A stretch of 52,687 nucleotides of DNA from an uncultured Clostridia bacterium (GTDB lineage: Bacteria > Bacillota > Clostridia > Christensenellales > UBA1242). Where the stretch lies: the NCBI GenBank assembly GCA_947626955.1, contig CANQUB010000004.1, positions 1 through 52,687 of the forward strand, given 5' to 3'. Positions 1-52,687 of the stretch are shown here, one piece after another; within the stretch, counting starts at the first letter, position 1, and each line of letters starts with the position of its first letter. The notes beneath the pieces are model-generated. The model had not been told where the DNA came from. It did no database searches and saw only the letters and a program-made list of their open reading frames with translations. The position numbers were made by a program, and so were the translations under genes.

Positions 1-76
1 GGTCGGGGTGGAGAGACTCGAACTCCCGGCCCCATGGACCCAAACCACGTGCGCTACCAAACTGCGCTACACCCCG
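1..76 (-). tRNA. tRNA-Pro(TGG); terminal A of CCA lies just outside the window
   Basis: Reverse complement CGGGGTGTAGCGCAGTTTGGTAGCGCACGTGGTTTGGGTCCATGGGGCCGGGAGTTCGAGTCTCTCCACCCCGACC folds as a cloverleaf; anticodon loop TT-TGG-GT; T-loop GTTCGAG. Confidence 0.95.
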
Positions 77-104
77 ACGTTGGATTCATACGCTGACCTT
101 TTAG

Positions 105-133
105 AATATACACTAACTTACGCCTATTGTCAA
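105..133 (-). promoter_or_regulatory. sigmaA-type promoter of tRNA-Pro
   Basis: TTGACA-17 bp-TATATT on the minus strand upstream of the tRNA. Confidence 0.65.
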
Positions 134-172
134 CAAAAAAACAAAAATTGCCTAAAAAGTTTATGAACGACT

Positions 173-841
173 TCACACAAACAAAGTTATTATATAGATA
201 ATTAGCAAATGTGTTGGATATGTTATATAAAACAACCACTTCAAATTAGTTTTACCCTTTTCCCCATTATAAAAGGCCAAGAGTCCAATGCTAATTAGGC
301 TTACAAATTGAGTGAACCCCCGCAGCACATACCCCGAAATTGCAAAGTCTCTTAGCGACATCACGCACAAGATAGCCGCCCCAATCGCAAGCCGCACCTT
401 TTGGTCTTTTATAAAATAGAAGGCCACAACCAGCAATACTCCCAAAAGGCCGTAGTCCACCACCCCAAACATCTGCGACAGCACCAAAAACAAGCCAGTT
501 ACGACCAGCCAAACCATGTTTAAGGTTGGGTTTAAATTATAACCTTCAATCAGGTAAATGCACAAAATTGAAATTAAAAATGTAAAAAGTATGTTAAAAT
601 TCCACCAATTATGCAAAAGAACATACGGGATTTGCGAAATGAGGGCAAAAACAAGCAGGGTCAGCACATACTTTTTTCGGCTTTTTGTGTACCGCCAGCC
701 TTCGGCAATAAAGAAGGCAAAAATAGGAAAGGCTAATCTCCCGATTAGCCTCATAATAACATTGTTGCCCACCAAAAACGCGCCAACATGATCGATGATC
801 ATGGTTAGCACGGCAATAATCTTTAGATGGTTGCGGTTCAT
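173..841 (-). CDS. TraX-family membrane protein (putative acyltransferase)
   Basis: N-terminal LKIIAVLTMIIDH and GRLAFPIFAFFIAEG motifs, C-terminal YNGEKG...FY.YP.HL; multiple TM helices; start overlaps the ABC-F stop. Confidence 0.85.
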   Translation of the reverse strand: MNRNHLKIIAVLTMIIDHVGAFLVGNNVIMRLIGRLAFPIFAFFIAEGWRYTKSRKKYVLTLLVFALISQIPYVLLHNWWNFNILFTFLISILCIYLIEGYNLNPTLNMVWLVVTGLFLVLSQMFGVVDYGLLGVLLVVAFYFIKDQKVRLAIGAAILCVMSLRDFAISGYVLRGFTQFVSLISIGLLAFYNGEKGKTNLKWLFYITYPTHLLIIYIITLFV

Positions 842-2415
842 CAGTCAATACCCAAATATTCGTTGTAGGTGGTCTCTTTGTCGAAGGCCTTTTTGCCACC
901 TTCTATTACAATGATTCGGTTGGCCACTGTTTGCAAAATTTCGTGGTCTTGCGAAGTGAACAGCATTGGCGACTTGTAGTTAATCATGCCCTTGTTTAAA
1001 GCAGTTATGCTTTCAAGGTCAAGGTGGTTGGTAGGCTCATCCATGATAAGCACATTGCCAGCCTTGAGCATGGCACGAGCCAGCATACATCTAACCTTCT
1101 CGCCACCGCTGAGCACTTTGGCCTTCTTCATGCCCTCTTCGCCAGTAAACAGCATTCGGCCAAGCCAGCTTCTAAGATAGGTCTCATCCTTTTCCACCGA
1201 ATATTGTGCCAGCCAGTCCACAAGCGAAAGGTCGCACCCCTCGAAATATGCGTCGTTATTCTCAGGCAAATAGGAAACGGTTGTGGTATTGCCCCACCTT
1301 ATGCTGCCGCTGTCGGGTTGCTCTTCGCCCACAAGGATCTTAAACAGCATGGTTATGACATTGGCCTTGTCGCTCAAAAACGCAATTTTGTCGTTTTTGT
1401 TGACTGTAAAGCTTACTTTTTCGAAATATCCAGTCTTTGTAAGGTTCTCCACCTTCAAAACTTCGTTGCCCACTTCGCGTGAAGGCCTGAAATCTATGTA
1501 TGGATATTTCCTCGACGACGGCTTGATGTCCACAAACTCCAGTCTCTCAAGCTCCTTCTTGCGGCTAGTAGCCTGCTTGCTTTTAGAAGCATTTGCGGCA
1601 AACCTTGCAATGAAGTCCTTAAGCTCCTTGGCACGCTGCTCGGCCTTCTTGTTTTGCTCTTTGGCCTGCTTTGCGAGAAGTTGACTGGTCTCGTACCAAA
1701 AGTCATAGTTACCAATGTACATATTGATCTTGCCAAAATCCACGTCACAAATATGCGTGCAAATTTTATTTAAAAAATACCTGTTGTGCGAAACGACGAT
1801 GACAGTGTTTTCAAAGTCCAGCAAAAAGTTTTCCAGCCAGTTGACTGTCTTTGCGTCGAGGTTGTTGGTTGGCTCGTCCAAAATCAGCACGTCTGGGTTT
1901 TTGAAAAGTGCCTTTGCAAGCAGCACCTTGACCTTAAGCTTTGGCTCGACGTCGCGCATTTGCACATTAAATAGGTCAGGTGAAATTCCCAAATCCTGCA
2001 AAAGGGTTTGAGCCTCGCCCTCAGCCTCCCAGCCGTTCAGCTCCATAAACTCGTTTTCAAGCTCGGCTGCACGAATGCCGTCCTCGTCCGAAAAGTCAGG
2101 CTTGCTATACAAAAGGTCCTTTTCACGCATGATGGCAACCAGCCTCTCATGCCCCATCAAAACGGTGTCCTGCACGGTAAAGTCGTCGAAGGCGTTTTGG
2201 TTTTGCTCAAGCACTGAAATACGCTCGCCCTTATCTATTAAAATTTCGCCCGAACTTGGTTCTATCTTGCCCGACAACAGCTTTAAAAATGTAGACTTCC
2301 CCGCCCCGTTTGCACCGATAATTCCGTAGCAGTTACCTTTGGTGAACTTGAGGTTGACTTCATCAAACAAAACCCTGCCACCAAACTGCAATCTTACATT
2401 ATTAACAAGTATCAT
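841..2415 (-). CDS. ABC-F family ribosome-associated ATPase (YkpA/YbiT-like)
   Basis: Two ABC domains (GANGAGKS; LDEPTNNLD; LSGGEKVR; MDEPTNHLD), no TM segments, inter-ABC linker ASKSKQATSR. Confidence 0.9.
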   Translation of the reverse strand: MILVNNVRLQFGGRVLFDEVNLKFTKGNCYGIIGANGAGKSTFLKLLSGKIEPSSGEILIDKGERISVLEQNQNAFDDFTVQDTVLMGHERLVAIMREKDLLYSKPDFSDEDGIRAAELENEFMELNGWEAEGEAQTLLQDLGISPDLFNVQMRDVEPKLKVKVLLAKALFKNPDVLILDEPTNNLDAKTVNWLENFLLDFENTVIVVSHNRYFLNKICTHICDVDFGKINMYIGNYDFWYETSQLLAKQAKEQNKKAEQRAKELKDFIARFAANASKSKQATSRKKELERLEFVDIKPSSRKYPYIDFRPSREVGNEVLKVENLTKTGYFEKVSFTVNKNDKIAFLSDKANVITMLFKILVGEEQPDSGSIRWGNTTTVSYLPENNDAYFEGCDLSLVDWLAQYSVEKDETYLRSWLGRMLFTGEEGMKKAKVLSGGEKVRCMLARAMLKAGNVLIMDEPTNHLDLESITALNKGMINYKSPMLFTSQDHEILQTVANRIIVIEGGKKAFDKETTYNEYLGID

Positions 2416-2541
2416 AATAACTCCTTATCTTAAGATAATATAACCTATTTGAGCTTTCCTGTCAATCAAATAACAAATATGGCAAATTCAATTTACTTTT
2501 ATAATAGAAAAGTGCTACCATAATATGTGAGGTGAAAAACT

Positions 2542-3507
2542 ATGAATTACACTGTTCTTGGCTGCGGACGTTGGGGCAGCTTTATATCTTGGTACCTGGA
2601 CAAAACCGGCCACAAGGTTACAACTTGGGGGCTGGAAACCGACCCATATGTGGTCAACTTTTTCTCGGCTAGAAAGAACAACTATGTCGAATTGCCCGAG
2701 AGCATCTACCTTACCTGCGACCTGAAAGAGGCGCTTGACCGCAACAACTATATAATCATTTCCATAAGTGCACAAAACCTGCGAAATCTTGTTTCAAACA
2801 TCAAACAAGTTCCCGGCTGGGAGGAAAAATATTACTGCCTATGCATGAAGGGCATTGAGGAGGCCACCGGCAAACGCCTGAGCGAAATCCTTATTGAAGA
2901 GGGGCTAGACAAAAACCACATCGCCACCTGGGTTGGCCCTGGGCATATCCAGGACTTTACTCGCGGCATTCCAAGCCTTATGCTTGTGGACAGCTACGAC
3001 GTAAACCTTGCCCGCAAGCTGGCCGACGACCTCAAAAGTTCGCTTATACGCTTCTATGTTGGCCACGACATGATTGGAACCGAAATTGGTGCTGCAGCTA
3101 AAAATGTCATGGGCATCGCTGCTGGAATGTTGGATGGCGGCAACATGACTTCGCTCAAAGGTGCTCTTATGGCAAGAGGCACACGTGAGGTCGCAAGACT
3201 CATCAAAGCTGCCGGGGGCAACGAGCTTTCAGCATATGGGCTTTGCCACCTTGGTGACTACGAAGCCACTCTGTTCTCCCCTAATTCGCACAACCGCAAG
3301 TTCGGCGAAAGCTTTGCAAAAGGCGAATATTTTGACAAGCTTGCCGAGGGTGTACAAACCTCATATGCCCTGCTTAAGCTTGCAAACAAAGTGAACGTCG
3401 AGCTGCCAATAACCAAAACTGTCAGCGAAATTTTGTCTCATAAAGTTGATCCAAAATCGGCCCTTGACAACTTACTAACCAGAGAGAACACCGAAGAGTT
3501 TGATTAA
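2542..3507 (+). CDS. gpsA: NAD(P)H-dependent glycerol-3-phosphate dehydrogenase
   Basis: Rossmann GCGRWG, MKGIE, AAKNVMGIAAG, GLCHLGD...T..S..SHNR, AEGV motifs; RBS GAGGTG. Confidence 0.88.
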   Translation: MNYTVLGCGRWGSFISWYLDKTGHKVTTWGLETDPYVVNFFSARKNNYVELPESIYLTCDLKEALDRNNYIIISISAQNLRNLVSNIKQVPGWEEKYYCLCMKGIEEATGKRLSEILIEEGLDKNHIATWVGPGHIQDFTRGIPSLMLVDSYDVNLARKLADDLKSSLIRFYVGHDMIGTEIGAAAKNVMGIAAGMLDGGNMTSLKGALMARGTREVARLIKAAGGNELSAYGLCHLGDYEATLFSPNSHNRKFGESFAKGEYFDKLAEGVQTSYALLKLANKVNVELPITKTVSEILSHKVDPKSALDNLLTRENTEEFD

Positions 3508-3642
3508 AGCTTAGCTTAAAAAAACGCAAATTAGCCAGCTAAAAACATAAAAATCGCATTCATTTTGCGATTTTTCTTTTGAAAGTATATTTTGTTTGGC
3601 TTTGTCAATACTTAAGTCAAACGTCAAAAAGAGGTTAAGAAA

Positions 3643-4500
3643 ATGACAAAACCAAAAAGTAAAAACTCCAAACCATATGTAAGAAAGGGCACCAAACATA
3701 CGGCCAAGCCTAGTGCAAGTGCGAAAAGTAGTCAGCCTAGTGCCAGTGCAAATAATAGGCCAAAAGCCGCCAGCTCGCATGACAGCACTAAGGCTTTAGC
3801 AAATAACCAAGCTAGAGCCACTGCTGCAAATGATGATCAAATAAAAGAGCCAACCCGCACTAATGCTAACCATGCCACCAATACGGCCACCAACACTCAA
3901 ACAAGAAAGGTGGACAGCCAGCCAAAAAGTGCCGAGCACAGTGGCAAGTCAAGTGAAAGCCAGTCAAAGGGCCGCGAGCAAGGCCTCACCCCTGAAGGCA
4001 AGACTCAGTCTAAGCACAACTCCAACATGTCTCCCGACAAAAGGCATATGCTTATCGGGCTAATAATCGTTGGCATAACCATAATTGTGGGGGTCATTGC
4101 AACACTACTTGGCGGCAAGATGGACGACTCATATGTCAAACCGCCTGTCTATCCGCCCGAATGGGTCTTCCCTGTCGCATGGTCAATTATATACATTTCA
4201 ATTGCCATAGCTTCATACCTTGCCTACATTATGGTGGCCGACGACAAGAAACGCCGTGGCGACGTCATATGGTATGGCATTCACCTGTTCTTCAACTTCA
4301 TGTGGCCGCTGTTCTACTTTACACTTGGATGGTTGATATTCTCGTGCGTATGGCTAGGATTGGTGATAGCCACCGCAATCGTGGTCACCTACCGCTTCTA
4401 TAGAGCCAACCTAACATCGGGAATAATTTTCACCATATATACCCTGTGGCTGATATACGCACTCTACCTAAGCCTTGGCATAACCATATTAAATGCATAA
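3643..4500 (+). CDS. tspO: TspO/MBR tryptophan-rich sensory protein with long low-complexity N-terminal extension
   Basis: C-terminal ~150 aa contains KPPVYPPEWVFPVAW, FNFMWPLFYF and YTLWLIYALYL (TspO signature); first ~130 aa is S/A/K/N/T/Q-rich. Confidence 0.8.
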   Translation: MTKPKSKNSKPYVRKGTKHTAKPSASAKSSQPSASANNRPKAASSHDSTKALANNQARATAANDDQIKEPTRTNANHATNTATNTQTRKVDSQPKSAEHSGKSSESQSKGREQGLTPEGKTQSKHNSNMSPDKRHMLIGLIIVGITIIVGVIATLLGGKMDDSYVKPPVYPPEWVFPVAWSIIYISIAIASYLAYIMVADDKKRRGDVIWYGIHLFFNFMWPLFYFTLGWLIFSCVWLGLVIATAIVVTYRFYRANLTSGIIFTIYTLWLIYALYLSLGITILNA

Positions 4501-4527
4501 AAATAGCACCCGTTTGGGTGCTGTTTT
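4501..4527. terminator. Bidirectional intrinsic terminator
   Basis: aaatagcaccc-gttt-gggtgctgtttt hairpin between convergent genes. Confidence 0.75.
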
Positions 4528-4996
4528 AATTTTCAGTTTTGTCGAGTGAAGTTTTCAAAAATCTCAGCGAGCTGATACCATTGAGTGGATCGCCGCCCGA
4601 AACATGTTTGAAGTTCTTTAGAACAAATTCTTCTTCTTTGAATTCGTAGTAGCAAGTATATTTGGTGTCAGGGCTAGTTCCTATAATAGTTATAGTGGCC
4701 GCATATTTATGGTTGAAGCCGCGTGTCGACAAATATGTAAATGTCAGTGTGTACTTTTGTTCTTTTTCAAAAGTGGCTGTAACCTCACCCTCTTTAGAGG
4801 TTATCACAAAATCCTCGGTTTCACATCTCCATGTGCCTTCAACACTAAATGGAGAATATTTTAGTTGCTCAGACATACTTGGCAATGTAACCAAATATGC
4901 TATCCAGCCGCCAATGATTCCCAGCCCCAAAGTAAGGCCGATTATGATTGGTAACCATATGCTTACAAATTTGTTCTTTTTCTTTTCTTCTGCCAT
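4526..4996 (-). CDS. Hypothetical membrane-anchored protein
   Basis: Start moved to MAEEKKK (AAGGAA RBS); one N-terminal TM helix followed by a beta-rich domain. Confidence 0.7.
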   Translation of the reverse strand: MAEEKKKNKFVSIWLPIIIGLTLGLGIIGGWIAYLVTLPSMSEQLKYSPFSVEGTWRCETEDFVITSKEGEVTATFEKEQKYTLTFTYLSTRGFNHKYAATITIIGTSPDTKYTCYYEFKEEEFVLKNFKHVSGGDPLNGISSLRFLKTSLDKTEN

Positions 4997-5062
4997 AATT
5001 TTGTTCCTTTTTTGCGGTTTTACACCGGTTTTTTGCATTTTATCATTGTGTTTTTGCGTTTT

Positions 5063-6100
5063 TTATTTTGTCGCTTTTTCTAGCAAAGTTATCTTTTTAT
5101 TGTCGGCATCTAGCTCGCACATACAGCCAAGCGGCAAAACTGTTATTGGCTCAGCGTGCCCAAAGTTGACATTGTATATGATTGGAAAATCTCTATTCAC
5201 TTCATTTTTAAAGAAGTCCACAATGGTCTTTTTAACCGGCTCATAGATCTCTTTTAAAACAGGCTTGCCTATGATTATCCCGCTGATTACATCAAAAATT
5301 CCTTGTGCGTTCAGGTTTCTCAAGTAATAAATTAAGTCATCCCCAAGTCCCTTATCGTCGCAAATCTCCAAACAAAGTATCTTGTTTTTGAAGTCGCTGA
5401 CTTTTGGCCATATTGGCGTACCCATGATGCATATGAAGGTGTCGATGCATCCACCAATCAATCTGCCACGAACCTTGCCGTGACCTTGAAGCACTTCATA
5501 GCCGTGATTATCCTTATGAAACTTGCGAGGGGTGTTCATGTTCTCCTCTTTCCACCACACCACGTCGTCATTGTAACTAGCAACACCGCATGGCTCAATT
5601 TCCAACTTGTCTTTTGGCTCGAACAATGTGTCGACGATGGCCTTACGGGTATAGTCATTTATTTTGACATATTCGGAAAAATTATTCAAAACGCTTGCAC
5701 CGTAATAAGATATAAGCCCAGCCTTGTGCATCATGAAATGATTGACAGTGGTGTCCGAAAAGCCAGTGAAGATCTTAGGATTGTTCTTAATAACATCAAA
5801 GTCGATATATGGGAGTAGCCTGATCGTATCGTCCCCGCCGATGGCATTGAAGATGGCCTTTATGCTCTTATCCTTAAAAGCGTCCATAAGATCTTTAGCT
5901 CTTGCCTCAGGATGCTGGTAAAGATAATCAATGCCCTTCAAGGCGTTTGGCATCACAACCACTTTCAACTTAAAATCCTCTTCAAGTCGCTTTTTGGCAA
6001 TGTCGAGTTTATGAATGGCCCAAGGCTCACCAAGCGTGCCTCTAGATAGAGAAACTATGGCAACCTTGTCTCCAGGCCTTAAACGTTCAGGTTTAATCAT
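5063..6100 (-). CDS. S66 family peptidase (LD-carboxypeptidase / MccF-like)
   Basis: IKPERLRPGDKVAIVS, AIGGDD, KIFTGFSDTT (catalytic Ser), GRLIGGC, NFGH (catalytic His). Confidence 0.9.
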   Translation of the reverse strand: MIKPERLRPGDKVAIVSLSRGTLGEPWAIHKLDIAKKRLEEDFKLKVVVMPNALKGIDYLYQHPEARAKDLMDAFKDKSIKAIFNAIGGDDTIRLLPYIDFDVIKNNPKIFTGFSDTTVNHFMMHKAGLISYYGASVLNNFSEYVKINDYTRKAIVDTLFEPKDKLEIEPCGVASYNDDVVWWKEENMNTPRKFHKDNHGYEVLQGHGKVRGRLIGGCIDTFICIMGTPIWPKVSDFKNKILCLEICDDKGLGDDLIYYLRNLNAQGIFDVISGIIIGKPVLKEIYEPVKKTIVDFFKNEVNRDFPIIYNVNFGHAEPITVLPLGCMCELDADNKKITLLEKATK

Positions 6101-6156
6101 ATAACACCTCGTCTATTATTATAATGAACTTAGTTAAAAAAGACAAGGAAAAAAGC

Positions 6157-6666
6157 TTATTTGTTTTTAATAGAGCGAATAAGGCCACTTATGCTAAAAA
6201 TAAGCAGCGAAGCCTCGATGGCTGCACCAACATAACTTGTAATTAAAATAAGGTAGGTAGAGCAAATAATATTTCGAATAATTGCACTGGCTTTGGCAAA
6301 AATGATGCCATTTATTGTCACTGAAAAAATGCAAATTGACATGTAAATTATTGGTAAAAGGCTTACAAAACCATCAAAAGTTAGCACCGCAACGGCAATC
6401 ATGCCGGTTTGACAAAGTGCATACATACAAACCTTGATTATGGTTTTATTGTCCTTAGTAAAGAAAGACACTAGCATAAAAAGGCCTTCAATCAAAATTG
6501 CAATAGCACCTGAATAGGCCTTAAGGAGTGCATAGTGTGCACTGAATAAAATATCATTAATAAGGAAAAAGAGTATCATTCTACTCTTCTTCTTAGAAAG
6601 CACCGATAGCATAAAGGATATATCGGCACAAACAGCTAAAATTTGCGAAATAATATAAGCAGTCAC
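6157..6666 (-). CDS. YgjV-like inner membrane protein
   Basis: Very hydrophobic 169 aa; ISQIL...HYALLKAYSGA pattern. Confidence 0.6.
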   Translation of the reverse strand: MTAYIISQILAVCADISFMLSVLSKKKSRMILFFLINDILFSAHYALLKAYSGAIAILIEGLFMLVSFFTKDNKTIIKVCMYALCQTGMIAVAVLTFDGFVSLLPIIYMSICIFSVTINGIIFAKASAIIRNIICSTYLILITSYVGAAIEASLLIFSISGLIRSIKNK

Positions 6667-6689
6667 AACCTATCTCTAATTAATGTGTA

Positions 6690-8645
6690 TTATAATCTAT
6701 CTTGAATAAAGCCTTTAATTTTACCAAAAACCGCATTAAATTCACAAATATGGTCATTTATAGCCTTTATTATATCCCATTTTTCAGGCTCTTTTGCGTT
6801 TTTTAGTGAGTCAAGTAGCTCAGTTAGTTTAGATGAAACACCATCAAGTCCAAGCTTACAATTTTGCAAATTTTTATACTTGTTTTCGCAATCACATGGG
6901 AAAAATGGTGTATTTTCATCATATTTTGCTGCATTTTCAATTGTATTTTGCAGTTTTATATTTATATGCGTATTTATTTGATAAATTATTTGTTTTGCCT
7001 CAAAAAGTACGCCCGACACATAGCTTTCCTTTCGCACATTGTCTAATATTTTTATCTCTTCTCTAGACATTACTCCACAAGTGTTAAGAAATAAGATATT
7101 TTCTTTCTTTTTAAGCAGGTCAACAGTATCCAAAAAGTCGTCATATCGTTTGAGCCCTCTATGCTTGGCCTCTCTCCCCCACTCGCTGCTATAGTTATCG
7201 CCGTTAAATATAACTGAGCTAGATATAAGTAGATTTTTGTATGTTATGCTGCGGAGGGTTTTGATATTATATCCTCTATCAACAAAGACCTTTTCAGCCC
7301 TCTTTACTTCATCAAGCAAGGCCGTCATGATTATTGTGTTGCATAATGCAATGCTTTGGTTAGATCCTAACATCCTAAACTCAAACTTGTTGCCGGTATA
7401 TGCAAATGGGCTTGTGCGGTTGCGATCACAGCCATGATGATAACCCACCTTCCTTCCAAGTATCTTATCAATCATATGCTGCACTTCGTCACCTACATAG
7501 ACTGACAGCAGTGGAGGCGGTGCCTCATTGCCTCCCAGCCTCATATCATTCGAGTAACTGCTAACCGACAGCCTAATGAGGTCGCTATGCTTATGAACAG
7601 CGGCTATTATGCAGGACATAAGGAACATAAATATGTCTTTGTTTGCTGTTTTATAATCGAGCAAATTGTGCTTTAAATCAGCTGATAGCGACCAGTTATT
7701 GTGCTTGCCGCTGCCATTAACCCCATTAAATGGCTTTTCATGAAATATGGCAACTAGGCCACATTTGCTTGCTATATCTTTAATTTTTTGAGTGATAATT
7801 TGGCTTTTTAAATAGGAGTATTCCACACGGTCATATATCGGCACAACCTCATACTGGCAAGGTGCAACCTCACTGTGCATGGCCTTTAAAACAACTCCAA
7901 GCGGCAGCAACTCCTCGTATAGCCTCTTCATAAAAAACTGCACTTTTGTCTCTGGCAAGCTGAAATAATGCCCATAAAACTGGCTTTTGAGCAAAATTTC
8001 CTCGTTCGCCAGCGTCCGTCCGCATTCAGCAAGGCCGCAAAATTTATGTATGTTTTCTTTGTCAATTAGGAAAAATTCCTGTTCAAAACCCACAGTGTAG
8101 TACACGTGTTCGCACGTTTGGCCGAACTTATTTAGCACACTTGTTAAATGTTTATCAAGCTCATGCGAGGCTCTAAACAGTGCCGCTTTTTCGTCCAAAG
8201 CTTCGCCAGTGTGGCTTATCAAGAAGCTTGGAAGAAATAAGACTTTGCCAATATCCAGTTCATCAATAAAAATTGGGCTTTGCCTGTCCCATAATGCGTA
8301 ACCTTTAGCCTTGGCTGTCGTCCTATTGCCCCCACTTGGAAAACTGGATGCATCGGTCTCGCTTTTAAGCAGGGTTTGTCCATTAAATTCAATTTTACCG
8401 TCAGGGCCCAAAAAACTCATAAATTTCAGTGCTGGCTTGCCGCTTAATGGAAAAAACAAGTGAGCGTAAAATTTGGCCCCTCGCCTTGCCGCCCATTTAG
8501 ATATAATCTTAGCAATTCTATCCGCCAGCTCATCTTCTAGTTTATTGCAATTTATTGAGGCCTCGAATTTTTCGCCCCATTTTTTGCCGAGTTTTTTGAC
8601 AATTTCCTCATGTGTTAAAACATTGCAAGAAAAAAAGCTTTTCAT
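6690..8645 (-). CDS. Glutamine synthetase type III (GlnN-like)
   Basis: DASSFPSGG, GFEQEFFLID, HSEVAPCQYE, HEKPFNGVNGSGKHNNWS, RLGGNEAPP, DRNRTSPFAYTGNKFEFR motifs. Confidence 0.9.
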   Translation of the reverse strand: MKSFFSCNVLTHEEIVKKLGKKWGEKFEASINCNKLEDELADRIAKIISKWAARRGAKFYAHLFFPLSGKPALKFMSFLGPDGKIEFNGQTLLKSETDASSFPSGGNRTTAKAKGYALWDRQSPIFIDELDIGKVLFLPSFLISHTGEALDEKAALFRASHELDKHLTSVLNKFGQTCEHVYYTVGFEQEFFLIDKENIHKFCGLAECGRTLANEEILLKSQFYGHYFSLPETKVQFFMKRLYEELLPLGVVLKAMHSEVAPCQYEVVPIYDRVEYSYLKSQIITQKIKDIASKCGLVAIFHEKPFNGVNGSGKHNNWSLSADLKHNLLDYKTANKDIFMFLMSCIIAAVHKHSDLIRLSVSSYSNDMRLGGNEAPPPLLSVYVGDEVQHMIDKILGRKVGYHHGCDRNRTSPFAYTGNKFEFRMLGSNQSIALCNTIIMTALLDEVKRAEKVFVDRGYNIKTLRSITYKNLLISSSVIFNGDNYSSEWGREAKHRGLKRYDDFLDTVDLLKKKENILFLNTCGVMSREEIKILDNVRKESYVSGVLFEAKQIIYQINTHINIKLQNTIENAAKYDENTPFFPCDCENKYKNLQNCKLGLDGVSSKLTELLDSLKNAKEPEKWDIIKAINDHICEFNAVFGKIKGFIQDRL

Positions 8646-8693
8646 ATTTTTATAATATGCAAAAGCTTTGTTTGTGGCTAATTGCCTTTCAAT

Positions 8694-9148
8694 CTATCTT
8701 CTTATCGTGCCATTAATTTTCTTGGCCGCCTTTCTAACCTCTTGGCCATTTTTGCGGTAGTCCTTATAAAAAGCCTCAGCAACCTCAGGTGGCATCAATG
8801 GCAAATTTGGAATATCGGCAATTTTTATTGCTGTTGGCTTGTACACGCCGTTGTTGCGGCCAGCCTGAAACTCCTCGCCTTGCCCCGTGCCAAGCTCGCC
8901 CGAAACCCATTTGCAAACGTAAAAATATTCGATGCTCCTTTCGCTTTCGTAGGTGTACACCTTCTTTATAGGCTCAACCACTATTCCAAATTCCTCGAGC
9001 ACCTCACGCTTTACGCATCCTCGCTCTCGCCCGCTTCCATGCCGCCGCCAGGAAAGGTGTAGAACACTCGCCCCTCTCTTTCGCGATACATCGAAACTAT
9101 TTGCTCATCAAAAATCACAATAGCCCTTCCGCTCTTTCTTTTATCCAT
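8694..9148 (-). pseudogene. Nudix hydrolase, frameshifted inside the Nudix box
   Basis: ATG at 9148 gives MDKRKSGRAIV...FPGGGMEAGESE then a stop; CVKREVLEEFGI continues in another frame (ORF 8694..9002). Confidence 0.8.
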
Positions 9149-9164
9149 TTTTTATCTCCAAAAT

Positions 9165-9506
9165 TTATTTTTTTATCACGCACTGGTCGGGATTCCATGC
9201 AGGGGTACAAATCTCAGCCACCTTGCACACACCTTCCCAAAAGTTTTTTTCACCAGCAGCAATAAGTATGGCGTCGCCGGCTTTAAAGGAAATAACTTCA
9301 TTCTCCTTGCAAATCTTGCCCTTACCCGAAATTATATAGGCCATTTGCTTCACCTTGAGGTTAACGCAATAGTCCTTGTCGGGATAGCGGCCGCTTATCT
9401 CAGCCACCGAAATATCTATATCGTCGTCTTTGTGCGGATACAGCCACTCCAGGCATTTTTCGCTGTTTTTAAACTTTATTGTATCTTCTTTTTTAACAAT
9501 CTTCAT
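9165..9506 (-). CDS. Cupin-domain protein
   Basis: GRYPD...N...YIISGKG...FKAGDAILI..GEK..WEG, ending TPAWNPDQ. Confidence 0.75.
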   Translation of the reverse strand: MKIVKKEDTIKFKNSEKCLEWLYPHKDDDIDISVAEISGRYPDKDYCVNLKVKQMAYIISGKGKICKENEVISFKAGDAILIAAGEKNFWEGVCKVAEICTPAWNPDQCVIKK

Positions 9507-9546
9507 TTGACCCCTCGGCCGCTAAATTTAATTTGGCAGTGTGCGC

Positions 9547-9963
9547 CTATTTTTTTAGATCGGCAATTATTTGGCTTTGCACATCGGCAGGTATTTCCAG
9601 CTTTTTGTCAACCACCTTTTTAGGCCAGCCCTCGTCGACCCACTCAATGCCATATTTGTTAATCGGCTTACCAAACCTTGGATAAACATTGAAATGCACA
9701 AACTGCTCTTTCATCATAATGGCGCAATAGTTAAACTTTTCAGCGCCATAGAGCTTCTTGGCCTTTGTTTCGTACCACTTACAAACTTGCGGTAGCTCGG
9801 CCATCTCCTCCTCGGTCACGTGCGAAAAGTCAGGCACTTCCCTTTTAAGGACAAATGCCACCTGTCCTAAAACGCTTGGCAGCTCTTTATAGACAACCGC
9901 CCAATGTTTAAAAGTCTTTATCGCAAGCTCGGGATTAGAAAATCTTCCAGCAAATTCCAGCAT
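9547..9963 (-). CDS. HIT-like protein with degenerate histidine triad
   Basis: HW.V......LGQ...VLKR, EEMAEL, EKFNY..IM...FVHFNVYPRF; only one His of HxHxH is retained. Confidence 0.65.
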   Translation of the reverse strand: MLEFAGRFSNPELAIKTFKHWAVVYKELPSVLGQVAFVLKREVPDFSHVTEEEMAELPQVCKWYETKAKKLYGAEKFNYCAIMMKEQFVHFNVYPRFGKPINKYGIEWVDEGWPKKVVDKKLEIPADVQSQIIADLKK

Positions 9964-10029
9964 TTTTTAATCTCCTTTATAGTTTTATAATAACATATTT
10001 TGCCAAGAACTCAAAGCAAATTAAAGCAT

Positions 10030-10068
10030 AAAAAATAGAGCCCGACAAAAATCGAACTCTACTTTTTT
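10030..10068 (-). terminator. Intrinsic terminator
   Basis: Minus strand aaaagtagagttcga-loop-tcgggctctatttttt directly after TAG at 10069-10071. Confidence 0.7.
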
Positions 10069-10343
10069 CTAAGCTTCCTTTTTGAACAGTATCAAGGCAA
10101 GAGCCAATACCACAACTGTGAGCGCCACCAAAACCACATTGGTAATCGCTGCGTAGCCAACTTGTTAGAAGAGAGTCTTTAACCGTCTTCATAACGCTAG
10201 CCAGCACTAAAACAAAGGAAATCAGCACCAAAGCAGCAACAACCAACTTTAAGATATTTAGCTATTGCTTGCCTTTTTACTTTTTATGACATCAACACCG
10301 AATTAATAATTTTAGCCGGCATAATTGTTGTCTCATTTTCCAT
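10069..10343 (-). pseudogene. Degraded small membrane protein gene
   Basis: ATG at 10343 runs into an early stop; hydrophobic segments LVVAALVLISFVLVLA and QVGYAAITNVVLVALTVVVLALALILFKKEA* are in different frames; terminator follows the second. Confidence 0.5.
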
Positions 10344-10620
10344 TTTTCAACTTTCTCTTCCAAAATTGCAAAATATACGCATTTTCCACTGTATTTAACA
10401 TGTATCTTGCGTTTTTTAAAATTGTTTTTTACTCAGTTTTTAATTAAATCTTCTAGTTCGTTTAGTTCAAACAATCCTTCATCTAATTGATTGTATTATT
10501 GTGAAATCCTTTCAGTTTCACCTTTGTATTAAGTTGTTCAAATTGATTGTATTATTCATATATTTTAGTCCTTTCAAATTTTGTATTTTCTTTAATATCT
10601 CAATCAATTATCTCTTTCTG

Positions 10621-10683
10621 AAGGCAACCCCTTGAAGTGTGACCAATTTCTTCCTTTTTCCCATTAAGAGGAGCAATGATTTA
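10621..10683. repeat. 63-bp direct repeat, copy 1
   Basis: aaggcaaccccttgaagtgtgaccaat...gagcaatgattta; 50/63 ungapped identities by manual count with 11861..11923; overlaps the GIY-YIG stop codon. Confidence 0.85.
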
Positions 10684-11349
10684 ATGCATTTCTAAGCGTT
10701 CTCTTATGTCATTAAGTATCTCGCCATTATATTTAAAATACCTTGGACCTGCAACATGACCATCTTTACCTAATTTTAATAGTATTTTGGCTAATGCAGT
10801 TAATGACATTACTTCGCCATTAAATTCGACTCGCCTATCATCAACAACTATTGCAAACTTTGATTCATCACGTGCAAATGTTATCTTTGAACCAACAGGA
10901 ATATTACATTTTTTAAATGTAAATGGAGATGCTTTTTCTTGAGCTTCTATTTTTACTGCTGTTGCGATATTTTCCTCTTCTTTCTCGATGTCTGATTGCC
11001 CTACAATTTTTAATTTGTCTTTTGTTCCATGTATTTCTGCCATGGCATCAAATAAGTCATAAGCATCTTCAGCAGACATCGCATAAAATTCCCTAACCCT
11101 TTTCTTACCATTAATAGTTTCTCTTGATCTTAAATCCGGATTAAGTTTATCAATTATAGAATGTATTTTCATATCGGTTAATCTAACATTCACTTCATAT
11201 GTTGCAAATATTCTAAATCCAAATGGAGTGCACTCACTTCTATTAAGTTGTTTTACTCTTTGCTCAACATCATCGGCATAACCAATTTTAACCCACTCAG
11301 GAAATGATGGGTTTGTTAAAATATAAATGTAACCTTTTTCTTCTGTCAT
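10681..11349 (-). CDS. T5orf172/GIY-YIG nuclease-family protein with RAMA-like C-terminal domain
   Basis: GYIYILTNPSFPEWVKIGYA...RVKQL...PF.F...REFY N-terminal domain; C-terminal VEFNGEVMSLTALA...GPRYFKYNGEILNDIR. Confidence 0.8.
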   Translation of the reverse strand: MTEEKGYIYILTNPSFPEWVKIGYADDVEQRVKQLNRSECTPFGFRIFATYEVNVRLTDMKIHSIIDKLNPDLRSRETINGKKRVREFYAMSAEDAYDLFDAMAEIHGTKDKLKIVGQSDIEKEEENIATAVKIEAQEKASPFTFKKCNIPVGSKITFARDESKFAIVVDDRRVEFNGEVMSLTALAKILLKLGKDGHVAGPRYFKYNGEILNDIRERLEMH

Positions 11350-11371
11350 ACAATACTCCTTACTTGCGTTT

Positions 11372-11400
11372 ATTATATCATAAATTTAAAATATTTTCAA
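11372..11400 (-). promoter_or_regulatory. sigmaA promoter of the GIY-YIG gene
   Basis: TTGAAA-17 bp-TATAAT with extended TG; -35 lies in an imperfect inverted repeat 11388..11419. Confidence 0.6.
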
Positions 11401-11458
11401 AACACTTGAAAAATATTTTCACAAGAGTTAAAACACAACTCAATTATGGGAGGCTCTT

Positions 11459-11713
11459 ATGGATTTAATTCAGGTTATTTTAAGTGCTTATGAAGATAAA
11501 AGAATAAACAAACATTCTAAAACTTATAAAATGCTATGCAGGGTTGTTGATGCTGAAAACAAACTGCGTGCTACTTTTGATGAAAAACAAAAAGAACTCT
11601 ATCATGAATTTGATATACTAACTCTCGAATATCAAGGTTTACAAGACATAGAACTAATCAAGTTCATTTTAGAATTCTTTCACACCGTGCATAATCCGAT
11701 GGATAAAATATAA
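11459..11713 (+). CDS. Small helical hypothetical protein
   Basis: 84 aa ORF with GGGAGG RBS, divergent from the GIY-YIG gene. Confidence 0.6.
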   Translation: MDLIQVILSAYEDKRINKHSKTYKMLCRVVDAENKLRATFDEKQKELYHEFDILTLEYQGLQDIELIKFILEFFHTVHNPMDKI

Positions 11714-11860
11714 TTATTTTTTCTTTCCTTGCATATCTCAAAAATTGATACATTGATAATTTTCACACTCCTCTACTTATATAAGGACATTATCTTTAAA
11801 AAAATTTAGGCAGTAAATGCAAAAATTAAAAATTTCTTTAATTTTTTTACAATCACAAAA

Positions 11861-11923
11861 AAGGCCACACCTTGAGGTGTGACCAATCTTTTCTTTTCCC
11901 TAATCAAAAGCAGCAATGATTTA
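11861..11923. repeat. 63-bp direct repeat, copy 2, containing the res terminator
   Basis: Minus strand TAAATCATTGCTG...GGTCACAC-CTCAAG-GTGTGGCC-TTTTTT hairpin plus U tract, starting 4 bp after the res stop. Confidence 0.85.
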
Positions 11924-11927
11924 TGTT

Positions 11928-14531
11928 TTATAGCTCTTTCAAAATAGTCAAAAATTCATCTAATGTTATGGAATCTGGATTACTTTGTATATCTTCTTTT
12001 GATACCATATAATAACGATAATCTGCACCGGCCTGAGATTGCCATATTTTTCCCAACTCTGCTTTTTCTCTACTATTATCGTTTGAAGCCAAATAATCAC
12101 CTTTTGTTTCAATCATTACAATTTTTCCGCTATTTGTCATAGCTATAAAATCTGGGTAATGATTTAAAAATCCATTAATATAAAACTCTTGCCTATCTAT
12201 ATTACGGTGCCACCATTTAATATTTGATAAAGATGCAACCTTTTCAATAACATCCAATTCAAAACCATTTACTGATTGTTCTGCTGTATATAACGATTTT
12301 TGAAGGATTTTAAATGCGTTGGTTGGTGAAATTACAGAGCTAAAACTAAAAGATGGCAAGCAATAAATTTTCCCCTGTTCAAGCCACTCTCTAAATTTTT
12401 TCCTTTGGTGATCCATTTGCAATAGTTTAATTTTAGCCTCAATTTTTGATGTGTATCCATAAATATTTTTTTCAAGTTCAGCAATTGCTTCGCTATTCAT
12501 ATTATCAACAACACGATCAATGTAATCAGCCAAGTCAGAACCAGAAACATTATCTAACTTTTCTAATTGGGTTTTTATTTGATATTTACAGTTTCTTTTT
12601 TTGCTTTCAGGTGGCAAAGAATCAAAGATTTCTTTGTAAAATTTATTTTCCACACCCTCAAGTCTTCTATATTTAGGACTCTCGTTCTTATTTACATCAA
12701 TTTCATAAAAACTTTCAGTGGCAGTAGTAAAATCAATTTCTATATCTTTATCCCTTAGAGTAAAATTATCGAGCAACATTTCATTTGTTAAAAGCACTTT
12801 ATAATCACTATCCAATTGTGTAAATATATTTGGTTTTGGTTTTACAAAAAATTGAGGTATTTTTAGAATTTTTACTTCATCTTTAAAATTTTCATACATA
12901 ACATAATTACTCATTTTACTTCTAACCTCCAAGGGTAAATTACCAAACACTTCACTACTAGACTCTTTTAAAATTTCATCATAAGAATCACTTTTTTCTT
13001 CTGCACTTGCAAGCATAGATGTAATTGTGTTAGATGCCTGCCCCTTTCTATTAATTAGCTCTTCCTTTACCACTTCATCGTTAAATTGTAAAAATTCTTC
13101 TTGTTTATCAAGATTTTCCATTTTACTTTGAAGCATATGAACTTTTACCGGTTCGACTTCTTGCGTTTCAGCAATTCGATATTCTTTTTCACTAAAACCT
13201 GCATTGTTCAAACCTGTAATAACTTTCTTAATTGTTGAATTAAAATCATTCGAAGAAGTTAAAACATAAGAAAGATTTAAGAATTTGCTATCATGTTGTT
13301 TAGTATAAGGAAGTCTAAGTACTCTACCTAAAATTTGTTCAACATCAACTACCGAAGTTTTATTGGCAAGGGTAGCTAAAATATATGCAAAAGGACAATC
13401 CCAACCTTCTTTTAAGGCATTCACGGTTATAATGTATTTTATTTTGCAATCATGAGATAATAAATTGACATTTTTTATTTCATTTATTTCAGCTGTCTTA
13501 ATTGCTATTTCCTCTTTTGGAATACCTAATCCTACCAACCTTTCTTTCAATTTCTCAAAAGTTTCTTTATTTTCATCAATTTTTGGTTGAGCTTGAAACA
13601 ATACAATAGGTCTTATATAAACCCCATTATTTTTCTCGTTTTCAAGAGCCATGGTTTCTAATTTTTCTCTCAAATCTATTGCGTCAATAATTACTTGCTC
13701 TTGTGATGGTCTATTATACAGAATCACAGGCAGCTTAACCATATTTTCAGCTTTTAATTGTGAGGCATCAACATATGAAATTATATTGCTATTTTTTCGA
13801 GGCGTGGCAGTTAAATCTAAAATGAAACTCGGATTTAAATTTTTCAACATTTCAACACTGAGATCCCCTGTTGTATGATGACTTTCATCAACTATAACTA
13901 CCGGAGATAATTGATTTAAAACTTGAATTAGAGCAGTATCATCAACATTTTCAATTTTTGTTGCTGGTGTTGGAGAATAGTTTGCAAAAGTATTTAAGTT
14001 TCCGTTTTCTTGATATATTTTTCTTGCCTCTTTATTTCTAATTCTCAAACTATCAAAGCTCATTACAATAATTGATAACTGCTCATTTATTTGTGTGATG
14101 TTAAATTGTTGCCCATCTAATGCCTGTTGTTTCGTATAAATTTGAACTCTTCCGTTAAAATCCGTTTCAATTTTTTGTCTATATGGATGAGAAGGGTTTG
14201 TTAAATTATTTAAAGTCTGTGTTAGTATTGCTTCTGATGGCACAAGCCAAACTACAACTTTTAATTTTTCGCTTGGCAAATTGTTAAAAATAACTCTTAA
14301 AGCATTACAAGCTAAAAAGGTTTTTCCACCACCTGTTGGAACTTTAAAACAAACATGTGGGGTATTGGAAATTGTGTTGTTGTATGTAGCAAGTCCATTA
14401 AATCCAACATTTACACCTTGGTTGAGCCAAAGCTTATTATATGCAGAAACAACACTACCTGTTTCATTTAATAATTGGCAATAACTTTCTAAATCATTAA
14501 TTACCTTTTTTTGAAATTTTTTAAGTTCCAT
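11928..14531 (-). CDS. res: Type III restriction enzyme Res subunit
   Basis: SF2 helicase motifs KVPTGGGKT, DESHH, LTATP, LKEGWDCP, EQILGRVLR; C-terminal PD-(D/E)xK nuclease YPDFI...IETKG. Confidence 0.9.
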   Translation of the reverse strand: MELKKFQKKVINDLESYCQLLNETGSVVSAYNKLWLNQGVNVGFNGLATYNNTISNTPHVCFKVPTGGGKTFLACNALRVIFNNLPSEKLKVVVWLVPSEAILTQTLNNLTNPSHPYRQKIETDFNGRVQIYTKQQALDGQQFNITQINEQLSIIVMSFDSLRIRNKEARKIYQENGNLNTFANYSPTPATKIENVDDTALIQVLNQLSPVVIVDESHHTTGDLSVEMLKNLNPSFILDLTATPRKNSNIISYVDASQLKAENMVKLPVILYNRPSQEQVIIDAIDLREKLETMALENEKNNGVYIRPIVLFQAQPKIDENKETFEKLKERLVGLGIPKEEIAIKTAEINEIKNVNLLSHDCKIKYIITVNALKEGWDCPFAYILATLANKTSVVDVEQILGRVLRLPYTKQHDSKFLNLSYVLTSSNDFNSTIKKVITGLNNAGFSEKEYRIAETQEVEPVKVHMLQSKMENLDKQEEFLQFNDEVVKEELINRKGQASNTITSMLASAEEKSDSYDEILKESSSEVFGNLPLEVRSKMSNYVMYENFKDEVKILKIPQFFVKPKPNIFTQLDSDYKVLLTNEMLLDNFTLRDKDIEIDFTTATESFYEIDVNKNESPKYRRLEGVENKFYKEIFDSLPPESKKRNCKYQIKTQLEKLDNVSGSDLADYIDRVVDNMNSEAIAELEKNIYGYTSKIEAKIKLLQMDHQRKKFREWLEQGKIYCLPSFSFSSVISPTNAFKILQKSLYTAEQSVNGFELDVIEKVASLSNIKWWHRNIDRQEFYINGFLNHYPDFIAMTNSGKIVMIETKGDYLASNDNSREKAELGKIWQSQAGADYRYYMVSKEDIQSNPDSITLDEFLTILKEL

Positions 14532-14540
14532 TATTTCTCC

Positions 14541-16154
14541 TTATAATTTTGCTATGTCTCTAGGTATTTTTTTAAATATAATGCCGTATTGAGTAAGCAT
14601 TTCTTTTGATAAATTGCAAACATCGGCATATATTACATAATTAGCACATTTTGTTTTAATCCCCGATAAAAAATCTATATCTAACGTTGTTCTTTTATCT
14701 TTTTCGTAATAAAAATAATATGCAGTATCATTATTCGAACCCAAATAATATTCATTATCATTGTCATTTTTTATTATAGCTTTTTTAGTTTCCATAAAAT
14801 AGATATATCTTCTTATTTCTTCGATTTGCAATTCTTCATTTAAATTTTTACCATCTCTAAAAATTGGCTCGCCTAATTCATAGTAACTAAAACTCCCTTT
14901 TATTCCTGCAATAGCCTTATCGCCTTCACCATATCCTTGAATAACTCTTTTTACACGCTCTGCTGTAATTGTTTCAGTATAATCCATCATCTCAACAAGA
15001 ATAAATTTACGGTTACCATTATCCCGTTTATTAAGATTAAGTACGGCGTGTGCAGTTGTACCCGAACCGGCAAATGAATCAAGAATTATTGAGTTTGAAT
15101 TGTTTACAAATTTTAAAAGATACTCAATAAGAGATACAGGCTTAGGATAATCAAAAACTTTGGCACCGTTTAAGATTAAGTCAACGTCCTTACCAGCCTC
15201 TTCTGTTGTACTTACACCCACTGATTCATCAATTAAGTTTGGTGGAACTTCTGGTTCGTAATTTGCTCTTTTATATGATAATACTAAATTATTAGATAAA
15301 TTAATAGTAGTGCCTTTTTCAATATTTTCATCTAGTGTGCTTTGAATCCAAATAAATTTATTTTCAAAGGTAACATCATTAACATTTTTACCATCTTTGA
15401 TAATCATATCATTTAATAATTTATTTGGAAATTTTTGGGTCCCATAAGTTCCAGCTTTGTAAACACCATCCTTACCTTTAAAGTTTATAACCCCTGATTT
15501 AAAATTTAATCTTTTCAATGAATTTTGTGGTTTAGTAAATGGATCATCACTAGGACTAGATTTTTGAACTCCTAAATATCTTTGATTATTTTTATTTTTT
15601 TCATAACAAACTATGTATTCAAGATTTTTCTTTATTTTATTAGACAAATTCGGAGGAGTTGCAGACTTATACCACATCCATTGACCTATAAAGTTTGTTC
15701 TACCGAATATTTCATCACAAATAAGTTTCAAGTTGGCAAGTTCATTATCATCTATACTTATAAAAATTCTACCATTTTCATTTAAAAGTTTTTGTAGAAG
15801 TTTTAATCTTGGATACATCATACAGAGCCATTTATCGTGTCTCGATAAATCTTCTCCTTCAGGTCCAACAACCTCTCCCAACCATTTTTTTATCCTTGGA
15901 TCATCTACATTATCACTATACACCCATTGACCTTCTTTTTTCCCCGTGTTATAAGGAGGATCAATATAAACACAGTCAACCAAACCTTCATATTGAGGTA
16001 ATAAAGATTTCAATGCTAAAAGATTATCCCCATGTATTATCATATTTTCACTTTTTTCAGAATTAAAAGTATACTTTTTTTTCAACGTCCTATAAGGAAC
16101 TTCCTGATGATGGTTTATAACCTTTTCTTTCCCGATCCAATTTAATGTTGGCAT
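14541..16154 (-). CDS. mod: Type III R-M Mod subunit (beta-class adenine methyltransferase)
   Basis: MPTLNWIGK start, GDNLLALK, YIDPPYNTG (motif IV), HDKWLCMMYPRL, FDYPKP, DSFAGSGTTAHA (motif I). Confidence 0.92.
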   Translation of the reverse strand: MPTLNWIGKEKVINHHQEVPYRTLKKKYTFNSEKSENMIIHGDNLLALKSLLPQYEGLVDCVYIDPPYNTGKKEGQWVYSDNVDDPRIKKWLGEVVGPEGEDLSRHDKWLCMMYPRLKLLQKLLNENGRIFISIDDNELANLKLICDEIFGRTNFIGQWMWYKSATPPNLSNKIKKNLEYIVCYEKNKNNQRYLGVQKSSPSDDPFTKPQNSLKRLNFKSGVINFKGKDGVYKAGTYGTQKFPNKLLNDMIIKDGKNVNDVTFENKFIWIQSTLDENIEKGTTINLSNNLVLSYKRANYEPEVPPNLIDESVGVSTTEEAGKDVDLILNGAKVFDYPKPVSLIEYLLKFVNNSNSIILDSFAGSGTTAHAVLNLNKRDNGNRKFILVEMMDYTETITAERVKRVIQGYGEGDKAIAGIKGSFSYYELGEPIFRDGKNLNEELQIEEIRRYIYFMETKKAIIKNDNDNEYYLGSNNDTAYYFYYEKDKRTTLDIDFLSGIKTKCANYVIYADVCNLSKEMLTQYGIIFKKIPRDIAKL

Positions 16155-16185
16155 AAAAACTCCTTTGTAAAAATTTATTTAGCAC

Positions 16186-16194
16186 ATTATAGCA
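16186..16194 (-). promoter_or_regulatory. Extended -10 promoter of mod-res
   Basis: TGCTATAAT upstream of the AAAGGAG RBS and mod ATG. Confidence 0.55.
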
Positions 16195-16225
16195 TACTAA
16201 TTCATATTTTGTATATGATAAAATC

Positions 16226-16253
16226 AAAAAAACAGCAAAAATTAATTTTGCTG
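16226..16253 (-). terminator. Weak intrinsic terminator after rnlB
   Basis: cagcaaaa-ttaat-ttttgctg followed by a T tract on the minus strand. Confidence 0.55.
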
Positions 16254-16270
16254 CCTATTCAATTATTTTA

Positions 16271-16606
16271 CTAATCTAAATATATAAACTTTTTAATACT
16301 TTTGGATAATGTAGAACTTTCAAGCACTTCATTATTTTGCTTGAAATATTCGTGCGTATTTTCTTTTATTAACTCAGATACATATCTTGGATTTATTACT
16401 CTTGAGGTTACTTCATTCTCTTTATTAAATATTAATTCTATAAATCGATTAAAAGAAAAACCATTCCTATAAAACATATCTACAAGCACTCTTCCTTTAT
16501 TAGACACTTTTCTTATTTCGTCATATAGATAATACATATCTTCATTTGATAACAATAAAACATAACTTTCATAGTTATTAATCTTAAATAACATAAATTT
16601 TTTCAT
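16271..16606 (-). CDS. rnlB: RnlB-family antitoxin
   Basis: GRVLVDMFYRNGFSFNRFIEL and LESSTLS resemble E. coli RnlB (GEILFDLLCANGPEWNRFVTL; LEASVLS) as recalled; directly downstream of the RnlA-like gene. Confidence 0.82.
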   Translation of the reverse strand: MKKFMLFKINNYESYVLLLSNEDMYYLYDEIRKVSNKGRVLVDMFYRNGFSFNRFIELIFNKENEVTSRVINPRYVSELIKENTHEYFKQNNEVLESSTLSKSIKKFIYLD

Positions 16607-16615
16607 ATTAATTTC

Positions 16616-17632
16616 CTAAAATAAGATTTTATAAGTTTCTTCGATTACTTCCAAAATTTCATCTCTTAATTCTTCTGCCTCTTTATAATTTTGAATAACT
16701 CTCATTTGTGCAGGATCAATGGTGCTGTGCGTATATACATTTCGTTTATCACAATATGTATCATAAAGTTTATATAGTGCATCTTTATCTTTCTGTGAAA
16801 TATCTGTCCTTAAATCAATCTCTGTCAGACCATTTTTTTTGTACCTTTTAAATGGGCTTAAGTTTTGCTTTAATGTAAAATGAAATTTTTGTGTAAGCAA
16901 TTTCTTTATATATCCTTCTAGTGCTTTAAAAACCCCGGTTAGAGGTGAAGAATAATCTTCTGATTCTATTTTGGAATTAATAAAACTAAACGAACCAGAA
17001 ATTGATTTCAATTGAGCCTCTTCCATATAATTATATGAAGTTTTTAAGATTTGCTTAATTCTACTACGTATAATATTAGCACTGTAAGCCTCTTCGCTAA
17101 ACTGTTTCCCCAAATCTACATAATCATCAAACGAAATTATATCCAAACTGGCAATAAAAGTTAATACAATATTAAAAGTATAATATGGCTTACCCTGAAT
17201 AACAATATTATTACTGTTCTTTGTAATCGTTATTTTATCATTGTTAAAACTTGTAAGTATATACCTATTTTCTATAATTGATATTGTTATTTTCCCAGCA
17301 AATTCAGATCGTATATAGTCTAGTATATCATTTATAATTTCTGCATTTTTAATAACAAGTTGATTAGAAAATTTATCATCTTTAATTCCATATTCTTCTA
17401 AATATTTTATAAGAACAAAAGCCAACTCTTTATTTTTACCAACACAAATAGGATTAATGCCATCTTTTAATAAATGAATATCTACTTGACAATCCATTCT
17501 ATTAACAAAAAATTTACATATAATTTTTGTTTGAGAATATCTTATTTCCTTCTTTGTAAAATTAGGATTTTCATCAAAAAATTTTTCCAATAAGTATTTT
17601 ACACTGTCTTTATTTATAAGTATCTTAGACAT
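16616..17632 (-). CDS. rnlA: RnlA/LsoA-family HEPN endoribonuclease toxin
   Basis: VDI...KDG...GKNKELA, D.ITI...IQGKP, DYS..L...KALEG.IK and catalytic R-x4-H (RNVYTH) parallel E. coli RnlA; similar length. Confidence 0.85.
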   Translation of the reverse strand: MSKILINKDSVKYLLEKFFDENPNFTKKEIRYSQTKIICKFFVNRMDCQVDIHLLKDGINPICVGKNKELAFVLIKYLEEYGIKDDKFSNQLVIKNAEIINDILDYIRSEFAGKITISIIENRYILTSFNNDKITITKNSNNIVIQGKPYYTFNIVLTFIASLDIISFDDYVDLGKQFSEEAYSANIIRSRIKQILKTSYNYMEEAQLKSISGSFSFINSKIESEDYSSPLTGVFKALEGYIKKLLTQKFHFTLKQNLSPFKRYKKNGLTEIDLRTDISQKDKDALYKLYDTYCDKRNVYTHSTIDPAQMRVIQNYKEAEELRDEILEVIEETYKILF

Positions 17633-17634
17633 AT

Positions 17635-18927
17635 TTACCTCCCAGTTCTATATACATCTACTGCACATAATTTATTATTCACAGACCCAATTTTAAAATA
17701 AATATTGTCATTTTCTTTAAGATGAATTTTTATTTTTTTTAGTGAGAAGTACATAGATTTTACTCCATTGTATTGAATAAAGCCAAACTTTTTATCATAA
17801 TTAATTTTTGAAATGGTCCCAAATTTCAATTCATCTGTCTTTTTGATTACTTCTAAAGCACGATTCAATAATTGTTTTATATTAGGTGGTCTATCTCTAT
17901 TTAAACAAAATTCTTTTTCTGCAAACCTTAATTCTTCTTGTATAAACCAACCAAATGAAGACCTATAATATAATGTGGCCTCATAAAACTCTTTTGCCTT
18001 ATCGAGTTCGTTTGAATTTTCAAATAGTATCCCTAAATCGAATATCAAATTTATCATTTTTTCTTTGTCAAAGTTGTCACATAGGATAGCTTTACAAGAA
18101 TAATAAAGTGCTTTACTAACATCTCCACTTGAAAAATATAAGTTTGCTAATTTATGATACATATACCAAAAATTATGTTTTTCAGCTATCTCTTTATAGC
18201 TTTCTATATCCTCTTTTCTACCACTTAATAAACATCCACAATATAATTTTCTCGCAGCAAACCACAATCCATTTCCATAGTGTAGTTTTTCAAATGTGTT
18301 CAGTGCAACATCACACAATTCCATACATTCTTCAAATTTTTCTATTCTTTCTAAGCATTTCGTTTTAACTTGATAATAAAATTCTTTATAGGATGCCATC
18401 TCATAGGTTTGACCATTCTGGGCCTGAATTTCTTTGGGCTCAATTGGTAATAATTCTGAATTCAGTTTATTTATCCATTTCAATTCTTGATAATAACTTG
18501 TTGCAGCTCTATGTCTTAAAACTTGCACAACCTTATATATAGTCAACACATAAGGATTAAACATAAAATGTTCAACATCAAGTTGTTCGCAATTTTCTGT
18601 AATTAATTCAGCTATTGATATAAAATGTTCAAATGTTTCCTCAGAATAAATGTATGAACTTATTTCTGCAGAATACAAACAATATAAGTAAGCATCATTA
18701 ACATATTTTCTTTTCTTAACCTCTTCATAATCAAAAGTGCGTATTTTATCAATAAATAACTGTGCTTGTTCATGCTTTCTTAGTTTCTGACCTAACTTGC
18801 TTAGAATAAAGGAATCGGACAAATTAGCTTCTTCTAAAATCTTTAAATATTCAGAAAAAGCATCTTCCATAGAAGAAGATTCTAATAATTCCGCCTTTTC
18901 AAATTTTAACTTTAACTGTTCATTCAT
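17635..18927 (-). CDS. Helical-repeat (TPR-like) protein with C-terminal cold-shock/OB-fold domain
   Basis: TPR-like segments (WYMYHKLANLYFSSGDVSKALYYSCKAI; LGILFENSNELDKAKEFYEA); last ~60 aa GTISKINYDKKFGFI...YF...L...D.I.F.I......AVDV match the CSD pattern. Confidence 0.75.
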   Translation of the reverse strand: MNEQLKLKFEKAELLESSSMEDAFSEYLKILEEANLSDSFILSKLGQKLRKHEQAQLFIDKIRTFDYEEVKKRKYVNDAYLYCLYSAEISSYIYSEETFEHFISIAELITENCEQLDVEHFMFNPYVLTIYKVVQVLRHRAATSYYQELKWINKLNSELLPIEPKEIQAQNGQTYEMASYKEFYYQVKTKCLERIEKFEECMELCDVALNTFEKLHYGNGLWFAARKLYCGCLLSGRKEDIESYKEIAEKHNFWYMYHKLANLYFSSGDVSKALYYSCKAILCDNFDKEKMINLIFDLGILFENSNELDKAKEFYEATLYYRSSFGWFIQEELRFAEKEFCLNRDRPPNIKQLLNRALEVIKKTDELKFGTISKINYDKKFGFIQYNGVKSMYFSLKKIKIHLKENDNIYFKIGSVNNKLCAVDVYRTGR

Positions 18928-18933
18928 AATTTC

Positions 18934-18942
18934 ATTATAACA
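18934..18942 (-). promoter_or_regulatory. Extended -10 promoter 6 bp upstream of the TPR-CSD start (probable leaderless mRNA)
   Basis: TGTTATAAT-gaaatt-ATG; no Shine-Dalgarno. Confidence 0.55.
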
Positions 18943-19029
18943 TTAAAAAAATAATTTTTACTATACTTTATAAAATATTTATTTAATTTATTTTAGCATC
19001 AAAATTTTATATTGTTTAAAAACTAATAA

Positions 19030-19911
19030 TCAAATCTTAAAATACTCTAACCATTGTTTATATTTATCTTGGGCGGCGAGGCAGGTGTCAGTTAGATAGC
19101 CTCGCTCTGTTTTCCATTCTTTTAAACCACGATAATAATAAAATTTAAACTCATCCTCTATTATAAATGGAATAATATTATTTGCAAGGCATTCTTTAAA
19201 CATAATCAAACGCCCTACTCTGCCATTGCCATCTTGAAAAGGATGTATTCTCTCAAACTGCTCGTGAAATTCAATTATATCATTGATGGTTTTGGACTGT
19301 TTTGCATTATACTTTGTCAAAAGTTTTTTAATTTCTTCTGCGACTTTTTCCGGTGGACAGGTTTCGTTGCCACCAACTTCATTTGGTCTGGATTTATATT
19401 CACCAACATTAAACCAATCTTTTCGGCTATCGCTCGTACCTGATTTTAATGTGTAATGTAACTCTTTAATAAATTTTTCTGTTAAAGGCTTTTTCGCATT
19501 ATCAATAACCATATCAACGCACTTAAAGTGATTATTCGTTTCCACAATATCATCAACCTTCACGCCATTGGTTTCGCCGAGTGTGTTGGTTTCAAAAATC
19601 ATTCGAGTTTGGTCTTCAGTAAGCGTGCTGCCCTCAATGTGATTTGAATTATAAGTGAGTGCAATTTGCGTTTTATGATAAATTCCACCCTTGAGTTTCA
19701 TATCCTTTTCTTCTTTTAATCTATTAAGAAGTGGATTATCACTAAATTCTTTATGCTCTACCCTTTCTGGTTTTTCTGCATCCTCCGGAATAATCCAAGT
19801 TTTGCCTTTAAGTTCAGCTCCTTTTACTCTGCCTTGCTGACAATAATTTCGCACAGACCTTTCACTTATATTCCATTTTTTTGCAATTTCACTTGCCGTT
19901 AAAAATCCCAT
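19030..19911 (-). CDS. Fic-family protein with N-terminal excisionase-like HTH
   Basis: LTASEIAKKWNISERSVRNYCQQGRV HTH; Fic motif HPFQDGNGRVGR; inhibitory helix SNHIEG. Confidence 0.9.
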   Translation of the reverse strand: MGFLTASEIAKKWNISERSVRNYCQQGRVKGAELKGKTWIIPEDAEKPERVEHKEFSDNPLLNRLKEEKDMKLKGGIYHKTQIALTYNSNHIEGSTLTEDQTRMIFETNTLGETNGVKVDDIVETNNHFKCVDMVIDNAKKPLTEKFIKELHYTLKSGTSDSRKDWFNVGEYKSRPNEVGGNETCPPEKVAEEIKKLLTKYNAKQSKTINDIIEFHEQFERIHPFQDGNGRVGRLIMFKECLANNIIPFIIEDEFKFYYYRGLKEWKTERGYLTDTCLAAQDKYKQWLEYFKI

Positions 19912-19937
19912 AAATTACCTCATTTTCATACAAATAA

Positions 19938-19966
19938 ATTATATCCTATATCGGCAATTAAGTCAA
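19938..19966 (-). promoter_or_regulatory. sigmaA promoter of HTH-Fic
   Basis: TTGACT-17 bp-TATAAT; spacer contains ATTGCCGATAT. Confidence 0.75.
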
Positions 19967-19984
19967 TAAAATTACATATATATT

Positions 19985-20002
19985 ATTGCCGATATCGGCA
20001 AT
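19985..20002. promoter_or_regulatory. Perfect 18-bp palindromic operator candidate
   Basis: ATTGCCGATATCGGCAAT; partial copy ATATCGGCAAT at 19948..19958. Confidence 0.65.
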
Positions 20003-20051
20003 TTTATAAAAAATAATCTGGTGATTATATCCTAAACTTTTGAAATAATTA

Positions 20052-20069
20052 TACACCTATTTACACCTA
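20052..20069. repeat. TACACCTA direct repeat pair (10-bp period)
   Basis: tacaccta-tt-tacaccta; the same octamer recurs as an inverted repeat at 20317..20337. Confidence 0.6.
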
Positions 20070-20210
20070 ATGGGATAGTTTTGGGCAGAACACAAGAGGT
20101 TTAGAGCGGTTTTTCGGGTTGTGGCAGTGGATTTTTGGTCGGGTGCTTATATGTTATATTATTATAACTTTTTAAAAATAAAATTTGTTATTATTATAAA
20201 ACTTTTAACA

Positions 20211-20234
20211 AAAGAAAAAGCCGATAAAATCGGC
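20211..20234 (-). terminator. Intrinsic terminator after tRNA-Thr
   Basis: GCCGAT-ttt-ATCGGC followed by tttttcttt on the minus strand. Confidence 0.7.
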
Positions 20235-20237
20235 ATT

Positions 20238-20313
20238 TGGAGCTGGTGAAGGGATTCGAACCCTTGGTCCCGTGATTACGAATCACGTGCTTTACCAACT
20301 AAGCTACACCAGC
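20238..20313 (-). tRNA. tRNA-Thr(CGT)
   Basis: GCTGGTGTAGCTTAGTTGGTAAAGCACGTGATTCGTAATCACGGGACCAAGGGTTCGAATCCCTTCACCAGCTCCA; cloverleaf with encoded CCA. Confidence 0.95.
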
Positions 20314-20316
20314 ATT

Positions 20317-20337
20317 TTAGGTGTAAAATACACCTAA
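20317..20337. repeat. Inverted repeat TTAGGTGTA-aaa-TACACCTAA
   Basis: Lies between the tRNA fragment and the complete tRNA-Thr. Confidence 0.7.
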
Positions 20338-20368
20338 TTTTTTATTAAGTTTTTTGATGCGATTCAGT

Positions 20369-20405
20369 TTACGAATCAATTGCTCTACCCCTGAGCCACA
20401 CCAGC
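20369..20405 (-). pseudogene. 5' half of a second, different tRNA-Thr(CGT), truncated at the end of the anticodon loop
   Basis: GCTGGTGTGGCTCAGGGGTAGAGCAATTGATTCGTAA (acceptor 5' strand, D arm, anticodon loop) followed by non-tRNA sequence. Confidence 0.85.
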
Positions 20406-20427
20406 ATAGGTTATTTTAACAATAAGT

Positions 20428-20456
20428 ATTATAACAAAAGATCTTGAATTTTTAAA
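20428..20456 (-). promoter_or_regulatory. sigmaA promoter upstream of the tRNA-Thr fragment and gene
   Basis: TTTAAA-17 bp-TATAAT with extended TG. Confidence 0.6.
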
Positions 20457-20474
20457 CCTCTTTAATAAAATTTT

Positions 20475-21086
20475 CTAAAGTTTTAATTCACACTTGATTG
20501 CGTCATCTAGGTGCGAAATAAAGTCGCGCGCCATATCCTTTGTTCCAACAATACTGCCGTAGTGAGTTGGAATTACAAGACGCGGATGAATTTTATTCGC
20601 TGCATTGGCGGCCTCGATCGCTGTCATTGTAAAAGTTCCGCCTATTGGCAGTAGCAACACATCGGGATACTTGATCTCTAGCAGTTCACTCGTTGCATCG
20701 GTGTCGCCGGTAACAACAACACTTTTGCCCTCAATTTTCAAAATGTATCCAACCCAGTTATTTTCCCGTGGGTGGAATTTTTTGTTTGTGTTATAGGCTG
20801 GAAAAGTTTTGAACTTTATACCCTCTATTTCATAGCACTTGTTTGGCTCGACATAAAGAGCTTCGCCAAGCCCAGCGATCACAAATTCTTCTTTCATAAA
20901 TAGCGGGCAAACGAACTTGGTCGAAGGGGTCGCAATCATGTCTATATCCTTTTTTGAGAAGTGGTCATAATGAGGATGAGTGATGAAAATTAATTTGGCC
21001 GCACCTCTATCTTTTATATTGAGCGGGTCAAAATATATTTCATCATTTATGCAAATTGAGCTGTGATAATTTACTTTAATTTCCAA
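20475..21086 (-). CDS. Metallo-beta-lactamase fold hydrolase
   Basis: THPHYDH, FHP...WVGY, GDTD, LPIGGTFTM, IPTHYG. Confidence 0.88.
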   Translation of the reverse strand: MEIKVNYHSSICINDEIYFDPLNIKDRGAAKLIFITHPHYDHFSKKDIDMIATPSTKFVCPLFMKEEFVIAGLGEALYVEPNKCYEIEGIKFKTFPAYNTNKKFHPRENNWVGYILKIEGKSVVVTGDTDATSELLEIKYPDVLLLPIGGTFTMTAIEAANAANKIHPRLVIPTHYGSIVGTKDMARDFISHLDDAIKCELKL

Positions 21087-21172
21087 TTTTTTATGCCTCT
21101 ATTCAAAAATTTTCGTGTAAATAGCAGTTTTGACTGCGTTTTTTATGTTTAAAATGGCCGTTTTTGCGTTTT

Positions 21173-21601
21173 TTAGAATTCTAATATCCAAATGTTTTCT
21201 TGCTTGTGACCCTGCTCATAAAGCTCATGACCGACGGGGACATCTACGACTTCTTTTAGTGTGCAGCCAAGTTTTTCGCACACACGCATGCTTGCATGAT
21301 TGTTAGGGTCATTGGTGATAATTATGCTATGCATATGGTTTTTTAGAAAGACCTTTTTTAAAAGCTGAACAGCCTCGACAGCGTAGCCATTCCCCCGCCA
21401 CGGCTCCTCTATTGAAAAACCGCTGTTGCCAATATAGTAGAAATAGTCGTTCATGCCAAGTTTGGCCGAGCACTCACCAATCTTTACTGGGAATTTGCCG
21501 TTTAGCAAAATGTTATAATACAAGATTGGCATGGGCTTATCCAGTATCTCGTAAAGCCTGAGGGTGATTCTCTTTCCCTTTATCTTTTGCACAATTTTCA
21601 C
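21173..21601 (-). CDS. GNAT family N-acetyltransferase
   Basis: IEEPWRGNGYA acetyl-CoA motif; N.ASMRVCEKLG. Confidence 0.85.
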   Translation of the reverse strand: MKIVQKIKGKRITLRLYEILDKPMPILYYNILLNGKFPVKIGECSAKLGMNDYFYYIGNSGFSIEEPWRGNGYAVEAVQLLKKVFLKNHMHSIIITNDPNNHASMRVCEKLGCTLKEVVDVPVGHELYEQGHKQENIWILEF

Positions 21602-21684
21602 GCAAATTACCTCGTTTCTATTCTATAATAAATTGCTGTGTTTGGCAATCAAATAATCAATTTTTACCAACTTTGGTTTATCAC

Positions 21685-21713
21685 TTGCCTACATAATAAA
21701 AAATTGATATAAT
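21685..21713 (+). promoter_or_regulatory. sigmaA promoter of tRNA-Gly
   Basis: TTGCCT-17 bp-TATAAT with extended TG. Confidence 0.7.
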
Positions 21714-21723
21714 AATCACAGTT

Positions 21724-21797
21724 GCGGGTGTAGTACATCGGTAGTACGTGAGCTTCCCAAGCTTATGAGGTGGGTTCGACTCCCATCACCCGCTCCA
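21724..21797 (+). tRNA. tRNA-Gly(CCC)
   Basis: GCGGGTGTAGTACATCGGTAGTACGTGAGCTTCCCAAGCTTATGAGGTGGGTTCGACTCCCATCACCCGCTCCA. Confidence 0.95.
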
Positions 21798-21991
21798 TAA
21801 TAAAATAAACCACCAATGGTGGATTATTTTATTATAAAGCTAGTAATGCGAGAGGGCTCACTAATCACCATTTCGCATGAGCGTAGCGAAGGTGAAATGG
21901 AGAGGAGAAATTTGGTTTAGTCATGGGCAGGTTTGCCTTGGCAAAGCTGCTAAAAAACCAAGCCAAATTTCGACGAGGTTCGACTCCCATC
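21798..21991. other. Structured non-coding element ending in a 15-bp duplication of the tRNA-Gly T-arm
   Basis: GGTTCGACTCCCATC at 21773..21787 and 21977..21991; internal stems 21868..21900 and 21907..21971. Confidence 0.6.
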
Positions 21992-22050
21992 GACCGTACG
22001 GCTAGACCACTTCCCATTTTAAAAACCACAATAAAAAAGGAGTAATATTT

Positions 22051-22617
22051 ATGAGAAAAAGTATAAAAACAACTGAGGCGATCTTCCCTATGCCCGTGCT
22101 GATGATTGCCACTTATAATAGTGACGGCACAATCAATGTCATGAACGCAGCTTGGGGCATGATGCTTGAAAGAGACCATGTTGTGCTGAATTTGTCCGAG
22201 TATCACAAGACGGTGGAAAACATCAAACGAAATAAAGCTTTCACGGTAAGTATTGCCGACTCTAAGCACACCATGCAGGCCGATTATTTTGGCGTTGTTT
22301 CGGGTAACGACACCCCAGACAAGTTTAGTCGTAGCGGCTTGACAGCCACAAAGTCCAGCCTTGTAAACGCTCCAATTATAGACGAGTTCCCTATTTGCAT
22401 GGAATGTGAATTTGTAGAGTTCCAGGGCGACCAATATGGTTGCGGCGTGGTTGGAAAAGTGATCAATGTCACTGCCGACCAAAAGGTTTTAAATGGCGAC
22501 AAGGTAGACATTGCAAAGCTTGACGCCATCGCCTTTGACCCATACACCCACGGCTACTACAAGATTGGCGAGCGTGTTGGCAACGCTTTTAGCGATGGGC
22601 TAAAATTGAAAAAATAA
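22051..22617 (+). CDS. Flavin reductase-like (flavoredoxin) protein
   Basis: FPMPVLMIATY...NVMNAAWG, HKTVENI...AFTV, ADYFGVVSG, VNAPIIDEFPICMEC; AAGGAG RBS. Confidence 0.88.
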   Translation: MRKSIKTTEAIFPMPVLMIATYNSDGTINVMNAAWGMMLERDHVVLNLSEYHKTVENIKRNKAFTVSIADSKHTMQADYFGVVSGNDTPDKFSRSGLTATKSSLVNAPIIDEFPICMECEFVEFQGDQYGCGVVGKVINVTADQKVLNGDKVDIAKLDAIAFDPYTHGYYKIGERVGNAFSDGLKLKK

Positions 22618-22630
22618 AAAATAAACATAG

Positions 22631-22664
22631 AAAAAGACGGCTGCTAAGCCGTCTTTATTTTTTT
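22631..22664. terminator. Bidirectional intrinsic terminator
   Basis: aaaaagacggct-gcta-agccgtctttattttttt between convergent genes. Confidence 0.8.
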
Positions 22665-22666
22665 GC

Positions 22667-23296
22667 TTATTTTTCGGTCTTGTCACCCGAGCTGATGTAA
22701 CTTTTAATTTCCTTGTAAAGTTCGTATGGGTTTTGCACGTGAGCAATGACGTAGGTGTTGTTTGCTGTCATTGGGCTTGATGCGCTACCAAAGCGGAGCG
22801 TGCCGGTGTTCTTTTGCAGCATTTTGTCGAGCAGGCTGACATAAACGTCGCTAGCACCGATGTTTTTAAGGTCCAGGCTCTTAAAGTCCACGCCGATTAT
22901 TCCTGTGCGGATGACAACACGTTTGTTGGTTACGACATAGATGGTGTGCTTTACGTAGAGCCATGTGAACACTAGGCAAAGCACAAGGCCTAGCACAAAC
23001 ACTGCCGATACCACAACTGCGGCAACCACAAGTTCGCTGCCCACCAAGGCCTCTCCGTTCTCGTCAGGCAGACAAATTGCTAGTAGCATTAGTCCCAAAA
23101 ATAACAGCAGTGGCAAGCCAAATGTCATGAGTCTTGAAAAATAGACTTTGCCTTTGTGCGGCTTTATGGCTTTTACAATTTTTTCATCCTCGTCTAGGAC
23201 AGGGTCAAAAGCGCGCACAATTTCGTCGTTTACGGCCTCGGCCTTTGATGCCCTTTTCTTGCCAACCTCCTCACTGGACAAATCTTTATTTTCCAT
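22667..23296 (-). CDS. Bacterial PH-domain membrane protein
   Basis: L.EDEKI...KP, two TM helices, YVVTNKRVVIRTGIIG, GTLRF. Confidence 0.75.
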   Translation of the reverse strand: MENKDLSSEEVGKKRASKAEAVNDEIVRAFDPVLDEDEKIVKAIKPHKGKVYFSRLMTFGLPLLLFLGLMLLAICLPDENGEALVGSELVVAAVVVSAVFVLGLVLCLVFTWLYVKHTIYVVTNKRVVIRTGIIGVDFKSLDLKNIGASDVYVSLLDKMLQKNTGTLRFGSASSPMTANNTYVIAHVQNPYELYKEIKSYISSGDKTEK

Positions 23297-23921
23297 TTTT
23301 CTTCCTCCTTTTCCTCTTTTCTTCTAATTGTTTGTCAAAGTCGGCCCGGAGCTTTTCCATGACCTCGGTCAAGCGGTTGGTGTTTTGTTCAAGTTCTTCT
23401 TTTGTAAGCCTTTTGGGGTCTGCCCCCACAATCTCGAAGGGCTCACCAACCAAGATATAGTTTTTATGAAAAACTCGCACCTTGTTATATATAATTATAG
23501 GCAAAATAAATGTTTCGCCCTTAGATGCAAAGGTTATTGCCCCGCTTTTTATGTCAAGAAGTTTTTCGTCGGTCTTGTTTCTCGTCCCCTCAGGAAAAAC
23601 CCCAAGAACGTTTTTGTCTTTAATGGCCTTTAACGATGCTTTGAAGGAAGCCACCTCGGGCTTGTCTCGGTTTACCGATATTGTCCCCATTCTTTTTAGT
23701 ATATAGCCCGAAAACTTGTTTTTAAACAACTCCTTTTTTGCAAGGAAGCGAATCTTTTTGTGCAGGTATATATCAAGAATGATTGCGTCCCAGTTTGTGG
23801 TATGGTTGCTGGTCAAAACATAGCCGCCCTTTTTTGGCAAATTCTTCTTGCCGATGATCTTGGTCGGGCACAAAATGCGGATTGGCAAATATAACAATGC
23901 AAAAGCTAATACAAATAACAT
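23286..23921 (-). CDS. plsC: 1-acyl-sn-glycerol-3-phosphate acyltransferase
   Basis: NHTTNWD (HX4D), FLAKKELF, VFPEGTR. Confidence 0.9.
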   Translation of the reverse strand: MLFVLAFALLYLPIRILCPTKIIGKKNLPKKGGYVLTSNHTTNWDAIILDIYLHKKIRFLAKKELFKNKFSGYILKRMGTISVNRDKPEVASFKASLKAIKDKNVLGVFPEGTRNKTDEKLLDIKSGAITFASKGETFILPIIIYNKVRVFHKNYILVGEPFEIVGADPKRLTKEELEQNTNRLTEVMEKLRADFDKQLEEKRKRRKKNGK

Positions 23922-23930
23922 CTTTCCCTC

Positions 23931-25154
23931 CTAAAAGTCACTGGCACAAGCGGCCGCTGTCGAAAAGGCAATTTGAAGATTGAATCCGCCCGTTAAGGCG
24001 TCGACATCCAGCACTTCGCCAATAAAATATAGCCTTTTGACCAGTTTGCTCTCCATGCTCTTTGGCTTAATCTCTTTCACGCACACGCCACCGCTTGTTA
24101 TGACCGCCCTGTCGACATCGTCTAGCCCCTTGTAGTCAAGAGTGAAATTTTTGAGCATTTTGACAAGTGCCTCACGCTCCTCGTGGCTAAGCTGGTTGAC
24201 CTTTTTGGTCTTTAAAATATTGAGCCTTTTGGCAAAAACATCAACAAGCGCCTGAGGCAAAAGCCCGGAAAGCAAACTGGAAAACTGCTTGGATTTTAGC
24301 TCGGTTATATCTCGAGTGATGCGTTGAAAAAGTGCAAATTCGTCGAGCGCAGGCTTAAAATCTATGCTCAAAACAAGGTTTTGAGGCAAAATTCTGTTGA
24401 TATAGCTTGAAAGCGACAGCACGATTGGGCCGCTTATTCCCTGCCCGGTAAACAGCATTTCGCCTATTGGTGACTGGTAGACAAGCTTGCCATTACTGGT
24501 GGCCTTTACCACCACATTTTTTAGCGACAGCCCGCTCAAATTTTTAAGGTCTTTGTCATTTAGTAGCACTGCCGACAGCCCGCCAACCGGCTCAATTATC
24601 TTGTGCCCGGCAGCCTTTGCAAATTTATATCCGTCACCCGTGCTGCCAGTAAGCTTATATGTTATGCCGCCAGTTGCCACGACTACGGCGTCGCAATCAA
24701 TCACATTGCCGCCTTCCAAAGTCACTCCGCAAGCCTGCCCATCATTAATGTTTATGCTGGTCACTTTGGTGTTTAGTCTAACATCCACTCTAAGTTCTTT
24801 CAGCCCTTTTTCCATGGCACGAGTAATGTCGCTGGCTTTGTCACTGATTGGAAAGACACGCTCTCCCCTTTCAACCTTCAGCGGCACGCCAAGGTTTTCG
24901 AAGTAGGCACGAGTGTCGGCCGAGTTGAACCTTATTTCACTAGACATTATGAACTTGGCGTTGTTCACAACATTATTTAAAAAGGCGTTGCCAGTTGCGG
25001 CGTTTGTTAAATTGCATCGGCCCTTGCCGGTTATGTAGAGCTTTTTGCCAAGTTTTTCATTTTTCTCAAGCAAAATGACCTCATGGCCTTTTTCAGCTAT
25101 GAGTAGGCTGGCAAAGCAGCCCGATGCACCACCACCGACAACAACAACTTTCAT
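23931..25154 (-). CDS. HI0933/BaiN-family NAD(P)/FAD-dependent oxidoreductase
   Basis: GGGASG, GKKLYITGKGRCNLTN, TGSTGDG, TSGGV, GEVLDVDALTGGFNLQ. Confidence 0.9.
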   Translation of the reverse strand: MKVVVVGGGASGCFASLLIAEKGHEVILLEKNEKLGKKLYITGKGRCNLTNAATGNAFLNNVVNNAKFIMSSEIRFNSADTRAYFENLGVPLKVERGERVFPISDKASDITRAMEKGLKELRVDVRLNTKVTSININDGQACGVTLEGGNVIDCDAVVVATGGITYKLTGSTGDGYKFAKAAGHKIIEPVGGLSAVLLNDKDLKNLSGLSLKNVVVKATSNGKLVYQSPIGEMLFTGQGISGPIVLSLSSYINRILPQNLVLSIDFKPALDEFALFQRITRDITELKSKQFSSLLSGLLPQALVDVFAKRLNILKTKKVNQLSHEEREALVKMLKNFTLDYKGLDDVDRAVITSGGVCVKEIKPKSMESKLVKRLYFIGEVLDVDALTGGFNLQIAFSTAAACASDF

Positions 25155-25162
25155 TTGTTCTC

Positions 25163-25867
25163 CTACAAGGATTTTAGATACAGCACCTCACGGGTGTTAA
25201 GGGGTCTAACTGCCCCACGCGAAAGCCCACCAAGCTTTAGATCACCAATTTGAGTGCGTTTTAGAAAACTTACATGAAGACCGCAAGCCTCAAACATCTT
25301 GCGAATTTGCCTATTCTTGCCCTCGTTAATGACCACTTCTAAGCGGGTCTCTTTTTCAAGTTTTTCCAAGATTTTCATCTTGCATTTATTGAGCCTTACT
25401 CCATCGATGACCACGCCGGCACGCATGACGGCCAGCTGGCTTTCTTGAACCTGCCCTTCAACTTTTACGACATAGGTCTTGTTGACCTCATGCGAAGGGT
25501 GAGTTAAATTAAAAGCCAAATCCCCGTCGCTAGTTAGAAGCAGCAGTCCCTCACTGTCGTAGTCAAGCCTGCCAACGGGCTTTGCCCCTTTATACTCGCT
25601 TGGCACAAGATCCATAACCGTTTTGCGGCCACGGTCGTCGCTCAGGGCAGTGATGTAGCCCTTGGGCTTGTGCATCATAATATATATAAACTCGCCCGAC
25701 GGCTTAACCACATTTTCATCAACAGTGACGACGGCATTTTCGGGCACAATGAAAGCAAGGTCAAAGACCACTTTTTGGTTGCATTTGACCTTACCCTGTC
25801 TAACTAAGTCCTCACATTTGCGGCGTGAACCCAAACCGCACGAGGCTAAATACTTATTGATACGCAT
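25163..25867 (-). CDS. rluB: rRNA pseudouridine synthase (RluB/RsuA family)
   Basis: S4 domain MRINKYLA..G..SRR; VGRLDYDSEGLLLLT; EGKNRQIRKM; synteny with scpAB-dacB. Confidence 0.88.
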   Translation of the reverse strand: MRINKYLASCGLGSRRKCEDLVRQGKVKCNQKVVFDLAFIVPENAVVTVDENVVKPSGEFIYIMMHKPKGYITALSDDRGRKTVMDLVPSEYKGAKPVGRLDYDSEGLLLLTSDGDLAFNLTHPSHEVNKTYVVKVEGQVQESQLAVMRAGVVIDGVRLNKCKMKILEKLEKETRLEVVINEGKNRQIRKMFEACGLHVSFLKRTQIGDLKLGGLSRGAVRPLNTREVLYLKSL

Positions 25868-27013
25868 CTAAAACTTCTCTATAATTTTATCTAATTGTGG
25901 GGAAATTCCTTTTTGTTCCACCTCTTCTATATTATATATTTTTTCGGAAAAAATCAACTGTTTTTCAAGATAGACCTCGATCTGCCCTATCTCGTCGCCA
26001 ACTTTCAGTGGTGCCTCGGCGTCATCTATGTTAACTTTCATTTTGACCTTGCCACGCTCGTCTTCGCTTAGCGGATAGTAAAGGTCATTTTTTACCAAAG
26101 CTTTAACGCTTTCAACTTCTCCATGCTCGACTTTAGCCTCACTAACCTGCTGCCCAGCCGAAACCAAGCGGCACAGCTTGTATTCTTTAAAACTATTATC
26201 AAGCAAACGCTGGCATTCTTCGAACATAGGCCCGCAATTTAGAAGCACGCACACCAGTTGCATACCATCCCGCGTGGCACTGCCAACAAAGCAACGCCCG
26301 GCCTTTTTGGTGTAACCCGTCTTTACTCCGTCAGCACCTTCGAACTCGCTAAGCATACGGTTTTTGTTTTTAAGGTTGCGACTAAATTTGGACTTCAGTT
26401 CATTTCTTATTGTGTGCTGCTTGGTCGAGACAATTTTTGCAAACTCAGGGTTTTTAAGAGCGTGGGCAGTAATCTTTGCAAGCTCCCTGGCCGATGTGTA
26501 ATGATCCTCGGCTGGCAGGCCATGCGGATTCATAAGATGAGTGTCCTCGTAGCCAGCCGCATGAAGGTAGTCATTTACGTCCTCCACAAATTTTTCCTCG
26601 CTGCCTGAGGTTGCAATGGCAAGAGCCACCGCACTGTCGTTGCCACTTCTTAGCATGAGACCGTATAGAAGCTCACGAATTGTCAAGTGCTCACCCTCTT
26701 TAAGGCCTATGCTTGTTCCCTCAATCCCGGTGGCCTCTTTTGGAATGGTGAACTCACGGTTGAGATCACCCACGTGCTCAATCACATATATGGCAGTGAT
26801 AATCTTTGTGGTGCTTGCCATGGGCAACCTTTCGTCTTCATTATAGGCATTTAGCACCCTACCACTTTCTTTTTCAATAACTGCCATGGCCTTGTAACTT
26901 GGCTTGCTTTCAGCCTGGGCAAAACTGAAATTAGTTTTTTGAAAAAACGCAAAAATTAATGAAAACAGTGTGAAAAATGCAAAAATAATGGCAAATTTAT
27001 CATTTTTTCTCAT
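25868..27013 (-). CDS. dacB: D-alanyl-D-alanine carboxypeptidase (DacB-like)
   Basis: Signal peptide; MASTTK, SGND, VKTG; position after ytfIJ. Confidence 0.8.
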   Translation of the reverse strand: MRKNDKFAIIFAFFTLFSLIFAFFQKTNFSFAQAESKPSYKAMAVIEKESGRVLNAYNEDERLPMASTTKIITAIYVIEHVGDLNREFTIPKEATGIEGTSIGLKEGEHLTIRELLYGLMLRSGNDSAVALAIATSGSEEKFVEDVNDYLHAAGYEDTHLMNPHGLPAEDHYTSARELAKITAHALKNPEFAKIVSTKQHTIRNELKSKFSRNLKNKNRMLSEFEGADGVKTGYTKKAGRCFVGSATRDGMQLVCVLLNCGPMFEECQRLLDNSFKEYKLCRLVSAGQQVSEAKVEHGEVESVKALVKNDLYYPLSEDERGKVKMKVNIDDAEAPLKVGDEIGQIEVYLEKQLIFSEKIYNIEEVEQKGISPQLDKIIEKF

Positions 27014-27401
27014 TTTCGTCGCCCTTTTTAATAATTTTTGTAATGCTCTTTGTAATGTCTGGAACAGTGTCCATAAACTTTTCTAGCGGGCTCTTGTCGT
27101 CAACATAGATAAGTGAGCTTTCACCGTCTTTAATTTTTAAAAGGCCTATTGGCTGCATAGTTAGCCCCGCACCACTTCCTCCAGCAAAGGGATATTTGTT
27201 GGCGTCTTTGAAATTCTTGGCCTCAGTGCCATATTCTCCTCCACCGGCAACAAAGCCCATGGACACCTTGGTAAGCGGAATAATAAGCGTTCCATCTTTG
27301 GTCTCAAAGGGCACTCCTACCACTGTATTGCTCTCGGCCATACTCTTGATTTTGTCCATGGCCGAAGTCATAATTTCATTGATTTGATTTTCTTTTTCCA
27401 T
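27000..27401 (-). CDS. ytfJ: Sporulation protein YtfJ/GerW
   Basis: NTVVG.P....G..IIP.TKVS.GF.AGGGE...PFAGGSGAG. Confidence 0.88.
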   Translation of the reverse strand: MEKENQINEIMTSAMDKIKSMAESNTVVGVPFETKDGTLIIPLTKVSMGFVAGGGEYGTEAKNFKDANKYPFAGGSGAGLTMQPIGLLKIKDGESSLIYVDDKSPLEKFMDTVPDITKSITKIIKKGDENEKK

Positions 27402-27958
27402 TTCATATTCTCCTTTATTTTCATAAATAGATAGCTAAAATATGCGTAGGCAATCGACAAGAGCATATCAAGCAGCGAGAAGGCTATGACCAGCGAGCCG
27501 CTCAGCTCCAGCCTGTCTCGATCAAACGATGGCTTTAGCGACGAAAAGACCTTGATATGCTTATACTTGTTTATGAGCATTGCAATAAGCGCCGAGCTCA
27601 TGGCACTAAGGTAGCCACAAAGCATACTGATTACATATGCGTTATAGGTAGAGCCGCTGTCCACAAAAATTTCGAATTTTTTTATGTCGATTAGTTTGAG
27701 CATACAGGCAAAATACTTTTTGCGGATATAATTTTTCTTCTTCTTTTTCTTTTTCTTAACAGCGTTGTCGACCTCTAGCCTGCCTTCGCCGGTGATTCTA
27801 AACTTGGCACAAAACAGCTTTTGATACATCAGTTTTATGGAGCCAAAGCCCACATCCTCAAGCACATTGATATGCACCGCCGCCTTGATTTTTATGGGCA
27901 CTGTAAAGATTAGGATCACGAGCACAATTATGGCTATGGCAAGCAAAAGGCTTTTCAT
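27368..27958 (-). CDS. YtfI-like membrane-anchored protein
   Basis: N-terminal TM helix; upstream of ytfJ; start placed at MKSLLL. Confidence 0.6.
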   Translation of the reverse strand: MKSLLLAIAIIVLVILIFTVPIKIKAAVHINVLEDVGFGSIKLMYQKLFCAKFRITGEGRLEVDNAVKKKKKKKKNYIRKKYFACMLKLIDIKKFEIFVDSGSTYNAYVISMLCGYLSAMSSALIAMLINKYKHIKVFSSLKPSFDRDRLELSGSLVIAFSLLDMLLSIAYAYFSYLFMKIKENMKWKKKIKSMKL

Positions 27959-27963
27959 AAAGT

Positions 27964-27992
27964 TAGATTGTGCTAAAAAACAATATTTATGC
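27964..27992 (-). promoter_or_regulatory. Forespore sigma (sigmaG/F-like) promoter of ytfIJ
   Basis: GCATA-17 bp-CAATCTA, 5 bp before the ATG. Confidence 0.45.
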
Positions 27993-28020
27993 AAAAGAAA
28001 AAGCCGAGCCTAAGCTCGGC
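27993..28020 (-). terminator. Intrinsic terminator after scpB
   Basis: GCCGAGC-ttag-GCTCGGC-tttttctttt. Confidence 0.8.
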
Positions 28021-28027
28021 AAAGTTT

Positions 28028-28753
28028 TTATACTATATCCCAGTCGTCATCTCCACTGCTATCATCACCAATGGTGTCGAGGTCCTCAGGGTTTTCTTGG
28101 TCTTCGGGCTGGCTTGCAATGGCGGCCTCGCTTGCAATGCTTTGGTCAGGAGCAAGACCTAGTTTTGCCTCCATCTCTTCGTCGCTTTCATTGATCTCGA
28201 AGTGGTTATATAGTCTATCGTCTATGCTCTTGACTGCCTTGACCTTTTCCATCAGGCTGTCGTAGTCAGGAAGATCGTCTAGCGAAGAGATATTGAACCT
28301 CTTCAAAAACTCGTCGGTCGTGCCAAATAGCACTGGCTTTCCCACCGTGTCTTTTCGGCCGACAATGCAAATGAGGTTGTGCTCAAGCAAGATATTTATG
28401 GCATAGTCGGAGTTTGCCCCTCTTATTTGCTCAATCTCCAGCCTTGTCACTGGCTGCTTGTAGGCCACAATAGACACCGTTTCGAGGGTGGATTTAGACA
28501 AATTTCTCTGCCTTATAGGATTAAGTACAGCCGACACGCTATCGACATATTGGCCGTTAGAAGAAAACTGCAGCTTGTCGTTAAACTCAAGCAGCTGTAT
28601 TCCCGAACTCTCGTTATATTTATTTTTCAGCTTTTTTACAGCATTTTTAATTTCGGCCTTTGAAGCATCTATCTTGCTTGTTATGTCGTTGATGGCCACA
28701 GCCTCGCCACTGACAAACAGTATGCTTTCAAGCACGTTCTCTAATTTATCCAT
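28028..28753 (-). CDS. scpB: SMC-Scp complex subunit ScpB
   Basis: LESILFVSG, LS...LET.SIVAYKQPVTR.EIE.IRG, G.P.LFGTTDEFL..F. Confidence 0.95.
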   Translation of the reverse strand: MDKLENVLESILFVSGEAVAINDITSKIDASKAEIKNAVKKLKNKYNESSGIQLLEFNDKLQFSSNGQYVDSVSAVLNPIRQRNLSKSTLETVSIVAYKQPVTRLEIEQIRGANSDYAINILLEHNLICIVGRKDTVGKPVLFGTTDEFLKRFNISSLDDLPDYDSLMEKVKAVKSIDDRLYNHFEINESDEEMEAKLGLAPDQSIASEAAIASQPEDQENPEDLDTIGDDSSGDDDWDIV

Positions 28754-29582
28754 TGTTTTCCTCTTTCTTAATTATATCGATGTCGCCATAAGTGCTGGTT
28801 TGCTCAACATTTATAAGTTGCTCTTTTAACAGTTCCAAAAGTGCCAAAAAGGTATTTATGATCTCGCTCTTAGAATAATCCTCTTCGAAAAGTTCACTAA
28901 ACTTGAAACGCGGTTTTATCAAAAGGTTATCCTTAATTTGAGCTATCTTCATGGCCACGGTAAAGCGGTCCTTTTCAATCTTACGCTCGGTTATTTGTTC
29001 GGCCTGCACGCTCACCTTGTGCAGCAGCGACGAAAAGGCCTCAATAAGTGCATCAACGCTGAGCTTTTCGGGCAAGATGTAGCGGTAGTTACCCACCGAG
29101 TTGTCGGGCTCTTTATAAAACTTGCCCACGTCCTCTTTTTCTTTGAGCTTCTCACTGGCCTCTTTGAAGATTTTGTATTCCTCAAGCTGCCTGTATAGTC
29201 TCTCCTCAGGGTCTTCCTCGTCAGGGTCGGCAGGCACTTCGGGCTTTGGCAACAGGTGCTTAGACTTTATTTCAAGCAGGGTGGCTGCCATAAGCGTGAA
29301 GTCGGCCGCCTTTTCCATGTCGATGGTGTCAAGTTGCTTCATCATTTCGAGGTACTGCTCGGTTATTTGCGAGATGAAGATGTCACGAATGTCAATTTTG
29401 GCTATCTTTATTAAATGATATAGTAAATCAAGCGGCCCCTCAAACTGGTCGAGCTTAAAGCTGAGCGAGCTGTCAATGTCCTCGGCCTCTTCCATGCCCT
29501 CAACCAAAATTGGGGCATCCACATCGAAGGCCTCATTTTCGCTTGCAGCGTTATTTTCAATTTCTTTTGTGTTCTCGTCCAT
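28746..29582 (-). CDS. scpA: Segregation and condensation protein ScpA
   Basis: FEGPLDLL.HLI, ITEQYL, MAATLLEIKSK.LLP, TFLALLELLK; start placed at MDENTK. Confidence 0.93.
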   Translation of the reverse strand: MDENTKEIENNAASENEAFDVDAPILVEGMEEAEDIDSSLSFKLDQFEGPLDLLYHLIKIAKIDIRDIFISQITEQYLEMMKQLDTIDMEKAADFTLMAATLLEIKSKHLLPKPEVPADPDEEDPEERLYRQLEEYKIFKEASEKLKEKEDVGKFYKEPDNSVGNYRYILPEKLSVDALIEAFSSLLHKVSVQAEQITERKIEKDRFTVAMKIAQIKDNLLIKPRFKFSELFEEDYSKSEIINTFLALLELLKEQLINVEQTSTYGDIDIIKKEENNG

Positions 29583-29583
29583 C

Positions 29584-30270
29584 TCACACCATAAGAGCAA
29601 ATAGTTTATCAAAGCCGGTCAACACCAAATTGGCCAGTCCGCCTGCAAAGAAGCTTATATATAAATCTAGCAGCGAAGTTAGAAGCAAAATTAGCACTAT
29701 CCAAAATGAATATCTCTTCATGAAAACCACATACCCGTTTTGCGGACTAGTGAAGGACTCCACCACTCTAAAGCCATCAAGCGGATAGATTGGCAAAATA
29801 TTGAAAAATGCAAACATGAAGTTTAGCGAAATCATGCAGTTAAAGAATATTTCATATAGTTCGCTTATAAAGCCGTAGCTTTGGAAGAGCTCGGGCCACA
29901 CGAAGTTTAGCAGCGAATATAAAAAGCATGAAATAACGCCAATCAGCAAATTGACAAGTACCCCGGCAAATGCCACTCTAAGTTTGCTTCGGGTGCCATG
30001 CTTAAAATTCCTTGGATCTACTGGGACAGGCTTAGCAAAGCCAATGCCAAATATCAACAAAAACACCAGCCCCATGCCATCAATGTGGGCAAATGGTGCA
30101 AGTGTGTAACGCTTTAAAGCAATTGGTGTGTAGTCTCCCTCTTTGACGGCGGCGTGTGCATGAGCGAACTCATGAAAGGACATGGTGATAAACAGCGCTG
30201 AAAGAAAAGTAATGAGTAGCGCCAAGAGTGCAAGAGGTTGTGACCAATATTGAAGTGAATCTACTACCAT
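29584..30270 (-). CDS. Site-2 protease (M50) family protein
   Basis: HEFAH zinc motif, GD.T, AKPVPV, AG..VN, FNILPIYPLDG. Confidence 0.9.
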   Translation of the reverse strand: MVVDSLQYWSQPLALLALLITFLSALFITMSFHEFAHAHAAVKEGDYTPIALKRYTLAPFAHIDGMGLVFLLIFGIGFAKPVPVDPRNFKHGTRSKLRVAFAGVLVNLLIGVISCFLYSLLNFVWPELFQSYGFISELYEIFFNCMISLNFMFAFFNILPIYPLDGFRVVESFTSPQNGYVVFMKRYSFWIVLILLLTSLLDLYISFFAGGLANLVLTGFDKLFALMV

Positions 30271-30361
30271 AACTTTAATTATTATAAATACTATAGCACA
30301 TATTTGTCAAACAAAAGGAGGCCAAAAGCCCTAACAAATGTGCTTTTAACCCCCGCAATTG

Positions 30362-31504
30362 TTATATTTTTTTGATAATCTTGTCGAACATCTCTTTAAA
30401 GGTCTTGGCCTTTATGTCCTCATGAGACACAAGCGGCACTTGGCTTGTCACAATGTTGTTCTCGTCTAGCACATAAAGCTGCCCAACTTCGTCCCCAATT
30501 TTGACTGGAGCCTTGATGGTGTTTAGCCTATATTCGAGGCTATATTTGAGTTCGGTTCCCTTCTTCACGAATTTGACAATATCCTCTTTAGGATAAGCAA
30601 ACAGGCTTTTTGTGGTCGAATTTTTAACTTCAGCCTCACAAATTGCGTTTTTTGTAGAAATGACTACTTTATTTTCAAAGTTGTTAAAGCCGTAGTTAAA
30701 CAGATTTGTCATGTCCTTAAACCTGGTCTTGCTGTCAGGCTCACCCATGACCACTCCAATCAGTCTCATGCCTCCACGAGTGGCCGAGGCCGACAGGCAG
30801 TACCCTGCATCGTTGGTAAAACCAGTCTTACCGCTGTCACACCCCTCGTAGAATTTAATCAGTCGGTTGGTGTTGACAATATCGGTCTTTCTCCCCGATG
30901 GATGCACAAGCTCAGTCATCCAAATTTTGCTATACTTTTTGTATAGGCGATGCTCGCAGATCTTTTCATAGATCTTGGCAATGTCCCTTGCCGATGAATA
31001 GTGATCGGCGGCAGGAAGGCCGGTGCAGTTTACAAATGAGGTATCCTTAAGTCCCATTTTTTCAAAACGGCTGTTTAGTTCTTCAACAAAGGCCTGTTCG
31101 CTGCCCATAACCCTCTCGGCAAGTGCCACCGTGCTGTCGTTTGCCGAACATACAATTACTGTCATTATAAGGTCACTAACCTTGTATTTGCTCCCTTTAT
31201 CGAGAAAGGCTGATGAGCCCTCGGTGTCAGCTGCGTGCTGACTTATGGTGACAAGCTCTTCCTCGTCAAGTTTTCCTTCATCAATGGTCTCAAAAATTAA
31301 CATTAGCGATGCAAGCTTACTCATGCTGGCGATTGGATACCTTTTGTCAGCATTCTTTGCATACACTTCGGTGCCACTCTTGTAGTCATACAATAGTGCG
31401 GCCTTGGCCGATGTATTCATTTCTTCAGCATGAGCTACAGTGGCGAAGTTTGGTAGGCACAAAAAAGTCAAGATTGCAATAAGCGTATAAATTACTTTTT
31501 TCAT
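30362..31504 (-). CDS. dacF: D-alanyl-D-alanine carboxypeptidase (DacF-like)
   Basis: IASMSK, SAND, NTNRLI.FY.G.D.GKTGFT; downstream of spoIIM. Confidence 0.8.
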   Translation of the reverse strand: MKKVIYTLIAILTFLCLPNFATVAHAEEMNTSAKAALLYDYKSGTEVYAKNADKRYPIASMSKLASLMLIFETIDEGKLDEEELVTISQHAADTEGSSAFLDKGSKYKVSDLIMTVIVCSANDSTVALAERVMGSEQAFVEELNSRFEKMGLKDTSFVNCTGLPAADHYSSARDIAKIYEKICEHRLYKKYSKIWMTELVHPSGRKTDIVNTNRLIKFYEGCDSGKTGFTNDAGYCLSASATRGGMRLIGVVMGEPDSKTRFKDMTNLFNYGFNNFENKVVISTKNAICEAEVKNSTTKSLFAYPKEDIVKFVKKGTELKYSLEYRLNTIKAPVKIGDEVGQLYVLDENNIVTSQVPLVSHEDIKAKTFKEMFDKIIKKI

Positions 31505-31570
31505 GTTTTTTCTCCAAAAATGTTATTTGTACACTTATTTTTCACCAAATTTTGCTAAAATATGCGTTTT

Positions 31571-32194
31571 TTAGAAATTTAATACCACAAAACTTTTTAT
31601 GGTTATTGGAAGGATGAAGCTATAAAACAAGCACAGCACAAATAGTATGGCCACCAAAACTAGCAGCCACATGAAGTAGTTATTTTCTTTAAAACTTACC
31701 ATGAATTTGAGTTTATATTTAGATTGGAGCTTGGCACGCTCAGCCCCCACCACCAATATCATGGTCATTACAAAGAAGTTTGCAAGGTTGACTGGAAGGA
31801 TAAATAAAATTGCATTCAAAATTCCGGCAAGTCCGTATGTCGAAATGACAGCGGCCGAGCTTAGCACAATTAGTGCCGACTGATAACCAAGAAAGATGAA
31901 GCCAATGATGCTGGTATATTTAGTCAGCGTGAGCACAAATATTATAAGCACGCACAAAAGTATATTTATAAGCCTTGAATAAAATATAGATGTGTACTCA
32001 GCATTTCCCGTGATATAAGAAAACATATTTCTATCGGCCGAACTAAGCAAAGCACTGTAGCGGTAGCCGGTGACACTGATGTATATCCCTACTGCAATAC
32101 CGAGCAAGGCAAAAATGGTGGCCAGAACATAATAAAAAGCATTCGATTTAAAATGCTCTTTAACTTGATAAAAATCAAAACCCTGCCTGCTCAT
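31571..32194 (-). CDS. spoIIM: Stage II sporulation protein M-like membrane protein
   Basis: About 5 TM helices, ILP.N motif, position between spo0A-like gene and dacF, sigmaE-like -10. Confidence 0.65.
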   Translation of the reverse strand: MSRQGFDFYQVKEHFKSNAFYYVLATIFALLGIAVGIYISVTGYRYSALLSSADRNMFSYITGNAEYTSIFYSRLINILLCVLIIFVLTLTKYTSIIGFIFLGYQSALIVLSSAAVISTYGLAGILNAILFILPVNLANFFVMTMILVVGAERAKLQSKYKLKFMVSFKENNYFMWLLVLVAILFVLCLFYSFILPITIKSFVVLNF

Positions 32195-32199
32195 ATAAC

Positions 32200-32207
32200 A
32201 TTATATG
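32200..32207 (-). promoter_or_regulatory. sigmaE-like -10 element of spoIIM
   Basis: CATATAAT 5 bp before the ATG. Confidence 0.5.
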
Positions 32208-32227
32208 AGCACAAAACTCATAATTTG

Positions 32228-32995
32228 CTAAATTAATTCAATTCTTTGGTCGCCATATGAGCTGTTAATCTCTTTGTCAAGAACCAGCCTCGACACTAGC
32301 ATGGATATGGCCATATTGTTATTCATGTCGTAGGTTAGATAAGACTTTAGTTTCATATTATCTGGCGTAACCGGGGCGTCCTTTAGCTTGCTGTATGCAC
32401 AGTAAAGCGCCGTCCGCATACTCTTTTCCACCGCGCACACCGTCTTCTTGTGGTCGGCGGCAATCTCTTTGTAGATGTCCATTGTGGAATACCTAAACGG
32501 GAAACTTGAATAGGCCTTCATTATGGCGTCGACATAATATTTAAACCCATCATGCTTGCTTGAAAACATGAAGTTACATAGCAGCTCGCATATCTTTGAC
32601 CGCAGCAAATTTTCATTCCTTGCCGGCGAGGCCTCAATCTTTTTCTTCTCGGCCAAAAGCACCATGGCCAACTTGAGATCAAAATTTTCGTCACCAAGAT
32701 TGTCAATGAAAGAGTATTCGCTTGACTCATACTCCCCGCTTGCAATCAAAACAATGTTCTTGCAAAAATGGGTATGCACCATTTTTAGCAAAAATTCCAG
32801 CCTTTCGGCCTTTTCACATTCGGCATTGAAGATTATTAAATCGACCTTGTTGTCGGTCAGCCAATGCAAAAGTGTTTTATATTCATAGTCCATATACTGG
32901 CATACAAAACCTAGATTGTATAGATGAGTAGGCTCAACATAATCCTTAATTTTTTTGTTCTTATCTACTATTAATGTTTTTAAAAATAAATTCAA
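32228..32995 (-). CDS. spo0A: Diverged Spo0A-like protein (pseudo-receiver + Spo0A C-terminal DNA-binding domain)
   Basis: Canonical recN-spoIVB-spo0A position; C-terminal ICELL......H.GFKY..DAI...IY.EIA.....T...VEKSMR.AL..AY matches Spo0A_C; TTG start after AAGGGAG. Confidence 0.75.
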   Translation of the reverse strand: MNLFLKTLIVDKNKKIKDYVEPTHLYNLGFVCQYMDYEYKTLLHWLTDNKVDLIIFNAECEKAERLEFLLKMVHTHFCKNIVLIASGEYESSEYSFIDNLGDENFDLKLAMVLLAEKKKIEASPARNENLLRSKICELLCNFMFSSKHDGFKYYVDAIMKAYSSFPFRYSTMDIYKEIAADHKKTVCAVEKSMRTALYCAYSKLKDAPVTPDNMKLKSYLTYDMNNNMAISMLVSRLVLDKEINSSYGDQRIELI

Positions 32996-33102
32996 AAGTG
33001 AAACTCCCTTGCTGCCTACTATCGGCACACAAAAAGCATTCTACACCTTTTATTTGACTTTGGCAAACAATTTTTCAAATTTTTACAAAATTATTTAAAA
33101 AT

Positions 33103-34275
33103 TTAGTTATCGATCATCCAATCGATGTAAACTCCAAAGCCTTTTGTTGGGTCGCTGACAAAGACATGAGTGACCGCTCCAACCAGCTTTCCGCCTTGAA
33201 TTATCGGGCTTCCGCTCATCCCTTGAACAATCCCACCTGTGGCCTCGATGAGCCTTGGGTCGATAACTTTTATGACCATGCTCTTTGTGTCAGACTTACT
33301 TTGATGGTTTAGTTTTATTATCTCGATGTCATATTCATTGGGCTGATCGCCATCAATAGTGGTCAAGATCTTAGCTTTGCCTGTTTTAACGGTATTTCTA
33401 AACCCCACCTCGATTGGCGAAGAGGATATATTTTTCAAATACTCTTCCCCAACATTTCCATAGACACCGTAGTCATTATTATTGTCAAGCTCGCCCGCCT
33501 GGCTGCCATTTTTTAAAAACAGCCCCCTAAGCTCGCCCGGATTTCCACGAGTGCCTTTGTTGACACCAACGATATTGCATTTATAGATATATCCGCCCGA
33601 GATTGGCAGAGTTTTGCCGGTGTCTATATCGCTTATTGGATGCCCAAGGGCACCGAAACGATTATTGTCACAGCGAACATAAGTAAGTGTGCCAACTCCG
33701 GCCGCATTGTCACGAATCCATAGCCCAAGCCTATAGGTTTGCGTCGAAGCCTCCAAGACTGGAATAGCACTTTCCATAAAAGTCTTGCCGTCTCGAACAA
33801 TTTCAAGGGCCACTGGGTTTCCGTTGTTTTTATTGATGGTTTCTTGCAAACCAGCCGCACTCGTAATATCCACGCCATCAACGCTCTTTACCACATCTCC
33901 AACCTTGACATTTTTATTTTCAAGCGGCTTCACAACCCCGGTCAAGGTCTGCACGCTGCCGATTGCCACCACCATCACCCCGTCACATTCCAAAGTAAAG
34001 CCAAGAGGAAGGCCGCCGGGATAAACCATGATCTTGCGGTCATCAACTTCTTCTTTATCATTTTTAGAAAATATATCTTTTATTATATCTCGAAGAGACG
34101 GCAGTGCAGCTTCGGCCACTGCCCCTCTTGTGCTGGCCTCGACCACCACTTCACTTTGGCAAGCCATAAAATTGCTATGACACAAAAGTATTGCAAGCAG
34201 CAAAACCATGGCCACCGCGGACTTAAATATTGGTTTGAGTATTCTATCAAAAAAACAAAAAACCACTTTTTTCAT
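33103..34275 (-). CDS. spoIVB: SpoIVB peptidase (S55)
   Basis: PGG.PLG, PDZ domain, GLWIRD.AAGVGTLT, FGALGHPI.D.DT, TGGIVQGMSGSPIIQ.GKLVGAVTHVFV.DP. Confidence 0.95.
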   Translation of the reverse strand: MKKVVFCFFDRILKPIFKSAVAMVLLLAILLCHSNFMACQSEVVVEASTRGAVAEAALPSLRDIIKDIFSKNDKEEVDDRKIMVYPGGLPLGFTLECDGVMVVAIGSVQTLTGVVKPLENKNVKVGDVVKSVDGVDITSAAGLQETINKNNGNPVALEIVRDGKTFMESAIPVLEASTQTYRLGLWIRDNAAGVGTLTYVRCDNNRFGALGHPISDIDTGKTLPISGGYIYKCNIVGVNKGTRGNPGELRGLFLKNGSQAGELDNNNDYGVYGNVGEEYLKNISSSPIEVGFRNTVKTGKAKILTTIDGDQPNEYDIEIIKLNHQSKSDTKSMVIKVIDPRLIEATGGIVQGMSGSPIIQGGKLVGAVTHVFVSDPTKGFGVYIDWMIDN

Positions 34276-34317
34276 AAAAGTAGTTTTTGCCTTGCTTAAA
34301 TAAATATTTATAAAGTC

Positions 34318-36009
34318 CTAATTTTGTTTAAATTTTTGGGCATTTTGCAAAAGTTCACGTGCGTGCGATAGCGAGTGCTCGGTGATATTGCCACTTATAA
34401 GTCGAGCAATTTCGTTCTCCCTCTCACTGCCAGCAACCTGTTTAACGCTGGTAGTGGTTCTCCCGTCGCCCTCGGTCTTTTCAATGACATAGTGATTGTC
34501 GCCATAGCTGGCAATCTGCGGCAAATGAGTTACGCAAATGACCTGGGCCATCTGCCCAACTTTGGACAACTTTTCGGCAAGCTTTAAAGCAATAACGCCG
34601 CTGACCCCGCTGTCAATTTCATCAAACACCAAAGTACCCACACCCTCAATAGAGGCAGTAACATTTTTTACAGCCAACATAAAGCGGCTCATTTCACCGC
34701 CACTGGCAACACTCTTAAGCGGCATTACATCTTCACCAAGGTTGGCCGAAAACATAAATTCAATTTTGTCAAAGCCATCACGAGATTTGTCATCTATACT
34801 TCCGCCATCAAATTTTACGACAAAGCTAGAATTCTTCATTCCCAGGTCACAAAGTTCGGTTTTTATCCTATTTTCGAAGGTTTTGGCGTGCTTTTTACGC
34901 TCTTCAGTGAGTAATTTTGCGTTTTTTACAAGTTCCTCTTCAACAACAACCTTTTGCTTTTTAAGTTCTTCTATTCTCTCCACACTGCCTATAAGATTAT
35001 CATATTTCTTGCCAATTTCTTCTCTATATTTATTGATCTCTTCAATGGTAGAACCATATTTTTTCTTAAACGATGAAAGCAAATCCAGCCTCTTTTCATT
35101 TTCCTCGGCCTTGCCTTCATCAACGAACAATTCATCTTTCATCTGCTCGAGAGAGTCGGCAATATCTTCAAGCTCAAGTTTGGAAGAAGAAAGCCTATCT
35201 ATAATAGGATTAACTTTGTCGTAAAATGTCGAAACGCCACCAAGCAGGCCTATGGCTTTTTTGATGCTGTCGGTCAGCCCCAAGTATCCATAGCCGTCGC
35301 CACCAACCAAACTTGATGCCCCACCAAGTGCCTCGCCAATTCTCTCGGCATGGAGCACCTGATTGCGGTAGGCTTTAAGCTCCTCTTCTTCGCCCTCATA
35401 GAAACCGGCATTGTCTATCTCTTCAATTTGAAAGGCCAAAAGGTCTATGGTTCGGTTTCGCTCGCGGTCATCCACTTCATAGGACGAAAGCTCTTTTTCA
35501 ATGCTGGTGTATTGGTCATAGCACTTTCGATAACTTTCCAGCCTATTTGAAATCTCCTTGCCGCCAAAGGCGTCAAGAATTTTTAGATGTGAGCTAACTT
35601 TCAAAAGGTTTTGGTGCTCAAATTGCCCATGCAAATCCATAAGCGGTGCCGAAAGTTTTTTGAGCATGGACAGCGTAAAGGCCACGCCATTTACGCGTAT
35701 TTCATTCTTGCCGTCTTGGCTAAGCTTTCTTGTTATTATAATTTTTTCTTCATCTTCAAGACCAAATTCTTGCAAAATATCTTTCACTCTTTGGTCAAAG
35801 CCCACAAAAACCGCCTCTATAGTGGCCTGCTTTTCTCCACGGCTTATAAGGCTTTTGTCGGCCTTTTCTCCAAGCAATAGTGACAGCGAATCAATAATCA
35901 GCGACTTTCCGGCACCCGTTTCACCCGTGAGAACGTTGAGCCCCCTAGTTAGTTCAAGGGACTGACTCTTTATAAGTGCAATGTTTTTTATACTTAGACT
36001 TTCAAGCAT
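34318..36009 (-). CDS. recN: DNA repair protein RecN
   Basis: LTGETGAGKS, HGQFEHQ, ASGGEMSRFML, FDEIDSG, VTHLPQIA. Confidence 0.96.
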   Translation of the reverse strand: MLESLSIKNIALIKSQSLELTRGLNVLTGETGAGKSLIIDSLSLLLGEKADKSLISRGEKQATIEAVFVGFDQRVKDILQEFGLEDEEKIIITRKLSQDGKNEIRVNGVAFTLSMLKKLSAPLMDLHGQFEHQNLLKVSSHLKILDAFGGKEISNRLESYRKCYDQYTSIEKELSSYEVDDRERNRTIDLLAFQIEEIDNAGFYEGEEEELKAYRNQVLHAERIGEALGGASSLVGGDGYGYLGLTDSIKKAIGLLGGVSTFYDKVNPIIDRLSSSKLELEDIADSLEQMKDELFVDEGKAEENEKRLDLLSSFKKKYGSTIEEINKYREEIGKKYDNLIGSVERIEELKKQKVVVEEELVKNAKLLTEERKKHAKTFENRIKTELCDLGMKNSSFVVKFDGGSIDDKSRDGFDKIEFMFSANLGEDVMPLKSVASGGEMSRFMLAVKNVTASIEGVGTLVFDEIDSGVSGVIALKLAEKLSKVGQMAQVICVTHLPQIASYGDNHYVIEKTEGDGRTTTSVKQVAGSERENEIARLISGNITEHSLSHARELLQNAQKFKQN

Positions 36010-36010
36010 C

Positions 36011-36220
36011 CTACACCGTAAATGGCTTGACGGTTATCTTGTCAAGTTCTTGTTTTATAATCTCTACTTTGCCTTCGGTTGTCTTAATCTTTTCAAAACA
36101 AATTTTGGAAAGCTCTACGCTCTTTTCAAAAAGTTTAATTGCGTCGTCAAGGCTGGTCTCATCGCTTTCAAGCTGACTTAGTATGTTTTCTAGCTCCTTC
36201 AAGGCCTCTTCGTAGTTCAT
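36011..36220 (-). CDS. xseB: Exodeoxyribonuclease VII small subunit
   Basis: YEEAL.ELE.I...LE....SLD.AI.LFE. Confidence 0.92.
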   Translation of the reverse strand: MNYEEALKELENILSQLESDETSLDDAIKLFEKSVELSKICFEKIKTTEGKVEIIKQELDKITVKPFTV

Positions 36221-37404
36221 CTTTTTTCCTCCTTAATTTGACTTACACGGCTGGTAAAGCTACCGCCATGAACATAAGTTTCTACCTCGTCACCCACCTT
36301 AATGTCGGCTAAGCTTACTCCCTTGCCGTTTTTTACCACCTTGGCATAGCCACTTTTTAAAATGGTCAGCGGATTGGATTTTTCCAGCCTTGCCACCACG
36401 TTTTCAAGCCTATGGCGGGCGTTACTTAGCTTTTGCTCCATGCTAGAGCGTAGCCTTTGAGTGACCGAGCCAAGCTGGCCTCTCGAGCCTTCTAGCCTTG
36501 TTTCTATAGTCTTTACAATGCTGGTGTTTATGCTCTTTACTTTATCAACATTTTTGTCTAGAATTCGTTTTGAGTATGTTATGAGGCTAAGTTTTATATT
36601 GTCTAGATACTGCACCTCTTCATAATAGTTAAACACGGCTAGTTCGGCAGCAACCGACGGCGTTGGAGCGCGCATATCGGCCACAAAATCTAGGATTGAG
36701 AAATCGGTTTCATGACCAATGGCCGAGATAATTGGCAACTTCGATGCGTATGCACTTCGGGCCACTTCCTCACTGTTAAACGGCGACAAATCTTCAAACG
36801 AACCTCCGCCACGGGCTACAATGATAAGGTCAACGTCGCCAAAGCTGTTGAAAAATTCAATCCCCTTGGCCACCTCTTTTTCGGCACCAAGCCCCTGCAC
36901 TTTGACCGGATAAATTAACAGGTCAGTGAAAGGGTTCTTGCTCCTTGTCACATTGTATATATCTCGAAGCACAGCCCCTGTTTCACTGGTTACAATACCA
37001 ATTTTGTTGGCGTATTTTGGCAGCGGCTTTTTCTTTGAAACATCAAAAAGCCCCTCGGCCTCTAGTTTGGCTTTAAGCTCTAGATATTTTTTATAAAGGT
37101 CGCCCATGCCATAAAGCTCGACTTTGCTAGCCACAAAGGTCAGCCTGCCAAGGCGGACATGATAGCTTAACCGACCGGTCACCAAAACCCTGTCACCGTT
37201 TTTTGCAAAAGGCACAGTTGTGGAAAATTTTATGCACGAAAGCTGAGCGCCCTCTTCTTTTATATCAAAATAGGCAATGCCGCCCGAAATTTTAAAGTTG
37301 GTGACCTCGCCGTAAACGCTGATGCCAATGAGCATCTCCTCATTGTCGAAGATGTTCTTGATGTAGTTATTAAGTTGGGTTATACTAAGTGTTAAGTTTT
37401 GCAT
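36217..37404 (-). CDS. xseA: Exodeoxyribonuclease VII large subunit
   Basis: GEVTNFK, LEAEGLFD, IVTS.TGAV.RD, ARGGGSFEDL..FN, SAIGHETD, APTPS. Confidence 0.95.
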   Translation of the reverse strand: MQNLTLSITQLNNYIKNIFDNEEMLIGISVYGEVTNFKISGGIAYFDIKEEGAQLSCIKFSTTVPFAKNGDRVLVTGRLSYHVRLGRLTFVASKVELYGMGDLYKKYLELKAKLEAEGLFDVSKKKPLPKYANKIGIVTSETGAVLRDIYNVTRSKNPFTDLLIYPVKVQGLGAEKEVAKGIEFFNSFGDVDLIIVARGGGSFEDLSPFNSEEVARSAYASKLPIISAIGHETDFSILDFVADMRAPTPSVAAELAVFNYYEEVQYLDNIKLSLITYSKRILDKNVDKVKSINTSIVKTIETRLEGSRGQLGSVTQRLRSSMEQKLSNARHRLENVVARLEKSNPLTILKSGYAKVVKNGKGVSLADIKVGDEVETYVHGGSFTSRVSQIKEEKR

Positions 37405-37799
37405 TATTCACCCACAAAATTCTTCAAAATTCCGTTGATATACTTGCTGCTCTGCTCGGTGGAATATTTTTTGGCCAGTTCGAGTGCTTCGTTGATGCTA
37501 ACCTTTGAAGGAAGGTTTTCAACAAACTTTATCTCATATGTAGCCAAAAGCAAAATAGCTAAATCCACCTTGTAGATTCTGTCAAGTTTAAAGCCTTCAG
37601 CCACCTTGGAAATTTCTTTCACAAGCTCGTCAAAGTGCAAAATAACTCCGTTGTAGACCTCGGCAATGTAGCCGCTCTCTTTGCCAAGTTTTGGGTCAGC
37701 AGAAAATTCAGCAAGAGCAAAATCATCTTTTTCCTTGCTGAACAAATAGCTAAAAATTAGTTTAAACGCACTTTCACGTGCCAAAGTTCTACCCATCAT
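37404..37799 (-). CDS. nusB: Transcription antitermination factor NusB
   Basis: RTLARE.AF, RI.KVD.AIL, SINEALELAKKYS...S.KYINGIL. Confidence 0.92.
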   Translation of the reverse strand: MMGRTLARESAFKLIFSYLFSKEKDDFALAEFSADPKLGKESGYIAEVYNGVILHFDELVKEISKVAEGFKLDRIYKVDLAILLLATYEIKFVENLPSKVSINEALELAKKYSTEQSSKYINGILKNFVGE

Positions 37800-37803
37800 A
37801 ACC

Positions 37804-38775
37804 TCACTCGTTTTCAAGCTCATCACCAATCATAACATTGGCTCCGTGTTGAGAAGACTTTTCAGCCCTCACATTCAAAGTGAACCCAACAGACTCCATC
37901 TTTTGGCTAAGAACTGGAGGCTCTCTCTTTGGTTCTTTCTTTGGCTCTTTTTTAGGTTCTGGCTTTGGTTGTGGTGTGCTTTCAGGCCTTTTTGCTGTGC
38001 TTTTTAGAAGGTCAGAAAAAGCCTTTACAATGTCAAAGTCATTCGAAGGCGCAGATATTTTCCCCCCATTAAGGGCCTTACCACCCGAGCCAAGTTTGTA
38101 TTTTATAGGTTTCATCGAGACTTCAGGCGTTGTTTCTTTCTTGGCTGGAAACTTGGTCTCGGCCACCTTTTTTATGGCTTCTTGCTTTTCAACATCACCT
38201 TGCTTTTCAGCTTCAAGAAGTTTCTTTATTAGCATATCACGGATGATCTTTTCTTCCATTTCCTTTTCGGAAAGTTTACGAATTAGCACCCTGTCATTCA
38301 TGTCGGCCCTGGCAATTCGCCTGACCCTGTTCTTTATTGAAAATACTGTTGGAATTTCTCTTCCTTCTTTATCAAATCTTGGCAAAAAACCCAATCTTTC
38401 ATAAATTGTTGGCATAAGGTTGCCTTTTTCATCATAGACCGGTTTGATACCAATCAGCTTATATGGGTCTTTTATAGTCCCGTCTTTTTCATACTGCACA
38501 GGAATGCCCAATAGTCCATAAAAGTCAACAAGCTTTTGTTCATAGGTCTTTTCTTCTTCCTTGGCAGGCTGAACTTTCTTTTTGGACTTTTTGTATTGGT
38601 AAATTAGAAATCCAAGTATGGAAGCGACCACAATCCCACCCGGAATAACCAAAGCTAAAAACGCTGTTAATTTGAACGCTTCAAAAAATATAAAGGCAAA
38701 TACTTCAAAAGCTAAACCTAATAGTGCCACACCAAAGCAGCACCAAAGAATTGTTATCAAAGTCTTATTCTTCAT
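37804..38775 (-). CDS. Hypothetical membrane protein with three internal ~20-aa repeats and a P/E/K-rich tail
   Basis: Two N-terminal TM helices; repeats YGLLGIPVQYEKDG / YKLIGIKPVYDEKG / YERLGFLPRFDKEG; GGGAG RBS. Confidence 0.8.
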   Translation of the reverse strand: MKNKTLITILWCCFGVALLGLAFEVFAFIFFEAFKLTAFLALVIPGGIVVASILGFLIYQYKKSKKKVQPAKEEEKTYEQKLVDFYGLLGIPVQYEKDGTIKDPYKLIGIKPVYDEKGNLMPTIYERLGFLPRFDKEGREIPTVFSIKNRVRRIARADMNDRVLIRKLSEKEMEEKIIRDMLIKKLLEAEKQGDVEKQEAIKKVAETKFPAKKETTPEVSMKPIKYKLGSGGKALNGGKISAPSNDFDIVKAFSDLLKSTAKRPESTPQPKPEPKKEPKKEPKREPPVLSQKMESVGFTLNVRAEKSSQHGANVMIGDELENE

Positions 38776-38787
38776 TTGTTACTCCCA

Positions 38788-39171
38788 TTATACAGGAATT
38801 TCTTCGCTAGCTGAAAAGACAACCCCCGTTACATTTACATTGATAGAAGCCACTTTAAAATCGGTCATCGACTCTATAGAGCTTTTAATATTTTCTTGAA
38901 CACGAAAGGCAACATCTTTGACTGAGTAGCCAAAAAGGACATTGACAAAAACGTCAACATAAACCTCATCCTCTTCGCTGAAATCTATCAGGATGCCATG
39001 ATGATAACTCTTGGAAAATACCCTTTTTAAAAATGGATATGCCGTTGTGTCAATACTGGCAATGCCGTTGATCTCTTGCGTTGCAAGCTTAACTATAGAC
39101 AAAACAACATTTCTCTTATAAGAAACGCTACCCTCTTCGGCATCAATAAGTCTTGTTTTACCCTTAGACAT
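38788..39171 (-). CDS. Asp23/Gls24 family protein (YqhY-like)
   Basis: G.V......V..I...A..EI.G, V.V.FG.....VA..VQE.IK..IE.MT...V..INVNV.G. Confidence 0.9.
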   Translation of the reverse strand: MSKGKTRLIDAEEGSVSYKRNVVLSIVKLATQEINGIASIDTTAYPFLKRVFSKSYHHGILIDFSEEDEVYVDVFVNVLFGYSVKDVAFRVQENIKSSIESMTDFKVASINVNVTGVVFSASEEIPV

Positions 39172-39362
39172 AATATTTCTCCAATATTTAGCTTATTACA
39201 TAGTAATTATAACATATAATGCGTGTTATTGCAACGATTTTTAAAAAGCTTGCAAATACATTTTTTGGCAATGCATATAAAAATTATTAAAAAACACAAA
39301 AAACACCCCAAATATGCGTTTTTGAGGCGTTTTTTCGCTAAAATAATTATCGTTTTGCGTTT

Positions 39363-39830
39363 TTATGCCACAGCTCGAACCCTGATGTTGGTGGCCTGAG
39401 CATTGGTTTCACGTACGAGTACCGACAAAATTGAAGCCACTTCATCGCCAGTCAGACCCTCATCGGTCTTGACATAAACGGTGTAGTTCTCTCCCGAGCA
39501 AGTCACAATGACATCTTCAAAGCCAGCTGAAGCTATGCATTGTTCAAGGTTGTTCTCTGTTTCAATCATGGCAGCAATGTCAAGAATTTGTTGCTTAACG
39601 CTGGCTCTTTCAGCTTCGTCGGTGGTGCTATCATAAACGTTTTGCAAAATTTCTAGCTGATAGTTCCTAGCTGCTGTCTTATCGGCTCTTGACGATTCAA
39701 AGAAGTTTGCAGTAGTTGTTGTACTGTCAAGAACATTGGACTTTTTGTTGAGTGCAACATTTAAGTAGCCAGTGACTACCAACAATAGTACCATGGACAC
39801 AAGTATAAATATTTTTTTCTTCTTACTCAT
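39363..39830 (-). CDS. spoIIIAH: Stage III sporulation protein AH
   Basis: TM helix ending GYLN, FF...R..K...R, E..LE..I...GF.D.IV; last gene of the spoIIIA cluster. Confidence 0.85.
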   Translation of the reverse strand: MSKKKKIFILVSMVLLLVVTGYLNVALNKKSNVLDSTTTTANFFESSRADKTAARNYQLEILQNVYDSTTDEAERASVKQQILDIAAMIETENNLEQCIASAGFEDVIVTCSGENYTVYVKTDEGLTGDEVASILSVLVRETNAQATNIRVRAVA

Positions 39831-39862
39831 AGGTTTACCCTCCTTAAAAAATAAAATTTTCA

Positions 39863-40396
39863 TTAACCCTTCCCCTCCAAAACTTCCACCTTTGATATGC
39901 TTATCGACAGTACATTTGCTATAACGTTTGTCAAGGTGGTCTGCATTTTAAGATCCTTCGCCCCAGTAGCCACGACTAACACTCCTAAAATTTCGGGCAG
40001 CTCTTCTCTTACAAGCACTGGAGATGTAGCTGAGCCGTTTTTAGTTTCGTAGATGGTCACCTGGCTTGTCGACTGACCTTGACTGGTCGACGAATTGGTT
40101 TCATCAAGATATGTATATGTGGGACTCTCGCTCACCATTACAAAAACTTTAACTTTTCCAATTCCTTTTACCGAAAGCAGTACATTTTCAAGCTTACCTT
40201 CTAGTTCATGACAATATTTAAGCGACGGCGAAGTGTTATCTACATTGCTTGTTTTGACAGTTTCTTTTTTAGGAATCATGGCACTTATAAAGATAATTAC
40301 AATTATGGCAAACAAGACAATACAAATTATGGTTTTTAATTTTTTACTGCCTTCTCCCGAAAACAATTTTTTGAAACCCTTATTTTCTTCAGCCAA
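39863..40396 (-). CDS. spoIIIAG: Stage III sporulation protein AG
   Basis: Y..ELE.KLE.VL..V.GIG.V.V.V; P...GVLVVA.GA. Confidence 0.88.
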   Translation of the reverse strand: MAEENKGFKKLFSGEGSKKLKTIICIVLFAIIVIIFISAMIPKKETVKTSNVDNTSPSLKYCHELEGKLENVLLSVKGIGKVKVFVMVSESPTYTYLDETNSSTSQGQSTSQVTIYETKNGSATSPVLVREELPEILGVLVVATGAKDLKMQTTLTNVIANVLSISISKVEVLEGKG

Positions 40397-40421
40397 AAGC
40401 CCACTCCTTTAAAGATATTAA

Positions 40422-40429
40422 AATATATG
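40422..40429 (-). promoter_or_regulatory. sigmaE-like -10 element for spoIIIAG-AH
   Basis: CATATATT upstream of the AAAGGAG RBS; an internal promoter before spoIIIAG is known in B. subtilis. Confidence 0.4.
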
Positions 40430-40527
40430 TTTATCCATTTTTAATTAGTACTTAACAAGCAAGAAAAACGCCGAAAAATAACAAATATTAATGCTTTTTT
40501 ACATATTTTAAGTCGCTTTTTGCGTTT

Positions 40528-40716
40528 TTATAGAAGACCTAAAAGCCAGTCATCTCCAAAAATAAAACCTGTTAGTGGGTAGACTAGAGAATAGAAAAGA
40601 AACAGACTAATTATACTTAGAGTGAATTTTTTCATATTACCATCAGGCAAAAGTATTGATGCAATGACCTCTAGCATGACGCAGCCAACAATGCTTATCA
40701 AAAAACTATTCATCAC
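40528..40716 (-). CDS. spoIIIAF: Stage III sporulation protein AF (short form)
   Basis: ILLPDGNMKKF between two TM helices; position in the operon. Confidence 0.75.
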   Translation of the reverse strand: MMNSFLISIVGCVMLEVIASILLPDGNMKKFTLSIISLFLFYSLVYPLTGFIFGDDWLLGLL

Positions 40717-40724
40717 TTCCCCCC

Positions 40725-41996
40725 TTAAATAAAATTACTTACTGAGCAGGTTATCAAAAACAAGGTTAAAAAATACATAAGTGCCACCCCGACCACTATG
40801 CCAACCAGAAGCCTCAAGCTTTTTGCTACTGAATACAAAAGATTGCTGGCCCTCTTGTCTCCAAGCGGCTCAACCACTCCGGCAAGAAGTTTTAGTCCAA
40901 GTTCCATTAAGCCAATGGTTAGTATTGGAGCAAGCACAGTTGCAAGCAGCAGAACTATGGATGCAAATCCAGTGGCATTTTTTATGAGCATTCCACCCGC
41001 TTTAATCAGTTCAAACCCGTCCGAGATATATCCACCCAAAAATGGCACATAGTTTTTTATGGCAAACTTAGTGGCCTTGATGCTTATTCCATCGCTCGAC
41101 CCAGCCGTTATGCCTTGAATAGACAAAAAGCTCATAAACACCGCAAATACCACACCAATGATCCACTTGAACAGCGAATGCACAAACCCCGACAATTTGT
41201 CAAGAGTGGTATTCTCGGACAGGTTGCCAATAAAGGCCAGCACCAAGCTAAATGTAAATAGTGGCAATAAAACATAGACAAAGATGTTAGATATGGTATT
41301 AGCCAAAAAGGCCAACATTGGGCTGTAGGCTTTGACCGACACCACCCCACCCATAGTGGTCATGAGGGTTATGAGAATGGGAAAGACGGCGTTCATCTGG
41401 TTTTGAAGTGACAAAAGGCCGTTTTTTACATTTACAAGCAGCTTAGAAGATATTGTAGCAAGAATTATGCAAATAACTGAAAAGCAAACAAGATAGATTA
41501 TTTCACCTGTACCGCTGACCTTGCCCGAGCGAATATTATTAAACATGGTGCACAGCAAAATAATAACCAAGATAAGTGAAAGTGGTGCAAGCAGTGACCT
41601 TAAGCTAACCTTTAGGCTAGATAAGATGACAGTAAACAGTGATGATATGTTCAAAGTCTCTTCTCCATTGATTAGAGAAGAAATAAAACTTTTAAAGCTC
41701 TTGCCCGAAAATAGATTGAAGTCAAAATTTAATTTATCAAGTTCACTTTGGAGCGAAGAAAAGTCAAGGCTATCTAGTTGTTTGTTTGTTTCATCTTTAA
41801 GATCTTCTTCAACTTCGGTTTGGCTTTCGACGGCCGAAAAGGCCGTGTTTTTCGATATATTAGCAAAATTAATATTCATTAAAATAAAAAACGCAAAACA
41901 TATCGAAAAAACAACAAATATTTGCCTAAATATTATCAAATTAGTGAAATTATTGTGTTTATTAGCGATTTTATGACAGGTATTGCCAGCACGCAT
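40725..41996 (-). CDS. spoIIIAE: Stage III sporulation protein AE (true start uncertain, probably a little downstream)
   Basis: P.LITL...GG, D.....TKF....VPF.G..ISD......G..IKN..G, EP.GD.R. Confidence 0.88.
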   Translation of the reverse strand: MRAGNTCHKIANKHNNFTNLIIFRQIFVVFSICFAFFILMNINFANISKNTAFSAVESQTEVEEDLKDETNKQLDSLDFSSLQSELDKLNFDFNLFSGKSFKSFISSLINGEETLNISSLFTVILSSLKVSLRSLLAPLSLILVIILLCTMFNNIRSGKVSGTGEIIYLVCFSVICIILATISSKLLVNVKNGLLSLQNQMNAVFPILITLMTTMGGVVSVKAYSPMLAFLANTISNIFVYVLLPLFTFSLVLAFIGNLSENTTLDKLSGFVHSLFKWIIGVVFAVFMSFLSIQGITAGSSDGISIKATKFAIKNYVPFLGGYISDGFELIKAGGMLIKNATGFASIVLLLATVLAPILTIGLMELGLKLLAGVVEPLGDKRASNLLYSVAKSLRLLVGIVVGVALMYFLTLFLITCSVSNFI

Positions 41997-42316
41997 ATTG
42001 CTATCTTACCTCCCATAACAATCTTTGTTGCCAAGCTTTTGTTTCCACTATCCTCGGCAAGATTAGAACTAAACTCAGTTATATATCCAATGCCTATAAC
42101 TTTTATTATTGGCGTCACAACATCAACTTTCATGCCAGTAAGGTCGCGAATATAACCAAATTCATTAATTACATCTTTTACCCCATCTAACATTACGATA
42201 AATATAAGAAGCCCCGTTACCACGTTAACAAAAAACGCAAAATCACTCTTATATTCGCGTAAAATCAGGTTAATTATTACACCGCAGAGCCCAATTCCTA
42301 TAATCTTGAATAACAT
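41936..42316 (-). CDS. spoIIIAD: Stage III sporulation protein AD
   Basis: KIIGIG, KVIGIGYITEF......D.G...LA.KI...GK. Confidence 0.9.
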   Translation of the reverse strand: MLFKIIGIGLCGVIINLILREYKSDFAFFVNVVTGLLIFIVMLDGVKDVINEFGYIRDLTGMKVDVVTPIIKVIGIGYITEFSSNLAEDSGNKSLATKIVMGGKIAICVLAIPVIKSLINTIISLI

Positions 42317-42326
42317 AGCAAACCCC

Positions 42327-42524
42327 CTAATAGAGGCCAAATAATGACTTTAGCGTATCAAAAAGGCCGCTGACCATATTCATAACCATAATTAGCACGA
42401 TGACCAGACCAGCCAGTGTGGCAAGTGTGGCTATCTCACTTTTGCCCTGATGCTGTAATATTTGGCTTATGACTGCTGTCAATATACCTATAGCAGCAAT
42501 TTTAAATATAATGTCAACGCCCAT
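42327..42524 (-). CDS. spoIIIAC: Stage III sporulation protein AC
   Basis: VDIIFKIAAIGIL.AV..Q.L...G..E.A...TLAGL. Confidence 0.95.
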   Translation of the reverse strand: MGVDIIFKIAAIGILTAVISQILQHQGKSEIATLATLAGLVIVLIMVMNMVSGLFDTLKSLFGLY

Positions 42525-42533
42525 TTGTCTCTC

Positions 42534-43025
42534 CTAAATAATTAGTATTGAAACGACCAATCCTACCGCAACGCTAAGTTTTATTGCAAGTGGTTTGTTT
42601 TTCTTCATTATGCTTGCCGATTCTTCATACATTTTTTCAATTTGTGCACTAAACCCCTCTATATTACAGCTTTCAACGCACTCATTGCTCTGCCCAAGGT
42701 TTTTAAAAAAGTTGAATATCATATTTTTTTCTTCTTTTTTGAGACAATAGAAACTAGAACTGTTTATATTTTTTTCATCAAGACCATTTAATGCAATTTC
42801 TTTTAGTATATTAATTGGCTTTTTCATATCGGCAGGAAGTCCCTGAATGTATTCACCTATTACCAGTTCCAAATTGTCTTTACGAAAACTTAGGTTGTTT
42901 TTTAGCACACGAGCAAGCTCATAAACTAAGCTCAACAGTCTTGTGCGATAGGTGTATCTTCGGCTTATCATTACCCCTACAAACAAGCTGGCTCCCATTA
43001 TTAAAATTACTCCAATGTATGTCAT
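42534..43025 (-). CDS. spoIIIAB: Stage III sporulation protein AB
   Basis: N-terminal TM, Y..R..LL, LG.S....E, C-terminal TM; GGAGAGG RBS; position in the operon. Confidence 0.75.
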   Translation of the reverse strand: MTYIGVILIMGASLFVGVMISRRYTYRTRLLSLVYELARVLKNNLSFRKDNLELVIGEYIQGLPADMKKPINILKEIALNGLDEKNINSSSFYCLKKEEKNMIFNFFKNLGQSNECVESCNIEGFSAQIEKMYEESASIMKKNKPLAIKLSVAVGLVVSILII

Positions 43026-43073
43026 ATCCTCTCCAAAAAACGCAAAATTTGCCAAATATAAATGAAAAAACAG

Positions 43074-43973
43074 CTAAAAATACACGCATTTCAACTTTTC
43101 ATCGTAAATTGCTTCAATAGTGCCAACCCCTTGTTTGTTCGAAAGAACTACAATTCTTTCGAAGTATTGACCGTTTAGTAGTTCTTTAAAGTCATCCTTA
43201 TCCAATAGGTCAATATGGTTATTTGCATGAATTGAAGCAAGCACTTTTACCCCTGACCGCATTGCCGTTTTACAAGCCTCGGCATCTTCCTTATCCATAA
43301 GCTCGTCGGTTATAATGACATCGGGCCTTAGGGCACGTATACCTGAAGTGAAGGCATATTTTTTGCCAGCTCCAGTTATCACGTCAGTATATTCACCAAC
43401 ATCTAGCGTCGCCTGTCCGTTTTCGCAAGCGGCAAGCTCGTGTCTTTCGTCAACAAGCAACACATTGTATCTTGGCCCCTCTTCACTAAGCTTCCTTGCA
43501 ATGTCTCTAAGTAGCGTTGTCTTTCCTGCTCCCGGCGGCGAAACTACTAAGGTGTTTTTCAAACTGCTATTTTGATAAATAAACTTAAACACCTTGGATG
43601 AACAGTTTTTTACCTGATGCGGGATGCGAATGTTTATGGAGTGAATATTTTTGATGGTCGATGGCATGAAGCTGTCCGCTCCAACGCTTTCGCCAGCCAG
43701 CCCAAGCCTTATGCCACCCTTAGCCGTTATGAACCCACGCTTGATCTCACTTGTGTAGGCGTACAGCGAATTTTCGGTGGCCTTCCTTAGCACGTACTCT
43801 ATTGTGGCAGTCGACACAAAAATTTTTTCTTGGTCGGATAGCAGCAGCTGGTTTTTGCCATCGTAGCAAACCACCACAGGAGCATTGCGTCTAAGGCGAA
43901 TCTCTTGCAGTTTTGAATAGTCCAGTTTGTCAAGAGCGTTAACGAGGTTTTGCGGCAAGAGACTTACTAGCAT
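43074..43973 (-). CDS. spoIIIAA: Stage III sporulation ATPase AA
   Basis: QEIRLR, S.YAY...I..GFIT..GG.R.G, SINIRI, SPPGAGKTTLLRD, VDER.E.A, PDVIITDE. Confidence 0.93.
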   Translation of the reverse strand: MLVSLLPQNLVNALDKLDYSKLQEIRLRRNAPVVVCYDGKNQLLLSDQEKIFVSTATIEYVLRKATENSLYAYTSEIKRGFITAKGGIRLGLAGESVGADSFMPSTIKNIHSINIRIPHQVKNCSSKVFKFIYQNSSLKNTLVVSPPGAGKTTLLRDIARKLSEEGPRYNVLLVDERHELAACENGQATLDVGEYTDVITGAGKKYAFTSGIRALRPDVIITDELMDKEDAEACKTAMRSGVKVLASIHANNHIDLLDKDDFKELLNGQYFERIVVLSNKQGVGTIEAIYDEKLKCVYF

Positions 43974-44017
43974 ACTCCCTCCTTTATTATTCAGTAAAGC
44001 ATATGAAAACGGGCAAG

Positions 44018-44047
44018 AAAAAAAGATGTCAGTTATTGACATCTTTT
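44018..44047. terminator. Intrinsic terminator after efp
   Basis: aaaagatgtca-gttat-tgacatctttt hairpin with flanking A/T tracts. Confidence 0.75.
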
Positions 44048-44062
44048 ATAAATTTGTTTGTT

Positions 44063-44620
44063 TTAGGCTCTTGACATATATGTTCCGGTTCGAGTGTCGA
44101 TCTTGATGCGGTCACCATTGTTGACAAAGAGCGGAACTTGAATTACATATCCGGTCTCCAAGGTTGCAGGCTTGTAGCTTGCCTTTGAAGTATCTCCCTG
44201 AATTGCAGGCTCGCAAGCCACGATGTTGAGTTCAACAAAAAGTGGTGGCTCAACGCTGAACGCAGTCCCTTTGTAGAACTGAATTGTGCAGTTCATGTTC
44301 TCGGTGATGAAGTTCAATGCGTCCTCAACCTGGTCTTTGTTGAGCGGAACTTGCTCGTAGGTCTCATTGTCCATAAAGTAGTACAGGCCCGAATCGTTGT
44401 AGAGATAGGTCATTTCCTTTCTTTCGATGTGAGCCTTTTCGAATTTCTCGACTGGGTTGAATGTTCTTTCAATAACCTGCCCAGTTACGATATTTTTAAG
44501 TTTGGTTCTAACAAAAGCTGCACCTTTGCCTGGCTTTACGTGCAAGAAATCAACGACGATATAAATTTTACCTTCAATTTCAATAGTTACACCCTTTCTA
44601 AGTTCTCCAGCAGTTATCAT
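44063..44620 (-). CDS. efp: Elongation factor P
   Basis: [42 protein letters not shown]. Confidence 0.97.
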
Positions 44621-44680
44621 AAAATCCTCCAAATACTTATATTTATGCTAAAAAAGTATATCATACCATAATCGCAAAAA

Positions 44681-45529
44681 TCAATTCATTTCAGTAAAAA
44701 TTTTTTTAAGAAGCATGGCGTCCTTTGTCTGAGCCCCTCTCGATTCGGTCACAAGAGTAAAATTTATACCCTCTTCTTTGAGCACTGCAGCCAGTGGCTC
44801 GAAGTCGGGCCCGTAGCCGTCGACATCTTCGTTATAGTTAACATGGTGCAGTTCACCTTTTGGACCGTAGACAACCTTGGAAAAATGGATATGCACATTT
44901 TTGTATCTGTCGCCCATGTACTTTTTTAGAGTTTCAAACACCCCACGAAAATCCTCTTTGGTCTTAAGCCCGCCAAGCGTGAAGGCATTGATATGTCCAA
45001 AGTCAAGAGTTGGCATATACCTTTTGTCGATGGCGCACATCTTAGCCACTTCTTCCACTGTTCCAACCTGCCCATGCTTGCCCATGGTCTCAAAGCAGAC
45101 ATACATATCGTTTAAGTTGTTTTCATCAAGCAGCTTAGAAAGTTCTTCTAACCTTCTTAAAACTAAAGCCATTGCCTCTTCACGGCTGCCCTTCATCAAA
45201 CTTCCCGGATGCACAACAAGCTTGGTTGCCCCCATGAGTTTCATCTTCTTTAAACTATTAATCACATACATCTTAGACTTGTCGGCCATCTCGTCGTCGG
45301 GATTGGCAAAGTTTATGTAGTATGGCCCATGCACAGTCAGTTCAATATTAGCCTCTTTAAAGAGCCCCCCTAGCTTTGCAGCCTTCTCGTCACTTATGTT
45401 TATACCCTTATTAAAAGCATATTCGTAGACATCCAGCCCGTGCTCAACAAGCCAAGCCGGCATATCCTCGGTGTGAGAATGTTCTTCATTAAACCAATCA
45501 CATTGCCCCGAAGGTCCAAATTTTACCAT
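44681..45529 (-). CDS. Endonuclease IV-like (AP endonuclease 2) TIM barrel protein
   Basis: HGPYYIN, VHPG, ETMGK..Q.G, DFGH, HIHFS metal-ligand motifs. Confidence 0.85.
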   Translation of the reverse strand: MVKFGPSGQCDWFNEEHSHTEDMPAWLVEHGLDVYEYAFNKGINISDEKAAKLGGLFKEANIELTVHGPYYINFANPDDEMADKSKMYVINSLKKMKLMGATKLVVHPGSLMKGSREEAMALVLRRLEELSKLLDENNLNDMYVCFETMGKHGQVGTVEEVAKMCAIDKRYMPTLDFGHINAFTLGGLKTKEDFRGVFETLKKYMGDRYKNVHIHFSKVVYGPKGELHHVNYNEDVDGYGPDFEPLAAVLKEEGINFTLVTESRGAQTKDAMLLKKIFTEMN

Positions 45530-46383
45530 ATGTTCTCCTTCTCGTATAGATATATTTTGTTTTTTAGTTTACCATTAATCGCAGTTGCCAGCGAAAATTC
45601 ATCTTCACCCAAAAAGGTTAGATAGTCGCCATTTGGCACTTTTTTATCAATGCTCTTTCCTGAAAATAGATTCTTTGCCTCAGCACTTTCAAGCATAATT
45701 TCGGGAAGTTTTAGCACTTTGTTAATCTTAACAAACCCGGCATTTTCATTACTTAATATTTCGTCTAGCGTTGCCGCATCTTCTATTTTAAATGGTCCAC
45801 TTGCCACTCTTATGATGGCAACACAAGTGGCAATGGTGCCTAATTTTTCAGCAATATCACGAACTATCGAACGCACATATGTTCCTGCACTACAATGAAT
45901 TTTTAGCCTAAAAACATCATTTTGATGCCATTTTTCAACATTTATTGAGAAAATTTGCGTTTTTTTGGCAGGAAGTAAAACTTCTTTTTGCTCCCTTGCC
46001 AGCTCATATGCCCTCACTCCACCAACGCTCTTTGCCGAAAAGGCTGGTGGCACTTGCATGATCTCTCCCACAAGCTGTTTTGCGACATTTTGCACGTCGT
46101 TGAGTTTTACATTACACTCTTTACTCTCTATTACCTCTCCGTCGGCGTCTAGGCTATTTGTCAAAACACCAAACTTCATAAGTGCAACATATGTCTTGTC
46201 CTTTTTTAAAAAGTAGTCAAAGAATTTGGTGGCATTTCCTACTGCCACTGGCAGCACCCCGCTGGCCATTGGGTCGAGCGTTCCGAGGTGCCCAACCTTT
46301 GCGTGGCTGGCGTGCTTTATCTTGTTTACCACATATGACGACGAAACCCCCGTCGGCTTTATGACATTATAAAACCCTAGCAC
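45523..46383 (-). CDS. truB: tRNA pseudouridine(55) synthase
   Basis: KP.G.SS, KVGH.GTLDP.ASGVL, Q.PP.FSA, CSAGTYVRS. Confidence 0.95.
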   Translation of the reverse strand: MLGFYNVIKPTGVSSSYVVNKIKHASHAKVGHLGTLDPMASGVLPVAVGNATKFFDYFLKKDKTYVALMKFGVLTNSLDADGEVIESKECNVKLNDVQNVAKQLVGEIMQVPPAFSAKSVGGVRAYELAREQKEVLLPAKKTQIFSINVEKWHQNDVFRLKIHCSAGTYVRSIVRDIAEKLGTIATCVAIIRVASGPFKIEDAATLDEILSNENAGFVKINKVLKLPEIMLESAEAKNLFSGKSIDKKVPNGDYLTFLGEDEFSLATAINGKLKNKIYLYEKENIW

Positions 46384-47357
46384 CTTTTAGATTCCTCAAT
46401 CATGTATTTTACAATCTTTTCACTGGCTGCTTTTTGGTCGTCATTAACTCGGCAGCCTGCTGCCTGCTCGTGCCCACCACCGCCAAACTGCATGGCTACA
46501 TTGCATGAGCTATACGGAGCCTTGCTTCGTATGGAAATATACTGAACCCCTCTTTCCAAAGGATTCTCACTGACGAGAGCCATGATCTTGACGCTTTCAA
46601 GTTGCATTGCCACCTCGACAATGCCCTTGGTCTCTTCAAATGTTGCACCCACGCTTTCAAAGTCTTCGGCCGAAAGGCAGATTATGGCCACCTTCCCGTC
46701 TTCGAAGAACTTGGTATTATTATAGGCCAGTTTTGTTAGGTTGAAACCAGGTATGGTCATGCTTCTAAAAATTGGATTGGTCATTTCGTCTATAGAAATA
46801 TCGGCAATCTTAATCAGCTTTGACGCCCACATATAGGTTGACGAGTGCGTGTTTGAAAACTTAAAGCAACCAGTGTCGGTGTAGATTCCAGTTAGTAGAA
46901 GTTTGGCCGTCTCTTTGTCGAGTTTCACCTTCATATACTCATACAAATTGCACATCAGCTCACAGGTGGACGACTCGCCCTCAACAATGTAGTTAGCCCT
47001 GGCAAAGCCCTCGTTGCCAAGATGGTGGTCAATTTCGATGGTGGTCTTAACGTTTTTGCGATATTTGTATCTAAGCCTGCCAAGGCGAGATTCGTCGTTG
47101 CAGTCAAGCACCACAGCCACATCATATGCAGGAGCTTTTTCATTGTTTATCTTGCCGTAGTCCAAAAAAATTTTGCCGTTTGGCAAAAGCTCACTATCCA
47201 TAAAAACATGGGCAGTTTTACCCATGTTTTCAAGTACTCTTTTAAGGCTTAGGCATGAGCCGATAGAGTCAAAATCGGTTTTCATATGCCCATAGATAGC
47301 AAACGACTTGTAACTGGAAATTATATTGCTAATTTTTTGCAACTCGTTTTTATTCAT
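46377..47357 (-). CDS. nrnA: DHH/DHHA1 phosphoesterase (NrnA-like)
   Basis: H...DFDSIGS, LDC, IDHH, GIYTDTG.F, SIRS, FGGGGH..AAG. Confidence 0.88.
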   Translation of the reverse strand: MNKNELQKISNIISSYKSFAIYGHMKTDFDSIGSCLSLKRVLENMGKTAHVFMDSELLPNGKIFLDYGKINNEKAPAYDVAVVLDCNDESRLGRLRYKYRKNVKTTIEIDHHLGNEGFARANYIVEGESSTCELMCNLYEYMKVKLDKETAKLLLTGIYTDTGCFKFSNTHSSTYMWASKLIKIADISIDEMTNPIFRSMTIPGFNLTKLAYNNTKFFEDGKVAIICLSAEDFESVGATFEETKGIVEVAMQLESVKIMALVSENPLERGVQYISIRSKAPYSSCNVAMQFGGGGHEQAAGCRVNDDQKAASEKIVKYMIEESKRC

Positions 47358-47709
47358 CTTTTGTTTCCTTTAAATTATCAATAAGCTTCATTATGTGCTG
47401 ACTCTTCTCGTAGGAGTTGTCTACATAAAACTCCAGCTCGGGCATGGTCTTGAGTCTTACCATATGCATAACTTCATGGCGAATAAAGCTCTTGGCCTTG
47501 TTTAATTCTCTCACAACCAGCCTTTCGGTTTCATCGGTGGAAAGCACGCTGACGCCCACTTTTGCAAGGCTTAGGTCGGCGGCTGTATCAACATATATGA
47601 CTGAAATTATAAGTCCGTCCAAATTTGGATTGTTCAAACGGTTATTGATAACGTCGGCAATGGCTTTTTGAAGCTCGCCATTGATTCTACTCATTCTTAT
47701 ATTTGCCAT
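47350..47709 (-). CDS. rbfA: Ribosome-binding factor A
   Basis: R..RIN......I, DLS.AKV.VS, L..A..FIR......LK..PEL.F..D. Confidence 0.93.
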   Translation of the reverse strand: MANIRMSRINGELQKAIADVINNRLNNPNLDGLIISVIYVDTAADLSLAKVGVSVLSTDETERLVVRELNKAKSFIRHEVMHMVRLKTMPELEFYVDNSYEKSQHIMKLIDNLKETKDE

Positions 47710-47710
47710 A

Positions 47711-50113
47711 TTATATCCTCTCTAGTGCATAAGTTTCGAGGATGTCACCAATGACTATATCCGAATGGCCTTGAAGTGTAGCACCAAATTCGAAGCCGGC
47801 ATTGACCTCTTTGACGTCTACCTTATCCCTTTGAAGTGTGGCAATCGTGCCGTCATAGAGCTGCTTGTCCCCTCTCTTCAAACGAACTTTGCTGCCCTTT
47901 GTTATCTTCCCGTCAAGCACATAGGATCCGGCAATGACGCCAACCTTGCTGGCCTTGAAGATTGCACGAACTTCGGCATGGCCGGTGATGACCTCGCGGT
48001 ACTTAGGGGTTAGCATCTTGTTTATTTGCTCGGTTACATAGTCTATTGCCTCGTAGATAACCCTGAAATATTGAATGTTGATCTTTTTCTTTTCGGCAAG
48101 GTTCTTGGACTTTGCGTCAGGCTTAACGTTGAAGGCAATTATAACTGCGTTCGAAGCCTCGGCAAGCATGATGTCGTTTTCGTTAATAGCACCGACACCG
48201 CCGTGGATGCAGCGAACTTTAACCTCTTCATTTTGAATGGCTGCAAGCGACTGAGTTAGAGCCTCAACCGAGCCTTGAACGTCGCCTTTAATGATGACAT
48301 TGTAATCTTTGAAGTTGCTGTCGGCAATTCGCGAAAGCAGGCTGTCTAGCGAGACGTCCTCGTCTTTGATCATGCTGGTACGCTTGTTGTAGTTTCTCTC
48401 GGTAAGTATCTGTTTAGAGAACTTTTCGTCAACCACATATAGCTGGTCGCCAGCATTTGGCACGCTTGTAAGCCCCAAAATTGCAACTGGGGTTGATGGG
48501 CCGGCCTTTTTGACGTGTTGGCCCTTTTCGTTAATCATGGCACGGACTTTACCAGTGGCCGTTCCGGCAACCACGACATCGCCAATCTTAAGCGTGCCGT
48601 TTTGCACAAGCACAGTGGCCACTGTTCCCATTCCTTTATCCAGTCTCGCCTCGATAATACTACCCGAAGCATTGCGGTCAGGGTTGGCACGAAGGTTTTG
48701 ATATTCGGCCACAAACAACACCATTTCAAGCAATTTGTCAATGCCAGTTCCTTGCTTTGCCGAGATTGGCACCATGATGGTTTCGCCACCCCACTCCTCA
48801 GGCATAACGTCCTCGGCCGCAAGCATTTCCTTGACTCTAGCAACGTTTGCAGTTGGAACATCAATCTTGTTTATGGCCACAATCATTGGCACATTTGCGT
48901 CTTTTATGAATTTTATAGATTCTTTGGTCTGTGGCATTACGCCGTCATCGGCAGCCACCACCAAGATGGCCACGTCGGTAAGGTTGGCTCCACGCTTTCT
49001 CATCTCGTTGAAAGCCGAGTGTCCCGGCGTGTCGATAAAGGTTATTGGCTGGCCGTCCACATTTATTTGGTAAGCCCCGATGTGCTGGGTTATTCCACCC
49101 GCCTCGCCCGAGGTCACATTGGTCTTTCGAATATAGTCAAGAAGCGATGTTTTACCATGGTCAACGTGACCAAGCACAGCCACAACAGGTGGACGCTTAA
49201 CAAGCTTGCCTTCGTCTTCGTTTTCGGTGCTGTGAATGTCGGCAAGTTTTTCCTCATAGGTCTTTTCAACCTTTTTCTCAAGGGTTACCCCAAGTTCGGA
49301 GGCTATAAGTTCGGCCGAGTCAAAGTCGATGTTTGAGTTGATATTGACCATCATGCCAAGGATTAAGAACTTGCTCATGATCTCAGCCACTGGACGGCCG
49401 ATCTTTTCGGCAAGCATCTTAACAGTAAGGTTATCGGTGGTGATGACCGCATGGTCAATTCTTGGCATAACCACAGTTTGGGTCTCTTTCTTGGCCTTGC
49501 TGCCACGCTTTTTGGAACCCATTCTCTCGCCATCGTCGTAGAGAGTGTCGTCCTCGACATAACCACGCATGACAAGTGCCTTTTTGTTCATGGACTTCTT
49601 GTCTTCATTTGTGGCCTTTTCAAAAGTCTTCTTCTTTGGAGCATGGCTGAGCATATTTGGCTTTGCAAGCTCTCTTGCATCTATCTTGTCGCCGCCGCCA
49701 AACACCCTGGTTTGAGGTCGAGGTGCACCATTAGGCCTTGGGCCTGCAAATGGTCTTTGACCACCTTGACCAGCAGGTGCTGGCCTTCTTTGAGGGTTTT
49801 GTCCACGGTCAAACTGCCTGGTTTGGGTTCCTGGCTGTGGTCTTTGGAAATTGCGAGTTTGGGTTGGCTTTTCTTGAGGCTTTTTCTCAGGTACTGGCTG
49901 AGGGGCTGCCTTTTGCTCAACCTTGACTTCAGGCTTTTCTTCCTCTTTTGGCTTTATGCTTTGCAGTTTGGTTTTAACAGACGCAAGAATACTGTCCAGT
50001 TTTTGCCTGGCTTTCTTCATGTTCATGCTAAGGTTGTTAAGAGCTCCCCCTCTCAAAAGCTCTTGCATTTTGTGAATGCTGTCAAATTGCGTTTTCTTTT
50101 CGGTCTCTGCCAA
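47711..50113 (-). CDS. infB: Translation initiation factor IF-2
   Basis: [50 protein letters not shown]. Confidence 0.97.
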
Positions 50114-50126
50114 TATAGTTCCTCCG

Positions 50127-50408
50127 CTATAAGTTATCTTTTATGGCCTTAGCCAAGTTTTCGCTAAGTACGGCAAGGGCTTTTATTCGCTCGTTATTAG
50201 TCAGCTCATTAAAAGCTTTGTCGTCTAGCATTATAATCGTTGCCTTAGTCTTTTGGGCGTGGTTTTCTAGACGCCTTTTGGCCGAAGCAAGATTAGCTGA
50301 ATAAATTATTAGTTGGGGCTTGGTTTTTTCGATATTGTCCACCCCATAGACAATGGCTCGCGACTTTATCGCAAAGCCGAGGTAGGCCTTAATTTTGGCT
50401 GTTTGCAT
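50127..50408 (-). CDS. ylxQ: L7Ae-family protein (YlxQ-like)
   Basis: KI..YLGFA.KS..IV.G; position between ylxR and infB. Confidence 0.75.
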   Translation of the reverse strand: MQTAKIKAYLGFAIKSRAIVYGVDNIEKTKPQLIIYSANLASAKRRLENHAQKTKATIIMLDDKAFNELTNNERIKALAVLSENLAKAIKDNL

Positions 50409-50661
50409 AGGCGGCTTTTATCTCCTCGTATATGCTGTCGTCAGCCTCAGGAAATGTGCGAGTTATGAGCCTTGACTTTATGGCCTTGTCGATGCAGGCC
50501 TGGTCTTTGCAAAGATACAGGCTGCGGCCGCTTATTTTTCTAAGACCGGTGACTAGCACCTTGCCCTGCGACCTGACCACCCTTATAAAATTGTCTTGCT
50601 CGCCATGCTTTCGGCAAACAGCGCACATTCTTATAGGTGCATCTTTCATACTATTCCTCAT
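50389..50661 (-). CDS. ylxR: YlxR/RnpM family RNA-binding protein
   Basis: PIRMC..C....IRVV....GRS.YLC....C. Confidence 0.88.
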   Translation of the reverse strand: MRNSMKDAPIRMCAVCRKHGEQDNFIRVVRSQGKVLVTGLRKISGRSLYLCKDQACIDKAIKSRLITRTFPEADDSIYEEIKAAYANSQN

Positions 50662-51790
50662 CGTCTACCGAGCTGAGCACGTTCTCAATGTCATCAAGCG
50701 AAATTACCTGCTCGCTAGTGTCTTCGCTGTTCTCTTTTCTCTCTTCTTCCTTGGCCTTGGATTCGCTCTTAACGTCTATCTTCCAGCCGGTCAGCCTTGC
50801 AGCAAGGCGAACATTTTGCCCACTCTTGCCGATGGCAAGTGAAAGCTTGTCGTCAGGCACAATGACCTTTGAAGTCTTGTTTATCTCGTCAATCTCCACG
50901 CTTAGAACAGTGGCAGGAGAAAGGCTGCGGGCAATGTATTCAAATGGGTCATCGCTGTAGATGATGATGTCCACTTTTTCGCCACCAAGCTCGGATACAA
51001 CGCTGTTGACCCTTGTGCCCTTGTTACCAACGCAGGCGCCAAGCGCATCAACCTGCGGGTCGGTGCTGTAGATGGCCATCTTTGTGCGGTAGCCGGCCTC
51101 ACGGACAATGTTTTTAATCACCACGTGTCCAGTTCCAATTTCAGGCACTTCGTTCTCAAAGAGTTTGCGAACAAAGCCAGGGCATGAACGAGATACAACG
51201 GCTTGCACACCGCGTGCAGTTTCACGAAGCTTTTTAACATAAACCCTAACTCTGTCGTTGAGGTTAAGCTTTTCGCTGGCAATTTGGTCGCCTGGCATGA
51301 GCACGCCCTCAATTTGAGTTCCGGCAAGTTCGATAAAGTAGGTGTCGTTTTCCTTGCGGCGAACATAGCCACTCATAAGAGTGTCAACCTTTTCTTCAAG
51401 CTCGCCATAGGCAATGCTTCTTTCGGCCTCACGAAGTTTTTGAGTTAGCACCTGCTTTGCTGTTCCGGCGGCAATACGTCCAAAGTCTTTTGGAGTTACC
51501 TCTTCGCCAATTTGGTCGCCAACTTTATAGCTCTTTTTGATGGCCTTTGCATCTTCTAGTGATATTTGAGTATCCTCGTCTTCAACGGTCTCTACAACTG
51601 TTTTATAGGCAAATACCTTGATTGTTCCCTTTTCAGGATTTAGCTTTACTTCGACAGCCCTGCCCTCGCCGAAATTCCTTTTGTAGGCCACAGCAAGTGC
51701 GGTTTGGAGTGTTTCTAGAAAGAACTCCTTTTTAATTCCTTTGGTTTTTTCTAGTTCGTCGAGAGCTAGAAAGAAATCTTTGTTAGTCAC
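50651..51790 (-). CDS. nusA: Transcription elongation factor NusA
   Basis: FGRIAA.TAKQV, S1 and KH domains, REAG.RTK.A, GACVG..G.RV, LSLAIGK.GQNVRLAARLTGWKID. Confidence 0.97.
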   Translation of the reverse strand: MTNKDFFLALDELEKTKGIKKEFFLETLQTALAVAYKRNFGEGRAVEVKLNPEKGTIKVFAYKTVVETVEDEDTQISLEDAKAIKKSYKVGDQIGEEVTPKDFGRIAAGTAKQVLTQKLREAERSIAYGELEEKVDTLMSGYVRRKENDTYFIELAGTQIEGVLMPGDQIASEKLNLNDRVRVYVKKLRETARGVQAVVSRSCPGFVRKLFENEVPEIGTGHVVIKNIVREAGYRTKMAIYSTDPQVDALGACVGNKGTRVNSVVSELGGEKVDIIIYSDDPFEYIARSLSPATVLSVEIDEINKTSKVIVPDDKLSLAIGKSGQNVRLAARLTGWKIDVKSESKAKEEERKENSEDTSEQVISLDDIENVLSSVDDEE

Positions 51791-51801
51791 TTTTTTTCTC
51801 C

Positions 51802-52257
51802 TTAAAATTCTATATATTTTGTTGCTTTACTGATTAATTTTCTATCAAGCGTTACAGGTTTGCCTTTAACATCAATGGTAACTCCATCTTGGTCGTAGCC
51901 CACAAGCACGCCCACAAACTTTTTGCTTGTGCCAACTTTTTTGAAAGTGTTTATCTCCAAAGTCTCACCCACATTTCTCTCATAGTCCTTGTCGGTGACT
52001 ATTGGCCTATCCAGCCCCGGTGACGACACATTGAGCGTGTATGGCTTGCCACTGGTTGGGTCAAGCTCGTCGAGCGGCTCATCGATGGCGTGGTGCACCA
52101 TTTCACAATCGTCCAGGCTGACACCGCCTTTTTTGTCGATGTAGATTGTCAGGTTCATGCCGTTATTCTTCTTTTCGTAGGCCACCTCGACAACCTCGAT
52201 GCCGAGTTTGTTGACGATTGGAGTTATAAATTTTTCAACATTTTCTTTGACTGCCAT
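51802..52257 (-). CDS. rimP: Ribosome maturation factor RimP
   Basis: L.IYIDK.GG..LDDC, LD..DP....Y.L.VSSPGLDRP. Confidence 0.95.
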   Translation of the reverse strand: MAVKENVEKFITPIVNKLGIEVVEVAYEKKNNGMNLTIYIDKKGGVSLDDCEMVHHAIDEPLDELDPTSGKPYTLNVSSPGLDRPIVTDKDYERNVGETLEINTFKKVGTSKKFVGVLVGYDQDGVTIDVKGKPVTLDRKLISKATKYIEF

Positions 52258-52282
52258 TTTACCTCCTTACGCTAGACAAAAT

Positions 52283-52310
52283 TTTAGGAGTGGCTCTTGC
52301 CACTCCCAAA
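52283..52310 (-). promoter_or_regulatory. rimP leader hairpin
   Basis: TTTGGGAGTGGC-aaga-GCCACTCCTAAA between promoter and RBS; GAGTGG/CCACTC stems are typical upstream of Firmicute rimP. Confidence 0.6.
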
Positions 52311-52330
52311 GTAATGCTATAACTATAATT

Positions 52331-52359
52331 ATTATAAAGTAATAATTCCAATATTGCAA
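52331..52359 (-). promoter_or_regulatory. sigmaA promoter of the rimP-nusA-infB operon
   Basis: TTGCAA-17 bp-TATAAT. Confidence 0.7.
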
Positions 52360-52384
52360 GCATTTATGCAAAATTTCTTTTCTT

Positions 52385-52687
52385 TTACGCAATTGGCATG
52401 GTTTCGGACAGCTTGAACAGCACCTCGGCCGTGGCAATTGTGTCATTTACCGCCCTGTGCGCGTGCTCAAGAGCCACATTGAGTTTCTCAGCAATGGTCT
52501 TTAGCTTGTAGTTTTTCACCCCGCGAACTCCCTTTTGTGCCAGCTTGTAGACATCTATGGATGGGTTGTCGAAGTTGTAACCCGAAAGCTTGCCAAAGTG
52601 AGTCAAATACAGGTTGTCAAAGCCCTCGATGTTGTATCCCGAAAGATAGCAGCCGTAGGTGAACTTATAAAAGTCGGCCAGCACTTC
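52385..52687 (-). CDS. 3' end of a DEDDh 3'-5' exonuclease (PolC/DnaQ-like domain); 5' part outside the window
   Basis: YN..GFD, ID...LA, YKL..IA..L.V....AHRA.ND..ATA.V. Confidence 0.85.
   Translation of the reverse strand, partial: EVLADFYKFTYGCYLSGYNIEGFDNLYLTHFGKLSGYNFDNPSIDVYKLAQKGVRGVKNYKLKTIAEKLNVALEHAHRAVNDTIATAEVLFKLSETMPIA

What the first reader, a model, noticed from the sequence alone, without database searches (positions are those of the whole stretch)
16271..18927. Candidate tripartite antiphage system: TPR-cold-shock-domain protein + RnlA HEPN toxin + RnlB antitoxin
Seen: three tightly coupled genes (2-bp and 9-bp gaps) under one upstream promoter and one terminator, with no room for an intergenic promoter before rnlA. 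Known: RnlAB/LsoAB are two-gene type II TA systems of E. coli that restrict T4 lacking Dmd, and RnlA is a HEPN RNase (R-x4-H present here as RNVYTH). The first gene is a 430-aa helical-repeat protein ending in a cold-shock/OB nucleic-acid-binding domain; I know of no such third component for RnlAB. Inference: the TPR-CSD protein may sense a phage protein or nucleic acid, or scaffold the toxin and target it to RNA, forming a sensor-toxin-antitoxin system in a Gram-positive anaerobe.
Basis: partly seen in the sequence, partly recalled or inferred. Interest (0 to 1): 0.85.

Follow-up and report, generated by a model that had tools for sequence, protein, structure and literature searches.

The report
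TPR-cold-shock partner of RnlAB toxin-antitoxin
Three tightly packed genes encode an RNA-cutting toxin, its antidote and a large repeat protein ending in an RNA-binding domain; the trio is kept together in dozens of gut and environmental bacteria and fits a predicted but untested class of anti-virus systems called TOTE.

Summary
On the minus strand lie a 430-aa TPR + cold-shock-domain (CSD) gene (18927..17635), an RnlA-like gene (17632..16616, RNVYTH motif) and an RnlB-like gene (16606..16271), with gaps of 2 and 9 bp and a terminator-like hairpin after the last gene.

The linkage is not chance. 27 of 30 genome loci found with the TPR-CSD protein carry all three genes in this order. 54 of 64 metagenome loci found with the RnlA-like protein have TPR-CSD directly upstream; 7 of the other 10 have no upstream sequence. 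No flanking gene family is shared by more than 10 of 63 loci.

TPR-OB(CSD) proteins paired with TBP-domain effectors have been named TOTE (TPR, OB, TBP, Effector) conflict systems. I saw this only as cited in a 2025 preprint and in a Pfam family name. RnlA is TBP-TBP-HEPN, so this operon is a TOTE-type system with an RnlA effector plus RnlB. Distant TPR-CSD relatives sit beside other TBP or RNase H-type effectors.

How the TPR-CSD protein works is inferred, not shown. I found no experimental test of any such system. Verdict: a real, conserved new member of a predicted kind, of moderate interest.

The parts
18990..19033 (-). Two overlapping sigma-70-like promoter matches in the 102-bp spacer between the Fic gene and the TPR-CSD gene
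   Evidence: TTGATT-18-TAAAAT; TAAACA-17-TAAAAT with TG. Pattern match only. One search shows no Shine-Dalgarno before the ATG at 18927, and a TATAAT that ends 7 nt before it.
17635..18927 (-). TPR-CSD gene (430 aa): helical TPR-like solenoid (residues 3-364) plus a C-terminal cold-shock/OB barrel. This is the 'T' and 'O' of a TOTE-type system.
   Evidence: PADLOC PDLC01170, 1.8e-31; pLDDT 93.5; generic TPR fold matches, TM about 0.35-0.43; CSD profile matches.
17647..17826 (-). Cold-shock-like OB barrel (residues 368-427), with conserved G370, G382, F383, I384 and F394
16616..17632 (-). RnlA-like toxin (338 aa): TBP-like, TBP-like, HEPN RNase
   Evidence: profile matches LsoA at 2.3e-15 and RnlA at 2.8e-8; pLDDT 87.2. 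E. coli RnlA 4i8o_A at E 9.7e-12, TM 0.67.
16727..16744 (-). HEPN R-x4-H motif RNVYTH (R297..H302); R297, N298 and H302 are invariant in 52 sequences
16271..16606 (-). RnlB-like antitoxin (111 aa)
   Evidence: 27 of 27 members match PF15933; profile matches E. coli RnlB 6y2p_C at 3.7e-9.
16220..16256 (-). Terminator-like hairpin (11 pairs) followed by a T run, 14 nt after the RnlB-like stop codon

Best explanation
This is a three-gene defence operon of the TOTE type (TPR, OB, TBP, Effector).

The effector is an RnlA-like endoribonuclease with two TBP-like nucleic-acid-binding domains and a HEPN domain. By homology it cuts RNA as a HEPN dimer through its R-x4-H site. It is held inactive by the RnlB-like antitoxin encoded just downstream.

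The upstream TPR-CSD protein is an obligate third partner. I infer that it is the sensing or targeting subunit. Its cold-shock barrel would bind single-stranded RNA or DNA, and its TPR solenoid would hold a protein (the toxin, the antitoxin or a phage product). RNase activity would then be released or directed when phage nucleic acid appears, stopping the infection by RNA degradation.

Shown here: the gene order, the family and fold of all three proteins, the conserved linkage and the defence-island context. Inferred: RNase activity, neutralisation, sensing, and any contact between the TPR-CSD protein and the other two.
For: Linkage, starting from the TPR-CSD protein:
- 27 of 30 genome loci hold all three genes in the same order and strand. 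One more is cut inside the RnlA-like gene by the contig end.

Linkage, starting from the RnlA-like protein:
- 54 of 64 metagenome loci have TPR-CSD directly upstream. 7 of the remaining 10 have no upstream sequence.
- The commonest spacing between the TPR-CSD and RnlA-like genes is 2 nt (16 of 63 unique loci), and many overlap.
- No flanking family occurs in more than 10 of 63 loci. The flanks examined are integrases and other defence genes such as a Schlafen-like helicase, DUF4145, an Eco57I methylase and HamA.
- Pairwise distances of the three proteins co-vary (r 0.83-0.89; 0 of 999 permutations reach the observed value). The genes therefore diversify as one unit.

Family and fold:
- 27 of 27 proteins scanned (the window plus 26 loci) match RnlA-toxin_DBD, 26 of 27 match RnlA_toxin, and 27 of 27 match RnlB_antitoxin.
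- The fold model matches E. coli RnlA over its full length (TM 0.67).
- R297, N298 and H302 are invariant.

TOTE frame:
- Passages of PMC12458937 say that a TPR-CSD fusion and TBP proteins define TOTE.
- RnlA's two N-terminal domains are TBP-like (passages of PMC8266594).
- More distant TPR-CSD relatives sit next to a helicase with two PF22721 TBP-TOTE domains (L130), a TBP-like/RnlA-like HEPN fused to RNase HII (L131), a UvrD helicase with RNase H1 N-terminal domains (L100) and a protein with an MrfA Zn-binding domain (L128).
- One relative (P0101) is itself a fusion of a Swt1-type HEPN with TPR-CSD.

Accessory modules look interchangeable: in a sample of 401 genomes of the phylum, the two RnlA-like genes that lack TPR-CSD within about 4.7 kb upstream carry an N-terminal Cauli_VI + RNase H module instead.

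Context: the operon lies in a low-GC island (25-33% against 42-47%) with a type III restriction-modification system, a T5orf172 protein and an HTH-Fic protein.
Against: There is no functional or expression evidence. No RNA run was listed for this stretch.

Exceptions to the linkage:
- One locus (L048) keeps intact RnlA- and RnlB-like genes with an IS21 element where TPR-CSD should be. The pair can therefore persist without it, at least for a while.
- L027 has a split TPR-CSD gene and no RnlA- or RnlB-like gene in the next 855 nt.
- L071 has 543 nt upstream of the RnlA-like gene with no TPR-CSD similarity; it is a low-coverage contig that looks chimeric.
- L099, a distant RnlA-like fragment, has 1.8 kb upstream without TPR-CSD.

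Weaknesses in the family assignments:
- The window's TPR-CSD protein scores below Pfam's cut-offs for CSD (20 against 27 bits) and DUF7017 (24.2 against 27.5). On its own, its CSD finds no solved cold-shock protein. Only the family profile and the model show the fold.
- The RnlA-like protein did not match PF22721 TBP-TOTE at E up to 0.1. A profile comparison with a TBP-TOTE helicase was not significant (probability 0.5).
- In the alignment to LsoA, the first catalytic Arg of LsoA (RAIEG) is Lys here (KALEG).

Limits of the sampling:
- The DNA patterns used for the metagenome scan came from this RnlA clade, so that scan cannot show how RnlA genes in general are arranged.
- I could not read the paper that defines TOTE.
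Confidence: 0.6

Rival explanations
1. The TPR-CSD protein is not a sensor. It is a helper of the antitoxin or a regulator. Either it acts as a chaperone-like stabiliser of RnlB, as the SecB-like chaperone does in toxin-antitoxin-chaperone systems, or it is a cold-shock-type RNA binder that tunes translation or stability of the operon's own mRNA.
For: TPR solenoids commonly hold partner proteins, and CSDs commonly act on mRNA (general knowledge). Three-part toxin-antitoxin systems with a helper are known, for example CmdTAC in passages of PMC9519451. L048 shows the RnlA/RnlB-like pair intact without TPR-CSD, so the third gene is not needed for bare neutralisation. The TPR-CSD gene comes first in the operon and is tightly coupled to the toxin gene.
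Against: The same TPR-CSD family also accompanies effectors that have no RnlB-like gene nearby: a helicase with TBP-TOTE domains, an RNase HII fusion and a UvrD helicase with RNase H1 N-terminal domains. A role tied to RnlB alone cannot be the family's general job. No data address binding.
Confidence: 0.2
2. The trio is mainly an addiction or stabilisation module for the genomic island that carries it, with no role against phage.
For: RnlAB-type pairs are toxin-antitoxin modules. The locus lies in a low-GC island next to a tRNA gene. Related loci sit beside integrases.
Against: E. coli RnlAB and LsoAB act against T4 dmd mutants (abstract and passages of PMC8266594; passages of PMC3710099). Neighbours here and in related loci are defence genes. 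An addiction role does not explain a conserved 430-aa nucleic-acid-binding partner. No copy was found on plasmids (0 matches) or in viral contigs.
Confidence: 0.12
3. The TPR-CSD gene is only a neighbour of an ordinary two-gene RnlAB pair.
For: Canonical RnlAB and LsoAB are two-gene systems. One locus lacks the TPR-CSD gene.
Against: Conserved order, strand and tight spacing hold in 27 of 30 and 54 of 64 loci across varied flanks, with co-varying divergence.
Confidence: 0.03

Closest known systems
[quoted passage not shown]
   Same: A TPR-CSD/OB protein is encoded beside a protein that joins TBP-like domains to a nuclease effector. Relatives of the window's TPR-CSD protein sit beside proteins with Pfam TBP-TOTE domains and RNase H-type modules. 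PMC12458937 (passages) describes 'a TPR-CSD fusion and TBP' as the shared TOTE genes and says TOTE often includes RNase H domains.
   Different: I could not read the defining review, so I cannot say whether an RnlA effector with an RnlB antitoxin is part of the published description. The window's RnlA-like protein matches Pfam's RnlA domain families, not PF22721. I found no paper reporting an experimental test of a TOTE system, but I did not search for one specifically; only one held paper uses the name.
RnlA-RnlB and LsoA-LsoB of Escherichia coli (type II toxin-antitoxin, anti-T4 defence)
   Same: The gene order is toxin then antitoxin. The toxin has the same three-domain fold (TM 0.67 to 4i8o_A) and the same R-x4-H motif. 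The antitoxin belongs to the same family.
   Different: The E. coli systems have two genes. Here a 430-aa TPR-CSD gene is coupled upstream in nearly every member of the clade. Sequence identity to E. coli RnlA is about 13-15% in the fold alignment. LsoA's first catalytic Arg is Lys here. Hosts are uncultured Clostridia, Bacilli and similar, by record titles.
RnlA homologues fused to an N-terminal Cauli_VI + RNase H module (noted in the 2013 HEPN survey, PMC3710099)
   Same: They have an RnlA-type TBP + HEPN core followed by an RnlB-like gene, as seen in G343 and G388.
   Different: Their accessory nucleic-acid-recognition module is fused in cis and is an RNase H. Here it is a separate TPR-CSD protein. 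The two arrangements did not co-occur in the loci I examined.
[quoted passage not shown]
   Same: They share the TPR-CSD component. A distant relative in G282 lies beside a protein with the MrfA Zn-binding domain. That this domain marks YprA-like helicases is recalled.
   Different: TALON has a YprA helicase and a NERD nuclease, with no RnlA or RnlB.
TPR-OB region of human SAMD9/SAMD9L
   Same: TPR arrays are followed by a five-strand OB barrel in an antiviral protein (passages of preprint 10.64898/2026.02.02.703423).
   Different: This is a resemblance of architecture only. Homology was not tested here, and the Foldseek search of solved structures did not list SAMD9.

Membership tests
RnlA/LsoA (RNase LS) toxin family | Three-domain architecture of TBP-like, TBP-like and HEPN | tested here: met
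   Pfam RnlA-toxin_DBD in 27 of 27 members, RnlA_toxin in 26 of 27, RnlA_toxin_N in 12 of 27. The profile matches LsoA over 21-322 of 343 positions. The model matches 4i8o_A at TM 0.67.
RnlA/LsoA (RNase LS) toxin family | HEPN R-x4-6-H catalytic motif | tested here: met
   RNVYTH at 16744..16727. R297, N298 and H302 are invariant in 52 sequences.
RnlA/LsoA (RNase LS) toxin family | First catalytic pair, Arg and Glu (R255/E258 in E. coli RnlA, per PMC8266594) | tested here: inconclusive
   In the alignment to LsoA the family's K-A-L-E-G lies over LsoA's R-A-I-E-G. E239 is invariant, and K236 is at least 90% conserved in place of Arg.
RnlA/LsoA (RNase LS) toxin family | Endoribonuclease activity and toxicity | not testable with these tools
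   Needs expression and RNA cleavage assays.
RnlB antitoxin family | Sequence membership, and position directly downstream of the toxin gene | tested here: met
   PF15933 at 1.5e-10, above cut-off. 27 of 27 members match. The profile matches E. coli RnlB 6y2p_C at 3.7e-9. The gap to the toxin gene is 9 nt.
RnlB antitoxin family | Binds the HEPN dimer and blocks the toxin | not testable with these tools
   Inferred from homology only.
TOTE conflict systems | TPR repeat protein | tested here: met
   Model with 20 helices over residues 3-364. Foldseek's best matches are all TPR proteins. PADLOC 'TPR' model at 1.8e-31.
TOTE conflict systems | OB / cold-shock domain fused to the TPR | tested here: met
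   Five-strand barrel over 368-427. The family profile matches CspB, CspA and Unr cold-shock domains at E 1e-8 to 1e-6. The single sequence is below Pfam's cut-off.
TOTE conflict systems | TBP-like domain in the partner protein | tested here: met
   The partner is a full-length structural match to RnlA, whose first two domains are TBP-like (PMC8266594). It does not match PF22721 itself.
TOTE conflict systems | Effector domain joined to the TBP domain | tested here: met
   HEPN RNase domain with an intact R-x4-H motif.
TOTE conflict systems | Agreement with the original published definition, including whether RnlA/RnlB versions are covered | not testable with these tools
   The review is not held. 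I saw only its citation and paraphrase in PMC12458937.
Pfam DUF7017 (PF22860) | Score above the gathering cut-off | tested here: not met
   Window protein: 24.2 bits against 27.5. Relatives do pass, for example L128 at 43 bits and L100 at 36.6 bits.
Canonical type II toxin-antitoxin pair | Two-gene module | tested here: not met
   A third gene is conserved in 27 of 30 and 54 of 64 loci.

The most novel reading that the evidence does not exclude
The TPR-CSD protein is a dedicated infection sensor that takes over the trigger role in a toxin-antitoxin pair. On binding phage single-stranded RNA or DNA through its cold-shock barrel, its TPR groove captures the RnlB antitoxin, or re-arranges the RnlA dimer, and so switches on the RNase. 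This would be a sensor-gated toxin-antitoxin system in which activation no longer depends on passive decay of the antitoxin. In this family the separate TPR-CSD subunit would be the functional swap for the RNase H module fused to, or acting with, other RnlA toxins.
Probability: 0.3. Interest if true: 0.75.

Novelty: new member of a known kind. Interest (0 to 1): 0.5.

Why it matters
How toxin-antitoxin defence systems sense phage is an open question. For RnlAB the usual account is decay of the unstable antitoxin after host shut-off. A clade in which the same pair is always joined to a separately encoded nucleic-acid-binding TPR protein gives a simple test. One-, two- and three-gene constructs would show whether a dedicated sensor or targeting subunit controls a HEPN RNase.

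It would also be a first experimental entry point into TOTE systems. As far as my searches reach, these are known only from sequence analysis. Their TPR-OB module recalls the TPR-OB region of the human antiviral protein SAMD9.

The practical value is modest. The system is rare: TPR-CSD relatives turned up in 7 of 401 sampled genomes of the phylum, and the RnlAB-linked form in 2 of 401.

Tried and rejected
- Complex prediction of RnlA-like + RnlB-like + TPR-CSD: no verdict. The score was 0.70, but the control with the RnlA-like chain replaced scored 0.73. This is neither support for nor evidence against binding.
- Expression: no RNA holder was listed for 16200-19100. I did not lay reads, because all 11 listed runs are DNA contigs.
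- Viral contigs searched with the RnlA-like profile: none confirmed.
- Plasmids searched with the TPR-CSD protein: no match.
- Phage records: one distant match, 22% identity. It turned out to be a DUF7017-TPR protein beside a UvrD/Cauli_VI helicase.
- Profile comparison of the RnlA-like family with a TBP-TOTE helicase: not significant.
- The window's CSD alone against solved structures: no cold-shock hit.
- Search for an integrase or att repeats bounding the low-GC island: none found.
- Earlier-findings look-ups: nothing relevant.
- Literature: searches for RnlA with TPR, cold-shock, tripartite or third component, and for DUF7017, found no paper describing a TPR-CSD + RnlAB operon. Only one held paper uses 'TOTE' in this sense.
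- Mere-neighbour reading: rejected on the synteny counts.
Full report
**What is there.** The minus strand of the window carries three co-directional ORFs:
- 18927..17635, 430 aa
- 17632..16616, 338 aa
- 16606..16271, 111 aa

Reading the junctions confirms gaps of 2 and 9 nt. A GGGAGG ribosome-binding site for gene 2 lies inside the end of gene 1. A terminator-like hairpin (16256..16230) follows gene 3, and promoter-like matches lie in the 102-bp spacer upstream of gene 1. These signals are pattern matches only. The same scan also lists weaker promoter-like matches inside gene 1, at 17822..17794 and 17786..17757. 'One promoter' is therefore plausible but not shown. No RNA data could be found.

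**What the proteins are.**
- *Gene 2* matches Pfam's RnlA families. A profile of 52 relatives matches solved LsoA (2.3e-15) and RnlA (2.8e-8). Its AlphaFold2 model (pLDDT 87.2) matches E. coli RnlA over the full length (4i8o_A, E 9.7e-12, TM 0.67). RNVYTH is the HEPN R-x4-H motif, and R297, N298 and H302 are invariant. In the alignment to LsoA the first catalytic Arg is Lys in this clade.
- *Gene 3* matches RnlB by Pfam (1.5e-10) and by profile against solved RnlB (3.7e-9).
- *Gene 1* is modelled with high confidence (pLDDT 93.5) as a helical repeat solenoid (residues 3-364), a short hairpin (165-177) and a five-strand barrel (368-427). Foldseek returns only generic TPR proteins. The family profile matches many cold-shock domains. 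The single sequence is below Pfam's cut-offs for CSD and DUF7017. It matches a PADLOC model described as 'TPR repeats containing protein fused to cold shock-like domain (OB-fold)' at 1.8e-31.
- In the alignment of 52 relatives, G370, G382 and F394 are invariant, and F383 and I384 are nearly so. That these resemble the RNP motifs of cold-shock proteins is my recollection, not a test.

**Is the linkage real?** Starting from the TPR-CSD protein, a scan of one genome per species returned 30 loci.
- 27 carry TPR-CSD, RnlA-like and RnlB-like genes in that order on one strand.
- L014 is cut inside the RnlA-like gene by the contig end.
- L030 ends inside the TPR-CSD gene.
- L027 has a split TPR-CSD gene and no RnlA- or RnlB-like gene in the remaining 855 nt.

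The window and 26 of these loci were scanned with Pfam; L013 was left out because its ORF sizes match those of L012. All 27 proteins match RnlA-toxin_DBD and all 27 match RnlB_antitoxin.

Starting from the RnlA-like protein, a metagenome scan returned 64 loci.
- 54 have a TPR-CSD gene directly upstream.
- 7 begin at or within about 50 nt of the RnlA-like gene, so cannot be judged.
- 3 lack TPR-CSD although upstream sequence is present: L048 has an IS21 element in its place, L071 is a low-coverage contig that looks chimeric, and L099 is a distant fragment.

The DNA patterns for this scan came from this clade, so the result says that the clade is uniformly three-gene. It says nothing about RnlA genes in general.

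Across 63 loci with unique TPR-CSD sequences:
- No flanking family is shared by more than 10 loci.
- The flanks examined are integrases and other defence genes.
- The three proteins' pairwise distances co-vary (r 0.83-0.89).

Record titles place the loci in uncultured Clostridia, Bacilli, Selenomonadales, an Acholeplasma and one bin labelled Bacteroidales.

In a sample of 401 genomes of the window's phylum:
- RnlA-like genes occur in 4 genomes.
- TPR-CSD relatives at E <= 1e-8 occur in 7.
- The three-gene form occurs in 2 (the window's genome and G304).

**The wider family changes the reading.** More distant full-length TPR-CSD relatives are not followed by RnlA- or RnlB-like genes. Their neighbours are:
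- G072: followed by a helicase with two Pfam 'TBP-TOTE' domains.
- G227: preceded by a 621-aa protein joining a TBP-like/RnlA-like HEPN region (with an R-x4-H in the alignment, at low probability) to RNase HII.
- G282: beside a protein with the MrfA Zn-binding domain (all three).
- A phage-labelled contig: a DUF7017-TPR protein precedes a UvrD helicase with RNase H1 N-terminal domains.
- G253: directly after type III CRISPR-Cas genes.

The Pfam name led to the literature. [quoted passage not shown] 2022)'. It adds that TOTE often includes RNase H domains. The crystal-structure paper on RnlA (PMC8266594, passages read) shows that RnlA's first two domains are TBP-like. So the window's operon has every letter of TOTE, plus an RnlB antitoxin.

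The defining review is not held. I therefore cannot say whether the RnlA/RnlB form is explicitly described there. The 2013 HEPN survey from the same group (PMC3710099, passages read) lists RNase LS as fused to RNase H or to a TBP-like domain, and in an operon with RnlB. It makes no mention of a TPR-CSD partner.

A whole-library profile search found 417 representatives at E <= 1e-30 and 1023 at E <= 1e-10. The roughly 27 best scores, above 310 bits, look like the RnlAB-linked clade. One representative (P0101) fuses a Swt1-type HEPN domain to TPR-CSD in a single chain. This supports a working partnership between this scaffold and HEPN RNases.

**How it most likely works.** By homology, the RnlA-like protein is a HEPN endoribonuclease active as a dimer and blocked by RnlB at the active site (PMC8266594). 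The TPR-CSD protein is the conserved extra. Three things lead me to infer that it supplies nucleic-acid recognition or targeting, and possibly the trigger:
- The same family accompanies several different TBP-bearing effectors.
- RnlA-like genes without it carry a fused Cauli_VI + RNase H module instead (G343 and G388).
- Its cold-shock barrel keeps conserved aromatic positions.

The L048 locus suggests that it is not needed for neutralisation. The main rival reading is a helper or regulator of the antitoxin or of the operon's own mRNA.

**Novelty and verdict.** The system is a new, well-populated member of a class that has been predicted and named but, as far as my searches reach, not tested. 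It is also a three-gene variant of the well-studied RnlAB pair. Interest is moderate. It would rise if the TPR-CSD protein proves to be a sensor that gates a toxin-antitoxin pair.

Noticed in passing
window 10000-20313: A low-GC island (25-33% against 42-47%) ends at tRNA-Thr (20238-20313, minus strand). It holds a T5orf172 protein (10681-11349), type III restriction Res (11928-14531) and Mod (14541-16154), the three-gene operon, and an HTH-Fic protein (19030-19911; PADLOC candidate PDC-S04, 4.7e-114). No integrase or att-like repeat was found.
   Followed up: partly
window 10621-10683 and 11861-11923: A 63-nt direct repeat (79% identity) lies just past the 3' ends of the T5orf172 and Res genes. 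Its function is unknown.
   Followed up: no
window 19929-20003: Two 31-nt direct repeats (84% identity) overlap the best promoter-like site of the region (19966..19938, 11 of 12 matches) upstream of the Fic gene. They look like an operator.
   Followed up: no
window 18927-18950: The TPR-CSD start codon has no Shine-Dalgarno sequence, and a TATAAT ends 7 nt before the ATG. This could mean a leaderless transcript, or co-transcription with the Fic gene.
   Followed up: no
L048 1756-3886: IS21-type transposase genes (444 and 267 aa) sit directly upstream of intact RnlA- and RnlB-like genes, where the TPR-CSD gene normally lies. The IS21 family name is my reading of the translations; I did not run Pfam on them.
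   Followed up: partly
L071 49-1566: On a low-coverage contig, a 505-aa ORF joins about 165 unrelated N-terminal residues to the RnlA-like protein from about its residue 8. Part of the extra sequence looks like an RNase R-type cold-shock region to my eye. It is probably an assembly chimera.
   Followed up: no
P0101 and P0158 (one search hits): Fused forms of the TPR-CSD family exist. P0101 (707 aa) carries an N-terminal Swt1-like HEPN domain. P0158 (772 aa) carries a BT4734-like N-terminal domain.
   Followed up: partly
L143 935-9455 (G253): A 524-aa TPR-CSD relative lies directly after RAMP, Cas6 and Cas1 genes. It is followed by a 691-aa protein with no Pfam match and by an HNH protein. This may link the family to type III CRISPR-Cas.
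   Followed up: no
L130 95-1447 (G072): A CCA-adding-enzyme-like gene (PolyA_pol + HD) lies just upstream of a TPR-CSD + helicase/TBP-TOTE pair. It could be a housekeeping gene or an RNA-repair partner.
   Followed up: no
window 17635-18927, residues C83, C201, H216, C232: Several Cys and His residues in the TPR part are invariant or nearly so in 52 sequences. Whether they form a metal site could not be checked without model coordinates.
   Followed up: no

Follow-up and report, generated by a model that had tools for sequence, protein, structure and literature searches.

A degenerate Spo0A paralogue with a predicted pseudo-receiver domain beside spoIVB in an uncultured Clostridia bacterium that encodes a canonical Spo0A elsewhere

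The window, the whole stretch of 52,687 nucleotides that was analysed, comes from an uncultured Clostridia bacterium and contains a series of genes on one strand in the order recN, spoIVB, the gene under study, a weakly matching spoIIM-like gene, a PBP5-type carboxypeptidase gene, an M50 peptidase gene, scpA, scpB, ytfJ and a second carboxypeptidase gene, with spoIIIAA, spoIIIAB, spoIIIAC-AD, spoIIIAE and spoIIIAH farther upstream. This is essentially the sporulation-gene context that an earlier note, made from the sequence alone, had described. The upstream neighbour spoIVB (33103..34275, minus strand) scores 390.2 bits with TIGR02860 (cut-off 305) and 286.5 bits with Peptidase_S55, and the membrane protein gene downstream (31571..32194, minus strand), which begins 33 nt beyond the gene under study, is called spoIIM-like on just 21 bits with TIGR02831 (cut-off 100). 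The position directly downstream of spoIVB is a matter of context and not a defining property of a Spo0A protein.

The gene between these two neighbours encodes a degenerate Spo0A paralogue, as defined by Pfam and NCBIfam scores and by its orthologues in the genus. The coding sequence occupies 32228..32995 on the minus strand and yields 255 residues from a TTG codon at 32995, in agreement with the full-length reading frame of the earlier note; the same frame is open over 32228..33028 (minus strand) and would give 266 residues if started at the GTG at 33028. The TTG at 32995 is the likely start because a ribosome-binding site, AAGGGAG (33004..33010, minus strand, read from the sequence), lies 8 nt upstream and because the N-termini of the orthologues agree, with 10 genus orthologues starting at the aligned position. 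Residue numbers refer to the 255-residue form throughout.

Upstream of the gene, a sigma-70-type promoter-like site, TTGCCA-17 nt-TAGAAT, is located at 33038..33066 (minus strand) with 10 of 12 matches, in a scan that overall does not rise above shuffled sequences (9 sites found, 8.2 expected). All 11 orthologous upstream regions of the genus share an aligned -35 TTTG and extended -10 TGTGnTAnAAT, and the paralogue is predicted to have a conserved sigma-A-type promoter of its own, from which it is probably transcribed together with the spoIIM-like gene. Just upstream of the -35 sequence, at approximately 33067..33098 (minus strand), an A/T-rich element with the consensus AaTTTTtAATAAtTTTGTAAAAt is kept in 11 of the 11 genus loci while the remaining spacer has diverged; it may be either an UP-element-like sequence or an operator. 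Tandem TTGTAAAA / TTGAAAAA repeats are conserved upstream of the gene, the TTGTAAAA repeats at 33067-33098, and no TCGA-core boxes are present in the promoter of the paralogue. A composite motif, TTTGTAAAA-N1-2-TTTGA, occurs three times in the genome, at contig C4 and twice at contig C22; the whole-genome control gives a match in 1 of 20 mononucleotide shuffles, and within the window at least one match is found in 20 of 100 dinucleotide shuffles. The motif is rejected as a shared operator or regulon signal, as the 11 genus genomes give 11 matches and the reversed control also gives 11.

Only Spo0A_C (PF08769) is detected in the paralogue by Pfam, with 39.5 bits (cut-off 25), and the match covers residues 146-218 of the 266-residue form and positions 1-74 of the 104 positions of the profile; no match to Response_reg (PF00072, gathering cut-off 30.2 bits) is obtained at E-values up to 1. 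The NCBIfam equivalog profile of Spo0A, TIGR02875, gives 20.5 bits, which is below its cut-off of 200 (19.8 bits in the six-frame genome search). In a profile-profile comparison using hhalign, however, the 11 genus orthologues match 22 canonical Spo0A proteins from the same order over the full length and both domains, with 95.3 % probability and an E-value of 2.2e-8. An AlphaFold2 model built on the alignment of the 11 orthologues (pLDDT 85.2, pTM 0.69) contains an N-terminal domain of five strands (β1 5-10, β2 30-35, β3 53-57, β4 81-85, and β5 95-98) and four helices, including α5 (105-122), after which six further helices come. Helix α4 is absent from the model, in which β4 and β5 are joined by a 9-residue loop. 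A prediction of the homodimer from two copies of the paralogue and the same alignment gives a score of 0.00 in a run that had no controls, and speaks neither for nor against a dimer.

The two halves of the model resemble the two domains of a response regulator. In Foldseek searches, the N-terminal half matches receiver domains with a probability of 1.00 and TMt values of 0.58-0.72 (0.62-0.72 for 7w9h_A, 9of7_B, and 2qxy_A), and the C-terminal half matches the effector domain structures 1lq1_D (TMt 0.84, rmsd 2.7) and 1fc3_C (TMt 0.77); 1fc3 and 1lq1 are also retrieved in a PDB profile search. A pseudo-receiver domain is accordingly placed at residues 1-122 (32630..32995, minus strand) on the basis of AlphaFold2, Foldseek and hhalign, and a Spo0A_C-type helix-turn-helix effector domain at residues 128-240 (32276..32614, minus strand) on the basis of Pfam, the PDB profile search and Foldseek. 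Because the Pfam match breaks off after 74 of the 104 profile positions, the part that follows the recognition helix may have lost its Spo0A-like working.

The earlier note had proposed that the phospho-acceptor aspartate has become asparagine, that the switch threonine is replaced, that the conserved Lys-Pro is missing and that the recognition helix is altered, and the strings on which it relied (LIVDKNKK, KVDLIIFNAEC, NIVLIASGE, and VCAVEKSMRTAL) are all present. The alignment of the two profiles bears out each of these proposals: D11-K12 of the paralogue pairs with D11-E12 of canonical Spo0A, N57 with the invariant acceptor D57, A85 with the invariant S85 (a serine, S86, follows directly), and D98-N99 with the invariant K107-P108. 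The codon of Asn57 lies at 32825..32827 (minus strand), and N57 is the final residue of β3 in the model, so that no aspartate is found at the acceptor position in this genome by either hhalign or the model. D52 was considered as an alternative acceptor and rejected, as it sits at the start of β3, where it corresponds to the P-D motif that is common in canonical receivers. When the residues of a phosphorylatable receiver (DD, D, T/S, and K) are sought, D11-K12, N57, A85, and D98 are found in their places, i.e., four of the five are missing, including the acceptor, and D11 is kept. The loss of the acceptor aspartate, the second acidic residue, the Thr/Ser, the Lys-Pro and helix α4 suggests that the paralogue would not be switchable by aspartyl phosphorylation in this genome. 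The recognition helix (residues 186-205, VCAVEKSMRTAL..., 32381..32440, minus strand), which aligns to the canonical SKVERAIRHAIE, reads V-E-K-S-M-R in place of V-E-R-A-I-R, with the changes R to K, A to S, and I to M.

The paralogue is present with an intact frame in all 11 genus genomes (252-285 residues as called), always in the order spoIVB, paralogue, spoIIM-like gene, and in 10 congener loci a gene of 206-208 residues stands after the paralogue in the same order. The amino-acid identity of the paralogue within the genus is 31-53 %, and the active-site columns vary: the acceptor column contains N in four, D in five, and E in two of the 11 orthologues (Asp is missing in 6 of 11), the Thr/Ser column contains S/T in seven, A in two, and G in two, and Lys is found in its column in one. 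In no orthologue of the 11 is the set of five active-site residues complete. The degenerate receiver that the earlier note described is upheld for this genome, with the corrections that D11 is kept, that S86 follows A85 and that the acceptor column varies across the genus; since Asp occupies that column in five of 11 orthologues and Ser/Thr its own column in seven of 11, some relatives could conceivably still accept a phosphoryl group. Twenty-seven columns are invariant, including A188, E190, M193, and R194 of the recognition helix as well as N49, V51, R65, C78, N104, D106, and L107 of the N-domain, which form motifs that differ from those of canonical Spo0A.

In the Nei-Gojobori analysis, pN is below pS in 55 of 55 paralogue pairs, with dS saturated (not computable) in most of them; where dS can be computed, omega is about 0.13-0.47, and the closest pair (G003-G005, 74 % identity) gives a dN of 0.186, a dS of 1.46, and an omega of about 0.13. 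The paralogue is under purifying selection and does not evolve neutrally. It does evolve fast; when the same genomes are paired, its dN is about 2-3 times as high as the dN of canonical spo0A. Averaged over pairs, identity amounts to 33 % in its N-domain, compared with 48 % in the C-domain and 56 % in the helix-turn-helix, the best-kept part, and the corresponding values of canonical Spo0A in the genus are 60 % for the N-domain and 96 % for the C-domain.

The canonical protein with which these comparisons are made is encoded elsewhere in the same genome. When the assembly of the window (1.225 Mb, 64 contigs, 93 % complete) is searched for other Spo0A copies, as the earlier note had proposed, PF08769 and TIGR02875 each find two places, namely the paralogue and G000:C31:809-1579(-), a gene on contig C31 that encodes 256 residues and scores 260.9 bits with TIGR02875 (cut-off 200). 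This protein has all of the active-site residues (D11, D57, S85, and K107-P108) and the helix SKVERAIRHAIEVAW, and it aligns to the solved receiver and effector domains of Spo0A (1dz3 and 1lq1). Both genes, a canonical Spo0A above the cut-off and a degenerate copy, are present in 10 of the 10 other genus genomes searched. Contamination is an unlikely source of contig C31, because the 10 congeners all carry the canonical copy, because valS, which lies upstream of the C31 spo0A, has a match next to canonical spo0A in 8 of the 10 loci of the congeners, and because the G+C content of the contig is the same as that of the rest of the assembly. The valS-spo0A synteny is found in none of 29 loci outside the genus. 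Conserved TTCGAC motifs, which are 0A-box-like, are present in the canonical spo0A promoter regions of the genus and absent from the promoter of the paralogue. In the genome as a whole, TGTCGAA occurs 181 times, compared with about 160 expected from base composition, with no informative clustering. A small Cys-rich ORF downstream of canonical spo0A is common to 12 loci (including G027, G036, and G040), which suggests that the relocated canonical locus predates the family. Taken with the domain comparison, the second, canonical copy and the conservation of the paralogue make it highly probable that the gene beside spoIVB is a conserved degenerate Spo0A paralogue and not the Spo0A of the organism. 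The earlier note had named a canonical spo0A elsewhere and neutral evolution of the present copy as findings that together would tell against its proposals; the former is found and the latter is not seen, which leaves its second proposal, a repurposed paralogue, standing.

A search of the 1.2-Mb genome with Response_reg finds the canonical C31 Spo0A and no other receiver-domain protein. The orphan kinases that the earlier note had suggested looking for are not found in the HisKA and HATPase_c searches: HATPase_c matches four proteins only, namely GyrB, a second GyrB/ParE-like protein, SpoIIAB and MutL, and no histidine kinase is found in the genome. Of 15 further genomes of the family in which HisKA was sought, 12 likewise yield no match, among them three with a completeness of 99 %. 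Across the gut Clostridia of about 1 Mb in the family of the window, most genomes searched show no histidine kinase. With no detectable kinase for the canonical Spo0A, the trigger of sporulation in this lineage is a separate and testable question.

Pseudo-receiver and aspartate-less-receiver proteins are a known class of atypical response regulators (PMC12632262; survey in PMC4395418), of which ChxR is an example (PMC3960148). According to the accessible text of PMC12632262, a pseudo-receiver is one that lacks at least one of the five active-site residues, with the proteins that lack the acceptor aspartate as a subset; by this definition the predicted receiver of the paralogue counts as a pseudo-receiver and, in the present genome, falls into the aspartate-less subset. 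The paralogue resembles the members of this class in its predicted receiver-type fold with active-site residues missing, its fused DNA-binding output and the phosphorylation-independent action that would be expected of it, and differs from the known members in that its output is Spo0A_C and in that the whole of helix α4 is lost in the model. The word Spo0A does not occur in the accessible text of PMC12632262, and its two occurrences in that of PMC4395418 concern Asp-to-Glu mutants of Spo0A and a reference, with no natural Spo0A-type pseudo-receiver; no description of such a protein was found by title or abstract in the literature searched. In protein databases, the relatives of the paralogue fall into 20 clusters that are unnamed or labelled hypothetical. 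A profile search of 1.84 billion representatives returns 13 matches at E-values up to 1e-30 and 707 at E-values up to 1e-3. In a Pfam scan of 26 relatives, Spo0A_C is found and a receiver is not detected in 14 of 20 proteins of 236-264 residues; stand-alone Spo0A_C proteins account for two of the 26, and proteins with three or four tandem Spo0A_C domains for four.

The comparison system is canonical Spo0A (TIGR02875; 1LQ1 and 1FC3 for the C-domain, 1DZ3 and 1QMP for the receiver), with which the paralogue shares the two-domain layout, the Spo0A_C fold, the V-E-x-x-x-R helix and the site directly downstream of spoIVB. Unlike canonical Spo0A, it lacks the acceptor Asp, the Thr/Ser, the Lys-Pro and helix α4, has the three substitutions in its recognition helix, leaves the C-terminal third of its Spo0A_C domain unmatched by Pfam, and coexists with a true Spo0A in the same genome. 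More than one spo0A-type gene per genome has been reported: in the available text of Galperin et al. 2022 (bioRxiv 10.1101/2022.02.25.481979), two spo0A genes are present in 10 of 118 Spo0A-positive Firmicutes genomes, all of them Clostridiales, and Anaerostipes hadrus has three. No copy is said to lack receiver residues in the section of that work on paralogous spo0A, whereas here the copy at the presumably ancestral locus is degenerate. A further parallel is the isolated DNA-binding domain of Spo0A, which, as described in the available text of PMC3485338, binds its targets without phosphorylation when the inhibitory contacts of the receiver are gone. The natural C-domain-only genes near or beside spoIVB in G020, G027, and G036 are comparable with this domain; the paralogue differs from it and is not simply a freed effector, because it keeps a conserved N-domain with a predicted fold. 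The same source reports that G2, C4, and G5 of TGTCGAA are contacted specifically. The search of the 0A box literature yielded no paper on residue-level DNA contacts of the Spo0A recognition helix.

On balance, we favour the reading that a Spo0A paralogue with a pseudo-receiver has been repurposed here as a DNA-binding regulator that works independently of phosphorylation, and consider it somewhat more probable than all other readings together; for the mechanism taken by itself, the chances are about even. DNA binding, independence from phosphorylation and any role of the paralogue in sporulation are inferred from sequence and predicted structure. In this reading, the paralogue would be made from its own conserved sigma-A-type promoter, probably on one transcript with the spoIIM-like gene, and would bind DNA through its altered recognition helix (V-E-K-S-M-R for V-E-R-A-I-R) without phosphorylation; its activity would therefore depend on how much of it is present, or on a partner or ligand that the conserved N-domain binds. 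It would work alongside canonical Spo0A and not as its replacement, and its target may be 0A boxes, a changed box, or the TTGTAAAA / TTGAAAAA repeats before its own gene.

The strongest competitor, which we regard as rather unlikely, is that the paralogue acts mainly through canonical Spo0A, by competition for or co-occupancy of 0A boxes or by pairing with the Spo0A receiver, and thereby tunes the entry into sporulation. Of the V-E-R-x-x-R recognition motif, the paralogue retains E and the second R, and some other control is needed because the canonical Spo0A is the sole receiver protein found and no kinase is found; the heterodimer that the atypical regulator WhiI forms with BldM in Streptomyces provides a precedent (PMC4125116, accessible text). 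The promoter of the paralogue itself, however, contains no TCGA-core boxes. Additionally, the usual dimer face of receivers is formed by α4-β5-α5, and α4, a part of this face, is missing from the model. A broader proposal, which we consider improbable, starts from the histidine kinases not found in most family genomes searched and from canonical Spo0A as the one receiver protein found in this genome: the entry into sporulation would be governed not by a phosphorelay but by a Spo0A pair, in which an orphan canonical Spo0A is accompanied by a kinase-independent pseudo-receiver paralogue transcribed from its own conserved promoter. The paralogue would recognise another, A/T-rich box, for which the tandem TTGTAAAA / TTGAAAAA repeats would be a candidate site, and the changes in its recognition helix would fit a loss of contacts to the central C-G of TGTCGAA.

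The history of the locus was addressed by comparing the positions of spoIVB with those of Spo0A. Canonical Spo0A is found directly beside spoIVB in eight genomes from other families of the order (G025, G026, G029, G030, G033, G035, G037, and G038), and in each of these, G025 excepted, another full-length match exceeds the cut-off at a different place in the genome. In the 25 genomes examined of the family of the window, the canonical copy never adjoins spoIVB. A full-length degenerate paralogue occupies the site in the 11 genus genomes and in G013, G014, G016, G018, and G021; a C-domain-only ORF lies near the site in G020 and directly beside spoIVB in G027 and G036, which belong to two other families; and nothing Spo0A-like is found beside spoIVB in G011, G012, G015, G017, G019, G022, G023, and G024, with a degenerate copy located elsewhere in G011 (L017). 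When a wider paralogue profile that includes other genera is searched in a sample of 101 genomes (58 genera) of the family, 84 of the 101 yield two or more Spo0A-like matches, and in 33 of the 101 a match to the profile scores 100 bits or higher, where canonical copies reach about 85 at most.

A quick tree of 66 rows, which carries a long-branch caveat, groups the degenerate copies of the family (SH-aLRT 90) on long branches outside all canonical copies, and the canonical copies linked to spoIVB form one clade (100) that is not joined to the degenerate ones. The AU test does not reject a tree in which the degenerate copies share one clade with the canonical copies linked to spoIVB (delta lnL 0.32, p 0.495). 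From synteny, which is the basis of the proposal, the paralogue would descend from the ancestral spoIVB-linked gene; a fast-evolving paralogue would have stayed at the ancestral site, with the canonical Spo0A now encoded on C31 downstream of valS.

The same distribution can be read as decay, i.e., the gene could be a functionless relic of the ancestral spo0A that is open by chance or through its operon position. No Spo0A-like gene is found beside spoIVB in 8 of the 14 other genera first sampled, and the copies of two genomes elsewhere in the family contain a single TAA, on account of which the paralogue appears dispensable; the fast evolution, the variable active-site columns and the C-domain-only remnants in G020, G027, and G036 agree with decay as well. 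A relic would, however, hardly be expected to remain open in 11 of 11 genomes at saturated dS, with pN below pS in every pair and omega values that reach as low as about 0.13, to preserve 27 invariant columns, among them residues of the recognition helix and N-domain motifs, or to retain a conserved promoter of its own with a ribosome-binding site and to give a confident model, and we consider this explanation unlikely. The first proposal of the earlier note, that this gene is the only Spo0A of the cell and starts sporulation without phosphorylation through a changed 0A box, is very improbable and is set aside: although the gene lies at the spo0A site of many Firmicutes, directly downstream of spoIVB and exactly where eight genomes of related families carry the canonical gene, and although no histidine kinase is found, a canonical Spo0A with all active-site residues, a near-invariant recognition helix and conserved TTCGAC motifs in its promoter region is encoded on C31 and has a counterpart in 10 of 10 congeners.

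A repurposed, conserved paralogue in a genome with a working Spo0A elsewhere remains the preferred reading, and it bears on how sporulation genes are read in these bacteria. Spo0A usually serves as a marker of endospore formation and is regarded as its master switch, single and highly conserved; in this case the textbook locus holds a degenerate copy and the working copy is located elsewhere, so an annotation based on synteny would misname the gene, and a judgement of whether Spo0A is intact made at the spoIVB locus would misread the sporulation potential of these uncultured gut bacteria. With the paralogue, Spo0A_C would join the output domains known from pseudo-receiver regulators. Additionally, one and the same locus presents a natural series, from the canonical gene through the pseudo-receiver and the C-domain alone to complete loss, which may be used to study the escape of a regulator from phosphorylation control.

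Searching the 1.2-Mb genome for two-component signalling proteins reveals a single Response_reg match, which is the canonical Spo0A itself (contig C31:809-1579). The HATPase_c search of the whole genome returns four matches, namely GyrB (C3:56688-58601), a GyrB/ParE-like protein (C2:19177-21117), SpoIIAB (C1:74002-74442), and MutL (C1:1833-3779), and therefore no histidine kinase is found in this genome. HisKA is absent from the search results in 12 of the 15 other genomes of the family, three of these 12 being 99 % complete.

The Spo0A_C domain occurs in several architectures among the proteins matched in the metagenomic profile search. Three to four copies are arranged in tandem in P0037, P0039, P0040, and P0047 (428-495 aa), and proteins of approximately 90-140 aa consisting of Spo0A_C only are numerous (P0053, P0056, and many more). 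When 20 Spo0A_C proteins of 236-264 aa were sampled, only 3 reached the Response_reg Pfam cut-off. Additionally, a different arrangement of the duplicate is present in one genus of the family (genome G017), in which two Spo0A-like genes lie in tandem with approximately 300 bp between them (C36:2553-3236 and C36:3540-4196).

The upstream region of the Spo0A paralogue, the degenerate pseudo-receiver gene of the window, has the TTTGTAAAA-TTTTGA motif in common with that of a gene on contig C22 (5257-6846, minus strand), which encodes a bacterial mTERF-domain protein of 529 aa (PF02536, 55.6 bits) and is preceded by two copies of the motif 52 bp apart (C22:6843-6909). The gene adjoining the paralogue (window 31571-32194, minus strand) is termed spoIIM-like on the basis of its position and the membrane-protein character of its product, which matches no Pfam family and reaches only 21 bits against TIGR02831, where the cut-off is 100. 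Elsewhere in the window, a 10-kb stretch (10001-20000) exhibits a G+C content of 0.25-0.31, compared with approximately 0.40-0.46 in the remainder, and contains large ORFs of 867, 537, and 430 aa; this stretch is possibly an island gained by acquisition.

At 12 loci from four families (L026, L027, L029-L032, L034, L035, L038, L042, L043, and L048), the canonical spo0A is followed immediately on its downstream side by a small ORF, approximately 120-245 aa in length, that is Cys-rich (CxxC-type). Upstream of canonical spo0A itself, TTCGAC motifs resembling the 0A box and an extended -10 element, gTGnTAatAT, are both kept across the genus (L003:1580-1847, the upstream region in this genome, and the congener loci), and the conservation of these sequence elements suggests that the canonical spo0A is autoregulated as in Bacillus.
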